Below, in pieces: positions 1-64,000 of a stretch of DNA of 64,000 nucleotides. The translations under genes were made by a program, and so were the position numbers. How positions within the stretch are numbered: the first letter of the stretch is position 1; the number at the start of each line of letters is the position of its first letter. Source of the DNA: Eledone cirrhosa (lineage: Eukaryota). The stretch lies in the NCBI GenBank assembly GCA_964016885.1, contig OZ024753.1, forward strand, positions 40,734,001 through 40,798,000, read 5' to 3'. The notes below the pieces were generated by a model that saw only the letters and a program-made list of their open reading frames with translations, was not told where the DNA came from and ran no database searches.

Positions 1-65
1 CGATTTAATCAACTTTCCCCTCTCCCAAAATTGTTGGCCTTGTGCCTATATAAGAAACAATTATT
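1..65 (+). mobile_element. 3' end of a tRNA-derived SINE (variant tail)
   Basis: aattgttggccttgtgcctatataagaaacaattatt matches the 3' end of the SINE family repeated throughout the window. Confidence 0.7.
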
Positions 66-164
66 TGCTTTTATATCAATATCTGCAATAAAGTTATTCA
101 TTGAATTTCTCTCTGTGTTATTTGTTTGATCGAATGTATATTTATGTATATATGCATTTGTGTG

Positions 165-203
<39 letters not shown>

Positions 204-205
<2 letters not shown>

Positions 206-276
206 TTATTAAAATAACAGATTAAAGTTTAAGCAAAGAATCGCTGATTTCACCCTTAACGGGATCTTCTGAAACT
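204..276 (-). repeat. TA-embedded dispersed cassette, family C
   Basis: The reverse complement matches 28742-28816 (cagaagatcc..gttaagggtgaaa..cagcgattctttgcttaaactttaatctgttattttaataaa); abuts (TA)n. Confidence 0.8.
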
Positions 277-340
277 AACAAAGTCAATCTGTAAACGCAG
301 AAGTGAATATTTCAAAAAACGTTGCAACCGGAGGAAGACG

Positions 341-342
<2 letters not shown>

Positions 343-404
<62 letters not shown>

Positions 405-456
405 CATATATATATATATACATATGTGCGTGTGTGCAAGTATTTGTATATATGTA

Positions 457-554
<98 letters not shown>

Positions 555-830
555 TGTGTCTTTATGCATGTATGTGTGTGTATATATTATGTATGTACGT
601 ATGTATATGTGTGTGTGCACGTATCTGTATATGTACACGTGTGTTTGTATACACGTGTGTATATGTGTATGAATATGTATATATATATATATATGTATAT
701 ATGTTTGTGTGTGTGTGTATGTGTTTGCGTTTGTGTGTGTATATATTATGTATGTATATGCGTGTGTGTATGCATGTATTTGTATACGTACACATGTGTG
801 TATGTACGAATATGTTTGTATATATGTATG
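343..830. repeat. Compound (TA)n/(GA)n/(GT)n microsatellite
   Basis: Directly visible. Confidence 0.95.
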
Positions 831-1119
831 TCTTTCTGATTTTTGTTTTTTGTGTTATTGTTGTTGTTTAGTAGTTGCTGTTGCTGTAGTTTTTGTAGTT
901 GTTGTAGTTGTTGTTTTATTTGTTTGTTGTAATGTTTCTGCATTAGTGTTGGGTATGCATGCCATCTGCTGTTACATTGCAATTTATCACTGATCTGAAA
1001 TTGTTCTGAGTTGAAGAGAAGCATTCTTGTTTATGAAACATGGGAAACGGGGAAAGAACGAAAGAGAGAAAGTAGTAGAATGGAATTTACTCCGCCCACC
1101 ATAATTCCATTAAGCTTTA

Positions 1120-1330
1120 CGTAGTCACTTGACCTGCTAGAGATAACAACTAAATTTCCTTTAGATCAGGTCATGTTATCGGTATTTTCCTTTTTTTTTT
1201 TTTTTTTTTTTTTCTTTGATAAATACATATAAAAATGTAGACTGAAATATAAAGACTGGATGGTCATGCCTGACACCTTTTCTAACAAAGGGTTACTCTA
1301 TCAAGAACGCCTTGGATCTAAACAACAATA
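1120..1330 (+). mobile_element. Diverged dispersed repeat ending in ctaaacaacaa (related copies at about 14630-14826, 51741-51930, 35750-35810 on -)
   Basis: Shared motifs cttgacctgctagaaatagcagccaaat, gatggtcatg and ggggctaaacaac between copies. Confidence 0.55.
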
Positions 1331-1520
1331 ATTGTATCTACTTTTGGCACAAGGCCAGCAAAAATACCCAGTGTATTACTGGTACTTTATTTTATCGATC
1401 CCGTAACGATGAAAGGCAGAGTTAACTTCGGCGATATTTGAACTCAGAATGGCAAGAGCCGTAACTCTATGCGTGAAAGCATGGCACCCGACCCTCTACC
1501 GATACTGCCAATCCACCGCC
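1330..1520 (-). mobile_element. tRNA-derived SINE with Meta-like central domain, full length
   Basis: On the - strand: A-box-like tggcagtatcgg, B-box-like gagttcaaat, domain gcctttcatc..ggtcgataaaataaagtacc, tail ggccttgtgccaaaagtag. Confidence 0.9.
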
Positions 1521-1601
1521 TATTAATAATAATAAATAATGCAATCACACAGATGTTTCACAATCGAAATATTCTGAATCTAGAAAGGAATCCCAATGTG
1601 A

Positions 1602-1800
1602 TCTTCTTCTTCGCCCATATATTCCTGAGAGGGTCGTGAGAAGTCAGGGTCTTCAAACACTTCTTCTAGTAGGTCCTGTCGGAAGCTACCGTATCCAACT
1701 GATCCGGCTGAATCCCCAAGCGTGACCAGCCAAGCTCATGTATGTTATCCAACCATCTTACTCTAGATCAGCCCCTGCCACTCCTGGGGTTAGTTTTGCC
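1602..1800 (-). mobile_element. RTE-clade LINE 3' remnant (Expander/Rex3-like C-terminus)
   Basis: The - strand reads SGRG*SRVRWLDNIHELGWSRLGIQPDQLDTVASDRTY*KKCL, followed by a short (GAA)n tail. Confidence 0.75.
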
Positions 1801-2590
1801 CCGGATTTGAGACAGACTTTAGACATAAACATTGAATGAACGTGTTAATTTGGCTAGGAAGAGTAGAGAGTATCTTTCTGAAGGCTGATTAAGGTGTATA
1901 CTAGGAGTAGTTGTAAGGTTTGAGGACAATGTTTTTCCTTTAGGAATATGCCCCTATCAAATGATTTAAGTACCACTTAAGGCCGATCATGAGGCCTCTC
2001 TCCACTAAGTTTTATAATTTTATAAACGATGGCAAACTGCCACAGATAAACGGACCAACATTAACACATGTATCTAAAGGCTTGCGGCAAAAACCTGGAA
2101 TAAGACGCTTGTATTTGGTGTTTCGATCTAATCAGGGATTGTGACGGGATGCCACAAATCCCTCTACGTATTCCGATCCCTCACACACACACTGTGGACG
2201 ATCCTTTCCCATTTCTTGTATCTTGTTTGTTGAGTTCCTATGTATTTTGCTTTTGCACTGTCTGCAGTATTTTGTGTCTTTGCAAATGCTGGTAAAGTAC
2301 ATCATAATAAACAGCAGCAGCAGCAGTAATAGTAGTAGTAGTAGTAGTAGTAGTTGTTGTTGTTGTTGTCACATGACCCTAATTATAATTATCAAGGAAA
2401 AGGAAGTTGTGATGTCCATATATACATATCTTGTCCGTCATAATTTGACCAGAAGAAAGATAGATAGATAGATAGAGATAGAAAGAGATAGAAAGAGATA
2501 GAAAGATAGATAAAAAGAGAGAAAGAGAAATATATTTATACACACAGACACACACACACATATATATATATATGCATACATATACATACA

Positions 2591-2622
<32 letters not shown>

Positions 2623-2839
2623 GAGAGAGAGGGGGTGAGAGAATGACACTTATTGGCAATCTAAAGAGGGAAAGAGATAAAATAAAATAATAACAACAAC
2701 AACAACAGCAACAGCAATAACAACAACAACAGCATTGTGTAAACATTATTTATTTGTTTTCAGAGCTGATAATGTTAAAGAGTCTACAACGGCGACGGAA
2801 GTCAATTAACCACCTGCTCTGAGATATCTTCGTAGACGT

Positions 2840-4805
2840 AATTATCACTACAATAGTGACAGTAGTAATGGCTGCTTCCATAACGACGCCGTCGAGAAAG
2901 GGAGACACAAAACGGAGTCTCTCTCTATGTGGTAGCTTGATATGCTAGAAATAGGTACCAAATTGTCACTACAATAGTGACAGTAGTAATGGCTGCTTCC
3001 ATAACGACGTCGTCGAGAAAGGGAGACACAAAACGGAGTCTCTCTCTATGTGGTATCTTGATATGCTAGAAATAGGTACCAAATTGTCTCTACAATTGTG
3101 AAAGTCGAGAAAGGGAGACACAAAACGGAGTCTCTCTCTATGTGGTAGTTTGATATGCTAGAAATAGGTACCAAATTGTCACTACAATAGTGACAGTAGT
3201 AATGGCTGCTTCCATAACGACGTCGTCGAGAAAGGGAGACACAAAACGGAGTCTCTCTCTATGTGGTAGCTTGATATGCTAGAAATAGGTACCAAATTGT
3301 CACTACAATAGTGACAGTAGTAATGGCTGCTTCCATAACGACGTCGTCGAGAAAGGGAGACACAAAACGGAGTCTCTCTCTATGTGGTATCTTGATATGC
3401 TAGAAATAGGTACCAAATTGTCACTACAATTGTGACAGTAGTAATGGCTGCTTCCATAACGACGTCGTCGAGAAAGGGAGACACAAAACGGAGTCTCTCT
3501 CTATGTGGTAGCTTGATATGCTAGAAATAGGTACCAAATTGTCACTACAATAGTGACAGTAGTAATGGCTGCTTCCATAACGACGTCGTTGAGAAAGGGA
3601 GACACAAAACGGAGTCTCTCTCTATGTGGTATCTTGATATGCTAGAAATAGGTACCAAATTGTCACTACAATAGTGACAGTAGTAATGGCTGCTTCCATA
3701 ACGACGTCGTCGAGAAAGGGAGACACAAAACGGAGTCTCTCTCTATGTGGTATCTTGATATGCTAGAAATAGGTACCAAATTGTCACTACAATAGTGACA
3801 GTAGTAATGGCTGCTTCCATAACGACGTCGTCGAGAAAGGGAGACACAAAACGGAGTCTCTCTCTATGTGGTAGCTTGATATGCTAGAAATAGGTACCAA
3901 ATTGTCTCTACAATTGTGACAGTCGAGAAAGGGAGACACAAAACGGAGTCTCTCTCTATGTGGTATCTTGATATGCTAGAAATAGGTACCAAATTGTCTC
4001 TACAATTGTGAAAGCCGAGAAAGGGAGACACAAAACGGAGTCTCTCTCTATGTGGTAGCTTGATATGCTAGAAATAGGTACCAAATTGTCACTACAATTG
4101 TGACAGTAGTAATGGCTGCTTCCATAACGACGTCGTCGAGAAAGGGAGACACAAAACGGAGTCTCTCTCTATGTGGTATCTTGATATGCTAGAAATAGGT
4201 ACCAAATTGTCACTACAATAGTGACAGTAGTAATGGCTGCTTCCATAACGACGTCGTCGAGAAAGGGAGACACAAAACGGAGTCTCTCTATGTGGTATCT
4301 TGATATGCTAGAAATAGGTACCAAATTGTCACTACAATAGTGACAGTAGTAATGGCTGCTTCCATAACGACGTCGTCGAGAAAGGGAGACACAAAACGGA
4401 GTCTCTCTCTATGTGGTAGCTTGATATGCTAGAAATAGGTACTAAATTGTCTCTACAATTGTGAAAGTCGAGAAAGGGAGACACAAAACGGAGTCTCTCT
4501 CTATGTGGTATATTGATATGCTAGAAATAGGTACCAAATTGTCACTACAATTGTGACAGTCGAGAAAGGGAGACACGAGAGTCTCTCTATGTGGTAGCTT
4601 GATATGCTAGAAATAGGTACCAAATTGTCTCTACAATTGTGAAAGTCGAGAAAGGGAGACACAAAACAGAGTCTCTCTCTCTTTGTGGTATCTTGATATG
4701 CTAGAAATAGGTACCAAATTGTCACTACAATTGTGACAGTCGAGAAAGGGAGACACAAAACGGAGTCTCTCTATGTGGTAGCTTGGTATGCTAGAAATAG
4801 GTAAC
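2840..4805 (+). repeat. Minisatellite with mixed 121-bp and 92-bp units
   Basis: Unit starts at 2845, 2966, 3087 and 3179 give periods of 121, 121 and 92; the short unit lacks the agtaatggctgcttccataacgacgtc segment. Confidence 0.95.
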
Positions 4806-4809
4806 ACAT

Positions 4810-4943
4810 TATTTATTTCATCGACCCCGTAAGGATGAAAGGCAAAGTTAACCTGGGTGGAATTTGAACTCAGACCATAAAGGGGCGTAACTCTATACTG
4901 CAAGGCATGGCGTCCGACACTCTACCGATACTACCAATCCACC
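4810..4943 (-). mobile_element. SINE (same family), 3'-truncated
   Basis: tcgaccccgtaaggatgaaaggcaaagttaacc..tttgaactcag..ctaccgatactaccaatccacc. Confidence 0.9.
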
Positions 4944-5062
4944 AATTATCACTACAATAGTGGCAGTGGCTGACAAACAGAGACAACAAATGGAGTCTCT
5001 CTATGTGGTTGCTTGTTATGCTAGAAATAGGTAACAATCTCTCTCATATACCACTCATGCGT

Positions 5063-5203
5063 ATTTGGCAGTATCAGTGAGAGCGTCAGACGCCATTCTT
5101 TGCAGGATAGAGTCATGACCATTTTATGTTCTGAGTTCAAATCCCGCCGAGGTTAACCTTGCATTTCATCCTTGCGGGGTCGTTAATATAAAGTACCAGT
5201 AAT
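5063..5203 (+). mobile_element. SINE (same family), diverged
   Basis: ttggcagtatcag..ctgagttcaaatcccgccgaggttaac..ttcatccttgcggggtcg..aaagtaccagtaat. Confidence 0.85.
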
Positions 5204-5283
5204 GACGATGGTTTTGTTGTGTATGGGATAAAGTGATGGGGAGAGAGTAAATAAGAAGAGAAGGAAAGAACGTTGTCAGCAGC

Positions 5284-5314
<31 letters not shown>

Positions 5315-5344
5315 GCAGCAGCAGCAGTGGTAGTAGTAGTAGTG

Positions 5345-5398
<54 letters not shown>

Positions 5399-5666
5399 AT
5401 AGTAGTAGTAGTAGTAGTAGTAGTCGTAGTAGTTGAAAAACATCAATGTAGTTATAAATAAGAAGAGTTGAAATTATTGATGGCAAGATTACACAGCTCT
5501 AGCATCACTCCTTCATAGTCAGCTTACGAACCTTTCGTATGTGTACAGGCGATTGAAAGAGAGACCCAGAACTTAGTAGAAATAACATAGAATTCTCCCT
5601 AAAATCACATTCTATTGTCTTAAAAAGCGAAGAAGTGTTATGTAGCATGTGTGGTGTTGTCTGCGA

Positions 5667-6739
5667 TGGATTGGCAGTATTGGTAGAGGGTCAGACACCA
5701 TGCTAGGGTGGTGGATTGGCAGTATCGGTAGAGGGTCAGACACCATGCTAGGGTGGTGGATTGGCAGTATCGGTAGAGGGTCAGACGCCATGTTAGGGTG
5801 GTGGATTGGCAGTATCGGTAGAGGGTCAGACGCCATGTTAGGGTGGTGGATTGGCAGTATTGGTAGAGGGTCGGACACCATGCTAGGGTGGTGGATTGGC
5901 AGTATTGGTAGAGGGTCAGACGCCATGTTAGGGTGGTGGATTGGCAGTATCGGTAGAGGGTCAGACACCATGCTAGGGTGGTGGATTGGCAGTATCGGTA
6001 GAGGGTCAGACACCATGCTAGGGTGGTGGATTGGCAGTATCGGTAGAGGGTCAGACGCCATGTTAGGGTGGTGGATTGGCAGTATCGGTAGAGGGTCAGA
6101 CGCCATGTTAGGGTGGTGGATTGGCAGTATTGGTAGAGGGTCGGACACCATGCTAGGGTGGTGGATTGGCAGTATTGGTAGAGGGTCGGACACCATGCTA
6201 GGGTGGTGGATTGGCAGTATCGGTAGAGGGTCGGACACCATGCTAGGGTGGTGGATTGGCAGTATCGGTAGAGGGTCGGACACCATGCTAGGGTGGTGGA
6301 TTGGCAGTATCGGTAGAGGGTCGGACACCATGCTAGGGTGGTGGATTGGCAGTATCGGTAGAGGGTCAGACACCATGCTAGGGTGGTGGATTGGCAGTAT
6401 TGGTAGAGGGTCGGACACCATGCTAGGGTGGTGGATTGGCAGTATCGGTAGAGGGTCGGACACCATGCTAGGGTGGTGGATTGGCAGTATCGGTAGAGGG
6501 TCGGACACCATGCTAGGGTGGTGGATTGGCAGTATCGGTAGAGGGTCGGACACCATGCTAGGGTGGTGGATTGGCAGTATCGGTAGAGGGTCAGACACCA
6601 TGCTAGGGTGGTGGATTGGCAGTATTGGTAGAGGGTCGGACACCATGCTAGGGTGGTGGATTGGCAGTATCGGTAGAGGGTCGGACGCCATGTTAGGGGG
6701 GGGTTTGCAGTATCGGTAGAGGGTCAGACGCCATGTTAG
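5667..6739 (+). repeat. 45-bp tandem array (about 24 copies) made from the SINE 5' head
   Basis: Unit ggtggtggattggcagtatcggtagagggtcagacaccatgctag; a 15-aa period in the ORF track. Confidence 0.95.
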
Positions 6740-6932
6740 GGCGGTGGATTGGCAGTATCGGTAGAGGGTCAGACGCCATGCTTTGACGCATAGAGTTACG
6801 GCCCTTGCCATTCTGAGTTCACATCCCGACGGGGTTAACTTTGCCTTTCATCCTTACGGGGTCGATGAAATAAAGTACCAGTAATGCACTGGGGTAATTG
6901 CTGGCCTTGTGCCAAAAAAGTAGAAACAATTA
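6740..6932 (+). mobile_element. Full-length SINE terminating the 45-bp array
   Basis: ggcggtggattggcag through ggccttgtgccaaaaaagtagaaacaatta. Confidence 0.92.
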
Positions 6933-7017
6933 TATATTAAGTATAAAGACGTGGCTGTCATTGCTTGAATACCTTTCATCAAAGGTCTGCTCACTCATGA
7001 TTGACCTGCAGCTGAAC

Positions 7018-7208
7018 AACATCATCATCATCACCTCCACCACCACCATCATCATCACCTCCACCACCGCCATCATCATCATCAGTATCACTTCCATCAT
7101 CATCAGCATCACTTCCATCATCATCATCATCATCATCCTCATCATCATCATCACCATCAACGTCACCTCCGCCATTATCATCATCATCATCAACATCATC
7201 ATCATCAC
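7018..7208. repeat. (CAT/CAC)n triplet microsatellite
   Basis: Directly visible. Confidence 0.9.
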
Positions 7209-7521
7209 GACATACATAACTATAAACATACAGCTGCTGCGAGGTTATTGTGCAAAGTAAGTCATATCTGCGTGTCACCCATGTCACAATTGATCCTGTT
7301 GTCACAGCAACTAACATAACAAAACATTAAACACTAATGTCCCTGTCGTATCTGTTGTCACAGCAACTAATATGACTTACATACAAATAATTTTGATAGC
7401 TGTCACTCAACCTAATACTACGGGGTAGGGTGAAGGTGGTAAGTCGTAAGACACAGCAAAACACTGGATAAAATGCAATGTGGTATATTTAGATTCGTAT
7501 CTTTATAGTGTTAGTTTAAAT

Positions 7522-8957
7522 CAGGCATGGGCAACCTTTTACGACGTTTGAGGAAAAGAGGCATTTGGAATTATTGGTGTTGTGACCAAACTGGCAACAA
7601 AACCAGGCTGAAATTCACCGGAGATTGCCCTCCGAAACAGCATCAATCATATGAGCCTAGTCCGATAAAACTACTCAAGATATGGATATTGTCTGTCTAA
7701 CCACTTCACAAACCCGTCCTTAATAGATTTTACATCATTTAGATCAGGCATGGGCAATCTTTTTCGAGAAGCGGACCGCAATATGGCTCATCATCAGGCG
7801 AGCCGCAAGCGCTAATTTACATTCGTGCCCATATTAAAAAAACGGGCAGTAACTCAGGTTGTTTTGCTTTGTTTCTTCAGAATTCCTACACGTTGTTTTC
7901 CTCAAACGTAAAAATGATAGAAAGATAAATTACGACTGAAAAGTTGGGGTAAAAAAATCAGAAAGATTTCACTTTGGTGACGTAGGCGAGACATTCAGAA
8001 AGATTTCATTTTGGTGACTTAGGCGAGACAGTCAGAAAGATTTCACTTTGGTGACTTAGGCGAGACATTCGGAAAGATTTCACTTTGGTGACTTAGGCGA
8101 GCTATTCAGAAAGATTTCACTTTGGTGACTTAGGCGAGCTATTCAGAAAGATTTCACTTTGGTGACTTAGGCGAGCTATTCAGAAAGATTTCACTTTGGT
8201 AATTTAGGCGAGACATTTAGAAAGATTTCATTTTGGTGACTTAGGCGAGACATTCAGAAAGATTTCACTTTGGTGACTTAGGCGAGACATTCAGAAAGAT
8301 TTCACTTTGGTGACTTAGGCGAGACATTTAGAAAGATTTCATTTTGGTGACTTAGGCGAGACATTCAGAAAGATTTCACTTTGGTGACTTAGGCGAGCTA
8401 TTCAGAAAGATTTCACTTTGGTGACTTAGGCGAGCTATTCAGAAAGATTTCACTTTGGTGACTTAGGCGAGCTATTCAGAAAGATTTCACTTTGGTGACG
8501 TAGGCGAGACGTTCAGAAAGATTTCACTTTGGTGACTTAGGCGAGACATTCAGAAAGATTTCACTTTGGTGACTTAGGCGAGACATTTAGAAAGATTTCA
8601 CTTTGGTGACTTAGGCGAGCTATTCAGAAAGATTTCACTTTGGTGACTTAGGCGAGCTATTCAGAAAGATTTCACTTTGGTGACGTAGACGAGACATTCA
8701 GAAAGATTTCACTTTGGTGACGTAGGCGAGACATTCAGAAAGATTTCACTTTGGTGACTTAGGCGAGACATTCAGAAAGATTTCACTTTGGTGACTTAGG
8801 CGAGACATTCAGAAAGATTTCACTTTGGTGACTTAGGCGAGACATTTAGAAAGATTTCACTTTGGTGACTTAGGCGAGCTATTCAGAAAGATTTTCACTT
8901 TGGTGACTTAGGCGAGCTATTCAGAAAGCTTCACGGGCCGCAGGTTGCCCATGACTG
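7522..8957. mobile_element. Non-autonomous hAT (Charlie-like) DNA transposon
   Basis: TIRs caggcatgggcaacct (7522) and aggttgcccatgactg (8942-8957); perfect 8-bp TSD gtttaaat at 7514-7521 and 8958-8965. Confidence 0.88.
7959..8930 (+). repeat. 37-bp tandem array (about 26 copies) inside the hAT element
   Basis: Unit cagaaagatttcactttggtgacttaggcgagacatt; starts at 7959 and 7996. Confidence 0.95.
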
Positions 8958-9878
8958 GTTTAAATCAAACCAAGTTTGAAAATATATGCTTGGGGATCTC
9001 TAGAAGGTCGACTAAAATGAGTTGAGGTTTTCGCTTCGACTCACTTCGGTTCCGTGATCAAAACCACTCTAGTTATGATTTATCTTTCCTTCTTTCAGAC
9101 TTGATGAATAAAGTTCCAGTCATGACCTGGGACAATTATTCTGGTTTCCTTCTTTTTTCTCATTTTCTTTCTCAGGGTTGTACTTATCCTTCAAGGATCT
9201 TCACTTGTTAAATTTCATAAAACAAATTCTGACTGAGAATTGCATAAAATGTACACCTCTCTGTGGAGTACGACGCAACTTACACAAATTCTCGATAGGT
9301 TTTTCAACAAACATGTAGTAGCGACAGATTTCGCCCTTCATGCCTCCTGAACAATCTCCCTACTAGTAATGTGTTACCGGGCAGAAGTTGGCCATACATG
9401 GAAGCAAGCCCCAAGAAATTCAATATCTATTCCAACGCATCTCTCTTGCCCTCACCCTGGTCAATATTTTCTCTGTTCTGTTCTAACTCCCATATATTCA
9501 AGTCCTTTTTTCATTTGGGTAGGGATGTTTGAGCCCAGTTTTGAGGAGATAAGACACTCTTGCTATAACAACAGACTTGTCTTTTTCAATATCAAAAGTT
9601 ATTTCATTAAAAAGAATTCACGAAGAACAAAAAAGCAACATCTTCCTCCTTAATTTCAGGTGTAGGATTTCAGTTTGAGGAAAGAGGTGAGAACCAGTCG
9701 TTGAGACAAAAAAATGATTTTAGCAATTAAATAATTTTAAATAATAAATTTGAAACTTACTTTTATGAGTACTCCTACTACATATTTGTGAACACGAAAT
9801 GAATAAATATTTTAAAATATATTTTATTTATAAAAATGTTGCCTTGGACTAAAGTTATAAAATATTTACCATAAATCC

Positions 9879-9914
<36 letters not shown>

Positions 9915-9922
<8 letters not shown>

Positions 9923-10037
9923 GACGTAAAATAAGAAAATTATAAAAATTAACTTACTTACTAAAATTTCACTCCAGGAGTGAAATTTTAGTAAGTAAGT
10001 TAATTTTTATAATTTTTTTGTTTTACGTCTTTCATAT
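9915..10037. repeat. Near-perfect palindrome (about 60-bp arms, 1-nt loop) adjoining (TA)n
   Basis: Axis at 9976 (aatttcactcc-a-ggagtgaaatt). Confidence 0.92.
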
Positions 10038-10147
10038 AATTGTTCTGCATCCCCTTGCATTGAACCACAAAGTTACTAAGACAAAACGTATATATTTGCT
10101 AGCATAGGTATGCATCTGTATATATATGTTTGATAGATATACTAATT

Positions 10148-10186
<39 letters not shown>

Positions 10187-10193
<7 letters not shown>

Positions 10194-10296
10194 ATATTAA
10201 ATAAATGAAAACTATATTTATAAAACCATATTTATTCTATTATATATATTTCAAGGGTACCAAAACTTTGGTACGCTCTCATCAGATAAAATACAA
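10187..10296 (-). mobile_element. Family A TA-inserted cassette with hammerhead-like motif
   Basis: The - strand reads ttttat-CTGATGA-gagcgtacca/tggtaccctt-GAAA-tatata-TA-atagaa, then the shared tail aaatatggttttataaatatag. Confidence 0.75.
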
Positions 10297-10377
10297 AGTT
10301 TGTTTTATAATTGCTCTGAATCCGTTATAAACATTTATATTTGTTGAATTACCAACAAATTGAATATCCCTTTTGCT

Positions 10378-10409
<32 letters not shown>

Positions 10410-10540
10410 TATATATATATATACACACACACACACATAACCCCGGCATACACATATGCACCCCTCACACACACACATATATATATATGCATGTATATAT
10501 ATGTTCGCTGGGCAAAAGTTTTTTATTATTCGAATTAACG

Positions 10541-10586
<46 letters not shown>

Positions 10587-10844
10587 GATACATATATATA
10601 TATATATTTGTCTGTGTGTTTGTTACTAAATCCAAGTAATGAATAATATAACAAAACACTATAAAGAAATAAAGAAATAGAGCCAAGAAAACAACTTTAT
10701 GAGAGCAAATTAAAACAAAACAAAAGAAGAGGAAAGAAAAACAAAAAAGAACTGTGTAGTGATTAGCAGAGACTAATAGTTCTTAGTAACAAAAGGCAAT
10801 ACCAAACAGATGTCAGGTGTTGAACAAGGTAGAGGACAAGGGGT

Positions 10845-10845
10845 G

Positions 10846-10888
<43 letters not shown>

Positions 10889-11138
10889 GAGAGAGGGGGG
10901 GAGACAGACAGACGGAGAGAGAGAGACAGACGGAGAGAGAGAGAGAGACGGAGAGAGAGAGACAGCTATACAGACAGACAGACAGACAGAGAGAGAGAGA
11001 CAGAGAGAGAATGAGAGAGACAGAGAGAGAGAGAGAGAGAGACAGACAGAGACAGACAGAGAGAGAGAGACAGACATACAGACAGACAGAGAGAGAGAGA
11101 GTGAGTGAGAGAGAGAAAGAGAGAGAGAGAGGGAGAGT

Positions 11139-11217
<79 letters not shown>
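10845..11217. repeat. (GACA)n/(GA)n microsatellite
   Basis: Directly visible. Confidence 0.95.
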
Positions 11218-11220
<3 letters not shown>

Positions 11221-11300
11221 AGATGAGAGAGGTAGAGACAGTGAATGAAGAAGTGAGAGAGAAAGACAGAGGAAATATATATATATATATATGTATATAT

Positions 11301-11499
11301 AACGAAGGAAATGTGGTAAGGAACCAGGTGGACCATAACGCACCAAAGTACTCAATACTTGAGGTAGTAGAGTGGGTAATAGGAACCAGTAAGACCCCGA
11401 CAGCTGAGCTCAAGCCGTTTCGACGGCTAATTCTCAAATTAGCCGTCGAATTAGCCGTCGAAACGGCTTGAGCTCAGCTGTCGGGGTCTTACTGGTTCC

Positions 11500-11500
<1 letters not shown>
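11301..11500 (-). mobile_element. Family B TA-inserted fold-back cassette (long arm -, short arm +)
   Basis: The long arm matches the reverse complement of 63117-63246; an inverted short arm at 11449-11500 ends at gttcct and runs into (TA)n. Confidence 0.88.
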
Positions 11501-11579
<79 letters not shown>

Positions 11580-11773
11580 GTATATTAGGGAGAGGATCAG
11601 GGGTGTATAACACTCCACTTATACAACAGGCAGTATAAGGTTAGCTCGATGTCTGAGGACAGAGCCGTGATATTGTTCCACTTATAGTGCGGATGAAACA
11701 ATGTTAGCAAGTAAAGATATGCATATGCCATAGGCGTTCTTTGTTATTGATTATATATATATATATATATATG

Positions 11774-11813
<40 letters not shown>

Positions 11814-11825
11814 TATACATATATA

Positions 11826-12248
11826 TAAAATATTAAAAAAATAATGAATAAAACAATGAAACAGTTCCTTATATTAAACAAAAAAAGTTCATTATTTAAC
11901 GATCGTTTCTAGGATTTATATGTGTTAGAATTGGCATGCATATTCAACAGATCTATGTACAAAATTATACAAACTATCAAAATTAAATATACATACCAAA
12001 CACATATATATGCCGTCTTCAGAAATAATAAATTTTATTTCTGAAGACGGCATATATATGTGTTTGGTATGTATATTTAATTTTGATAGTTTGTATAATT
12101 TTGTATAATTTTGTACATAGATCTGTTGAATATGCATGCCAATTCTAACACATATATATCCTAGAAACGATCGTTAAATAATGAACTTTTTTTGTTTAAT
12201 ATAAGGAACTGTTTCATTGTTTTATTCATTATTTTTTTAATATTTTAT
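11826..12248. repeat. Palindrome of about 420 bp (about 200-bp arms, short loop near 12030)
   Basis: The arms are reverse complements apart from about one substitution and an 11-bp duplication (ttgtataattt) in the right arm. Confidence 0.95.
12035..12181 (+). ncRNA. Putative type-I hammerhead ribozyme with long stem II (mirror copy on - in the left arm)
   Basis: ttattt-CTGAAGA(12041)...GAAA(12164)-cgatcg-TT-aaataa; stem II atatatatgtg/cacatatatat plus ttggtatgtatatt/aatatgcatgccaa with G-U pairs. Confidence 0.65.
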
Positions 12249-12379
12249 CTTGACTCTGTATTCCGTTTATCTTTCACCGAAAGTGATTTTTCATTGCATC
12301 TCTTCTTTCCATGATATCCGGATTACATTGAGTTCTTCATACGGATTGGACACTACCGTAAACTCTTGGTAGATTTATC

Positions 12380-12437
<58 letters not shown>

Positions 12438-12450
12438 GATAAATCTACCA

Positions 12451-12651
12451 AGTCATAGTTCTTTCGTCACACACTCTGTGACCTCTTCAGTGACTGGGGA
12501 TTTCTTTCTTCGTTTCTGTGCCTTTCCTTTCTTCTATCCTACGCCATTTTCAAAATGGCGTAGGATAGAAGAAAGGAAAGGCACAGAAACGAAGAAAGAA
12601 ATCCCCAGTCACTGAAGAGGTCACAGAGTGTGTGACGAAAGAACTATGACT
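12451..12651. repeat. Perfect palindrome, 100-bp arms, 1-nt loop
   Basis: Axis at c12551 (cgccatttt-c-aaaatggcg). Confidence 0.95.
12607..12651 (+). ncRNA. Putative minimal hammerhead ribozyme (mirror copy at 12451-12495 on -)
   Basis: agtca-CTGAAGA-g-gtcaca/tgtgac-GAAA-gaac-TA-tgact; stem I agtca/tgact is perfect. Confidence 0.6.
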
Positions 12652-12817
12652 ATATATATATAAACAACTATCTGGTTGTGGAACCAACCAACCAACCAGA
12701 AATTTATAAATTTGTAAATTTATAAATATATATTAAATTAAATTGAAGTGAAAGCAACTGGTGCGTGTGTTTCTTATTGGCAACATGACCCTCCCAAAGT
12801 ATAACAATAAATATATA

Positions 12818-12877
12818 GTAATAATGATAAATGTGAAGACTAAAATCCAAAGAGGGCTCGATAAAGATATCAAATAT
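12818..12877 (+). repeat. Family C cassette fragment
   Basis: gtaataatgataaatgtgaagactaaaatccaaagagggctcgataa matches 28663-28710. Confidence 0.8.
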
Positions 12878-13011
12878 ACATACATACACACACACACAAT
12901 ATATATATATATATATATATTCGTAAATAGGGATAGGATCACAAAGATATCTCTCTTTCACACTCGTTATTTCAATCACTCCTTCTCTCTCTCTTTTTCT
13001 CTCTCTCTCTA

Positions 13012-13071
<60 letters not shown>

Positions 13072-13118
13072 AAATTTGAAAGGGGACAAAAACATATATA
13101 TATATACATGGACACACT

Positions 13119-13265
13119 AGAAGGGGAAGACCAAGGTTAACGTATGTTGATGCCCTAAGGACAGACACTGGTCTGTTGGAGACGCAGGACATGGCAGCGA
13201 TAATGAGGGACAGAGACCGCTGGAGAGAACTCGTCCATGGATCTCGGGAATTTTACCCGCCTTAG
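13119..13265 (+). mobile_element. RTE-clade LINE 3' end, heavily 5'-truncated
   Basis: Open 48-codon stretch RRGRPRLTYVDALRTDTGLLETQDMAAIMRDRDRWRELVHGSREFYPP* carries the RGRP..DR..W signature. Confidence 0.8.
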
Positions 13266-13275
13266 ATAGATATAT

Positions 13276-13438
13276 AACGAATAAAGTGCGGTAAGGAACC
13301 AGATGAACCATAACGCACCAGAGTACTCAATACTGGGTAGTAGAGTGGGTAATAGGAAAAGAGTCGGGACCCCGACGGCTGAGCTCCGGCCGTTTCGACA
13401 GCTAGGTCTGAACAGTTCAGACCGAGCTGCCGAAACGT
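13276..13438 (-). mobile_element. Family B cassette with a short fold-back stub
   Basis: aacgaat..ggtaaggaaccag..gtactcaatact..gacggctgagctccggccgtttcgacagct followed by inverted agctgccgaaacg. Confidence 0.85.
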
Positions 13439-13929
13439 CTCTATATATGTTGGCTTATCTACACCAGCACATACACTTCTATTTACGATCAATTACATAA
13501 TATATCAGCCTTTATGCGAGTATCATCATCATCATCACCATCATCATCATCACCACCATCACCATCATCATCATCATTATTATTATTATTATTATTAGAC
13601 TCTTACAGTAAAGTACAAACACAATTAGTCTGTAGACAACAGGGAAATCAACTAAATTGGTGAATCTCTATAAAATACACGTGTCTCCTTTTGAAGCGAT
13701 GATTTCTTTCTTGTTTTTCTTCATTCTCTCTTTTTTGTCTTTTTAGTTTTTTTAGTTTCTTTTATTAGATTAATGGTATCATTATTTTTTCATTTTATAT
13801 TTTTGTGTGTTTTATAAATTTCACGTATATTTTTTTCTTTATTCTTGACAATTGCTTCTTTCCAATCTCATCATTGATTGATTTTTTCCAATTCTACTCC
13901 GTCATTACATTATCATTATTAGAAAGAAT

Positions 13930-14330
13930 GGCGGTGGATTGGCAGAATCAGTAGAGAGTCGGACGCCATGCTTTGACACATAGAGTTACGGCCCTTGCCA
14001 TTCTGAGTTCAAAGCCCGCCAAGGTTAACTTTGCCTTTCATCCTTACGGGGTCGATAAAATAAAGTACCAGTAATACACTGGGATAATTGCTGGCATTGT
14101 GCCAAAAGTAGAAACAATTATCATTATTAGAAAAAAATGGCGGTGGATTGGCAGAATCAGTAGAGGGTCGGACACCATGCTTTTCAGCATAGAGTTACGG
14201 CTCTTTACGGTCTGAGTTCAAATCCCGCCGAGGTTAACTTTGCCTTTCATCCTTACGGGGTCGATAAAATAAAGTACCAGTAATGTACTTGGTTAATTGC
14301 TGGCCTTGTGCCAAAAGTAGTAACAAATAT
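13930..14330 (+). mobile_element. Two head-to-tail full-length SINEs (13930-14120 and 14139-14330)
   Basis: Both are preceded by tatcattattagaaa, and tattagaaaga recurs after the second copy. Confidence 0.92.
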
Positions 14331-14420
14331 TAGAAAGATACTACTTTCTATATATTTATATTTTGTTTTATCTAACCTCTCTTTTCCCTCTCTTCCCCTC
14401 TCTCTCTTTTTCTCTCTCTT

Positions 14421-14454
<34 letters not shown>

Positions 14455-14960
14455 AGCTAGTCTTCCAGAGGAAGAGAGAGAAACTCATGAATGTTATCCA
14501 ACTATCATGTTCGGGTTTAATCCTGGGTCTCTTGACGGTTGGTTTCGCCCTTAAAATCTATCCAGCGATTCTTTCCTGAGATATTCTAACCCCAGACCAA
14601 TGGTATCCGGAGCAGTGATCTTCAATTCTAGTATGTCAATCAACTACATACTAGAAGTAGCAGTCAAATCTCCCACATATAAAACATAACATATAGTCTT
14701 TAAAGAGAAGGAATATCAGATAATGGAAATCCTAAGATTTCTAATCCTGAAGATAGAATTAAAGACCAACATCAGAAATGTTTTGATCAACATTTTGAAC
14801 CGTTTTTTACCTGGGGCTAAACAACGAGGAACAACACCAGATAAAAAAAATTGTACGAAATCTATATTTCGTAGCCGTAGAAGATTGCTCGTTGTAAATT
14901 AAGTTATATTTAGTTGTGCAAAATAGCATACACAATAGCACAGCTGTAACGTTGGTTACT

Positions 14961-14976
14961 GCCACCAGATGGCAGC
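14961..14976 (+). promoter_or_regulatory. Candidate CTCF binding site
   Basis: gccaccagatggcagc fits the CCACYAGRKGGCRS core and lies in non-repetitive sequence; motif match only. Confidence 0.35.
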
Positions 14977-15104
14977 CCTGATCTTAATGTCTGCTGCAAC
15001 ATTGCATGTATTAATGGTCCTAGTATAAGTGATGTGCTGATTACCAATAAACATTTATTGATTTTCTGTTTAGATTTGTTAACATCTCCCATGATAATCT
15101 ACTT

Positions 15105-15161
<57 letters not shown>

Positions 15162-15250
15162 ATCTCTCTCTTTTCTCTCTCTCTCTTTCTCTCTCTCTCT
15201 TTTTTCTCTCTCACCCTCTCTGTGCGCATGCATATAAGTGTGTGTGTGTG

Positions 15251-15291
<41 letters not shown>

Positions 15292-15411
15292 ATAATGGTA
15301 ACACTTTCTCGGAATTCAAGAGATATAGAGTTCGATTCTCTGTAATGGTTGGTGGCCAATTTTTTCCTGTTCCTAAGGAAATTTCAGCCGATTTGCTATC
15401 GCTATTAACTT

Positions 15412-15448
<37 letters not shown>

Positions 15449-15535
15449 AGGAGGTGAGTTTTATTGTAGTACAATAAAGCAATGCAGATATCGGATAAGA
15501 AGCACTCTACAGTTTGTAGGACTGGAGTATACATA

Positions 15536-15623
15536 ATATATAAGATCAAAAGATGGTTAAATGAGTTCCATGTATTTTATAAAATACATGGAACTCATTT
15601 AACCATCTTTTGATCTTATATAT
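15536..15623. repeat. Perfect loopless palindrome (44-bp arms) running into (TA)n
   Basis: Axis at 15579/15580 (tgtattttataaaataca). Confidence 0.93.
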
Positions 15624-15629
15624 ATATAT

Positions 15630-15742
15630 ACGATATTAACAAATGGAAATTATATTTATAAAACCATATTTATTTCATTATACATATTTCAAGGATACCA
15701 AATTAAATTATGGTATGCCTTCATCAAACAAAATACAATATA
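15630..15742 (-). mobile_element. Family A cassette (hammerhead core mutated to TTGATGA)
   Basis: Reverse complement of 18262-18372. Confidence 0.8.
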
Positions 15743-16785
15743 TACCAGTTTTATAAATATATATACATATCGCACTCTCCATCCCTCTGTATAGTGAGAA
15801 AATGGGGTCCCACGTGCTGTCCTCCCCAGAGTCCCAGTGGACTTGAATAGATGAGGTGTTTCACCAGAGAATGGTCAGGGAGATGCGCTGGAAGAGCCAT
15901 TCCATGTATGTGTTATAGTGGGGGAATGGATGACGTTTAAAGTGCAAAGTATTCCATAGTAAATATTAGACAGAAAGAACAGAAGTAAATATCACAAACC
16001 ATCCCATTAAACTGTCTAAATATTCCGCCAGTCTATTACCGCAAACCTGCAATCTATTTATCAACTAGAGTACACTCTAATATATCAACCAGTTCACCAT
16101 CTTTCATTCCATCAACTATTATTACTTCAATTCTGTAATTCTCTCATCTATTCCGTTATTCTTTATGTTCTATAATTCTGTCAATCCTTCGGTTATATTT
16201 ATGTATATATTTGTTTGTTTTCCAGTTCTGCATTCCAGTCATTCTTCTATTCATTATTTATTATTCCAGGTCCCCATTCCACTTATTTCTTAATCTCATC
16301 TCTTCTCTTAATTAATTATTCTTTCAGTAATTTTTTTTGACGTGACATCCCTCATTTCATCCTCTATGTTCTTTTCTTTATTTCAATCTTCATTCACATA
16401 ATTTTTCTTTTCAATCTTGACCTTTCTCGTCCTTTGTTTGATTTCTTATAAACTTCTACTGACATTTCTCCTTAGTTAGCATAAAAAATAAAATTTCTAA
16501 AGGCATCCAACAATGTCTCCGCTCTTCCTTCTTTCTCCAGCGTTTTCCAAATTAACTAAATCACCTATAGTCAGACATTTTAGACTGTATACAAAATAAA
16601 AGGCTATCCAAATAATTTGCACGAGTATGTACTACTCTAGTACATACTAGTGCACGTGTGTGAGGGTAGGGGTGGGTGGAAGTGCGTGTGTGTGTGTGTA
16701 TACATGTTGTGTCTGTGTGTTTGTCTGCCTATGTATATATCGGGGTCTCTGTCCTTATGTTTGACTGTTTTCTCCCTCCCTCCTA

Positions 16786-16819
<34 letters not shown>

Positions 16820-16839
16820 CCCATCTCTCTCTCTCTCTC

Positions 16840-16940
<101 letters not shown>

Positions 16941-17531
16941 CTAACCTTATATCAATCTGCCTTTATTCTAAACACCCCTTCACTATTCAGTTCCCATCTG
17001 TGCGACATTTCTTTTCCATTTGATTATTACAACTTTATCTTTTCCACCATTTTCTCCATTCCATAGTCTCATCGTCCTTTTCTTTTTTCTTTCTTTCGAC
17101 ATTTCTTTCTACTTCTTTCACTTCCTTATTCTTTCTTTCTCTATCACATCTTTCTTTTCTTCCTTATTTCTTCCTTTATCTCTTCCTTCATTACAATTCT
17201 TCTCTTTTTTTCTTTACATATCATTTTTTAGAACTTTCTGTCCATCTGTCTCTTTCAAAAATTGTATTCCCTATATTTGTCTTGTGTTATTCTTTCCATT
17301 TCTTCTTTCTTTCTACCCCTTTTTCTTTTATTCACACGTTTCAGTTTTGTCTTTCTTTATTTTCATCCACCCATCTTTCTTTATTTTTCTGTTTAATTTA
17401 AGTTAGTTTCGCTTTCTTTTAACAAATGTATGTTCTAACTCTGTATCTACTAAACACCCCATATCGGTTGCATATTTTCATACCTTTCCTATATATATAT
17501 ATAGCTCAGCCGTTGTGGTCTTGACTCTTTT

Positions 17532-17578
<47 letters not shown>

Positions 17579-17776
17579 TTTAAAATCCAAAGTCAATAAA
17601 TACGCCCGCCAGGTGTTTTCATTCTGATGATTGAAAGCAACATTTTTTTGCTTTTAAGAAACCACTGGTAAATGATATACTTACCTTATGTTGTTTATTA
17701 CATAACTATTAAGCTCTGTTACCTACATAGAGCACTCTTTTTTTCCTGGACTTTTCCGACGGAATTACTTAATTCA

Positions 17777-17913
<137 letters not shown>

Positions 17914-18047
17914 GGAAAAGAGTCAAGACCACGAGGGCTGAGCTCCGGCCGTATTTGGTGAAAAACTGGTATTATACCCAATTTATTCAACGAATGTTGA
18001 GAGCTTTCTCCTGCTTGCTCCTGTTTTTACCAAAACAATCTCTTCAG

Positions 18048-18082
<35 letters not shown>

Positions 18083-18103
18083 TGTATGTATATATATAGT
18101 ATG

Positions 18104-18186
<83 letters not shown>

Positions 18187-18226
18187 TATCCGGATGGCCT
18201 CCAAAAGCAACGGTCACATTTTAAAA

Positions 18227-18372
18227 GGGTACGTCAATGTCTATTTATAAAACTGTTATATATTGTATTTTGTCTGATGAAGGCATACCATAATGTAACT
18301 TGGTATCCTTGAAATATATATAATGAAATAAATATGGTTTTATAAATATAGTTTCCATTTATTAATATTGTA
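18227..18372 (+). mobile_element. Family A cassette with hammerhead-like motif at 18268-18328
   Basis: ttttgt-CTGATGA-aggcatacca/tggtatcctt-GAAA-tatata-TA-atgaaa; the 3' end runs into (TA)n. Confidence 0.8.
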
Positions 18373-18383
18373 TATATATATAA

Positions 18384-18463
<80 letters not shown>

Positions 18464-19096
18464 ATACATTCATTTATTATGGCTATTTGTGAGCTTTGTT
18501 ACTCTAAAGTTTCACCTGCGCACACACAGGATCAAACTCTACCCCTCTCTATATCAATTACCACCAAACTCTCCCCCTCTCTATATCTATATCTATCTCT
18601 CCCATCTGTCTCTACATAACATGTACATAAATTGCAGCGCATCTACAAATAGATGTGTGTTTTGGTAGTTTTGGGGAGTAAAATATAATTATTGAGGGGG
18701 CATGAACCCTTGGTCCCCCACCAGTTCCTCCGACCCTAGACCTTGAGTATTCCTAGTAGTAGAATGTATGGTGTTGATTTTGACGACTAAATTATTTGTG
18801 GTGATAGTAGGGATACTGATGACGTACATGTGTGCATACGGTAATAAATATGTCTGGTTGCGCATGTGTACAGACATGCGTGAATGTGTGTATGATTGTA
18901 TGGCTTGTGTGTTTTTGTATATGTATGTACATATATATATATGTTTGCGTATGTGTGGGTATGTGTGCGTATGTGAGTTTTTGTGCATGTGCATGTGAGT
19001 GTGTGCGTGTCTGTGTGTCTGAGTGTGTGAGTATGTGTGCGTGTGTCTGTGTGTGTGTGAGTATATGTGTGCTTGTCTATGTATGTGTGTATGTGC

Positions 19097-19130
<34 letters not shown>

Positions 19131-19556
19131 CTCTGTGTGTCTGTGTGAGTATGTGTATATGAGTGTGTGTTTGTTCTGTGTGTGTTTTGGTGAAAGAACT
19201 TTGCCATCGGTGAAATTGTGTCCTCTAGTAATCAAACAGAGGACGATGAAACTAGTGTTGGGGGTGGAGTATGATGGTGACTAGGGTGGTGGTATTCAGA
19301 ATGATGTAGGTGGCGCTGGTCGTTGGGGAGATGATGGAGGCGAAGAAGAAAAAAACCCAGAGAAACAGACAGAAGTAGAGACATACGGACAAGGAAGGGC
19401 ACGGGCAGTTAAATCGTGCAGAGCCAGGCAAAGAGGAGAGTGAGCTGTCCCAAGTGTAACCTGCCATGGATATGTTTGACCAAGCAAGTTGTTAGTTAGT
19501 TCAACATGGGCCATCTGCTGAAGGGACAACACCAACAAAGAATGGCAGAATGGGGG

Positions 19557-19610
<54 letters not shown>

Positions 19611-20184
19611 AGAGAGAGAGAGACAGAGAGAGAGAAACAGAGAGAGACAGACAGACAAACAGAGAGAGAGACAGAGATACAGAGAGATAGAGAGAGAGAG
19701 AGATTGAGAGACAGACCTGCTTACATACAGACATAGAGAGAAAGTCAGATAGACAGAGAAAGAGAGAGAGAGGAAAAAAAAGAGAGAGAGAGAGAGAGGG
19801 GGTCAGACAGACAGACAGAAGTAAAGGACTATTAAGGGTGAGGAAGGGTGGGAAGAGGAGGAGGATGGAGGTGTGAGGGGGGGGGGGGGGATTATACACA
19901 AGGGGCAGACAAATATATTTGAACTTCTGTTCCCCAAATTCAATGTTATATGTTACTTGTGGGGTGGTTGGTTCAAACCCTTACAAAACAATGTGTGCAA
20001 TAAAACGGTGGAATCGGGGGTAAGGAGTCGGGTGTGGTGTGGTGTGGTGTGGTGTGGGTGGGGTAGGATGGGGTAGGATGGAGTGGTGTGGAGTCTGTTG
20101 GGTGAATTGATGAAGGAAAGGAGGAATGACAGGTGTGATGAATAAATAAATAAATAAGTCAATAAATGAATTAAATGTGAGAGT

Positions 20185-20240
<56 letters not shown>

Positions 20241-20424
20241 AAGGGAGAGACAGATACTCGTGGTTGTGTGTGTGTGTGTGTGGGGAGGTGGGTTAAGTAA
20301 GAGAGAGAGAGAGGGGAAGTTAGAGGGAGAGAGAAATGACTTAAATGTATCGAAAGAGATTTTGAATTTTGGCATTGAGATAGATAGATGACAAATGAAC
20401 GTATATGTGTATGTGTAGGTGTGT

Positions 20425-20543
<119 letters not shown>

Positions 20544-20598
20544 TATATATATATACATGCATATATATGTACATATATATGGATGTATAGATACATGG

Positions 20599-20635
<37 letters not shown>

Positions 20636-20704
20636 TACACATATATGGATATATATATATATATACATATATATGTACACATATATGGATATATAGATAC
20701 ATGG

Positions 20705-20788
<84 letters not shown>

Positions 20789-20820
20789 CTTGATTATTTG
20801 ATAGACAGATAGACAGATAG

Positions 20821-20919
<99 letters not shown>

Positions 20920-21309
20920 TACAGACAATCTGCCTGATGACTGGACAGATGGTTGAGTCGTTGGTTGGATGAATGTTTTGGTTGATGAGGTAAGATTGAT
21001 GAGCAGATTGACAGAAGACGTACAAATATGATAGGAATTAGGGGCTGTCTCCCCCAAAAGTGAAAAGATAAAATATTGGATGAAATTGAAAACAAAGAAA
21101 TGTAAATTAAATGAAAGATGGCCGAATTATGAAAGAATATTTTAGAAAAATGGCAAAATATATTTTAAGGAAAGAAAATATTATATGGAAAATGAGAATA
21201 AGAATGTATTTTCCTTCCAGTGTTCCTAAGATTGATGAAATAGTTTCTGAATAAGAAACAAGGCCTAGAATTTGGGTTGAGGAAAAAGGCGAATGTGAAG
21301 TATTTTTGA

Positions 21310-21700
21310 AGGTACATGGTTTAGTGGTTAGAGCATTGGGCTTGGAATCGAAAGGTTGTGAGTTCGATTTTCGGACCGGGTGATGTTGTGTTCTTGAGCA
21401 AAACACTTTATTTCACGTTGCTCCAGTTTACTCAGCTGTAGAAATGAGTTGCCATCCTGCCAAATCAATGGGTGGCAGTAGTTCCAGTTGCACACATCTA
21501 AAGACTGGTGTAGTGGTTCTGAGAACAATGCGGCTTTGCAGATGATCAATGGAAATTGACAATGGAAAGGCGCTCCCGCTCGAGTTAGAAGAGAACTATT
21601 GACCTTTAAGAGAAGCAGCGACCCCTGATTGTATTCAGCAACCGAAACTATATGAAGTACACCAAACCCAATGTTCCTAGGGGTGGCCCTGGTTCTTTTT
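21310..21700 (+). mobile_element. Second tRNA-derived SINE type (CORE/V-like central region)
   Basis: A-box tggtttagtgg, B-box gagttcgatt, then ttgtgttcttgagcaaaacacttta..ctcagctgtagaaatgagt; the 3' boundary is approximate. Confidence 0.7.
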
Positions 21701-21761
21701 TTTTTGCGAGTGTAAACTCGGACAGATTCGATTCGATTTGGAAAAGTGATTAAATCGAACC

Positions 21762-21885
21762 TTATTTTATCGACTTCATAATGATATAAGGTAAAGATAA
21801 ACACTGCGGGATTTGAACTCAGAACGTAAAGAGACGTAACTATATGTCGAAAATTATGTTGTCCACCGCTCTACCGATTCTGCCA
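21762..21885 (-). mobile_element. SINE (main family), diverged
   Basis: ttattttatcgac..gggatttgaactcagaacgtaaa..ctctaccgattctgcca. Confidence 0.8.
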
Positions 21886-22819
21886 TCATGCTGTAAAAAT
21901 CTCTGTTTTGCACACTAATCCCCTTTTCCCGATACCTGACCAACATATTTTTTTGTTTCTTGTGTATGTGCGTTTGTATGAGTGTGTGTGAGAATGTGTG
22001 TGTGTGAATGTGTATGTATGTCTGTGCGTGTGTATGTGTTAGTGTGTGTGTTTATGTGAGTATGTCTATATGTGTATGTGTGTGTGTGTTCGTGTATTTG
22101 TGTGTGTGTGAGGGTCTGTGTTTGTGTCTGGAAACTACAATTTAATATATCTTTGGATCTCGTATATAATTTAAATTTTTTGAAAAACATTATTTTCCAT
22201 TCTGTTTCATTAAGAAAATTACAAAACAACAACATCTATGTTGTTTTTATTTGTTGTTTGATTGTTGATGTTTACTGTTCGTTTTTTTCTTTTTTCTTTT
22301 TCTTTTTCTTTTTCTTTTTCTTTTTCTTTTTCTTTTTCTTTTTCTTTTTCTTTTTTGCTGTCTTATTTTTATTTTTCACTTTTTTTGTGTTTTTCTAATC
22401 TTTTAATCTTCTTGTGGTATTAAGGAAGATTGAGGCAGCAGTATTGGCAGAAGGTCCGCTACACATTGTCCAACGGCAAGCAATTAACCCTTCCCCCATC
22501 CCACCAGTCTCTCCGATCTGTGTCTGTTATGTAGTGTCGTTTAATTTCCATGTGTTGTGAGGTGTGTCGTATTCTTGTTTTGTTTTATGTGTTCTGCTAT
22601 CTGTTGTCTTGTTTTTTTCTGATCATATGTTGTCTTCTGCCATGCTTGGGACATTTTTTTTTTTTTTTGGGTGGGGTCTGGTTTTCTTTCTATATTCTGT
22701 GTATGTCGAGTTTGTGTTTTGACATGTTGTTGTGTAGTGTGTCTTGTTCTTGTTTAATCTGTTGTTCTGTAAGTTATCTTGTTTTGTATTCATACAATAC
22801 ACCATGTTTCTTTGCCTTC

Positions 22820-23250
22820 ATGTATTGTGTTGCGTTGTGTATCGCCTGTTTGTGTTCTATTGGTGACGTCTGCTTGCTTCCATATTGTGTTGTGTTGTGT
22901 TGTGTATCGTCTTCTTGTGTTCTATTGCTGTCGTCTGCTTGCTTCCATATTGTGTTGTGTTGTGTTGTATATCGCCTGTTTGTGTTCTATTGGTGACGTC
23001 TGCTTGTTTCCATATTGTGTTGTGTTGTGTATCGTCTTCTTGTGTTCTATTGCTGTCGTCTGCTTGTTTTCATGGTTTTATGTTGTGTATCGACTTCTTC
23101 TGATCTATTGGTGTCGTCTGCTTGTTTTCATGATGTATTGTGTTGAGTATCATCTTCTTATGTTGTATTGGTATCGTCTGCTTCTTTTCATGTTGTGTTG
23201 TGCTGATTTCGTAGTTTTTATTTTCATATATTGTGTTGAGTATCGTACAT
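22820..23250 (+). repeat. Degenerate tandem repeat of about 60 bp
   Basis: Recurrent tattgtgttgtgttgtgtatcg..tgtgttctattg..cgtctgcttg, with two alternating variants. Confidence 0.8.
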
Positions 23251-23454
23251 TTTTCTCATAAGAGAAACATGCACGATATCCCCCCACCAGCAGACGTATG
23301 ATAAAAGCTATTCTAGCTGACAAGATCCTGTCTGTTTTACAGTTTTCCTTCGAACATGTCGTACCTTGGAATATATTATTTAATGTGTACTTTCAACTTT
23401 TCATACAGGAGTGATTTGAAAGATATTTAACTGCTATATATATACATACATACT

Positions 23455-23488
<34 letters not shown>

Positions 23489-23663
23489 CACATATATATA
23501 TATGTGTGTGTGTGTATGTATGTATATATATATACATACATACACACACACACACATATATATATGTGTATATATATATATATATATACGTATATATATA
23601 TGTGTGTGTGTGTGTGTGAGTATGTATGTATATATATATATACATACATACTCACACACACAC

Positions 23664-23731
<68 letters not shown>

Positions 23732-23846
23732 TGTACATTTATCATTGTCCAATGTAATGCAGCCTTCTATTTTATCTTTGATTTTAAAGATCGTTGTTTA
23801 CTATTTCTAACTGATCGGGGAGGTGAATATTCACCAGTCGTTTCAA

Positions 23847-23927
<81 letters not shown>

Positions 23928-24444
23928 GTGGTGGTGGTGGTGATGGTGGTAAATTTAGACGAGTAAAAGCGAAAGTAGGAGAAGGAGGAGAGGAAAGGAG
24001 AGGAGCAGAAAAAAAGAAGGGTGAGTATAAGAGAGGTGAGGGAGAGGGGTGATGGGATTGCGTGTGGTGTAGGCCAAAGCGGGCTGGCGAGGTTAAGTGA
24101 GTGTGGAATGGGGTGGGGAGAGGCTAGTCTATAAAAGAGACCTGCATATAGAGACTGCAACGGGACGAGAGAATGGATGGCATTGTATGAATAAATATTA
24201 ACAAACAACCAACAACCCAGATGGAATTTAGAACACAGTGAATATATGTAACCACAACAGATGACACTCTAAACAAAAGATGATTTAAACCCGTCAGAAG
24301 GCGTCTGTGATAGTGTGTGTCTGTGTGTGTGAGTGTCTGTGTGTGTATGTGCGTGTGTGTGTGTCTGTGTGTGTAAATAGAAATGGACACACGCACCATA
24401 TATACATACATACATATGTACATAGATATATACATATCTCCTTT

Positions 24445-24484
<40 letters not shown>

Positions 24485-24643
24485 TATACATATATATATA
24501 TATACATATAAACGCACACACAATCACGCTCATACACATATAATCACTCACACAAATACGCGCGCGCGCACACACGCACACACACACACAGATAGATAGG
24601 GATAGATGGACAGAGCTAGAAAGAGAGAGAAAGAGAAAGATAT

Positions 24644-24700
<57 letters not shown>

Positions 24701-24924
24701 CAGAAAGAGACGTATAGCTATACAAAGCGACAGATTTATAGTCAGATATTCATGTGTTTCTTGTCCGAAGATAGGTAGCTAGAGAGAGCTATTCTCGTAT
24801 CACTGGCCAAATTCATATGAAAGAAGAAGTAGCAAGGAAGCTATCAATTACAACTTCCCCGATAATTCTTCCACAAACTGCTTGTTACATGTTCAAGATT
24901 TTATTGATATATATTCTAAATCAT

Positions 24925-25058
24925 TGGATTGGCCGTATCAGTAGAGCGTCGCATTACATTCTTTGTGGCATATTGTTACATCCCTTTACAATCTGAGTTC
25001 AAATCTCGTCGAGGTTAACTGCATTTTTTCGGGGTCGATAAAGTAAAGTACCAGTAAC
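24925..25058 (+). mobile_element. SINE (main family), 3'-truncated
   Basis: tggattggccgtatcagtagagcgtcg..ctgagttcaaatctcgtcgaggttaact..ggggtcgataaagtaaagtaccagtaa. Confidence 0.8.
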
Positions 25059-25061
25059 GCA

Positions 25062-25528
25062 TATGTTCTAAATTGACTTATATATAATGCAAGGTGCGTT
25101 CTTAATTGTTTTATACATATAATACAAGGTACTTTCTTAATCGTCTTATATAATACAAGGTACGTTCTTAATTGTCTTATATAATACAAGGTACTTTCTT
25201 AATTGTCTTATATAATACAAGGTACGTTCTTAATTGTCTTATATAATACAAGGTGCGTTCTTAATTGTCTTATATAATACAAGGTACTTTCTTAATTGTC
25301 TTATATAATACAAGGTGCGTTCTTAATTGTCTTATATAATACAAGGTGCGTTCTTAATTGTCTTATATAATACAAGGTACGTTCTTAATTGTCTTATATA
25401 ATACAAGGTGCGTTCTTAATTGTCTTATATAATACAAGGTGCGTTCTTAATTGTCTTATATAATACAAGGTACGTTCTTAATTGTCTTATATATAACATA
25501 CAAGGTACTTTCTTAATTGTCTTATATA
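25062..25528 (+). repeat. 31-bp tandem array (about 15 copies)
   Basis: Unit ttcttaattgtcttatataatacaaggtgcg. Confidence 0.92.
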
Positions 25529-25545
25529 AAAGTGGCTGAGATTTC

Positions 25546-26491
<946 letters not shown>

Positions 26492-26843
26492 CTACGTTTA
26501 CGCGGCTTTTTCTTCCATTTTTTTTTTTTTTTTCTATTTTTCAAACAAAGGCGTAGACGAGTTATGAATACTTCATGTATGTATATCTGTATAGAGTGAA
26601 ATCAAACTGGCGTCCATCTGTTGTGTAGCGACTCACTGTAACAACTTGCAATATTGCAACTATGTACTGCAGAAGCTAATCTTAGAAAACTGTCATTGTT
26701 ACTGCATCACCTTTCGGTTGTCTCTTCTTCAAGTCTTGTTATCAAACGTGGCGTTTCATATACAAAATGGACAACATATGGCTGATTATAAAAGACGGTT
26801 TTTTAATCCGCTTTATCTCTATATAAATAAATATAAAAATATG

Positions 26844-26888
<45 letters not shown>

Positions 26889-26970
26889 ATATGTATATAT
26901 GTATATATATATGTATATATGTATATATATGTGTGTGTATATATATATATGTATATATGTATATATGTAT

Positions 26971-27002
<32 letters not shown>

Positions 27003-27196
27003 GTATATATGTATATATATATATATATATATATGTATATAAATGTATATATATATGTATATAAATATATATATATATGTATATAAATATATATATATAT
27101 ATGTATATAAATGTATATAAATCTATATACATATATATAAATATATATATATATAAATCTATATATATATATAAATCTATATATAAATCTATATAC

Positions 27197-27229
<33 letters not shown>

Positions 27230-27235
27230 AATTTC

Positions 27236-27357
<122 letters not shown>

Positions 27358-27426
27358 GATATGAGTATCTATACGTATATATATATATTTATTTATATAC
27401 GCATTTATATTTACACACACACACAC

Positions 27427-27463
<37 letters not shown>

Positions 27464-27468
27464 CATAC

Positions 27469-27586
<118 letters not shown>

Positions 27587-27955
27587 GAAAGTTTGAGCCT
27601 CCTCTTGAACAGGAACATTATATCTAATGGATGTGAAAATCGGATAAAATGCCCCTCATTACAGAAAGACAGTTGAAAGAATCGTGTGCCTGGAGTTGAG
27701 CCTTGCATGTCTCGAATGCCATATGAGTGCGTTAGCCACAGCTGTTTGTGTGCTCATGTATTTTTGTGAGTGTATATGCGAAAGTTTGCGTTGTCACTGC
27801 ATTGGTGTTTGGATAACGAAACTGTAGAAATACAATATGGCCAGAGATAGGAAGCGTTTGAATTCAACCAAGGTGGGGTTTCTGCAATGGCAGTGAGAGG
27901 GCCCTAGGTTTGTGATGTTAGATCTTGGATATGTAGGCAGAGTAGTCATAGACTT

Positions 27956-28246
27956 ATGACTGGCGATCGTATCTGCTCAACATTACCAATTACATCAATT
28001 GTCAAGTCAAGAGTACTCAAACTATACGGTCATATAAACAGATTAACTCGTGGTGTGAGTAGATTATGCCTAGAAGGAAAGTTGGCTGGTGAGAGAAGCA
28101 GAGACCGGCAGCCAAAGCGATGGCTTGATAATGTTAACTTATGGACTGGACTTGATCTTTGCACTTTGAAATCTACTGCTGGTGATCGAACTTTGTGGAG
28201 AGAGAAATCTCATGTTGATGCGCAGACTTCAACTGGCGGAGTTTAG
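27956..28246 (+). mobile_element. RTE-clade LINE ORF C-terminal remnant
   Basis: LKLYGHINR..LEGKLAGERSRDRQPKRWLDNV..WTG..AGDRTLWR, the typical RTE/BovB-like C-terminus. Confidence 0.85.
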
Positions 28247-28376
28247 CGCCGCAAGTAGAAGTCATAGTAGAAAATAAGGGAAATACATGAGATTACGTTT
28301 CTTTAGATAGAGGTTATAGGGTTTGCCTTAATAACTCAGAGACTATTACACGGCCGTGGTCTAGCGGTTTCGCGTG

Positions 28377-28478
<102 letters not shown>

Positions 28479-28485
28479 GGAAGAA

Positions 28486-28656
28486 GAAAAGAGTCAGGAT
28501 CCCGACGGCTGAGCTCCGGCCGTTTCGAAGCTGTCAAAACGGCCGGAGCTCAGCCGCCGAGGTCCTGACTCTTTTCCTATTATCCACTCTACTATCCAGT
28601 ATTGAGTACTTTGGTGCGTTATGGTCCAGCTGGTTACTTACCACACTTCCTTCGTT
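28486..28656 (+). mobile_element. Family B fold-back cassette (short arm -, long arm +)
   Basis: gaaaagagtcaggatcccgacggctgagctccggccgttt / aaacggccggagctcagccg..ctgactcttttcctatt..cttcgtt. Confidence 0.85.
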
Positions 28657-28662
28657 ATATAT

Positions 28663-28813
28663 AGTAATAATAATAAATGTGAAGACTAAATCCAAAGAGG
28701 GCTCGATAAGGATAAATATATATAAAATACATAAGAACCATGAGTTACAGAAGATCCTGTTAAGGGTGAAAGCAGCGATTCTTTGCTTAAACTTTAATCT
28801 GTTATTTTAATAA

Positions 28814-28816
<3 letters not shown>
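28663..28816 (+). repeat. Family C cassette, longest copy
   Basis: Joins the segments found separately at 12818-12877 and 204-276; an internally deleted copy lies at 61985-62046. Confidence 0.8.
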
Positions 28817-28896
<80 letters not shown>

Positions 28897-29211
28897 TATA
28901 TCATCACCACAGTTTCAGATGTGGAAGTTGAAATTCTGTGCTGGTGTCACTGGAGTTTCGTAGAGGGTCAATAACTATGCGAAAACATGGAGTCTACGTG
29001 CTACGTGTTAGATGTCGGAGTGTGTTTTGCAAGTTTATTAACATGTAATACATTATTAAAAGGACCACCCGTGTTGTAAAACAACACACTCCAATGGAAA
29101 ATATTAAGATATATTAACGGAAAAGAGGAAAACATTAAGCTGTCAAAGGAAAATAAGAAAAGAAAAACAATATCAAATTGTTGAAGTTTACAAAATGAAT
29201 CAATAAATAAA

Positions 29212-29296
<85 letters not shown>

Positions 29297-29464
29297 CAAC
29301 AACGACAGCAACAACAACAATGATAACTCTTATAAGAAAGTAAACAACAAACATAAATGGATATTTGAAATGCAGTTATATTATGAAAGGCGTACATATG
29401 TTGTCCAGATGCAGATAAAATGGTTCTTATTTTATATATATATATGTGTATGTGTGTATGTATG

Positions 29465-29564
<100 letters not shown>

Positions 29565-29928
29565 AGTGTGCTGGTATACATTAAAGACACTTAGACTCAC
29601 ATACACGCACACACGCACATAGAAACAGACACAGACCCACATGCACACATACCTATATATATATATATGTGTGTGTATGTGTGTATATATATGTGTGTGT
29701 GTATGTGCACATATATATATGTATATATATGCGTGTGTGTGTGTGGAGAAAGAGAGAGAGTGAATGGTAGAGAGAGAAAGAAAGAGAAATATAACCGAAA
29801 AAGATTATATTCGTGTACTTGTGTGTGTGGTGTGTGTGTATGTGTGTGTATGTGTGTGTGTTTGTGTGTGTGTATTCACATCTGGAATAACCTTTCCTGT
29901 ATACACGCAAGATATATATATATATATA

Positions 29929-29974
<46 letters not shown>

Positions 29975-30030
29975 CACATACACACACACACATATACATA
30001 TACACACACACATATATATATATAGGTATT

Positions 30031-30101
<71 letters not shown>

Positions 30102-30642
30102 GTTTGTATGTATGTATGTGCTTGTGAGTGTATGTGTGTGTGTATGTCTGTGCGTGTGTATGTGTGTGTATGTGTGTTAGCTGCGTTCATGCTGATATTA
30201 AGCATATATGTTTATATGTAATTTATAAGTATGTAAAATGGAGAAGATACTTTAAAATAGTTTGATAGTCTGGATTACGACGATGATGATGATGATGATG
30301 ATGATGATGATAGCGGTGATGATGTTGATGATGATAATTATAGTGATGGTCGTGTTGATGATGATAAGGTTTATGTTGGTGGCAGTAATGACGTGGATGA
30401 TAATGATGATAATGATGATGATGATGATGATGGTGATGGTGCTGGTTGTGGTGGTGGTGATGATGATAAAGATGATGATAAGTGGTGTAGGGGGAGGTGG
30501 AGAGGAGGGACATGGTAATAATAATGATCGTCATCATAATGTTTGTTATATATAACCTCTGAACAACTACTAGGAAATACTTACTCCAATAATATGCTAA
30601 TTAGTACAATCATTCCAGGATATAATTATAAGTGATAAGGTA

Positions 30643-30722
30643 TATAAGTAAATATTGGGAGCGTAGTGTCGTCTTTATGTTTAACATTTAAAGTCGACAC
30701 TCCGCTCCCAATATTTACTTAT
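30643..30722. repeat. Imperfect inverted repeat
   Basis: ataagtaaatattgggagcg..agtgtcg / cgacact..cgctcccaatatttacttat. Confidence 0.85.
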
Positions 30723-30770
30723 CGACTTTATATGTTATAGTTTCGTCTTTTTATGTTTAGAGTTATTATT

Positions 30771-30959
30771 AATTGTTTCTACTTTTGGCACAAGGCCAGC
30801 AATTATCCTAGTGTATTACAGGTACTTTATTTTATCGACCCCGTAAGGATGAAAGGCAAAGTTAACCTCGGCGGTATTTGAACTCAGATCATAAAGGGCT
30901 GTAACTCTGTGCTGCAAACATGGCGTGCGACCCTTTACCGATACTGGCAATCCACCGCC
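30771..30959 (-). mobile_element. Full-length SINE with TSD
   Basis: tagag(t/c)tattattaat occurs on both sides. Confidence 0.92.
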
Positions 30960-31449
30960 GTAGAGCTATTATTAATAGTAGTTTATATGGATTAGATATA
31001 GCGAATGCCGCGGTAGTTCAATGCTATTGGATGTGCAGAAGATAAAACCAAGGTTAAATAATGAAAAAAAAAAAAATTATGAATAAATATAGAAGTTATA
31101 CATTTTGAAAGAAAAGAACGAACTAAATAGAAAGACAAATAAAAGGGTAAAGACAGAGAGCCAAATGTGTGGTATAAGGAAATATAATACCATATATGGT
31201 ATCATTTTAATGATGAATTCATGGTGTGAATGAATGTATGTCTTACACGATATTGTCTCAATGCTGTTATTAAGGTCAAGGTCTTTATGTTATTATTCTA
31301 AAATCTAAAACTTTTGAGACTGGACTGACTGCAGCTCTATAGCGGAAATATAATTGTGATACAAGCAGACTTATATTAAATTTTGTGTATTTTTGTTAGG
31401 GCTACAAGAAAATATTTATTATCTATAGATTTTAAAGTAACCTAAAGAA

Positions 31450-31480
<31 letters not shown>

Positions 31481-31481
31481 T

Positions 31482-31651
<170 letters not shown>

Positions 31652-31654
31652 TAT

Positions 31655-31777
31655 AACGAAGGAAATGTGGTAAGGAACCAGATGGACCATAACGCACCAG
31701 AGTACTCAATACTTAGGGTAGTAGAGTGGGTAATAGGAAAAAGTATGACTCCGACGGCAGAGCTCAAGCCGTTTCGA
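31655..31777 (-). mobile_element. Family B long arm, abutting a SINE
   Basis: aacgaaggaaatgtggtaaggaacc..gagctcaagccgtttcga. Confidence 0.88.
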
Positions 31778-31781
31778 TTAT

Positions 31782-31970
31782 TAATTGTTTCTACTTTTGT
31801 CACAAGGCCAGCAATTATCCCAGTGTATTACTGGTACTTTATTTTATCGACCTCGTAAGGATGAAAGGCAAAGTTAAACTCGCCGGGATTTGAACTTAGA
31901 CCATAAAGGGCCGTAACTCTTTGCTGCAAAGCATGGCGTCCGACGCTCTACCGACACAGCCAATCCACCA
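31782..31970 (-). mobile_element. Full-length SINE
   Basis: aattgtttctacttttg through gccaatccacca. Confidence 0.9.
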
Positions 31971-32236
31971 ATAATGTCATAATGTCACGAGGGAGATAAA
32001 ATGAAAAGGTTTCTATCATTGGATTATTACTGAACTGCGGTGACTTTTGCAACCATTCTTTGAAGGTAATCGTCAGTCATTGACTTTCTCTCTAGTTGAT
32101 GTATCAGAAGACACTCAGCATGGAAGATACTAATTGGATGCTGCATTTTATATATATGTATATATATATATATATATATTGGTAATATATCCGTTTACCA
32201 ATATATAATAACTTGTGTGTTACACCACTATTCTTT

Positions 32237-32267
<31 letters not shown>

Positions 32268-32324
32268 TGGTAATATATCCGTTTACTAATATATAATAAC
32301 TTGTGTGTTACACCTCTATTCTTT

Positions 32325-32401
<77 letters not shown>

Positions 32402-32460
32402 AGTATATCTACCAACATATGTATACAGATGTATACTCATGCTAGCAAATATATATGTTC

Positions 32461-32586
<126 letters not shown>

Positions 32587-32601
32587 GTGCGTGCGTATGT
32601 G

Positions 32602-32643
<42 letters not shown>

Positions 32644-33153
32644 ACTCAGCCTGTAATTTCCGGCTTCTCTCTAAGCAGCTGCTACTGGAAAACGCAGTCT
32701 TCAGCACCATGTTACAATATTGCTCTCTCTCCAGCTGGGCCACTCGTTCTTCGTATGATAGGCCGTATTAGTTTTGCTCAAAATATATCACGATATTTTC
32801 ATCCGTCATCCATAAAACACCAATACGAATTTTATATTTATGCATTGCAAGCTATTTGTATCTATCTGCGTGAACAGAATAAAAAACAAATTCAGGATGA
32901 ATTATAGTACATATTTCAAATTTCAGTCTAGCGTTCTTGAGAACTTAGAAAATTTTAGCGTATAACGTTTCGGGCTATGCGCTTCTTCGGAAGATTGTAA
33001 AAGAATAAGGAAGTGATATGTATGACCAAGTAATATATTGATGAACGAGGAAGTGAAAAGAAAAAGGCATGATGTCTGGTCGGAGGACTGAAGTAGTTGG
33101 CAAGCTAAGTATTACTCTGCAACAGAAGAGAGCATGGTAGACTGATACCAACA

Positions 33154-33209
<56 letters not shown>

Positions 33210-34020
33210 AATTTGTGGCTGTGTGTGTGTGTGTGAATGTATCTGTGTGTATGTAAGTGTATATGTGTGTGTGTGTGTGTGAATGTCTCTGTGTGTATGT
33301 AAGTGTGTGTGTAGGTGTGTGTACCATTCTCTGTCAGATAATTTTCACGTTTCTTTACTTCGCCCAGTAACATGCATTATGCATTAATATCCGATATTTT
33401 AGGCGAGACGTTAAATTACAACTAAGAGCTGCGAATCTAATTAGTTTGAACACGAAACCTCGTTGCATGACGTGACTTCGTAACGTGTGATGTGAGTGTT
33501 CGGCGGGAAAATATAATGCTGATATCAATGTACAACAATGCAAAGCATGACATGACTCTGTGTGTAAATCCATGATGAATGGTGCAGTCCCAAGTCAGCG
33601 ATTAATTTCATGTCTGGAATTACAGCTATACGACCACATGCTAAAACTATTATTTCATGGGTCCACGGCATGAATCTCAAGTCAGGTAAATTACACGGTG
33701 TGATGAGAGGAGAACGGATGCTGTATGTTCACTGCCGTTATTGATGACAGCATTGATGATGTGATCATCATCATCATCATCAACATCATCGTGGTTATCG
33801 TCATCATCATAGTCATCATTAACATCATCATCGTTAACATCATCATCGCCAACAATTGTGGGAGGAGAGGAAGTTCGTCTCTTTTCTGTACACTTCAGAG
33901 ACAATCCTATCAAATCTTTATATCTCATTATACCTGCTATTTTTAACATTATCCGCCTTTCACTACATATCTCACACTGATTCGTATTAACTCCATTATT
34001 CTAGATTAATACAAATAATA

Positions 34021-34165
34021 ATTGTTTCTACCTTAGGCACAAGGCCATCAATTTGAAGGGGAGAGGAAAGTAGTTTAAATCGACCCCAGTGCATTACTGG
34101 TGCTTTATTTTATCGAGCCCGTAAGGTTGAAAGGCAAAGCTAACCTGGCGGGATTTGAACTCAGT
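34021..34165 (-). mobile_element. SINE (variant tail), 5'-truncated
   Basis: attgtttctaccttaggcacaaggcc..cgaccccagtgcattactgg..gggatttgaactcag. Confidence 0.85.
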
Positions 34166-34189
34166 TATTGCAATCAACTATATACCCTA

Positions 34190-34254
34190 TACATCCTCGT
34201 TTTGTTTCTCATCTATCTAGAGTCTAGATAGATGAGAAACAAAACGAGGATGTA
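34190..34254. repeat. Perfect palindrome (32-bp arms, 1-nt loop)
   Basis: Axis at g34222 (tctaga-g-tctaga). Confidence 0.92.
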
Positions 34255-35049
34255 GTTTGTAGAGCACCCAAGTGATTTAGAAGTCGACCTTAAGTAGGAG
34301 CAATAACATTAAGAAAGACATGAACGACACCGCATCATTTTGTATTGAAAACTTTGAAAGTAGGGTTATAAATATGAATTTTCATAAGCTTTTCGTAGTT
34401 GTTTCGGTGGCCTTGCGGTAGGTACAAGAGACGTTGAAGATCGTAGTCGTGGGTTCAATCCAGATCAAGATGTGCATTTTCATTTTTTTTATTTTACATC
34501 CCATAGAAAAAAATTAAATAGGTTTAAATAATTTAACCGTAGCCCCGACAAGGATCGAACTTTAGACCAGGAACCCCACAGTCTATGATTCCTTCAACTA
34601 GGCCACCGAGACAGCTACAAAAGTATAAAGAAAATTGATAATTATAAACCTACTTTCAAAATCAAAGCAACAACAACAACAACAACAACAACAGGAAGTA
34701 GGTTTATATGTATAAGTAAGTGCTCAGAATGCAAAGTTCTCTGAGTTCAAATCCCGACGAGGTTAGCTTTGGCTTTCATCCTTATGTGGTCGATAAATAA
34801 AGTAACAGTACTAGACTGGGGTTAATTAATGTTAATTATTGTAATCTGTACTAACAACCCACCAGGTAACACAAGAAAACTTAAAATAATTGTATACTGT
34901 TATATATATATATGTATTAATTAGCCCCATACTGGTATATTTCCTTCTCGTACATTTACAAAGATCATATTAAGACAAAGTAGTGAGGTTATAACACACA
35001 CTCACACATAGACATAATACATACATACATACATACATACATACATACA

Positions 35050-35085
<36 letters not shown>

Positions 35086-35271
35086 TATATATGTATGTAT
35101 AAGTTTAAGTATTGCATTTTCTTATTCTCTTCGCACTATATATATATGTGTGTGTGTGTGAGTGCAAATACATAAATATATATATATAGTTGTGCGTACA
35201 TACATACATATAAACATACATATATATATACGTGTATATATATATACCCGAGAATCTATGTTTCTCTGTCT

Positions 35272-35317
<46 letters not shown>

Positions 35318-35544
35318 AGACAGAGAATCATAGATTCTCGGGTGTAACTCTGAACATGATATAAAGAGGTAACAAACACATGCGTCCCGCTGGTTCGTTT
35401 CCCTCAAGAATAACAATCAAGAATTTAGAGCAATATTTTGAAAGATAATTCTTCGTTAGTTTTAATGCTGAATAAATCTGTTGGCTTTATATATAATTAG
35501 AAACAATAACAATGTAGTATGTATATTTTTCTACACGATGCACA

Positions 35545-35629
<85 letters not shown>

Positions 35630-36069
35630 ATATATGAATGTTCAGCTTGGTAATGACAAATTATGAAAGAGGTGGTGGTCGTGGTGGTGGTGTTGGTCGT
35701 GAGGGAGGGTGATGATATTAATTGCGTTTTTCTTGCTCTTGTTGCTTATATTTAACCCCAGGGTATTCTTGGTCGAGCACACCCATCATCAGAGATATTC
35801 TAGCTGTGTTTAAGCCATCAGATTCTCTATAATCAGGACACCCAGCACCAGTGTGCACATAAATGGCCTGTAAGATATTATTTGTCAGTGATTTGGTTGC
35901 TATTTTCGGCGGTTTGAACGACAGCTTTAATCTCAATTCCTGGCAAGAAATAGCAGCCAAGTCACATTCACTTATTTCTTCAAACATTTAATATCTTAAA
36001 AGTATACACAGACGTTGAAGTAACTAAGACTAGTTTATTCCACTAAAATGGCATGACCCTAATTATATA

Positions 36070-38362
36070 AATACATACATATATACGTATACACATGCAT
36101 ACATATATACTCATATATATGTATATATATATAAACATACATACATATATACGTATACACAGGCATACATATATACTCATATATATGTATATATATATAA
36201 ACATACATACATATATACGTATACACAGGCATACATATATACTCATATATATGTATATATATATAAACATAGATACATATATACGTATACACATGTATAC
36301 ATATATACTCATATATATGTATATATATATATAAACATACATACATATATACGTATACACATGCATACATATATACTCATATATATGTATATATATATAT
36401 ATAAACATACATACATATATACGTATACACAGGCATACATATATACTCATATATATGTATATATATATATATAAACATACATACATATATACGTATACAC
36501 AGACATACGTATATACTCATATATATGTATATATATATAAACATACATACATATATACGTATACACATGCATACATATATACTCATATATATGATATATA
36601 TATAAACATACATACATATATACGTATACACAGGCATACATATATACTCATATATATGTATATATATAAACATACATACATATATACGTATACACATGCA
36701 TACATATATACTCATATATATGTATATTATATATATAAACATACATATATACATACGTATACACATGCATACATATATACTCATATATATGTATATATAT
36801 ATATAAACATACATACATATATACGTATACACAGGCATACATATATACTCATATATATGTATATATATATAAACATACATACATATATACGTATACACAT
36901 GCATACATATATACTCATATATATGTATATATATATAAACATACATACATATATACGTATACACATGCATACATATATACTCATATATATGTATATATAT
37001 ATAAACATACATACATATATACGTATACACAGGCATACATATATACTCATATATATGTATATATATATAAACATACATACATATATACGTATACACAGAC
37101 ATACATATATACTCATATATATGTATATATATATAAACATACATACATATATACGTATACACAGGCATACATATATACTCATATATATGTATATATATAT
37201 AAACATACATACATATATACGTATACACATGCATACATATATACTCATATATATGTATATTATATATATAAACATACATATATACATACGTATACACATG
37301 CATACATATATACTCATATATATGTATATATATATAAACATACATACATATATACGTATACACATGCATACATATATACTCATATATATGTATATATATA
37401 TAAACATACATACATATATACGTATACACATGCATACATATATACTCATATATATGTATATATATATAAACATACATACATATATACGTATACACAGGCA
37501 TACATATATACTCATATATATGTATATATATATAAACATACATACATATATACGTATACACAGGCATACATATATACTCATATATATGTATATATATATA
37601 TAAACATACATACATATATACGTATACACAGGCATACATATATACTCATATATATGTATATATATATAAACATACATACATATATACGTATACACATGCA
37701 TACATATATACTCATATATATGTATATATATATAAACATACATACATATATACGTATACACATGCATACATATATACTCATATATATGTATATATATATA
37801 AACATACATACATATATACGTATACACAGGCATACATATATACTCATATATATGTATATATATATATAAACATACATACATATATACGTATACACAGGCA
37901 TACATATATACTCATATATATGTATATATATATAAACATACATACATATATACGTATACACATGCATACATATATACTCATATATATGTATATTATATAT
38001 ATAAACATACATATATACATACGTATACACAGGCATACATATATACTCATATATATGTATATATATATAAACATACATACATATATACGTATACACAGGC
38101 ATACATATATACTCATATATATGTATATATATATATATAAACATACATACATATATACGTATACACAGGCATACATATATACTCATATATATGTATATAT
38201 ATATATAAACATACATACATATATACGTATACACATGCATACATATATACTCATATATATGTATATATATATATAAACATACATACATATATACGTATAC
38301 ACATGCATACATATATACTCATATATATGTATATTATATATATAAACATACATATATACATA
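36070..38362 (+). repeat. Minisatellite of about 66 bp built from TA/CATA motifs
   Basis: Unit aaacatacatacatatatacgtatacac(at/ag)gcatacatatatactcatatatatg(ta)n; a 22-aa period in the ORF track. Confidence 0.95.
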
Positions 38363-38503
38363 CATTTCTATATATATACTGAAGTAAAAGTTAAGTGAAA
38401 TATCCAAGAGTAAGAGCACTCAGTCCATAGTACGAGTTTAGTATAAATAATTACAACAGTGACATAAACAGCTACTCAAGTTTTATTGGGTTCTGGGAAG
38501 TTG

Positions 38504-38553
38504 ACAGGCTGAATGGTTTGGGACCCAGAACCCAACGAAACTTGAGTACCTGT
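38504..38553 (+). ncRNA. Degenerate hammerhead-like motif within inverted repeat 38448-38573
   Basis: acagg-CTGAATG-gtttggg/cccaac-GAAA-cttgag-TA-cctgt; stem I is perfect but the core deviates from CUGANGA. Confidence 0.5.
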
Positions 38554-38588
38554 TTATGTCACTGTTATAATTATTTATATATATATAC

Positions 38589-38639
<51 letters not shown>

Positions 38640-38641
<2 letters not shown>

Positions 38642-38823
38642 TACGTTATTCCGGGTTGAATCGGAGGTAACCACAGTAAGTAAGGTACTCAATACATTGC
38701 AGAGTATAAAAGTTTTAATATAGATGAGATTCTACAAGACTAGAACTGTTTCATTCTTTAGAAATCATCAGGATTCTTGATGATTTCTAAAGAATGAAAC
38801 AGTTCTCGTCCTGTAGAATCTCA

Positions 38824-38830
<7 letters not shown>
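38640..38830 (-). mobile_element. TA-flanked fold-back cassette (palindrome 38718-38830) with a hammerhead-like core
   Basis: The - strand reads CTGATGA-tttctaaagaat-GAAA-cagttctagtc and shares gtattgagtac with family B; a related fragment lies at 47519-47578. Confidence 0.7.
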
Positions 38831-38882
<52 letters not shown>

Positions 38883-38885
<3 letters not shown>

Positions 38886-39083
38886 AAAAGGTATGACCCC
38901 GAAGGCAGAGCTCAAGCCGTTTCGACCGCTATTTCTGGACTCAGAAAGTCCAGAAATAGCCGTCGAAACGGCTTGAGCTCTGCCGTCGGGGTCATACTTT
39001 TTCCTATTTACCACTCTACTACCCTAAGTATTGAGTACTCTGGTGCGTTATGGTCCATCTGGTTCCTTACCACAATTCCTTTG

Positions 39084-39085
<2 letters not shown>
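38883..39085 (+). mobile_element. Family B fold-back cassette
   Basis: Short inverted arm 38883-38941, loop, then a long arm ending ccttt gtt into (TA)n. Confidence 0.9.
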
Positions 39086-39134
<49 letters not shown>

Positions 39135-39382
39135 TGTATATATATATACACACACACACATATATATATATATGGTTCGTCAGAATTATTGAGCGCTTGC
39201 CACACATCTCGGAATTCGCTAATTCCAAAGCCGAAATACGATTCTCGGTAATTTATATTTGTATATATATATATATATATATATATATGCAAAATTTTTA
39301 TTTAAAATTGTTGGGTTACAACAAGTAAATATTTTATAACTGATATAAAGCACTCGACAAGTTTTAATGGTCGCTTATATTT

Positions 39383-39528
39383 ATGGTACGTCAAAATTAT
39401 TTATAAAACAGTTTATATATTGTATTTTATCTCACGAAGGCATGCCATATTTTTAATATGGTATCCCTGAAATATGTATAATGAAATAAATATGGTTTTA
39501 TAAATATAGTTTCCATTTGTTTAATATC

Positions 39529-39530
<2 letters not shown>
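39383..39530 (+). mobile_element. Family A cassette (core mutated to CTCACGA)
   Basis: Aligns to 18227-18372. Confidence 0.8.
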
Positions 39531-39580
<50 letters not shown>

Positions 39581-39735
39581 ACACACACTCACGCATATAC
39601 TCAGTTTGTTTAACTAAATTCCAATCAGAAAACATTGGTCAACCCAAACTACCACAGAAGCGCATGCCCAAGTTACAAATCGATCGGATCGAATTTGAAG
39701 ACATTATGAATATCATTGCAAAAAGAAGAAGAAGA

Positions 39736-39843
39736 ACAACAACAACAATAACTACTACTACTACTACTACCACTACCACTACCACCACCACTATTGCTAC
39801 TACTACTACTACTATTACTACCACCACCACCACTACCACTACC

Positions 39844-39874
<31 letters not shown>

Positions 39875-39975
39875 TCACTACCACTACCACTACCACTACT
39901 ACTACTACCACCACCACTACCACTACTACTACAACTACTACTACTACTACCACTACTACTACTGCTGCTGCTGCT
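39736..39975. repeat. (ACT/ACC)n microsatellite
   Basis: Directly visible. Confidence 0.9.
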
Positions 39976-41975
39976 TTTCTGAACAAAGTATTAATTTTCT
40001 ATCCAACTTTATTCACATTATATATTATTTTATTTTCCTCTTTATTTTCTATTCTTGAGTTGACAGTTTAACATAAAAATGTTAATTTTTGTTACCCCAT
40101 CGTCTACACCATCACCTCGATACCCTTCATAGATAAATAAATAAATGTTTTTGCTTAGGGGCAAACCGTTTTGCAAGACAACTATTTTTCCTCTTCGTGA
40201 CTTTCCTTCTGCACAAACGAGACGTGATGACGCTATCAGTTTCTCAAAGACCCCATGGTGTGGCTCTAATCACATTCTAAAGAGTAAAAAAAATATATAT
40301 TTAAAAATACTTCTTTGTCAGAATGACTGCAATATTTTCTTTTTCTCTTTTGCTTTCCCTTTCTATATCTCTATCAATGAAATATATTTCTTTGTGTTTT
40401 TTCTTAGGTGTCTCTTATACCTTCTCATCTTTCTTATTCTTTCTTTTGGTTCTTTCTTTGCTTATAAGTTTCTTTCGTTTTTCGTCCTATCTTTCGTTCA
40501 TTCTTTCTTTACGATTTATTTATTTCGTGCAACTAAAATCTGACACATTCATTCCAAACTGTGCACCATTGAAGTTTAATACCTCGCATTCCATGCTATT
40601 GACTTGTTTGAGTGATGAAATTCTTTACAACTTATTCTAATATTCATATCTTTTGACTACACTAAACCACACAAACACAATGTCACATCATAGTGGTAAT
40701 AGCGAATAATAGAGAGAGAAAAAATTGTGTTCAATATCACATTTCTTTTACACCGCTCAAGAGTATTAAGGAGGTAAGTTATTAAGTGGATTTCGATGTA
40801 AATCTCAACTTTCTCGCGTGATTTCCTGGATACTCTTCCACTTGCAATCCATTCTTGTTATTCTTAAGTCACAGGGAGAATATTTCTAAAGGCCAGTTGG
40901 ATTGTCAACAATATTTTCACCATATTTACAACATATCATTCAAATATAGATTCCTATTTTAAATCAACACAAGGCCTGCAATTTGGGAGAAAGGAATAAG
41001 TTGATTTTATCTAACCCAGTGCTTGACTGGCACCTTATTTTAGCGACCCTGAAAATGATGCAGTCAAAACATAAACCAAATTCATACATGCAACTATATT
41101 ATGCATCAATGCATACATGCACACACATATACATACATACATACATACATACATACATACATACATACATACATACATACATACATACATGCATGCATAC
41201 ATACATACATACATACATACATACATACATACATACATACATACATACATACATACATACTTACATACATGTGTGTGTGTGAGAGTGTCTGTATGTATCT
41301 ATGTATGTATGTACATACATACATATATATATTTATATATATGTGTGTGCGTGAGAGAGAGTAGAGTGTCTGTATGTATGTGTGTCTATGTCTGTGTCTT
41401 TGTCTTTCTGTCTGTGTACGCGTGTATGCGTGTGTGTTGTGTGTGTGTGCGTGTGTGTGTGTGAAATTCTTTCAGGTTATTCTAACCAGATTGCAAGCCA
41501 ATAATCCTTATCCCTTGGAATATCACTTTGTCAATTATAGGTGACTATTCAAAGAACAACAATATCAACAGCTACCATTCCATTCCAACCTCACCAATAC
41601 AATCATATCCATGAGATATCGAAGACATGGTTTCTATTCAAATCACGTTAATTGGTGTTTCCATTGAAATTACAATGTATCCTTTGGGTATAAGAAAAAG
41701 CCTGACAAAATACTGCTCATGGCTACAGGAAGTGATTAAAGAACCATTAGGAAGTAATTTGTCCAAATTTGAGCCATTTCACACTTCAGAAGCTTCAGCA
41801 TGTTCTGATCTGAGTAACCAATTCTGCAAATAGCAATTCTTATTTCAAATCCTCTAATAGCAATCGATTTTCAAAATACATCACAAACCAGCTAAATCTA
41901 ATCATAGAAATGACAACATTCCATGCAATACGCCCGTCTCCATCGTATACATCAATCAACACAAACACTTATCCC

Positions 41976-42017
<42 letters not shown>

Positions 42018-42675
42018 CGAAACAAATGTCTGCCGAATAAATACGAATTAAGAAGTATTTAAGCCTTTAATTGGAAGAGAATTCTTCTAGATTGTTGAAA
42101 CAGATTTACTTAACTCAATGTTTCTTTTATTTCTCGCGAGAAAACACGAAGTGCATCCAATCTTGCGTTTAAACATTTCAACGATATTGCAAGAAAGTAG
42201 ATGTAAATATCTCTTAACTTATTATGCTTGTATAATAATTCTTGTTGTATACATCTAAGCAATTTCAATAACTCGTAATTAACAAATTTATAAGATAAAC
42301 TCAAAATGTTGAGTGTGTGAATGACTTGATCAATTTTAACCAGAAAATCCCACCTCATTCTGTATATCAGAAAATGAAATTTAAAAATACCACTTTTTAG
42401 AAAAAAATCTGAAATCATTTTGGTTTTAGATCTGAAATAAAAGTAAAGATTCTATCTATTATTCATCATGCTTCAATATAACCAGACAGAAATACTATAC
42501 CATATCAACAGTAAATCATACATTATGAACTCTGAAGATTTCATTGAAGATATTGAATATATAGCTAAATATATTAATAACGTGTGTATGTTTGATTGTG
42601 TATGAGTGTGTACGTATGCGTGCATATGTATCTATGAATATGTGTGTATGTGAACGTATGTGCGCGTCTGTGTGA

Positions 42676-42726
<51 letters not shown>

Positions 42727-42886
42727 GAGAAATTAATGTGAGCAAGAAGCCAACAGTATTTTATAATATATAAGTGACAATAACGTCAAAATGGAAAATA
42801 TTTAACATAGGTTATGGGAAATATATATATATATATATATTATATATGGAAAGTTATATTTAAATTGTTGGGTTACAACGTGTAAA

Positions 42887-43010
<124 letters not shown>

Positions 43011-43012
43011 TA

Positions 43013-43107
<95 letters not shown>

Positions 43108-43110
43108 TAA

Positions 43111-43428
43111 ATCAGGAAAGAAGAGTGACACGGTTTGCTATACAAACAAGGTTTTTAATCTCATTGCTGACAATTGTTTCTCTGAACTGGTAGGTCTAGA
43201 GATCGCTACCCGCTTATTTTCACGTTACTCGATCACCAATAACCAGTCAATTCAGAGCTTGCATTCTCGCAAGCTACGATGAATTGGCTGGTTATAACTT
43301 TGTATTGGTGATCGAGTAACGTGAAAATAAGCGCGTAGCGATCTCTAGACCTACCAGTTCAGAGAAACAATTGTCAGCAATGAGATTAAAAACCTTTTTT
43401 GTATAGCAAACGGTGTCACTCTTCTTTC

Positions 43429-43433
<5 letters not shown>
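43111..43433. repeat. Inverted repeat with arms of about 130 bp and a nested inner hairpin, flanked by (TA)n
   Basis: atcaggaaagaagagtgacac..gatcaccaata / tattggtgatc..gtgtcactcttctttcctgat; inner arms ataaccagtcaattca / tgaattggctggttat. Confidence 0.92.
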
Positions 43434-43519
<86 letters not shown>

Positions 43520-44790
43520 GTATGTTATATCTTGGATGCATTTCTTAATAGTCAAATGTTAAAAATTGCAGAATTCTACGTTCATGATTTCCATTACAGG
43601 ATCGGAGATTTCTTGGGAAATAGTATTGCTATAATTGGAATGATTTGTACTTTAGAATAAAAAATAAAAATTTCTTTCTTTATGGTGATTTTCCTACAAT
43701 TGTTCGTATTGTTTCTTTTAGACTGATACAATCTTAGATCAATTATATGCTTCTAACACATCTTTTTGTAGTTTAAATGCCTTTTTTGTACAATTATCTT
43801 TCATATCACTTTGCAATCATAAGTTTCGATCCGAGGATTAATCTCCTGCCAACCGTTTGCCGTATTACAATCACTAATTATATTATCTGAGACGACAATA
43901 TTTTTTTTTCGTGAGTTATCTTATGAAAAAAAAAGCAAGATCAAATTAAATATAACGAGAAAATTTACAAAAAAAAAAAATGTGCAGCGAATTACATTCT
44001 GTTTTCTTCTAAAGATACATAGGACAAATCTGTTTCATCAATTAGGGTTATATTTAAGCTTCAAGATTGTCGTATGTCAATCAGATAAGTTAGATTTTTA
44101 TTTTACTATATAGGAAACGTTTTGTAATGACGAAATAAGATCTTCACTTTTCTTCTGAGAGATAATGCAGCTTAGAGTAAAATTAGTAATACATTTGTCA
44201 AGGGAATAAAGCAATTGTATGGTTTAATTGCTTCTGATAAATCTATGAGGTTCAGTCAAGTTTTATAAAAGCAGCATCTCAATCTGAAGAGGACGTTCAA
44301 CAACAACAAATATCTTTGCAGATCCTCAGAGACAAGTGTGGTAGTGGATGGGAGAATAAGTATTTTGAGGATTGCCACAGAAGAAAACATCGTATAAAGA
44401 CATATACAGAGATCCTATGAACAGTGACATGAAATAAATCTTGCCCTGAAAGAGACTTGCGGTAAATAAGACCCCTGACATAACTAAAACCAAACAGATA
44501 GTGGTAGAGCTCAACCAGGTAGGGGTTCCTCCAACAGGAGAGAGAAGGACAGGGATTGCATTGGTTTGGAAAACATGAAATGTTTAATCTACCCTCCGGT
44601 ATAAGACGACCATCTGTTCATTTGAAACTTTGTGTTCCATTCATTCGTAATATCTCTTCCATTGCTTCTCATTGTAATAGTTTTTATACTTTACAGTCAC
44701 TGATGCCAGCCTTGCAAATGTTTCTGACCATTGTACACTTCCTCATGTTTTTTCTAAGCCATTGCAATAAATTAATAAATTAATAAATTA

Positions 44791-44977
44791 ATTGTTTCTA
44801 CTTTTGGCACAAGGCCAGCAATTATTCCAGTGCATTACTGGTACTTTATTTTATCGACCCCGTAAGGATGAAAGGCAAAGTTAACCTCGGCGGGATTTGA
44901 ACTCAGATCATAAAGGGAGGTAACTCTATGCTTCAAAGCATGGCGTCCGACCCTTACCGATACTGCCAATCCACCGC
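44791..44977 (-). mobile_element. Full-length SINE with TSD
   Basis: ttg(c/t)aataaattaataaattaataaa occurs on both sides. Confidence 0.92.
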
Positions 44978-45264
44978 CCTTGTAATAAATTAATAAATTA
45001 ATAAATAAATAATTGTAAAGAATGATATCAAGTTTTGCTGAAGATCTACTTGCGTCCACTTGATTATGACTAAGATGTCGACAGCAGAATTGAATTATAT
45101 GTTTTATATGGCTTGGATGATGAAAAGTGTTGCTAAATATTGAAATATGCATCAATACCGGACAGTATTAAATTTTTAAGAATTTCTTGTTATAATCGAA
45201 TACAGATCGATGAAGGGAAATCGAATTCTAATGATAATAATGATAACAGCACTAGTAACATATA

Positions 45265-45281
45265 CTTCTACTACTACTAAA

Positions 45282-45317
<36 letters not shown>

Positions 45318-45318
45318 G

Positions 45319-45375
<57 letters not shown>

Positions 45376-45543
45376 TCACCATGACCACCACGTCGATGAC
45401 AACGATGAGTACTACTACTACCACCACTACTAATTTTACTACTCCTACTACTACTACTTTGACTACTGCCGCTACTACTATTACAACAACTACTACTACT
45501 TCTACTACTACCACAACGACAACGATGACGACAATGACTGCTG

Positions 45544-45574
<31 letters not shown>

Positions 45575-45704
45575 CACCACGTCGATGATGACGATGACTA
45601 CCACTACTAATTTTACTACTATTACTAAGACTACTACCACTACCATTACTACTACCACCACCACCACCACCACCACTACTACTACTACAACTACTACTAC
45701 TACA

Positions 45705-45750
<46 letters not shown>

Positions 45751-45842
45751 TTACCACCACCACAACCACAACCACTACTACTACTACTACTACTACAACT
45801 ACTACTATCATTATTATTATTATTATTATTATTATCATTATC
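45265..45842. repeat. (AAT)n/(ACT/ACC)n/(ATT)n triplet tract
   Basis: Directly visible. Confidence 0.9.
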
Positions 45843-46134
45843 CCAACAACTGTGAAAATAGTTAAATGAAAGTAAAATATGTAAACAAGAGAAGGATCAA
45901 TATTTATCTTCGATTATAGTTTTGAAGTATATAGGGATAATAGCAATATCTACCTATAACAGATTAACTGATCGAAATAATACGATAAACCAAAGAAAAA
46001 TTAAATTAACAATAACCTTCTTATAAAATCAATATTAAGTTTTCGTTGCGAAAACCAATATTTGTCATCATATAACATGTACATGTGTATATGTGTATAT
46101 AATTGTTACTGTGTGTATGTATTTAATTATGTAC

Positions 46135-46186
<52 letters not shown>

Positions 46187-46217
46187 GTACGTATGTATGT
46201 ATATATAAACGTATATA

Positions 46218-46272
<55 letters not shown>

Positions 46273-46303
46273 GTACGCATGTATGTATATATAAACGTAT
46301 GTA

Positions 46304-46382
<79 letters not shown>

Positions 46383-46491
46383 ATGTATGTATAAACGTAT
46401 GTATATATAATCTTTATGCATATAATTCATACGTATCTGCCAGATGTTTTTTGTAGATATTATCTTGGACATTATAACATGATGTATATAC

Positions 46492-46619
<128 letters not shown>

Positions 46620-46713
46620 GTATGTATGAATATATATACATATATACATATATATATATGTATATATATATATATGTTTGTACTGCCTCTCTGTTTTGTC
46701 CCCGTTCAATTTT

Positions 46714-46792
<79 letters not shown>

Positions 46793-47194
46793 GTATGTGT
46801 GTGTCGGGTCTGTACGTACATAGTATGTGTGCGTGAGAGTTTGGTGATGTTTAAGATCAATAATGAAATTTTCTAATAAAATTTGAGATCAACCGAGTCA
46901 GATAATGAAAGTGAATATAGACAAACAGATGTTGACAATATGCTACCAGGAATTAAAAAATCTATGATACTACTGTACAAAAGTCAATTTCCCCTTTGTT
47001 TTCATAAGATATCTTTATCTTTCGCTGCTTATTGTCTCTCAAAGATTACTGCGCTTTCTATTGTGTTTCTCAGTTTGAAACGCATTTGTGGTGTAGACAT
47101 ATGCTGCAAAGTATAGTGAGTTTGTGTATGTGTGTATATATATATATATATATTCTTATACATACATGCATTGATACACACATTTAGGTGTGTA

Positions 47195-47226
<32 letters not shown>

Positions 47227-47439
47227 CTTATATGTATATATATATCAATAGTCGATCGACAAGACCCCGACGGCTGAGCTCCGTTCGTTTTTCGGCAGCT
47301 AGATCCGAACTAACCCAGTATACTGGTGACTCTTGGTGACTCTTTTCTGATATATATATATATATTGAGCTATACCTTTTACTGTCATTTCTATAATACG
47401 AAGAGGGTGTTTAACTCCAACACACTCCAGTATTGTAAC

Positions 47440-47511
<72 letters not shown>

Positions 47512-48008
47512 AAAGTAATATAGAAAAGTTTTCTACAATTTTAGAACTCTTTCATTCGAAAGAAATCTTAAGGACTCAAAAGCTGAATATTCGTACATTG
47601 CTACGTATATATATATATTATATACAAAAACAGAGGAAATTGTCATTGTTTAATCTGAAATTGTCTCAAAGTTGTTAAACAACAACGGTAAGGGTATTCA
47701 AACATTTGCTCACATCACACAGGTGTGTAAAACTGGAGCTAGTTTACCAAAGTAAATGTTATACCAGCTTGTCTATTGTTCTTGTTTTTATTATAGTTGT
47801 TGTTGATCTTTTATTTTATTTTTTCCTACAATTGTTCCATTACTAAAATCACCTCCCTCACCTTACCACTACACTTACATCCCAAAATAACAAATAAACA
47901 TTTCCAAGTAGTTTGGTTTTAAATCTCACAATATTTTGATATTGTGAAGTGGCTTCTACACATTTTAAAATATTCTATGCTCTCATGTCAAAACATTTAT
48001 AAAGTTAT

Positions 48009-48227
48009 TACGAAGTTCCGCTGAAAATTTCATAATCTAAAAAGTTCTTTGGCTGACCAAGATACTCTCATGGAATGACCAAATGGGGTTTATTTTTCAA
48101 CATAGTCTCCAGAAAGAATTAATGCAATTATTAATAGAAAAATTTGAAATTAATGTCCATAAGCTTTCACAGCCCTCGCATCACTCCTTTATAGTGAACC
48201 TATGAATTCTTTCAGTCGACTCTCGTA
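48009..48227. mobile_element. Degenerate mariner-like MITE
   Basis: Imperfect TIRs tacgaagttccgctgaaaatttcata / tatgaattctttcagtcgactctcgta with TA termini. Confidence 0.45.
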
Positions 48228-48272
48228 TGTAAAATTATAGCGAAGTATCGTGGAAAATGCATGGGAATATAA

Positions 48273-48461
48273 ATTATTTCTACTTTTGGCACAAGGCCAG
48301 CAATTATCCCACTGTATTACTGATACTTTATTTTATCGACCCCGTAAGGATGAAAGGCAGAGTTAACCTCGGCGAGATTTGAACTCAGAACGTAAAGGGC
48401 CGTAACTCAATGCCACGATGCATGTTGTCCGACGCTCTACCGATTCTGTCAATCCACCACC
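48273..48461 (-). mobile_element. Full-length SINE with TSD
   Basis: tgggaatata occurs on both sides. Confidence 0.9.
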
Positions 48462-48600
48462 CTGGGAATATAAATAAAACGATATTAGACCATTGACTAT
48501 TAAAATTAATGAGAATGAAATCACATGGATATTCCAATGTGTGGTTTCGATGTCAAATAAATGTCAAATTAAAGCATAATGAATATCAAATGTTTTATTA

Positions 48601-48783
48601 TGGTGGATTGGCAGTATCGGTAGATGGTCGGACGTCATGTTTTGACGCATAGAGTTCCGGCCCTTGCCATTTCAAATCCCGCCGAGTTTAACTTTGGCTT
48701 TCATCCTTACGGGGTCGTTAAAATAAAGTACCAGTTATACACTGGGTAATTGCTGGCCTTGTGCCAAAAGTAGAAACAATTAT
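48601..48783 (+). mobile_element. Full-length SINE (small deletion at the B-box)
   Basis: tggtggattggcagtatcgg..ggccttgtgccaaaagtagaaacaatt. Confidence 0.9.
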
Positions 48784-48872
48784 TTGATGTTAAATAGAAG
48801 TCCAATATAAAATGGATATAGAATAAGTGTGGAATGATTATAGAATGGATGTCAATTTGTTTAGCTAAAATT

Positions 48873-49890
48873 ATGTCAATGGGTTCTTCTGTGAATGTCA
48901 ACATGGAAATGTCAATTGGTTCTTATGTGAATGTCAACATGGAAATGTCAATTGGTTCTTATGTGAATGCCAACATGGAAATGTCAATTGGTTCTTATGT
49001 GAATGTCAACATGGAAATGTCAATTGGTTCTTATGTGAATATCAACATGGAAATGTCAATTGGTTCTTATGTGAATGTCGACATGGAAATGTCAATTGGT
49101 TCTTATGTGAATGTCAACATGGAAATGTCAATTGGTTCTTATGTGAATGTCAACATGGAAATGTCAATTGGTTCTTATGTGAATATCAACATGGAAATGT
49201 CAATTGGTTCTTATGTGAATATCAACATGGAAATGTCAATTGGTTCTTATGTGAATGTCAACATGGAAATGTCAATTGGTTCTTATGTGAATATCAACAT
49301 GGAAATGTCAATTGGTTCTTATGTGAATATCAACATGGAAATGTCAATTGGTTCTTATGTGAATATCAACATGGAAATGTCAATTGGTTCTTATGTGAAT
49401 GTCAACATGGAAATGTCAATTGGTTCTTATGTGAATATCAACATGGAAATGTCAATTGGTTCTTATGTGAATATCAACATGGAAATGTCAATTGGTTCTT
49501 ATGTGAATGTCAACATGGAAATGTCAATTGGTTCTTATGTGAATATCAACATGGAAATGTCAATTGGTTCTTATGTGAATATCAACATGGAAATGTCAAT
49601 TGGTTCTTATGTGAATATCAACATGGAAATGTCAATTGGTTCTTATGTGAATGTCAACATGGAAATGTCAATTGGTTCTTATGTGAATATCAACATGGAA
49701 ATGTCAATTGGTTCTTATGTGAATATCAACATGGAAATGTCAATTGGTTCTTATGTGAATGTCAACATGGAAATGTCAATTGGTTCTTATGTGGATGTCA
49801 ACATGGAAATGTCAATTGGTTCTTATGTGAATGTCAACATGGAAATGTCAATTGGTTCTTATTTGAATGTCAACATGGAAATGTCAATTG
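48873..49890 (+). repeat. 36-bp tandem array (about 28 copies)
   Basis: Unit atggaaatgtcaattggttcttatgtgaat(g/a)tcaac. Confidence 0.95.
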
Positions 49891-50039
49891 AAATCCAGTT
49901 GGTGTCCCGGAAAATGTCAAGATTTAACAGTATTGGAAGACAAATTTGCAGATTCATTGGAGCGTAGAAAAGATGAATTATATAGGCGACCCTGGAGGGG
50001 GTTTCAGGTCAGAACGTAAATGAAGTTCACTACATAGCA

Positions 50040-50361
50040 ATGTTGATGATGATGTTGATGATGAGGATGATGATTATAATGAGGAGGAGGTGGCTGATGG
50101 CTGTGGTGATGGTGCTGGTGGTGGTGGTGGTATGGTGGGAAGATGTCGGATTGGTGGGGGGGGGCTGTTAGGGGTATTGATGATGTTGGTGTTGTTGGTT
50201 GTGGTAATGATGATGACGATGGTGATGATGATGAAGGCGATGATGACGATGATGATGATGGTGATGATGATGAAGGCGATGATGACGATGATGATTATGA
50301 CGATGATGATGATGGTGATGATGATGACACTGATGATGATTAAGATGATGACGATGAAGAA

Positions 50362-50397
<36 letters not shown>

Positions 50398-51130
50398 GAC
50401 GATGATGGTGATGATGACGATGAGTAGGAGGAGGAGGGGGAAGAGGGGAGAAGGATGAGGCGAGAACGAGCAAAGGGATGGTGATGGTGAGGTTGAGTAA
50501 GAATGAGGAGGGGGAGAGAAGGGGGAAGAGGGGTGAATTATTGTTATAAGGATGAAGACGACAGTGGGGGTGATGATGATGGTGATGATGATGATGATGA
50601 TGATGACTATATGGGAGACAATGCCTATTACAATGTTCACAGGGATGAAAGTAATATTTGTTGGGGGTGGCGAAGGGTGAGGGGGAGAGGAGGGGGGATA
50701 ATAACATCGAAATCTATTACTACTAATTCAACAATGATGGCGATGATGATGATGATGATGATGATGATCTCTTTTTTGATGATGATAATGAACAAGCTCA
50801 TCATCATCATCATCATCATCACCATCATCATCAGCATCATCCTCATCATCACCATCATCATCGCCTTCAACAACAACATCATCATCATCATCAGTGACAT
50901 CATCATCATCATCATCATCGCCTTCATCATCATCACCACCAGTGTCATCACCATCATCATCATTATCAATGTCATCATCATCACCACCATCATCATCACC
51001 ATCATCAACATCATCATCATCATCAGTGTCATCATCATCACCACCACCACCATCATCACCATCACCACCACCACCATCATCACCACCACCATCATCACCA
51101 CCACCATCATCATCACCACCATCATAACGA
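50040..51130. repeat. (GAT)n tracts followed by opposite-polarity (CAT)n tracts
   Basis: Directly visible. Confidence 0.9.
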
Positions 51131-52283
51131 TGACGACGCGAACGATGAAATTATCTTATTTGTTTGAAGTATTACTGCCGATAGTTCTCTCTATTCCTTC
51201 AAAGGGTCACATTGAAAACAACACACAACCCCTTTTCCCCCCACATCATATCAATTCCTTACCTAACCCCCTATTTTCCTACCCCAATATTTGTCACGAA
51301 CCCCAACGGGAACGAACACAGACTAACTATGACAAACTTCTAACAGCCTGAGAGACCAACAAACCCTACTAAGCCAGCCAACTGTAAACAGATTTCGAAT
51401 GTTCGACGACGTAGTTTCTGTTATAAGGATTTCGGCAACTCATGAATATTCATAGGCTTATGACTACATTTTTTTAGAAAGGGTTTGGGGGGGGGGGGTT
51501 GTGTGTGTATGTGTTTGATTTTCTGTTGTTCTTGTTGTTGTTTTTGTTATAGTTGTTGTCTATTTTTTATTTTATTTTATTTTATTTTATTTTATTTTAT
51601 TTTTTCCTCCAATTGTTCCATTACTAAAATCACCACCCTCACCTCACCACTACAGCTATACCCAGAAATAACAAATAAAACAGCGACAGTAACAACACCA
51701 ACATCAGCAACATGAAGTTGTATAGTCGACGAAGGAACTTATATGTGGTTGCTTGATCTACTAAAAACAACAGCCAAATCTACGTCAAATTTTATCACAC
51801 TGTCTTAGAAACAAGAATACATTGGATAATATGATCGTGAGTTCATTATGCAGGAAACATCGGTGAGGTGGTCACGGTTAGAACGCTTTTGATATAAGTT
51901 TCCTTGATCAGGACTGACCTACAACAACAATATTAACACCACCAACACCAACGCCACAAACAACCATTTTATTTCTCTTTTGTTTTTGATTTTTGTTGTT
52001 TTTGCTTTTTCTCTCATTCCCTCCCAGCTCCAAGCCGTCTGCCATCATCTCCTGTGAGAATATGTCACCATATGTCGTTGTACCTTGCTTTTAACGCTCT
52101 AACCACTACTCTAACCAGCACTCACACCACTAATCATAATGGCATTGCATCTCTCCAGAGAGAGTAGCAGTGTCTCAGGCAAAGCCAACAATACACATTC
52201 TGCTGCAATATGTTGTCTTAAAAACCGACACCGAACGAATTTATATTTATATATTATAATACATCTTATTTACTCTAATTTTT

Positions 52284-52400
<117 letters not shown>

Positions 52401-52402
52401 TG

Positions 52403-52440
<38 letters not shown>

Positions 52441-52512
52441 TTGATAGATATATAGATAGATACTATATATATAGTATATATATATATATATAGTATATGT
52501 AGCATAAATATA

Positions 52513-52590
<78 letters not shown>

Positions 52591-53032
52591 GTATAAATAT
52601 AGTATATAGTATATATATATATGGTATATATAGTATATATATATATATATATATAGTATATATAGTATATATATATATATATGGTATATATAGTATATAT
52701 ATATATATATAGTATATATAGTATATATATATATATATATAGTATATATAGTATATATATATATATATAGTATATATAGATATATATATAGTATATATAG
52801 TATATATATAGTATATATATATATATAGTATATATATATATAGTATATATATATATATAGTATATATATATATATATATATAGTATATATATATATATAG
52901 TATATATATATATAGTATATATAGTATATATATATATATATATATATATGGTATATATATATATATATATATATGGTATATATATATATATATATATATA
53001 TATGGTATATATATATATATATATAGTATATA

Positions 53033-53098
<66 letters not shown>

Positions 53099-53103
53099 TA
53101 TAT

Positions 53104-53174
<71 letters not shown>

Positions 53175-53533
53175 AATATGGTATATATATATATATAGTA
53201 TATATATATATATATGTGTGTGTCTGTGTTTATATATTTATTCATTCATATATTTGCAGACAAATAAGAGAAAGGAGTGCAATGTGGACGCTCCACTGGT
53301 ATTTTTGAAATTATTCTTGTTGTTATTGTGTCTGCTGGCTGCTGACTAAAACTGGTACTGTCTCCATCACCATAGCGGCAGCATAACCACTACAAATATA
53401 ACGACCATCATCAGACCTCTTCCTCATCACCAGAATCACCACCATCATCATCATCATATTCATTCATCATAATCATCTTCATCATTGACCCACGGGAAAG
53501 AGTGTTTATATATCTATCTAACTATATATGTAC

Positions 53534-53581
<48 letters not shown>

Positions 53582-53595
53582 ATCTATCTTTCTAG

Positions 53596-53665
<70 letters not shown>

Positions 53666-53698
53666 TATATATATAACACCAATCAAACCCCTTTTATA

Positions 53699-53745
53699 GC
53701 TCTGATGGATCCTACGGTTACACGTAAGGAAGAAACATTGTAAGC
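53699..53745 (+). ncRNA. Degenerate hammerhead-like motif
   Basis: gct-CTGATGG-atcctacg/cgtaagga-a-GAAA-cattg-TA-agc. Confidence 0.4.
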
Positions 53746-53896
53746 CAATAAAAATCTGTTGATGTTGTAGACGCTCTTGTGTTCTTTTTCATATATACGG
53801 CTCTGCTCCAAAGCATAGAGCTAATTATTATGCTGCCAATACCTTAACGGGACACGGGTATATAATACCTAACTCCTACTAACCTAAGTATATATA

Positions 53897-54003
53897 TATA
53901 TATGAATAAAGTTAGTCCTTCATCAGTGATCTTCCAGCCATCATTGGTATTTCATCGCTGGTTGGAAGATCACTGATGAAGGACTAACTTTATTCATATA
54001 TAT
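53897..54003. repeat. TA-flanked inverted repeat containing CTGATGA
   Basis: gaataaagttagtccttcatcagtgatcttcca / tggaagatcactgatgaaggactaactttattc. Confidence 0.9.
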
Positions 54004-54119
54004 ATATATATATAAGTATTAAGTTGTTAAACAATATTCGATGATTATGTCAAAGAATGAGTTTTACCTTGATTAAATCTTAACCATTTAACATCTCAGG
54101 GTATGTCATGTATCATTGT

Positions 54120-54172
54120 ATTTTGTCTGATGAGGACGTACTGTTGTACATCCGAAATATGTATAATAAAAT
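54120..54172 (+). ncRNA. Putative type-I hammerhead ribozyme (best match in the window; family A relative)
   Basis: attttgt-CTGATGA-gga.c.gtac/gtac.a.tcc-GAAA-tatgta-TA-ataaaat; canonical core, G-C closing pair in stem II, 7-bp stem I. Confidence 0.72.
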
Positions 54173-54288
54173 GTAATTGATCAAAAGAACATCTATTTTA
54201 TTAATACTTATATTTTAATATTATATATATATATATATATATACATTATATTATATATTATACATATATATAGAGATAGATAGATAGT

Positions 54289-54378
<90 letters not shown>

Positions 54379-54457
54379 AATATATTACACAAATAGAATT
54401 AAGAGTATTCCGCAGTCCGAACTCAGAAGAAAATTCTCTATTCTTCTTTGAGCTAAT

Positions 54458-54620
54458 AATTGTTTCTACTTTTGGCACAAGGCCAGCAACCATCCAGTGT
54501 ATTACTGGTACTTTATTTTATCGATCCCGTAAGGATGAAAGGCAAAGTTAACCTTGGCGGGATTTGAACTCAGAATGGCAAGGGCAGTAACTCTATGCTG
54601 GAAAGCATGGCGTCCGACCT
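54458..54620 (-). mobile_element. SINE, 5'-truncated, with TSD
   Basis: tctttgagctaataat occurs on both sides. Confidence 0.9.
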
Positions 54621-54701
54621 TTAAGCTAATAATATCTTTGAGCTAATAATATTATTATTATTACTGTGAGCTGCGGAATACTCTTAATTCCGATCCTTCT
54701 A

Positions 54702-54819
<118 letters not shown>

Positions 54820-54835
54820 GTTATATATATATATA

Positions 54836-54895
<60 letters not shown>

Positions 54896-54927
54896 GTTAT
54901 ATATATATATATAATTATATATATATA

Positions 54928-55027
<100 letters not shown>

Positions 55028-55079
55028 ATTATATATATATAGTTATATATATATAATTATATATATATATATATATAAT

Positions 55080-55116
<37 letters not shown>

Positions 55117-55121
55117 ATAGT

Positions 55122-55153
<32 letters not shown>

Positions 55154-55356
55154 ATTATATATATATATATATAGTTATATATATATATATATAGTTATAT
55201 ATATATATATATATATAATTATATATATATATATATAGTTATATAGTAATACATATACCACTATATGGTTGTATGTCTATGAAATAGAGAGATAGAGAGA
55301 GGGGGAGAGAGATATAGAAGAGTGTAGGAGAGGGGAAGAGACAACAGAGAGTAATA

Positions 55357-55388
55357 CAGCCACCCAGCCAGACAGCCAGACACCCAGA

Positions 55389-55428
<40 letters not shown>

Positions 55429-55555
55429 AAGATAGACACCAGCCAGCCAGCCAGCCAGTCAGCCAGCCATCCAGCCAGCCAGCCAGTCAGCCAGCCAGCC
55501 AGCCAGCAAGATAGACACCAGCCAGCCAGCCAGTCAGACAGCCAGCCAGCCAGCC

Positions 55556-55592
<37 letters not shown>

Positions 55593-55948
55593 GCAAGCCA
55601 GCCAGCCACCCTATCACCCAGCCAGCCAGTCACCCAGCCAGCCAGCCAGCAAGATAGACACCAGCCAGCAGCCAGCCAGCCAGCCAGCCAGCCAGCAAGC
55701 CAGCCTGTCAGCCAGCCTGTCAGCCAGCCAGCCAGACACCCAGACAGCCAGCCAGCCAGCCAGCCAGCCAGCAAGATAGCCAGCCAGCAAGACAGACAAC
55801 CAGCCAGCAGCCAGCCAGCCAGCCAGCCAGCCAGCAAGCCAGCCTGTCAGCCAGACTGTCACCCAGCCAGCCAGACACCCAGACAGCCAGCCAGCAAGAC
55901 AGACAACCAGCCAGCCAGACAGACAACCAGCCAGCCAGACAGACAGAC
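55357..55948. repeat. (AGCC)n/(AGAC)n microsatellite
   Basis: Directly visible. Confidence 0.92.
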
Positions 55949-56786
55949 GACTTCAGTAGACAGATGGCAAAGAAATGGAATGATGGAAGGACGAATATTT
56001 TCACACCATCTGGACCTTGGGATGGAGTCGATATCAAAATATAACTTATTTCTTTCTTCCCTCCCCCCTTTAATTTATTTCTTCCTTCCTGTCACTCTTA
56101 CTATATCTTTTCTCCCTCTCCCCTTTCTTTTCCTTTTTCTATCTACTCTATCTCTCTATCACTCTCCTCTCTCTCCCTCTCCCTCACTCTTTGTATTTCA
56201 CTTTTACTATGTCTTTTCTCCCTCTCCCCTTTAATTCCTTTTTTTTCTATCTATGTCTTTTTTCACTCTCCCCCCTCTCTCTCTCTTTCGCACGCCCTCT
56301 CTCTCTCCCCCTGCTTTTATTTTTATTAATATTTATTTGTGTCTGCCCTTCATGACATGTTTTCATAGCAAGGAAGTGTGACTAGGGTAAGTAGGCTGAG
56401 AAGGGTGGGTAGCTGTTAAATGAGAATAGTAAAGAAGAAAAGCTAAATTTAAAGAAGCAATTTCTTTCACATTCCTTCTTCATTCTTGGGCGGTAGATTA
56501 GAGGTAGAATCGGTAGAACTTCCAACACAATGCTTTGTGGCATACAGTTACATCCTATTACGTTCTGAGTTCAAATCCAACTGAAGTTAGCTTCGCCACT
56601 GTGAACACCAAAAAACTTTTTGAATGATTCGAACCAACATCTGCTGGTTTACAACTCCACTGGGCTTAGGTTATTGGTAACAGGAAGACCAATATTAACC
56701 TGTTTGTAAATAGACTTAGCTTTATCATAAATAAATGAGCCACTTACTGAATCCCAACCTAATTGCTTTTCTCTTATTCACATTAA

Positions 56787-57001
56787 TGATTTCTAGTATA
56801 GGCCCAAGACCAGCAATTTGGTGAGAGGTGAAAGTCGATTAAATCGACCCAGTACGTTACTGGTGCTTTATTTTATCAACCACGCAAGGATGAAAGGCAA
56901 AGTTAACCTCGGCGGGATTTGAACTCAGACCGTAAAGGAACGTACCTCTATGCTGCAAAGCATGGTGTCCAACTCTCTACCGATAGTGCCAATCCACCAC
57001 C
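56787..57001 (-). mobile_element. Full-length SINE (variant tail) with TSD
   Basis: tcttattcacattaat occurs on both sides; an older + strand partial copy lies at about 56488-56597. Confidence 0.9.
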
Positions 57002-59851
57002 TTTCTTATTCACATTAATAATAGATTTTCCATTTCGTCCATGTGGGAAACGTAAGTGTAATTAAGCCTATATATAATTTCCACCACAGTATACCTTTTA
57101 GTTCATCCCTTTTCTTTAAAATGGTACTAATTGTAGATTTTTGCCTACACATACTCCATACTAAATTCAGTTAAACTTGTGCCAGATTTCCTCTTAGAAA
57201 TAAGATATTTTAATGTCTATAGTAATATTCTTTATTGCTTTGCTTTTTGCATAGTGAATATTTTTATGAAAAAAATGTCATAAATCATAACACTAACGTT
57301 TCTTTGAAAACATTCTACCGGTCCAAATGATATCAGAATAAGCATAATGACGTTAAGGTAACATGTGTGGTAAACTGAAAGCCACATGGTTACATTAAGT
57401 TTTGTTTATATCCGGCTTTTCTCTGAAAGACGAGATATGTGAGTAAATTCTTTGCTTAAATCTGATTTGTACCATACCCCTATATCTTTTCCTGCCCAAT
57501 GTTTTGGGTGGAGTTTTCAGGTGTAACTACGGCTTCTTGTATTATGTAAGTACTGTTATATACCAGATGCTGATGGCATTCGACGTTTATCCTGCAAGAG
57601 CATCTTGGTGCTTTTCTGATTATGTCTCGCAGTTATCATCGACATCATGGAAGCCCCGCATGAATAACTTATCTTAACCGAGTGTCTACTAAAGATCTTA
57701 CTATAACTGTGCAAAGATGGGAAACGTTTATCTATTATTACTAGGAATATCCCCCCCCCCCCCGCCCCTCCAGTCTTCAAACTCTACAAATGTATGTGTG
57801 TGAACATTTTTTCAAAGTGTGTACATGTGTTTTGTTTACATCTTATATACGATATTTTTATTTTTATATGCAAATCTATTGCGTGTAATTTCTAATCACT
57901 TCTCTTGAGGATTCTTGTAGACAATCTATTTTTCATTTTAGAGTGGAATTAACTAATCAAACATGGGGAAAATGGAAAAGAAGAAGAGAGGAATATTTCA
58001 TTCATGTCAGAATTACTTGTTACATATTTCAGCAGTCGTCTTTGTTTGTTTGTTGATGTTGACAGAAAAAAAGTTTCCCACGTACAGACATTTGCTATTA
58101 GGAAAAAGGAAAATAAGAAAATAATCTTGAAAATTCTTCAACAACCGCAAATCTTTGAATTCTGTGAATTGATTCTACTTGATTCTTCTTTCACAGATAT
58201 ATAAAATATAACGTATAAAATATAACGTATACAACGTACAAAATATATATAATATAAATATAAAATATATATATATAATATAAATATAAAATATGAATAT
58301 AAAACATATATTTAAAATATATATATAAAATATAAATATAATATATAAATATAATATATATAGAAAATATATATATGAAATATAAATATAAAAATAAATG
58401 TAAAATAAATATATATAGAAAATATAAATATGATATATATGGATATAATATATATATCAAATCTAAAAAGAAAATGAAGCATAAAAAACTAGATATGTAC
58501 CAATATGTCAATAATGTATTGGAAAGAGTGGGAAAAAAAGACAGAAAGAATTAAATAAATAAAGGACGAAAGAATGAATACAAGAGAGAAAGAAACAAAT
58601 AGAGATAAGGAGCTAAAAACAAATAATGAAGCAAATATCAACCAAAACATGATTCATAAGTATCTGGCTTTGAGAATTGGGTTTTATTTTATAAAACTTA
58701 ATTTTTTTTTTACACATTTTTTTGGGTATTTTTACATTTTTGTTGATTTTTTTTTGTTATTTATTATATTTTATTCCCATAAACAATTTTCTGTTGCTTT
58801 TCTTGTTTTTTTAGTTAGTTATCATATTACATGTTTCTTTTTTGTTGTTGTGGTTTTTTTATTATTATTTCATATATAAGTTTGCAGGTTTTATTTATTT
58901 TCATTTATATTATTTTATTTTATTTAATATTTCTTATATCATTTATATTCTCGAAACATTTGTTTTTTCATTTTTAGATTTTACATGGTTTTATTTTCTA
59001 TTTCTTTTCTCTCCCTATTGCCACTAAAATGAAATCCGTGCTTGAATCCTTCTGAATCCTTCACATAGAATCCGTCATTGGCGATCGCTTCCTTTCGCCA
59101 TTGTGGCCTTCAGGCTGTAATATCTCTGAGCACTCTTAGGATTGAAAAGGATAAAATGAAAACTGACATCTCAATTCTCTTCCCATAGAAACGAAATTCA
59201 TTCAAAACGGCAAGAACCGATTCTGACGTTGGTAAGTGTCTTCTACATCTGCCGCTATGATACTACCGATTCTAAACATTGATTTGTGGAAACTTCTCCT
59301 GACTTCTTGTCACAGGTATCCGTTTCCAAACAAACAAAAAGCGACATTTTCGTGTCACTCGAAAATCCTTATAACAGCTTCTACAATATCGATGCAGTCG
59401 TCAAAAGAGAGCTGTCTATTTGAATTTTATTGTCATTGTCCAAGAAAGAACTGTTGTCTATTGGAGTTTGTACACAGCTATCTCTTCCGGTCGTTTCCAA
59501 AGTAGAAAAATCGTTTATTTAACCATGCCGGAAATTGTGTGATGGCTAAAGCTTTTGAGGTAGAAAGTTTGGAAAGAAAAATCGAAACTATTGTAATTAT
59601 GGCTGAGCAGTTTCATACAATCAATTTCCCGAATACACACGCTTCTGGTTTTGTGTATGTATATATGTATGAAACATATGTATGTATGAAATATATGTAT
59701 GTATGAAACATATGTATGTATGTATGAAACGTATGTATGAAATATATGTATGAAATATATGTATGTATGAAATATATGTATGTATATATGTATGAAGGTT
59801 TGTATGCATGTATGTATGAAGGTTTGTATATATGTATGTAGGTTTCCATGC

Positions 59852-59898
<47 letters not shown>

Positions 59899-60030
59899 TT
59901 TATGTTTGTACGCATGTATGTATATATGTACGTATGTATATGTATGTATATAATATGTATGCGTATGTATGTATGTATTTACGTATGTACGTATGCATAT
60001 ATGTGTGTATGAATGTATCTTTGTATGAAC

Positions 60031-60078
<48 letters not shown>

Positions 60079-60264
60079 GTTTATTTGTATATGTACGTAT
60101 GCATGTATCCAAGTATGTGTGTGTGTGTCTCATTATATATTAATGAGTGTTTGAGCAATAAACCGTTTATTTGAGGGTACGTATGTATGCTTGCAAATAT
60201 ATATATATATATACATATATACACATGTATATATATGTATATATATATATATACATATATACAC

Positions 60265-60316
<52 letters not shown>

Positions 60317-60535
60317 GTAATCCTCTATAGGTCTATGCACTTTCCTTTGTGTGACAGGAATGTAAATATATCAATACATGTATGCACACGTTATTGCTTG
60401 TATGAATAGGTTTCCATATATTCGCGTGCTAGATTTAGTGTCACTCTTTACATATGACAGTGTGCAGTTGTTTCTATGCAATGCATATCATTGATTATAA
60501 CAGACAGCCTCTCTGAATGTGCATAGGATAATTAT

Positions 60536-60680
60536 GGGTGCACGAATGGCTGTGTAGTTAGGAATTTCTATTCAGAAACTATATAGTTGGGGTTTTCGCA
60601 CATTGAGAAAATGTCTCCAGCTATAAGCTCCGGTCAAACAAACATCTCTGGGTCTAATTTAATAAACAGAAACTGTGCGA
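60536..60680 (+). mobile_element. Highly diverged third SINE type
   Basis: tggctgtgtagttag..tgtctccagctata..acagaaactg resembles a common octopus tRNA-SINE; recognised from memory only. Confidence 0.45.
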
Positions 60681-60832
60681 TAGTATAAATTCTTCGCAGA
60701 ACTTCGCATCAATGCAGTTATACTGATAAACATTGCAACATTTTTATTATATAGGTAGCTATGTATCCAGCGAATGCACAATTGACCGTGATATCCGAGA
60801 CCTGTTTAGCAGGGCAAGGGCAGCGTTTTGAC

Positions 60833-61127
60833 CAGAGTTTCCCAACCTGAGCGATATAGCCCAGTAGGGGGCAATTTCAAATGTTGGATGGACGATGAGC
60901 ATCCGAACAGAAAATGTTGGGTTATTGGGAATGAATGATTTAGGATTTTGAATATTAAGAATGTATTTTAAATTATTCTACCCGAAAAACAATATATATA
61001 CGCAAATGATATATAAAAAGATCCTGTATAAATGTATAAAAACAAACGGGAATATCGAACCAGTAACAAACTTTTACTAAACATTTTTTATATGCTCTGA
61101 ATGTTTACTATACAGGTGGAAAAATTG
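60833..61127. mobile_element. Possible degenerate hAT MITE
   Basis: Left end cagagtttcccaacct; weak right end aggtggaaaaattg. Confidence 0.35.
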
Positions 61128-61223
61128 GTCTTAAATCAGTGAAAAGAGAATACGCCCGAAGTTATCACCTATTGCATGTCGTCATATATTCGACTGACTA
61201 TTAAATACGACTGTATGTGTATA

Positions 61224-61359
<136 letters not shown>

Positions 61360-61389
61360 AACTAGCAACACAACAGGTTTAAGAATAAA

Positions 61390-61860
61390 TGAGCTTAGCA
61401 CTCCCTTGTCTGTTGAAAAATTATGAATGTTGGATTCTTATAAAATTCCAGTAATAATCAGAAACTGATTATACAGAGCGGTTGCCGGTCCAGCAAAAAT
61501 TGAAAATTAGAATTGGTGCTCTGAAATAACGATGTATATATGAATATATATATATATAGTGTATTTGGTAATACACGGTATGCTTAATTAAAAGCATTTT
61601 GAAGACCTTACGCTATTGTTTACTGGAATTCTATAAGAATCCAACATTCATAATTTTTCAACAGACAAGGGAAGTGCTAAGCTCAGAGGAATACCATCAG
61701 TATGAAATAGAGATCTGTCACCTTATCTCCCTTTGTTTGTTGAAAAAAGAAGTAAGTGACATAGTCACTACTTTAAAACAATAGCGTAAGGTCTTCAAAA
61801 TGCTTTTAATTAAGCATACAGTGTATTACCAACTACAGTATATATACATTCATATATATA
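61390..61860. repeat. Interleaved inverted repeats A-B-A'-B'
   Basis: A 61390-61454 / A' 61620-61685; B 61535-61621 / B' 61776-61860. Confidence 0.88.
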
Positions 61861-62054
61861 TATATCAAGCGTTAACCTAATATATCCTTCCATATTCTAT
61901 ACCGATTGTGTTGTTATTTCTGTTTATCTTTTACATATATACATATATATATACACATATATATATACATATATATATATATATAGTAATAATAATAAAT
62001 TTGAAGCGATTCTTTGCTTAAACTTTAATCTGTTATTTTAATAAATATATATAT

Positions 62055-62123
<69 letters not shown>

Positions 62124-62245
62124 AATATTAAAATTAAAATATAAATATAAATATAAATATATAAATATAAATTAGCGAGAATCGTATTTCAGCTTTGGAA
62201 TTAGCGAAAAACACTAATGTGTTGTTATTTCCGTTTATCTTTTAC

Positions 62246-62335
<90 letters not shown>

Positions 62336-62389
62336 GATAAACGGAAATAACAACACAATCGGTACAGAATATGGAAGGGATATATTGAT

Positions 62390-62459
<70 letters not shown>

Positions 62460-62462
<3 letters not shown>

Positions 62463-62665
62463 AAGGAGTAGGACCCGGACGGCTGAGCTCAACCCATTTC
62501 GACGGCTAATTCTGGACTAAAACATTTTACTCCAGAATTAGCCGTCGAAACGGCTTGAGCTCAGCCGTCGGGGTCCTACTCGTTCCTATTACCCACTCTA
62601 CTACCCTAATCATTGAGTACTTTGGTGCGTTATGGTCCACCTGGTTCCTTACCACATTTCCTTCG

Positions 62666-62667
<2 letters not shown>
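62460..62667 (+). mobile_element. Family B fold-back cassette
   Basis: Short inverted arm 62460-62519 and long arm 62529-62667; both ends lie in (TA)n. Confidence 0.9.
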
Positions 62668-62759
<92 letters not shown>

Positions 62760-63054
62760 ATCAATAGATATACATACAATATAATATATAGGAAATGAGA
62801 CAATTCATGTCGGAAGGACTGCAAGACGAACAACCAGAAGAAGGAATAGAAAGATAGATAAGATAGATAAATAGAAAGAAAGTCAAAGACAGAGGAAAGC
62901 AAAAGCAACCGAGGAATATAGCCAAGAGATAAACAACACATTAATGATATAAGGGTGTATTTTACTTGAGAAGAAACTATACATAGAAATGGTTATGGTA
63001 GGTGTATATATGTGTGTATATTTATCTATCTATCTATCTATCTATGAATTTATT

Positions 63055-63116
<62 letters not shown>

Positions 63117-63120
<4 letters not shown>

Positions 63121-63246
63121 CCGTCGAAACGGCTTGAGCTCAGCTGTCGGGGTCTTACTGGTTCCTATTACCCACTCTACTACCTCAAGTATTGAGTACT
63201 TTGGTGCGTTATGGTCCACCTGGTTCCTTACCACATTTCCTTCGTT
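63117..63246 (+). mobile_element. Family B long arm only
   Basis: ttagccgtcgaaacggcttgagctcagctgtcggggtc..catttccttcgtt, flanked by (TA)n on both sides. Confidence 0.9.
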
Positions 63247-63272
63247 ATATATATATATATGTATATATATGA

Positions 63273-63392
<120 letters not shown>

Positions 63393-63752
63393 GGGGGTAC
63401 ACTCAAAAAACATTTGACAGCAGTCGAATTTTGAAAAGATTTCTGTCGTGGACATAACTAGTAATTTCCGCCTACCGTTCGCTCCCCCTTCTATATTCCA
63501 TTCTTTCAGTAAATTTGCAAGATGTGGGACAGAAGAGATGAAAGAATTCTCTTTCCTTCTAAAGATTTCCATTTCCAAAGCAAGCATTTATTCCTTTATT
63601 TACGTTACTTACTTATTCCATTCCTTCTTTGTAATTTTGTTTTATATCCTACTTTACTATTTACTATATACTCTTGTATTTTCGAATGTCTATAGATTTC
63701 GTTCTATTCAATTACACACACAGAAATACACAGAAACACACACACACAAACA

Positions 63753-63825
<73 letters not shown>

Positions 63826-64000
63826 ATATATACATAGATATTTATATATAAATATATATAAAATATATATAAATATATACATACATGTAATTGTATATAT
63901 GTATATATGTAAATATATTTATATATTTATATATAGAGAGATCTATGAATGTATATATATATATATATATATATACAGAGAGAGAGAGAGAGAAAGAGAG

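Follow-up and report, generated by a model that had tools for sequence, protein, structure and literature searches.

Introduction

Minimal hammerhead ribozymes with a palindromic helix III have been described at the ends of Penelope-like elements (PLEs), where they occur as opposite-strand pairs 100-700 bp apart and show low activity (PMC4209133). In these motifs helix II is 6-8 bp long, an extra base follows A9 and the pair G10.1-C11.1 is conserved (Cervera and De la Pena 2014, PMC4209133). Head-to-head palindromes, a tail and self-priming have been reported for PLE insertions (PMC3846280), as have inverted truncated copies and (TA)n targets (PMC8557442). The substrate for insertion is the uncleaved RNA; in vitro, insertion did not depend on cleavage, and the ribozyme requires protein (PMC11167929). 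Recently active Penelope families are present in Octopus vulgaris, and the main text of the report describing them makes no mention of hammerheads (PMC13282606). Descriptor searches have allowed 7-17 nt between the core halves, and 35-50 nt at most for 'half cores' (PMC8557442).

The DNA analysed here (the window) is a 64-kb stretch of microsatellite-rich, non-coding animal-type sequence. Its short interspersed repeats presumably resemble those of octopus genomes. It contains a palindrome which, in our view, is probably a 5'-truncated inverted end (pseudo-LTR) of a PLE inserted at a (TA)n tract, carrying two type I minimal hammerhead motifs with an elongated stem II that are predicted to be silent.

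Results

A palindrome with a hammerhead motif in each arm

An earlier note on this DNA had described a 420-bp palindrome made of two head-to-head hammerheads. The structure is real: positions 11825-12248 form a 424-bp inverted repeat with a hammerhead motif in each arm (Table 1). The two arms differ by one substitution (11916 versus 12157) and by a 10-nt tandem duplication in the right arm. The palindrome is flanked by (AT)n on the left and by CTTG on the right, and a TA duplication is absent on the right. The extension behind the right arm may be the element's tail or a separate repeat, the latter because other upstream flanks precede it in other contigs.

Table 1. Coordinates of the palindrome, its hammerhead motifs and the neighbouring palindrome
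Feature	Position	Strand	Remarks
Left arm of inverted repeat	11825..12028	-	ends in (AT)n-like run 11753-11824
6-nt loop TAAATT, fold-back axis	12029..12034	.	in other runs, spacer absent or different (14-15 nt)
Right arm of inverted repeat	12035..12248	+	
134-nt extension	12249..12382	+	right arm only; terminates in (TA)n
Left hammerhead motif	11888..12032	-	10-bp stem I (12032-12023 with 11897-11888), core 12022-12016, 106-nt stem II, GAAA 11909-11906, predicted cut after 11898
Right hammerhead motif	12035..12181	+	6-bp stem I (12035-12040 with 12176-12181), core 12041-12047, GAAA 12164-12167, predicted cut after 12175
Long stem II	12048..12163	+	base C x A, G.U, G-C, C x C; 13-bp and 17-bp helices; inner hairpin with 10-nt duplication; z = -6.9
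Self-complementary stem III segment, dimer helix	12166..12175	+	8-bp form, -10.0 kcal/mol
Second head-to-head palindrome	12451..12651	.	100-bp arms, no mismatch, 1-nt loop; cores 12490- and 12612+; 200 bp from main palindrome

Both arms contain the type I core CUGANGA...GAAA...UH, in the form CUGAAGA, GAAA and UU (16.1/17). The core CTGAAGA begins at 12041(+) and 12022(-), and GAAA begins at 12164(+) and 11909(-). Stem III, AACGATCGTT, is self-complementary in both arms, in agreement with the palindromic stem III originally proposed; the self-pairing helix III AACGAUCGUU is a PLE-type feature, and the cut site lies 73 nt from the arm end. The earlier note also placed the start of each arm exactly at stem I, which is correct for the right arm with its 6-bp stem I but does not apply to the left arm, where stem I extends to 10 bp. 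It omitted that the first pair of stem II is a mismatch: the pair 10.1-11.1 that closes helix II, usually a paired G-C, is C x A in both arms. Position 17 is U in both. Hammerheads with U17 cleave more slowly than those with C or A.

Our own descriptor identified eight hammerhead-like motifs in the 64-kb window. With stricter cut-offs, six short-insert matches and one long-insert match remained in the real sequence, compared with 0 + 0 in 60 block-wise dinucleotide shuffles; the left-arm motif fell under the long-insert cut-off, so that one long-insert match was counted and not two. The initial identification of hammerheads is supported. Rfam hammerhead models gave no match at the gathering threshold in the window and none at the locus among 118 weak matches; what they did report were chance matches of hairpin type. 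This test is insensitive to the present class of hammerhead, since a textbook short motif at 54127 was missed as well. No exact match to the 22-nt core pattern was found in metagenome contigs.

An elongated stem II with strand-biased pairing

The unusually long stem II was correctly recognised at the outset. GAAA had been placed about 115 nt after the core; the insert is 116 nt in the right arm and 106 nt in the left, and forms a rod of about 30 bp or more. Its helices, given earlier as 11 and 14 bp, are in fact 13 bp, all Watson-Crick, and 17 bp, with four U.G pairs and no other mismatch. On the core strand the insert folds at -42.4 kcal/mol (z = -6.9), versus -21.4 kcal/mol (z = -3.5) on the opposite strand. 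In 12 other non-simple DNA palindromes, a hand tally of the 25 arm mismatches found 13 transversions, with G.T accounting for 6 on the plus strand and another 6 on the minus strand. Because the core strand folds better, and because all four non-Watson-Crick pairs are U.G as against 6/25 elsewhere, there is fair support, from sequence and modelled folding, for an RNA-level origin of the G.U/U.G pairs in the 17-bp helix. When transitions alone are considered, the bias has p = 0.06, with the helix ends for the U.G count picked by folding. The earlier note had read G-U pairs working only on the core strand as a sign of selection at the RNA level. The strand asymmetry holds, and so does the U.G identity of all four pairs; an RNA-level mutation bias is another possible cause, and selection and such a bias cannot be told apart from this pattern.

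A retained spliceosomal intron within stem II was considered and rejected: the donor-like site at 12067 lies inside the 17-bp helix, and a simple acceptor pattern was found only at 12372.

Predicted folding and activity

When an arm is folded with RNAfold, as the earlier note recommended, stem II is recovered and stems I and III are not. In the minimum fold the core pairs with the foot (3' base) of stem II, and the active monomer lies 7.3 kcal/mol (right) and 4.1 kcal/mol (left) above this minimum; the gap is similar in the short-stem relatives described below (7.8, 4.3 and 5.6 kcal/mol). All three helices can nonetheless form, namely a stem I of 6 or 10 bp, the long rod, and a stem III of 2 bp in the monomer or 8 bp in a dimer. 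A strand-swapped dimer is predicted at -88.0 versus -87.8 kcal/mol, and at -84.0 versus -79.4 kcal/mol, for two monomers, and the unconstrained cofold is lower still.

A transcript from either strand contains one ribozyme motif and its full antisense copy, as had been pointed out from the letters alone, and the read-through transcript folds into a 203-bp hairpin (-300 kcal/mol) that buries the core. At the locus, the antisense arm is transcribed ahead of the core in read-through RNA. The three starts tested (11826, 11990 and 12010) all leave the core paired to its antisense copy, and in the folding a start at about 12030 or later escapes this pairing. With the core bound up by the antisense arm in this way, a silent ribozyme is predicted in read-through RNA from the locus. 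Cleavage by the motif appears doubtful in view of the C x A pair at 10.1-11.1, U17, an active fold that is not the minimum and the antisense pairing of the core in read-through RNA. Among the 24 listed public runs, no RNA run carried this stretch.

Short-stem relatives in the window

Five short-stem motifs, at 10285(-), 15727(-), 18274(+), 39431(+) and 54127(+), are located about 50 nt before (TA)n. Aligned with one another, they pair in every one of 93 cells, and stem II shows four double-sided changes; the sequences are related and the structure was set by hand, so that shuffle counts for this alignment are not probabilities. They keep a mismatch at stem II pair 4, and the cores of two copies have decayed. 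The base of the long stem II keeps this register (C x A, G.U, G-C, then C x C as the mismatch at pair 4, followed by the 13 Watson-Crick pairs). It is identical to the 18274 copy at 11 of 14 positions, which 215 of 200,000 random stems matched, this being the best of six comparisons. The arms reach E values of 3.1 and 3.7, which are not significant, with a covariance model built from the five relatives, and kinship with the short-stem motifs therefore rests on the stem II base. This resemblance suggests that the long-stem arms are related to the short-stem motifs and that stem II probably grew from their short hairpin by nested inverted duplication. A further hammerhead-like motif, at 17624(+), has a 10-bp stem II and a near-palindromic stem III.

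Fold-backs across the window

The head-to-head palindrome turns out to be ordinary here. A scan listed 21 fold-backs in the 64 kb, 13 of them non-simple by hand reading, and most lie beside (TA)n. The layout recurs at 12451-12651 and matches described PLE inverted ends; the hammerheads of this second palindrome are ordinary minimal motifs of the PLE type, with an extra base after A9, a 6-bp stem II starting with G-C and a 5-bp stem I. With this second pair and a family of half-hammerhead repeats among the fold-backs, the layout of the main palindrome is the local norm.

Members of the half-hammerhead family lie at 11300-11502, 13275-13430, 28486-28657, 31654-31777, 38881-39086, 62458-62668 and 63116-63247. 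They carry the 3' half (GAAAC ... GUC, with a palindromic loop III) without CUGANGA, and fold back inside the presumed stem II. In those at 11379, 28486, 38881, 62458 and 13368 the short arm has a fixed end, which is the same base in three copies, and about 79 nt of tail run to (TA)n. Arm mismatches at 62458-62589 and 38881-39007 are mostly transversions (4/5 and 2/3, respectively), largely C/G swaps; this differs from ordinary decay and may reflect error-prone second-strand synthesis or sequencing error.

At 12364-12452 and 35246-35343, a short unique sequence flanks a (TA)n tract on one side and recurs on the other as an inverted duplicate; possibly the tract was nicked, folded back and copied its own flank. 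The palindromes 38718-38830 and 53889-54010 carry CTGATGA, either in both arms or at or near the axis, and no complete ribozyme in them passed the descriptor. The hammerhead core was not found in the non-simple fold-backs at 9914-10038, 15536-15623, 30644-30722, 34190-34254 and 38442-38579, which have arms of 32-62 bp and of which several lie beside (TA)n. Tandem arrays, judged from repeating translations, occupy approximately 2750-4900 (units of about 121 bp) and 5612-6847 (units of about 45 bp).

Copies in public runs

Part of the stretch is contained in 20 of the 24 listed public runs. Four runs were aligned on 12024-12385, with 46 records and 13 loose ends standing outside the listing. Among the contigs listed, those of X2, X6 and X8, which bear three organism labels and come from three studies, start at 12035. 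The loose end of X6 is the mirror arm with zero spacer, and that of X8 is the mirror arm after a different spacer of 14-15 nt (depth 3, identical over 158 nt). The loose end of X2 mixes two records, one of which appears to be an unrelated upstream flank, and X2 arms run into (TA)n behind 12248. Because these contigs start at the same axis, two of them with a fold-back and other spacers, the fold-back at 11825-12248 is a genuine genomic structure and not an assembly artefact. The window's own spacer is spanned by no contig among those listed. Most arm ends do not continue into 12249-12382, and X6 repeats the 134-nt extension without the arm. X6 holds two variants, 9 letters and 11 gap positions apart, and both start at 12035.

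Of 21 substitution rows, 8 private to X21 and 2 at 12246 and 12296 were left out, and 11 were kept. X21 consists of raw Hi-C reads, about 1 in 100 of which was read; its 11 reads were all <90% alike, aligned only in part and were treated as chance A/T-rich matches. Summed contig depth was not taken as copy number. Compared, unphased, with the window's partner base, two of the 11 arm substitutions keep a pair, four break one and five are unpaired. The core is invariant in the aligned copies. No substitution is listed at 12041-12062 or 12144-12179 in X2, X6 and X8, so that the C x A pair and U17 can be regarded as family traits in these close copies. In one X6 loose end, read by eye, A replaces the window's G at two U.G pairs, making them Watson-Crick.

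Origin of the palindrome

If the palindrome is a PLE end, the reverse transcriptase would have primed at a nicked (TA)n tract and begun to copy the RNA about 73 nt downstream of the cleavage site, continuing through the ribozyme in its uncleaved state. Copying would have stopped just 5' of stem I, where the A/T-rich cDNA end could fold on itself and prime the second strand, yielding a head-to-head copy. In the parent RNA the motif would act, if at all, as a weak dimer via the palindromic stem III, possibly with the help of protein. The left arm is probably the original strand, given its longer stem I and the upstream letters that it has in common with the X8 record.

Two further PLE features are observed here, an inverted 5'-truncated copy with a palindromic junction and the (TA)n target bias of Neptune and Naiad, the latter in the left flank and in the X2 loose ends behind 12248. 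The one-sided tail of PLEs measures 30-40 nt, versus a 134-nt extension here that is possibly another repeat. A scan of 69 of 130 non-simple frames gave no relevant Pfam match for a reverse transcriptase or GIY-YIG frame, and one sub-threshold unrelated match. The extension and the tail of the neighbouring family were considered as places where PLE coding sequence might begin, and this was set aside: the two end frames have no protein relatives, which is weak evidence. No coding frame is linked to the palindrome, so that formal PLE membership is putative; the motif would work like a PLE minimal hammerhead in an inverted pseudo-LTR. The axis is fixed in all copies seen, which is the main point that self-priming does not explain, as truncation points should vary.

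A fixed axis would follow from a single ancestral fold-back that then moved as a whole palindrome, as a small non-autonomous element, with a PLE or a DNA transposase mobilising it in trans. The common start at 12035 of the contigs listed at the 5' end, including the two X6 variants, is consistent with such movement, as is the fact that most arm ends do not continue into 12249-12382. We consider it unlikely, however, because the spacer is 6 nt in the window, absent in X6 and 14-15 nt in X8, one X2 loose end is apparently an unrelated upstream flank, the arms are near-identical, as fresh second-strand copying would give, and the right flank has no TA duplication. MITEs and foldback DNA elements are likewise short non-coding palindromes at TA-rich sites. 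In contrast to these, a target-site duplication is not seen here, with (AT)n on the left and CTTG on the right, and a ribozyme motif on the sense strand would point to an RNA intermediate, against a MITE. Far less likely still is a fold-back chimera from library preparation or assembly: near-perfect palindromes are dense in the window and no listed contig spans its spacer, but a substitution and a 10-nt duplication distinguish the two arms, runs from other studies fold back at the same axis, and related palindromes have a common fixed short-arm end. Very unlikely, too, is a domesticated locus in which a promoter at the A/T-rich axis produces two divergent ribozyme-terminated RNAs, or in which read-through gives a 200-bp dsRNA for small-RNA silencing of the family. 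Starts at about 12030 or later would avoid antisense pairing, and bidirectional promoter motifs have been noted in rotifer PLE ends (PMC3846280), yet many unrelated fold-backs in the window have the same layout and the private arm differences resemble ordinary decay.

It is quite possible, although tentative, that the motif is a dead pseudo-ribozyme, a PLE hammerhead inactivated when nested inverted duplication at the DNA level lengthened stem II, with limited spread thereafter that did not require cleavage. This is compatible with the PLE pseudo-LTR explanation as to origin. The C x A pair, U17, the height of the active monomer above the minimum (7.3/4.1 kcal/mol) and the pairing of the core with the 3' base of stem II argue for it, as does insertion in vitro that did not need cleavage (PMC11167929). 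Against it, the short-stem relatives have similar gaps, the core is invariant in the aligned copies, the U.G pairs are strand-biased, and in the axolotl a hammerhead (Amex2) whose helix II begins with a U.U mismatch is able to cleave (PMC7229834). Hardly to be expected, by contrast, is a long stem II that serves as an ADAR landing rod gating the ribozyme, with A 11.1 (12163) edited to inosine to repair the closing pair and with U.G pairs that are edits fixed by reverse transcription. The host is presumably a high-editing cephalopod. At the foot of a 30-bp duplex, the A at 12163 belongs to a UAG triplet and faces a C; inosine there would halve the energy predicted to separate the active fold from the minimum (from 7.3 to 3.7 kcal/mol and from 4.1 to 2.3 kcal/mol), and the G of each U.G pair is always preceded by U. 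An A-C mismatch and UAN favour editing and a 3' G beside the opposing C inhibits it (10.1101/605972). The strand opposite 12163 reads ACG, a context in which a human-cell reporter was not edited (10.1101/605972), and 12163 lies at a helix end. Were this reading true, a retroelement would contain a natural ribozyme switched by editing.

Comparison with known systems

The reading that we prefer is a PLE pseudo-LTR. The motifs resemble the minimal hammerheads of PLEs (PMC4209133) in being type I, with intact CUGANGA/GAAA, in having a short A/U-rich helix I and a short palindromic helix III that needs a dimer, in forming opposite-strand pairs separated by a few hundred bp and in mostly lacking a coding region. 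What sets them apart from the motifs described there is the 106-116-nt rod, the mismatch at pair 4 and, at 10.1-11.1, C x A. The palindrome is like PLE pseudo-LTR ends (PMC3846280, PMC8557442) as a 5'-truncated inverted copy with a junction palindrome, a one-sided extension and (TA)n; unlike the ends described in those reports, it has no RT/GIY-YIG frame that we could see, its extension is 134 nt and not 30-40 nt, and all copies seen share one axis. Non-LTR retrozymes (PMC7229834) are also small, non-coding, A/T-rich metazoan repeats with a type I hammerhead, and offer the precedent for a mismatch at the helix II base. They are described as 150-450-bp head-to-tail tandems with canonical loop-loop contacts, whereas the arrangement here is head-to-head; no head-to-tail tandem of 150-450-bp units was found in the window, just the inverted copy.

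In the literature, outside the supplementary alignments of PMC4209133 and PMC8557442, which may hold a precedent, we found no PLE hammerhead described with a stem II of 100 nt. Hammerheads with a 100-nt rod would escape short-spacer descriptors, and some families called ribozyme-less might carry them. Should the motif cleave, it would show that a hammerhead in nature can accommodate both a mismatched closing pair and a large structured insert. With the fold-back point fixed at the 5' edge of stem I here, and lying inside stem II in a neighbouring family, the two also provide a test of how the inverted ends of PLEs arise. What is new at this locus is the long stem II on a known PLE minimal hammerhead; the palindrome itself is routine for such retroelements.

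Follow-up and report, generated by a model that had tools for sequence, protein, structure and literature searches.

As far as the accessible portions of the published reports go, the pseudo-LTRs of Penelope-like elements (PLEs) contain hammerhead ribozymes, which for the most part are solitary copies left by truncated elements (PMC4209133), and the short palindromic helix III of these ribozymes has been described as a dimerisation feature, with low and dimer-dependent activity (PMC4209133; PMC6765202). PLE insertions comprise inverted 5'-truncated copies, one end of which bears a tail, and (TA)n is favoured as a target by several clades, a bias that has been ascribed, as a hypothesis, to the endonuclease linker (PMC8557442). 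The Hydra clade, which includes the Octopus bimaculoides family Hydra-1_Obim, combines insertion into (TA)n with sense hammerheads near the 3' end and a palindromic helix III of 7-10 nt; hammerheads in TA-targeting PLEs are therefore already published, octopus included (PMC8557442). For an element of Anolis the tail has been reported to correspond to the distance separating two RT start sites, the uncut RNA to serve as template and the ribozyme to cut only with protein (PMC11167929). PLEs have also been given as recently active in O. vulgaris, and the accessible part of that report does not mention ribozymes (PMC13282606).

In this study, a type I hammerhead was identified in a 207-bp island of the window, i.e. 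the whole stretch of 64,000 nucleotides of Eledone cirrhosa DNA that was analysed, which is non-coding and microsatellite-rich. We consider it likely that this island is what remains of a TA-targeting Penelope-like retrotransposon truncated to its 3' end (pseudo-LTR), with a probable place in the Hydra clade; its ribozyme is predicted to cut only weakly and in pairs. A hammerhead in a Penelope-like remnant is one of thousands expected in animal genomes and changes little. The family to which this copy belongs, here called X, may nevertheless serve as a clean test case: it is high-copy, its core is intact, the mismatch in stem II is conserved and the dimer helix is all-AU, and the host genome seems to bear a two-site priming footprint in many families.

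The hammerhead motif and its predicted folding

An earlier note on this DNA had placed a hammerhead at 54120..54172 with a predicted cut after A54165. Both points were supported: the core (CUGAUGA, GAAA and AUA) is intact and three helices are present, over a somewhat wider span (Table 1). The CUGANGA and GAAA boxes follow each other in order and an NUH triplet is present, helices I and II are paired and the open ends lie in helix I, as in type I hammerheads; judged by the AUA triplet, A54165 would be H17. The motif had also been called the most canonical candidate, and among five relatives an intact core together with G10.1-C11.1 occurs only in the present copy (core at 54127). The ATG inside the core was considered as the start of a Poseidon-type ORF and rejected, as the frame opens for just 16 codons.

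Table 1. Positions of the hammerhead motif, its island and related features in the window
Feature	Position	Strand	Remarks and basis
Left (TA)n target remnant	53996..54014	none	Sequence
Inverted distal "tail" segment (Y)	54015..54067	-	Loose ends behind 54067, independent Y-X joints; tail assignment inferred
5'-truncated sense end, family X	54065..54221	+	Reads have loose ends upstream of 54065; in runs from three organisms, TA follows 54221
Right (TA)n target remnant	54222..54243	none	Sequence
Type I hammerhead ribozyme motif	54116..54176	+	Stem I of 11 bp here; inner 8 bp kept in relatives
Stem I strands	54116-54126 / 54166-54176	+	Sequence
Catalytic box CUGAUGA (C3-A9)	54127..54133	+	Sequence; G5 is its sole variant among the 40 read variants listed
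Stem II	54134..54153	+	7 pairs, G10.1-C11.1 basal, C.A unpaired at position 4, 4-nt loop
GAAA box	54154-54157	+	Sequence
Palindromic helix III strand	54157-54164	+	8/8 positions self-pair, two of them G.U
Predicted cleavage nucleotide H17 = A54165	within 54154..54165	+	Triplet AUA
Sister family A copy	18186..18370	+	Core 18274 intact; self-comparison, descriptor scan
Sister family A copy	10189..10377	-	Core 10285 intact, inverted tail piece present; self-comparison, descriptor scan
Sister family A copy	15631..15759	-	Core C3 to U (15727); self-comparison, descriptor scan
Sister family A copy	39289..39529	+	Core G5 to C (39431); inverted tail piece 39289-~39370 bears tail octamer
Tail hairpin sites	17713-17737, 15500-15528, 38414-38437, 38683-38705, 53800-53821, 11644-11665	none	By pattern
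Tail hairpin, family B copy	39013-39040 (and five more family B copies)	none	By pattern

A stable helix III was not found in the monomer, where it consists of 2 bp with a 4-nt loop and its addition costs 2.8 kcal/mol; in the folding calculations stability is reached only as an 8-bp intermolecular helix, as in dimer-type hammerheads. Two monomer folds together were calculated at -10.6 kcal/mol; the double-hammerhead fold, at -22.2, is 11.6 lower. The ribozyme fold lies 6.7 kcal/mol above the monomer minimum (MFE) and the dimer 5.4 above the cofold MFE, the pairing probability of stem I is 0.00 in a 157-nt context, and the folding z-score of the ribozyme stretch is -0.96. The folding agrees with a predicted weak, dimer-type ribozyme, and a monomer construct would probably give a negative cleavage result even if the ribozyme were functional. 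The TA-type palindrome that the earlier note had seen in helix III is indeed present in five copies, the strand reading ATATATAT or ATATGTAT in every one of them, with (TA)n adjoining all five. Its proposed resemblance to the target is not needed to explain it, since the known PLE dimer helix is a better reading of the palindrome than a target mimic.

Exact-core type I matches numbered four in the window (17624, 18274, 54127 and 10285) versus 0.01 per shuffle (one in total over 100 block shuffles), and a relaxed type I descriptor gave seven versus a mean of 0.075 (200 shuffles), both descriptors having been composed post hoc with the matches already known. Rfam gave no match at gathering score anywhere in the window, and its 15 matches at E<=10 in 53600-54300 included no hammerhead family; its models may not cover PLE hammerhead variants. 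With a covariance model built from the five copies, no sixth close member was found in the window, the next-best matches being 29926-29993 (TA repeat-like), 17613-17680 and hairpins. Pattern scans for relatives gave none in viral, metagenome and prokaryote contigs; two metagenome loci from a looser scan (L001 and L002) were rejected as chance, both being devoid of stem II. By eye, L002 holds at 361-5064 a phage-like replication cluster (nuclease-like, primase/helicase-like, AAA and SSB-like frames), the match in it being an unrelated chance one.

Relatives in the window and copies in the reads

The earlier note had united the present copy with four others in one family A, under the coordinates 10187, 15630, 18227, 39383 and 54115. 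These proved to be element ends and not ribozyme positions; the three stem II sequences quoted with them are present in the window, with cores at 18274 and 54127 on the plus strand and at 15727 and 10285 on the minus strand. Two of the four family A copies carry core mutations (Table 1). Identity of the present copy to the A copies is 73-84% within the ribozyme, 52-58% upstream and 55-66% downstream, the shuffle medians being 52% and 68%, and self-BLAST of the window gave no row connecting it to family A. With its flanks at the shuffle baseline, membership in family A could not be upheld; on sequence comparison the copy belongs to a sister family, X, with the ribozyme alone common to X and A, as would be expected if selection had kept the ribozyme in the parent elements.

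The claim that stem II keeps its pairing among the relatives stands for nine pairs, which are paired in each of the five sequences, but not for position 4, where every one of the five has a mismatch (C.C in the A copies, C.A in the present one). Covariation in stem II was likewise supported, four of the nine pairs having changed on both sides in the five-sequence alignment. The covariation score was equalled by 3 of 500 shuffles and the count of two-sided changes by 19 of 500, figures which for five related sequences are not a significance test. When the partner strand was slid by 1-3 columns in the five-ribozyme alignment, pairing fell from 93% to 33-62%. In stem I the relatives keep the inner 8 bp and not the outer three pairs. 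Loop II varies in length between 4 and about 11 nt, a range that speaks against a fixed tertiary contact between loop I and loop II.

Seven sequencing runs from three studies contain the stretch or part of it, five of them at least half of its words. No RNA run is listed among them, which has no bearing on expression. The read comparison took in X1, X5, X6 and X9 at 80% likeness and left out X7 (share 0.12) and X8; X1-X3 possibly stem from the same sample as the window. Family X is a high-copy family: X1 yielded 1086 contigs, X5 and X6, which come from other organisms, 3 apiece, and X9 gave 1906 raw reads. Variants of X1 that keep their pairs are 54125 G>A (47%), 54153 C>T (28%) and 54173 G>A (29%), whereas 54173 G>T (13.5% of X1 depth) breaks its pair; pairing is kept in three of the four inner-stem variants at 10% or more of X1 depth. 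At 54150, A>C (29% of X1 depth) turns C.A into the C.C of family A with the mismatch retained, and a loose end behind 54146 (150 reads) marks a subfamily in which stem II is longer and the mismatch keeps its position. Outer stem I pairs are disrupted by variants at 54117, 54118 (G>T) and 54176. One of the 19 positions of core and helix III is variable versus 32 of 188 elsewhere, among the variants listed, a contrast that is weak alone. The G5 variant makes up 0.1% in X1 and 60 of 932 reads, from four starts, in X9. In the RAD library reads end at 54175-54178; since a GATC site lies at 54179, these ends were not taken as a family boundary.

Insertion architecture and the tail hairpin

The island (54015-54221) is flanked by (TA)n runs on both sides, and its inverted segment Y and sense part are joined over three common letters, 54065-54067. 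Reads split it at this point: other copies of the right part differ upstream, other copies of Y differ downstream, and reads run on upstream of 54065 into further common sequence. In other loci Y-X joints were found at 54102, 54118, 54119, 54132 and 54188, and TA continues behind 54221 in the reads of all four runs compared. The distance from the predicted cut site to the fixed end at (TA)n is 56 nt in X and 48-52 nt in family A, so the hammerhead occupies a terminal part near the 3' end, as in Penelope-like elements. Joints of 54067 to 54222 on opposite strands (42 reads, three start places, one run) have a shorter side of 44 letters that equals Y, and by the geometry of these joints in that one run the reverse complement of Y would follow the X end in sense. 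The 5' truncation, an inverted partial copy and a tail at one end also agree with PLE insertion, the inverted part here being, putatively, the tail only.

Among 13 inverted-repeat islands of the window picked by eye, 11 share a layout in which one arm directly abuts (TA)n and a tail extends the second, by 14-17 nt in four islands and by 67-100 nt in seven, four of the latter being one family. The order hammerhead, TA-rich site, hairpin, end is complete on one strand in islands 17575-17779 and 53676-53888. In the former a hammerhead (core 17624), whose helix III is one loop base off that of Hydra-1_Obim in the accessible part of PMC8557442, is followed by a tail hairpin on the same strand; the latter has a hammerhead-like motif at ~53702, with core A9 changed to G and a palindromic 7-nt helix III, then a TA-rich site and a tail hairpin, and the tail of 11580-11751 is related to its tail. 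In a near-perfect inverted-repeat island at 12435-12650, each arm bears a textbook minimal hammerhead in which a bulged base follows A9, and one arm has a tail of 17 nt; the island 53904-53995 has no tail, its arms ending 16 nt after CUGAUGA, inside the would-be ribozyme. Segment 15443-15540, considered as a family A tail, was dropped as part of a neighbouring inverted-repeat island. Family B comprises seven TA-flanked copies (11293-11505, 13270-13440, 28486-28660, 31652-31777, 38884-39084, 62461-62666 and 63118-63245) with tails of about 80 nt. GAAA, a palindromic helix III loop and GUC give their right half the look of a hammerhead, but all copies lack the CUGANGA half, as they end or become inverted at the presumed stem II.

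Repeats of other kinds are also found in the window. A SINE-like repeat of ~200 bp, with 84-93% identity between copies, is present at 1327-1540, 6740-6940, 13909-14330, 30768-30959, 31780-31970, 44787-44997, 48268-48461, 54454-54622 and other places; one copy lies within the TA-flanked inverted island 54377-54703 and interrupts it, and a 45-bp minisatellite at 5667-6782 derives from one end of the repeat. Long minisatellite arrays with periods of 121/92, 37, 66 and 72 bp occupy 2840-4810, 7958-8928, 36064-38380 and 48873-49890. A frame of 112 aa at 27908-28246 had no Pfam match, and we take it to resemble the C-terminal end of an RTE-type LINE ORF.

The architecture of the X island may be explained as follows. 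The RT-endonuclease of the element would nick both strands of a (TA)n tract, cDNA would be primed twice on the element RNA, 56 nt past the ribozyme and, at the tail, ~100 nt further, and both cDNAs would abort early and then be joined to give the inverted tail plus sense end. Since each of the five copies contains the cut site, 48-56 nt before its end, the template RNA was putatively uncut there. In tandem precursors, two ribozymes may exchange strands via their palindromic helices III and so cut the RNA down to unit length, probably helped by protein. The solitary copy, having no partner in cis, is probably inert.

A bulged hairpin, RCTC...GAGY and mostly then RCTY, occurs 43-71 nt before the distal (TA)n end in the tails of several unrelated families. 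With the RCY condition, 10 were found in the window versus a shuffle mean of 0.44 (maximum 4), six of them being one family, so that five families are counted, by a descriptor composed post hoc; there is no excess in the window without this condition (16 versus 10 in shuffles). Three of seven hairpins fold better than shuffles (z <= -2). The tail octamer of family X is seen only in loose ends behind 54067, and that of family A at 39348-39355. In the accessible Hydra consensi of PMC8557442, compared by eye, hairpin plus octamer is clear in three of six, looser in a fourth and not clearly present in two: the ends of Hydra-2_Amil and Hydra-2_Ajap read ribozyme, TATAT, hairpin, octamer, Hydra-1_Ajap starts with the hairpin, and Hydra-1_Crog has the looser form. 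The presence of the hairpin just after the proximal end, in at least five unrelated families of the window and in coral and sea cucumber Hydra consensi, leads to the speculative proposal, to which we give rather less than even credence, that it might be a clade-wide signal bound by the RT-endonuclease, positioning both priming sites and switching on an otherwise misfolded, dimer-dependent hammerhead upstream of it. No description of the hairpin was found by literature search or in the accessible main text of PMC8557442. If the proposal is true, a protein-binding signal in the tail would make RT start-site choice and the assistance of ribozymes by PLE proteins testable in a second clade.

Origin of the island and comparison with known systems

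No RT sequence was recovered from the window: Pfam gave no RT or GIY-YIG match on the 150 longest of 359 candidate frames (sub-cutoff unrelated ones only), and short motif regexes, the sole cover of the other 209, found no convincing RT or GIY-YIG motif, the copy being 5'-truncated. A Penelope-like origin is nevertheless strongly indicated, and Hydra clade membership, which at the protein level is recognised by the RT/EN motifs RWK and DKT, a CxCX5C linker, no CCHH and RT phylogeny, is moderately probable. The preference for (TA)n agrees with this clade and is not diagnostic, as it is common also to Neptune and Naiad; a canonical hammerhead with a palindromic helix III of 3-4 bp, as seen by eye against the accessible part of File S2 of PMC8557442, agrees with it too. 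Families X and A were not found in the accessible part of the literature searched, and their exact ribozyme strings are absent from the accessible Hydra/Naiad supplement of PMC8557442.

The island might alternatively be the solo monomer of a non-autonomous non-LTR retrozyme, a protein-free unit of 150-450 bp with tandem arrays and circular RNA. A type I hammerhead, no visible ORF, low GC and high copy number are what such a unit would have, and according to the accessible parts of the literature retrozymes occur in molluscs, also as dispersed monomers, and may derive from pLTRs (PMC7229834; bioRxiv 10.64898/2026.07.22.740005). We regard this origin as unlikely, as no tandem partner is present in the window, none of eight read joints is a head-to-tail return, reads continue into common sequence before the sense end, and the inverted tail with variable 5' truncation fits PLE insertion. 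An origin by chance, or as a functionless fossil without ribozyme ancestry, would account for the silence of Rfam, for a hammerhead fold that is not the MFE and for pairing as such, AT-rich sequence pairing easily; it is made highly improbable by the excess of matches over shuffles with both descriptors, by the structure-keeping changes and by conservation that is limited to the ribozyme.

It has also been considered whether the TA-like helix III is a targeting or trans device that pairs with (UA)n RNA or (TA)n DNA, guiding insertion or cutting microsatellite transcripts. While one of the two TA palindromes stands beside (TA)n in all five copies, the TA-adjacent hammerheads 17624 and 12612 of the window carry non-TA helix III palindromes, and so, with unrelated sequences, do the TA-targeting Hydra families in the accessible part of PMC8557442, where the endonuclease linker is hypothesised to be the source of the TA bias. 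Moreover, by sequence logic the 3' strand of stem I after the cut site could not come from pure (UA)n, and we give such a device very little credence. The truncated 3' end of a TA-targeting PLE thus seems the best explanation of the island.

Comparison with the accessible parts of the published descriptions places this locus among several systems. Like non-LTR retrozymes (PMC7229834; bioRxiv 10.64898/2026.07.22.740005), it has a type I hammerhead with a weak helix III and is non-coding as found; unlike them, it has no tandem array or head-to-tail joint in the window or among the eight joints, and shows inverted-tail insertions. The PLE hammerheads of Cervera and de la Pena 2014 (PMC4209133) are likewise solitary, heterogeneous, genome-wide copies from truncated PLEs, and their variants with a palindromic helix III share G10.1-C11.1, a long helix II, the palindrome itself and a dimer-dependent low activity, which here is predicted only; stem I is longer here (8-11 bp versus 4-5), there is no unpaired base between 9 and 10.1, and helix III exceeds the minimal form. 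With Poseidon of Anolis (Frangieh et al. 2024, PMC11167929) the locus shares copies that span the cut site, two RT start sites downstream of the ribozyme that define the tail, as inferred here, and a protein-assisted ribozyme, as proposed here; it differs in tails of 14-17 or 67-100 nt instead of 30-40, in the (TA)n target and in an ATG in or after the core that opens no long frame. Hydra-clade elements differ from it in that here no ORF was recovered, the 8-nt helix III consists almost purely of AU, A9 is followed by no bulged nucleotide, and stem II has a conserved C.C/C.A mismatch. In common with it they have (TA)n insertion, a sense type I hammerhead near the 3' end and a palindromic helix III of ~7-10 nt, and in common with the families of the window a short TA-rich site after the ribozyme, followed in several consensi, by eye, by the hairpin plus octamer.
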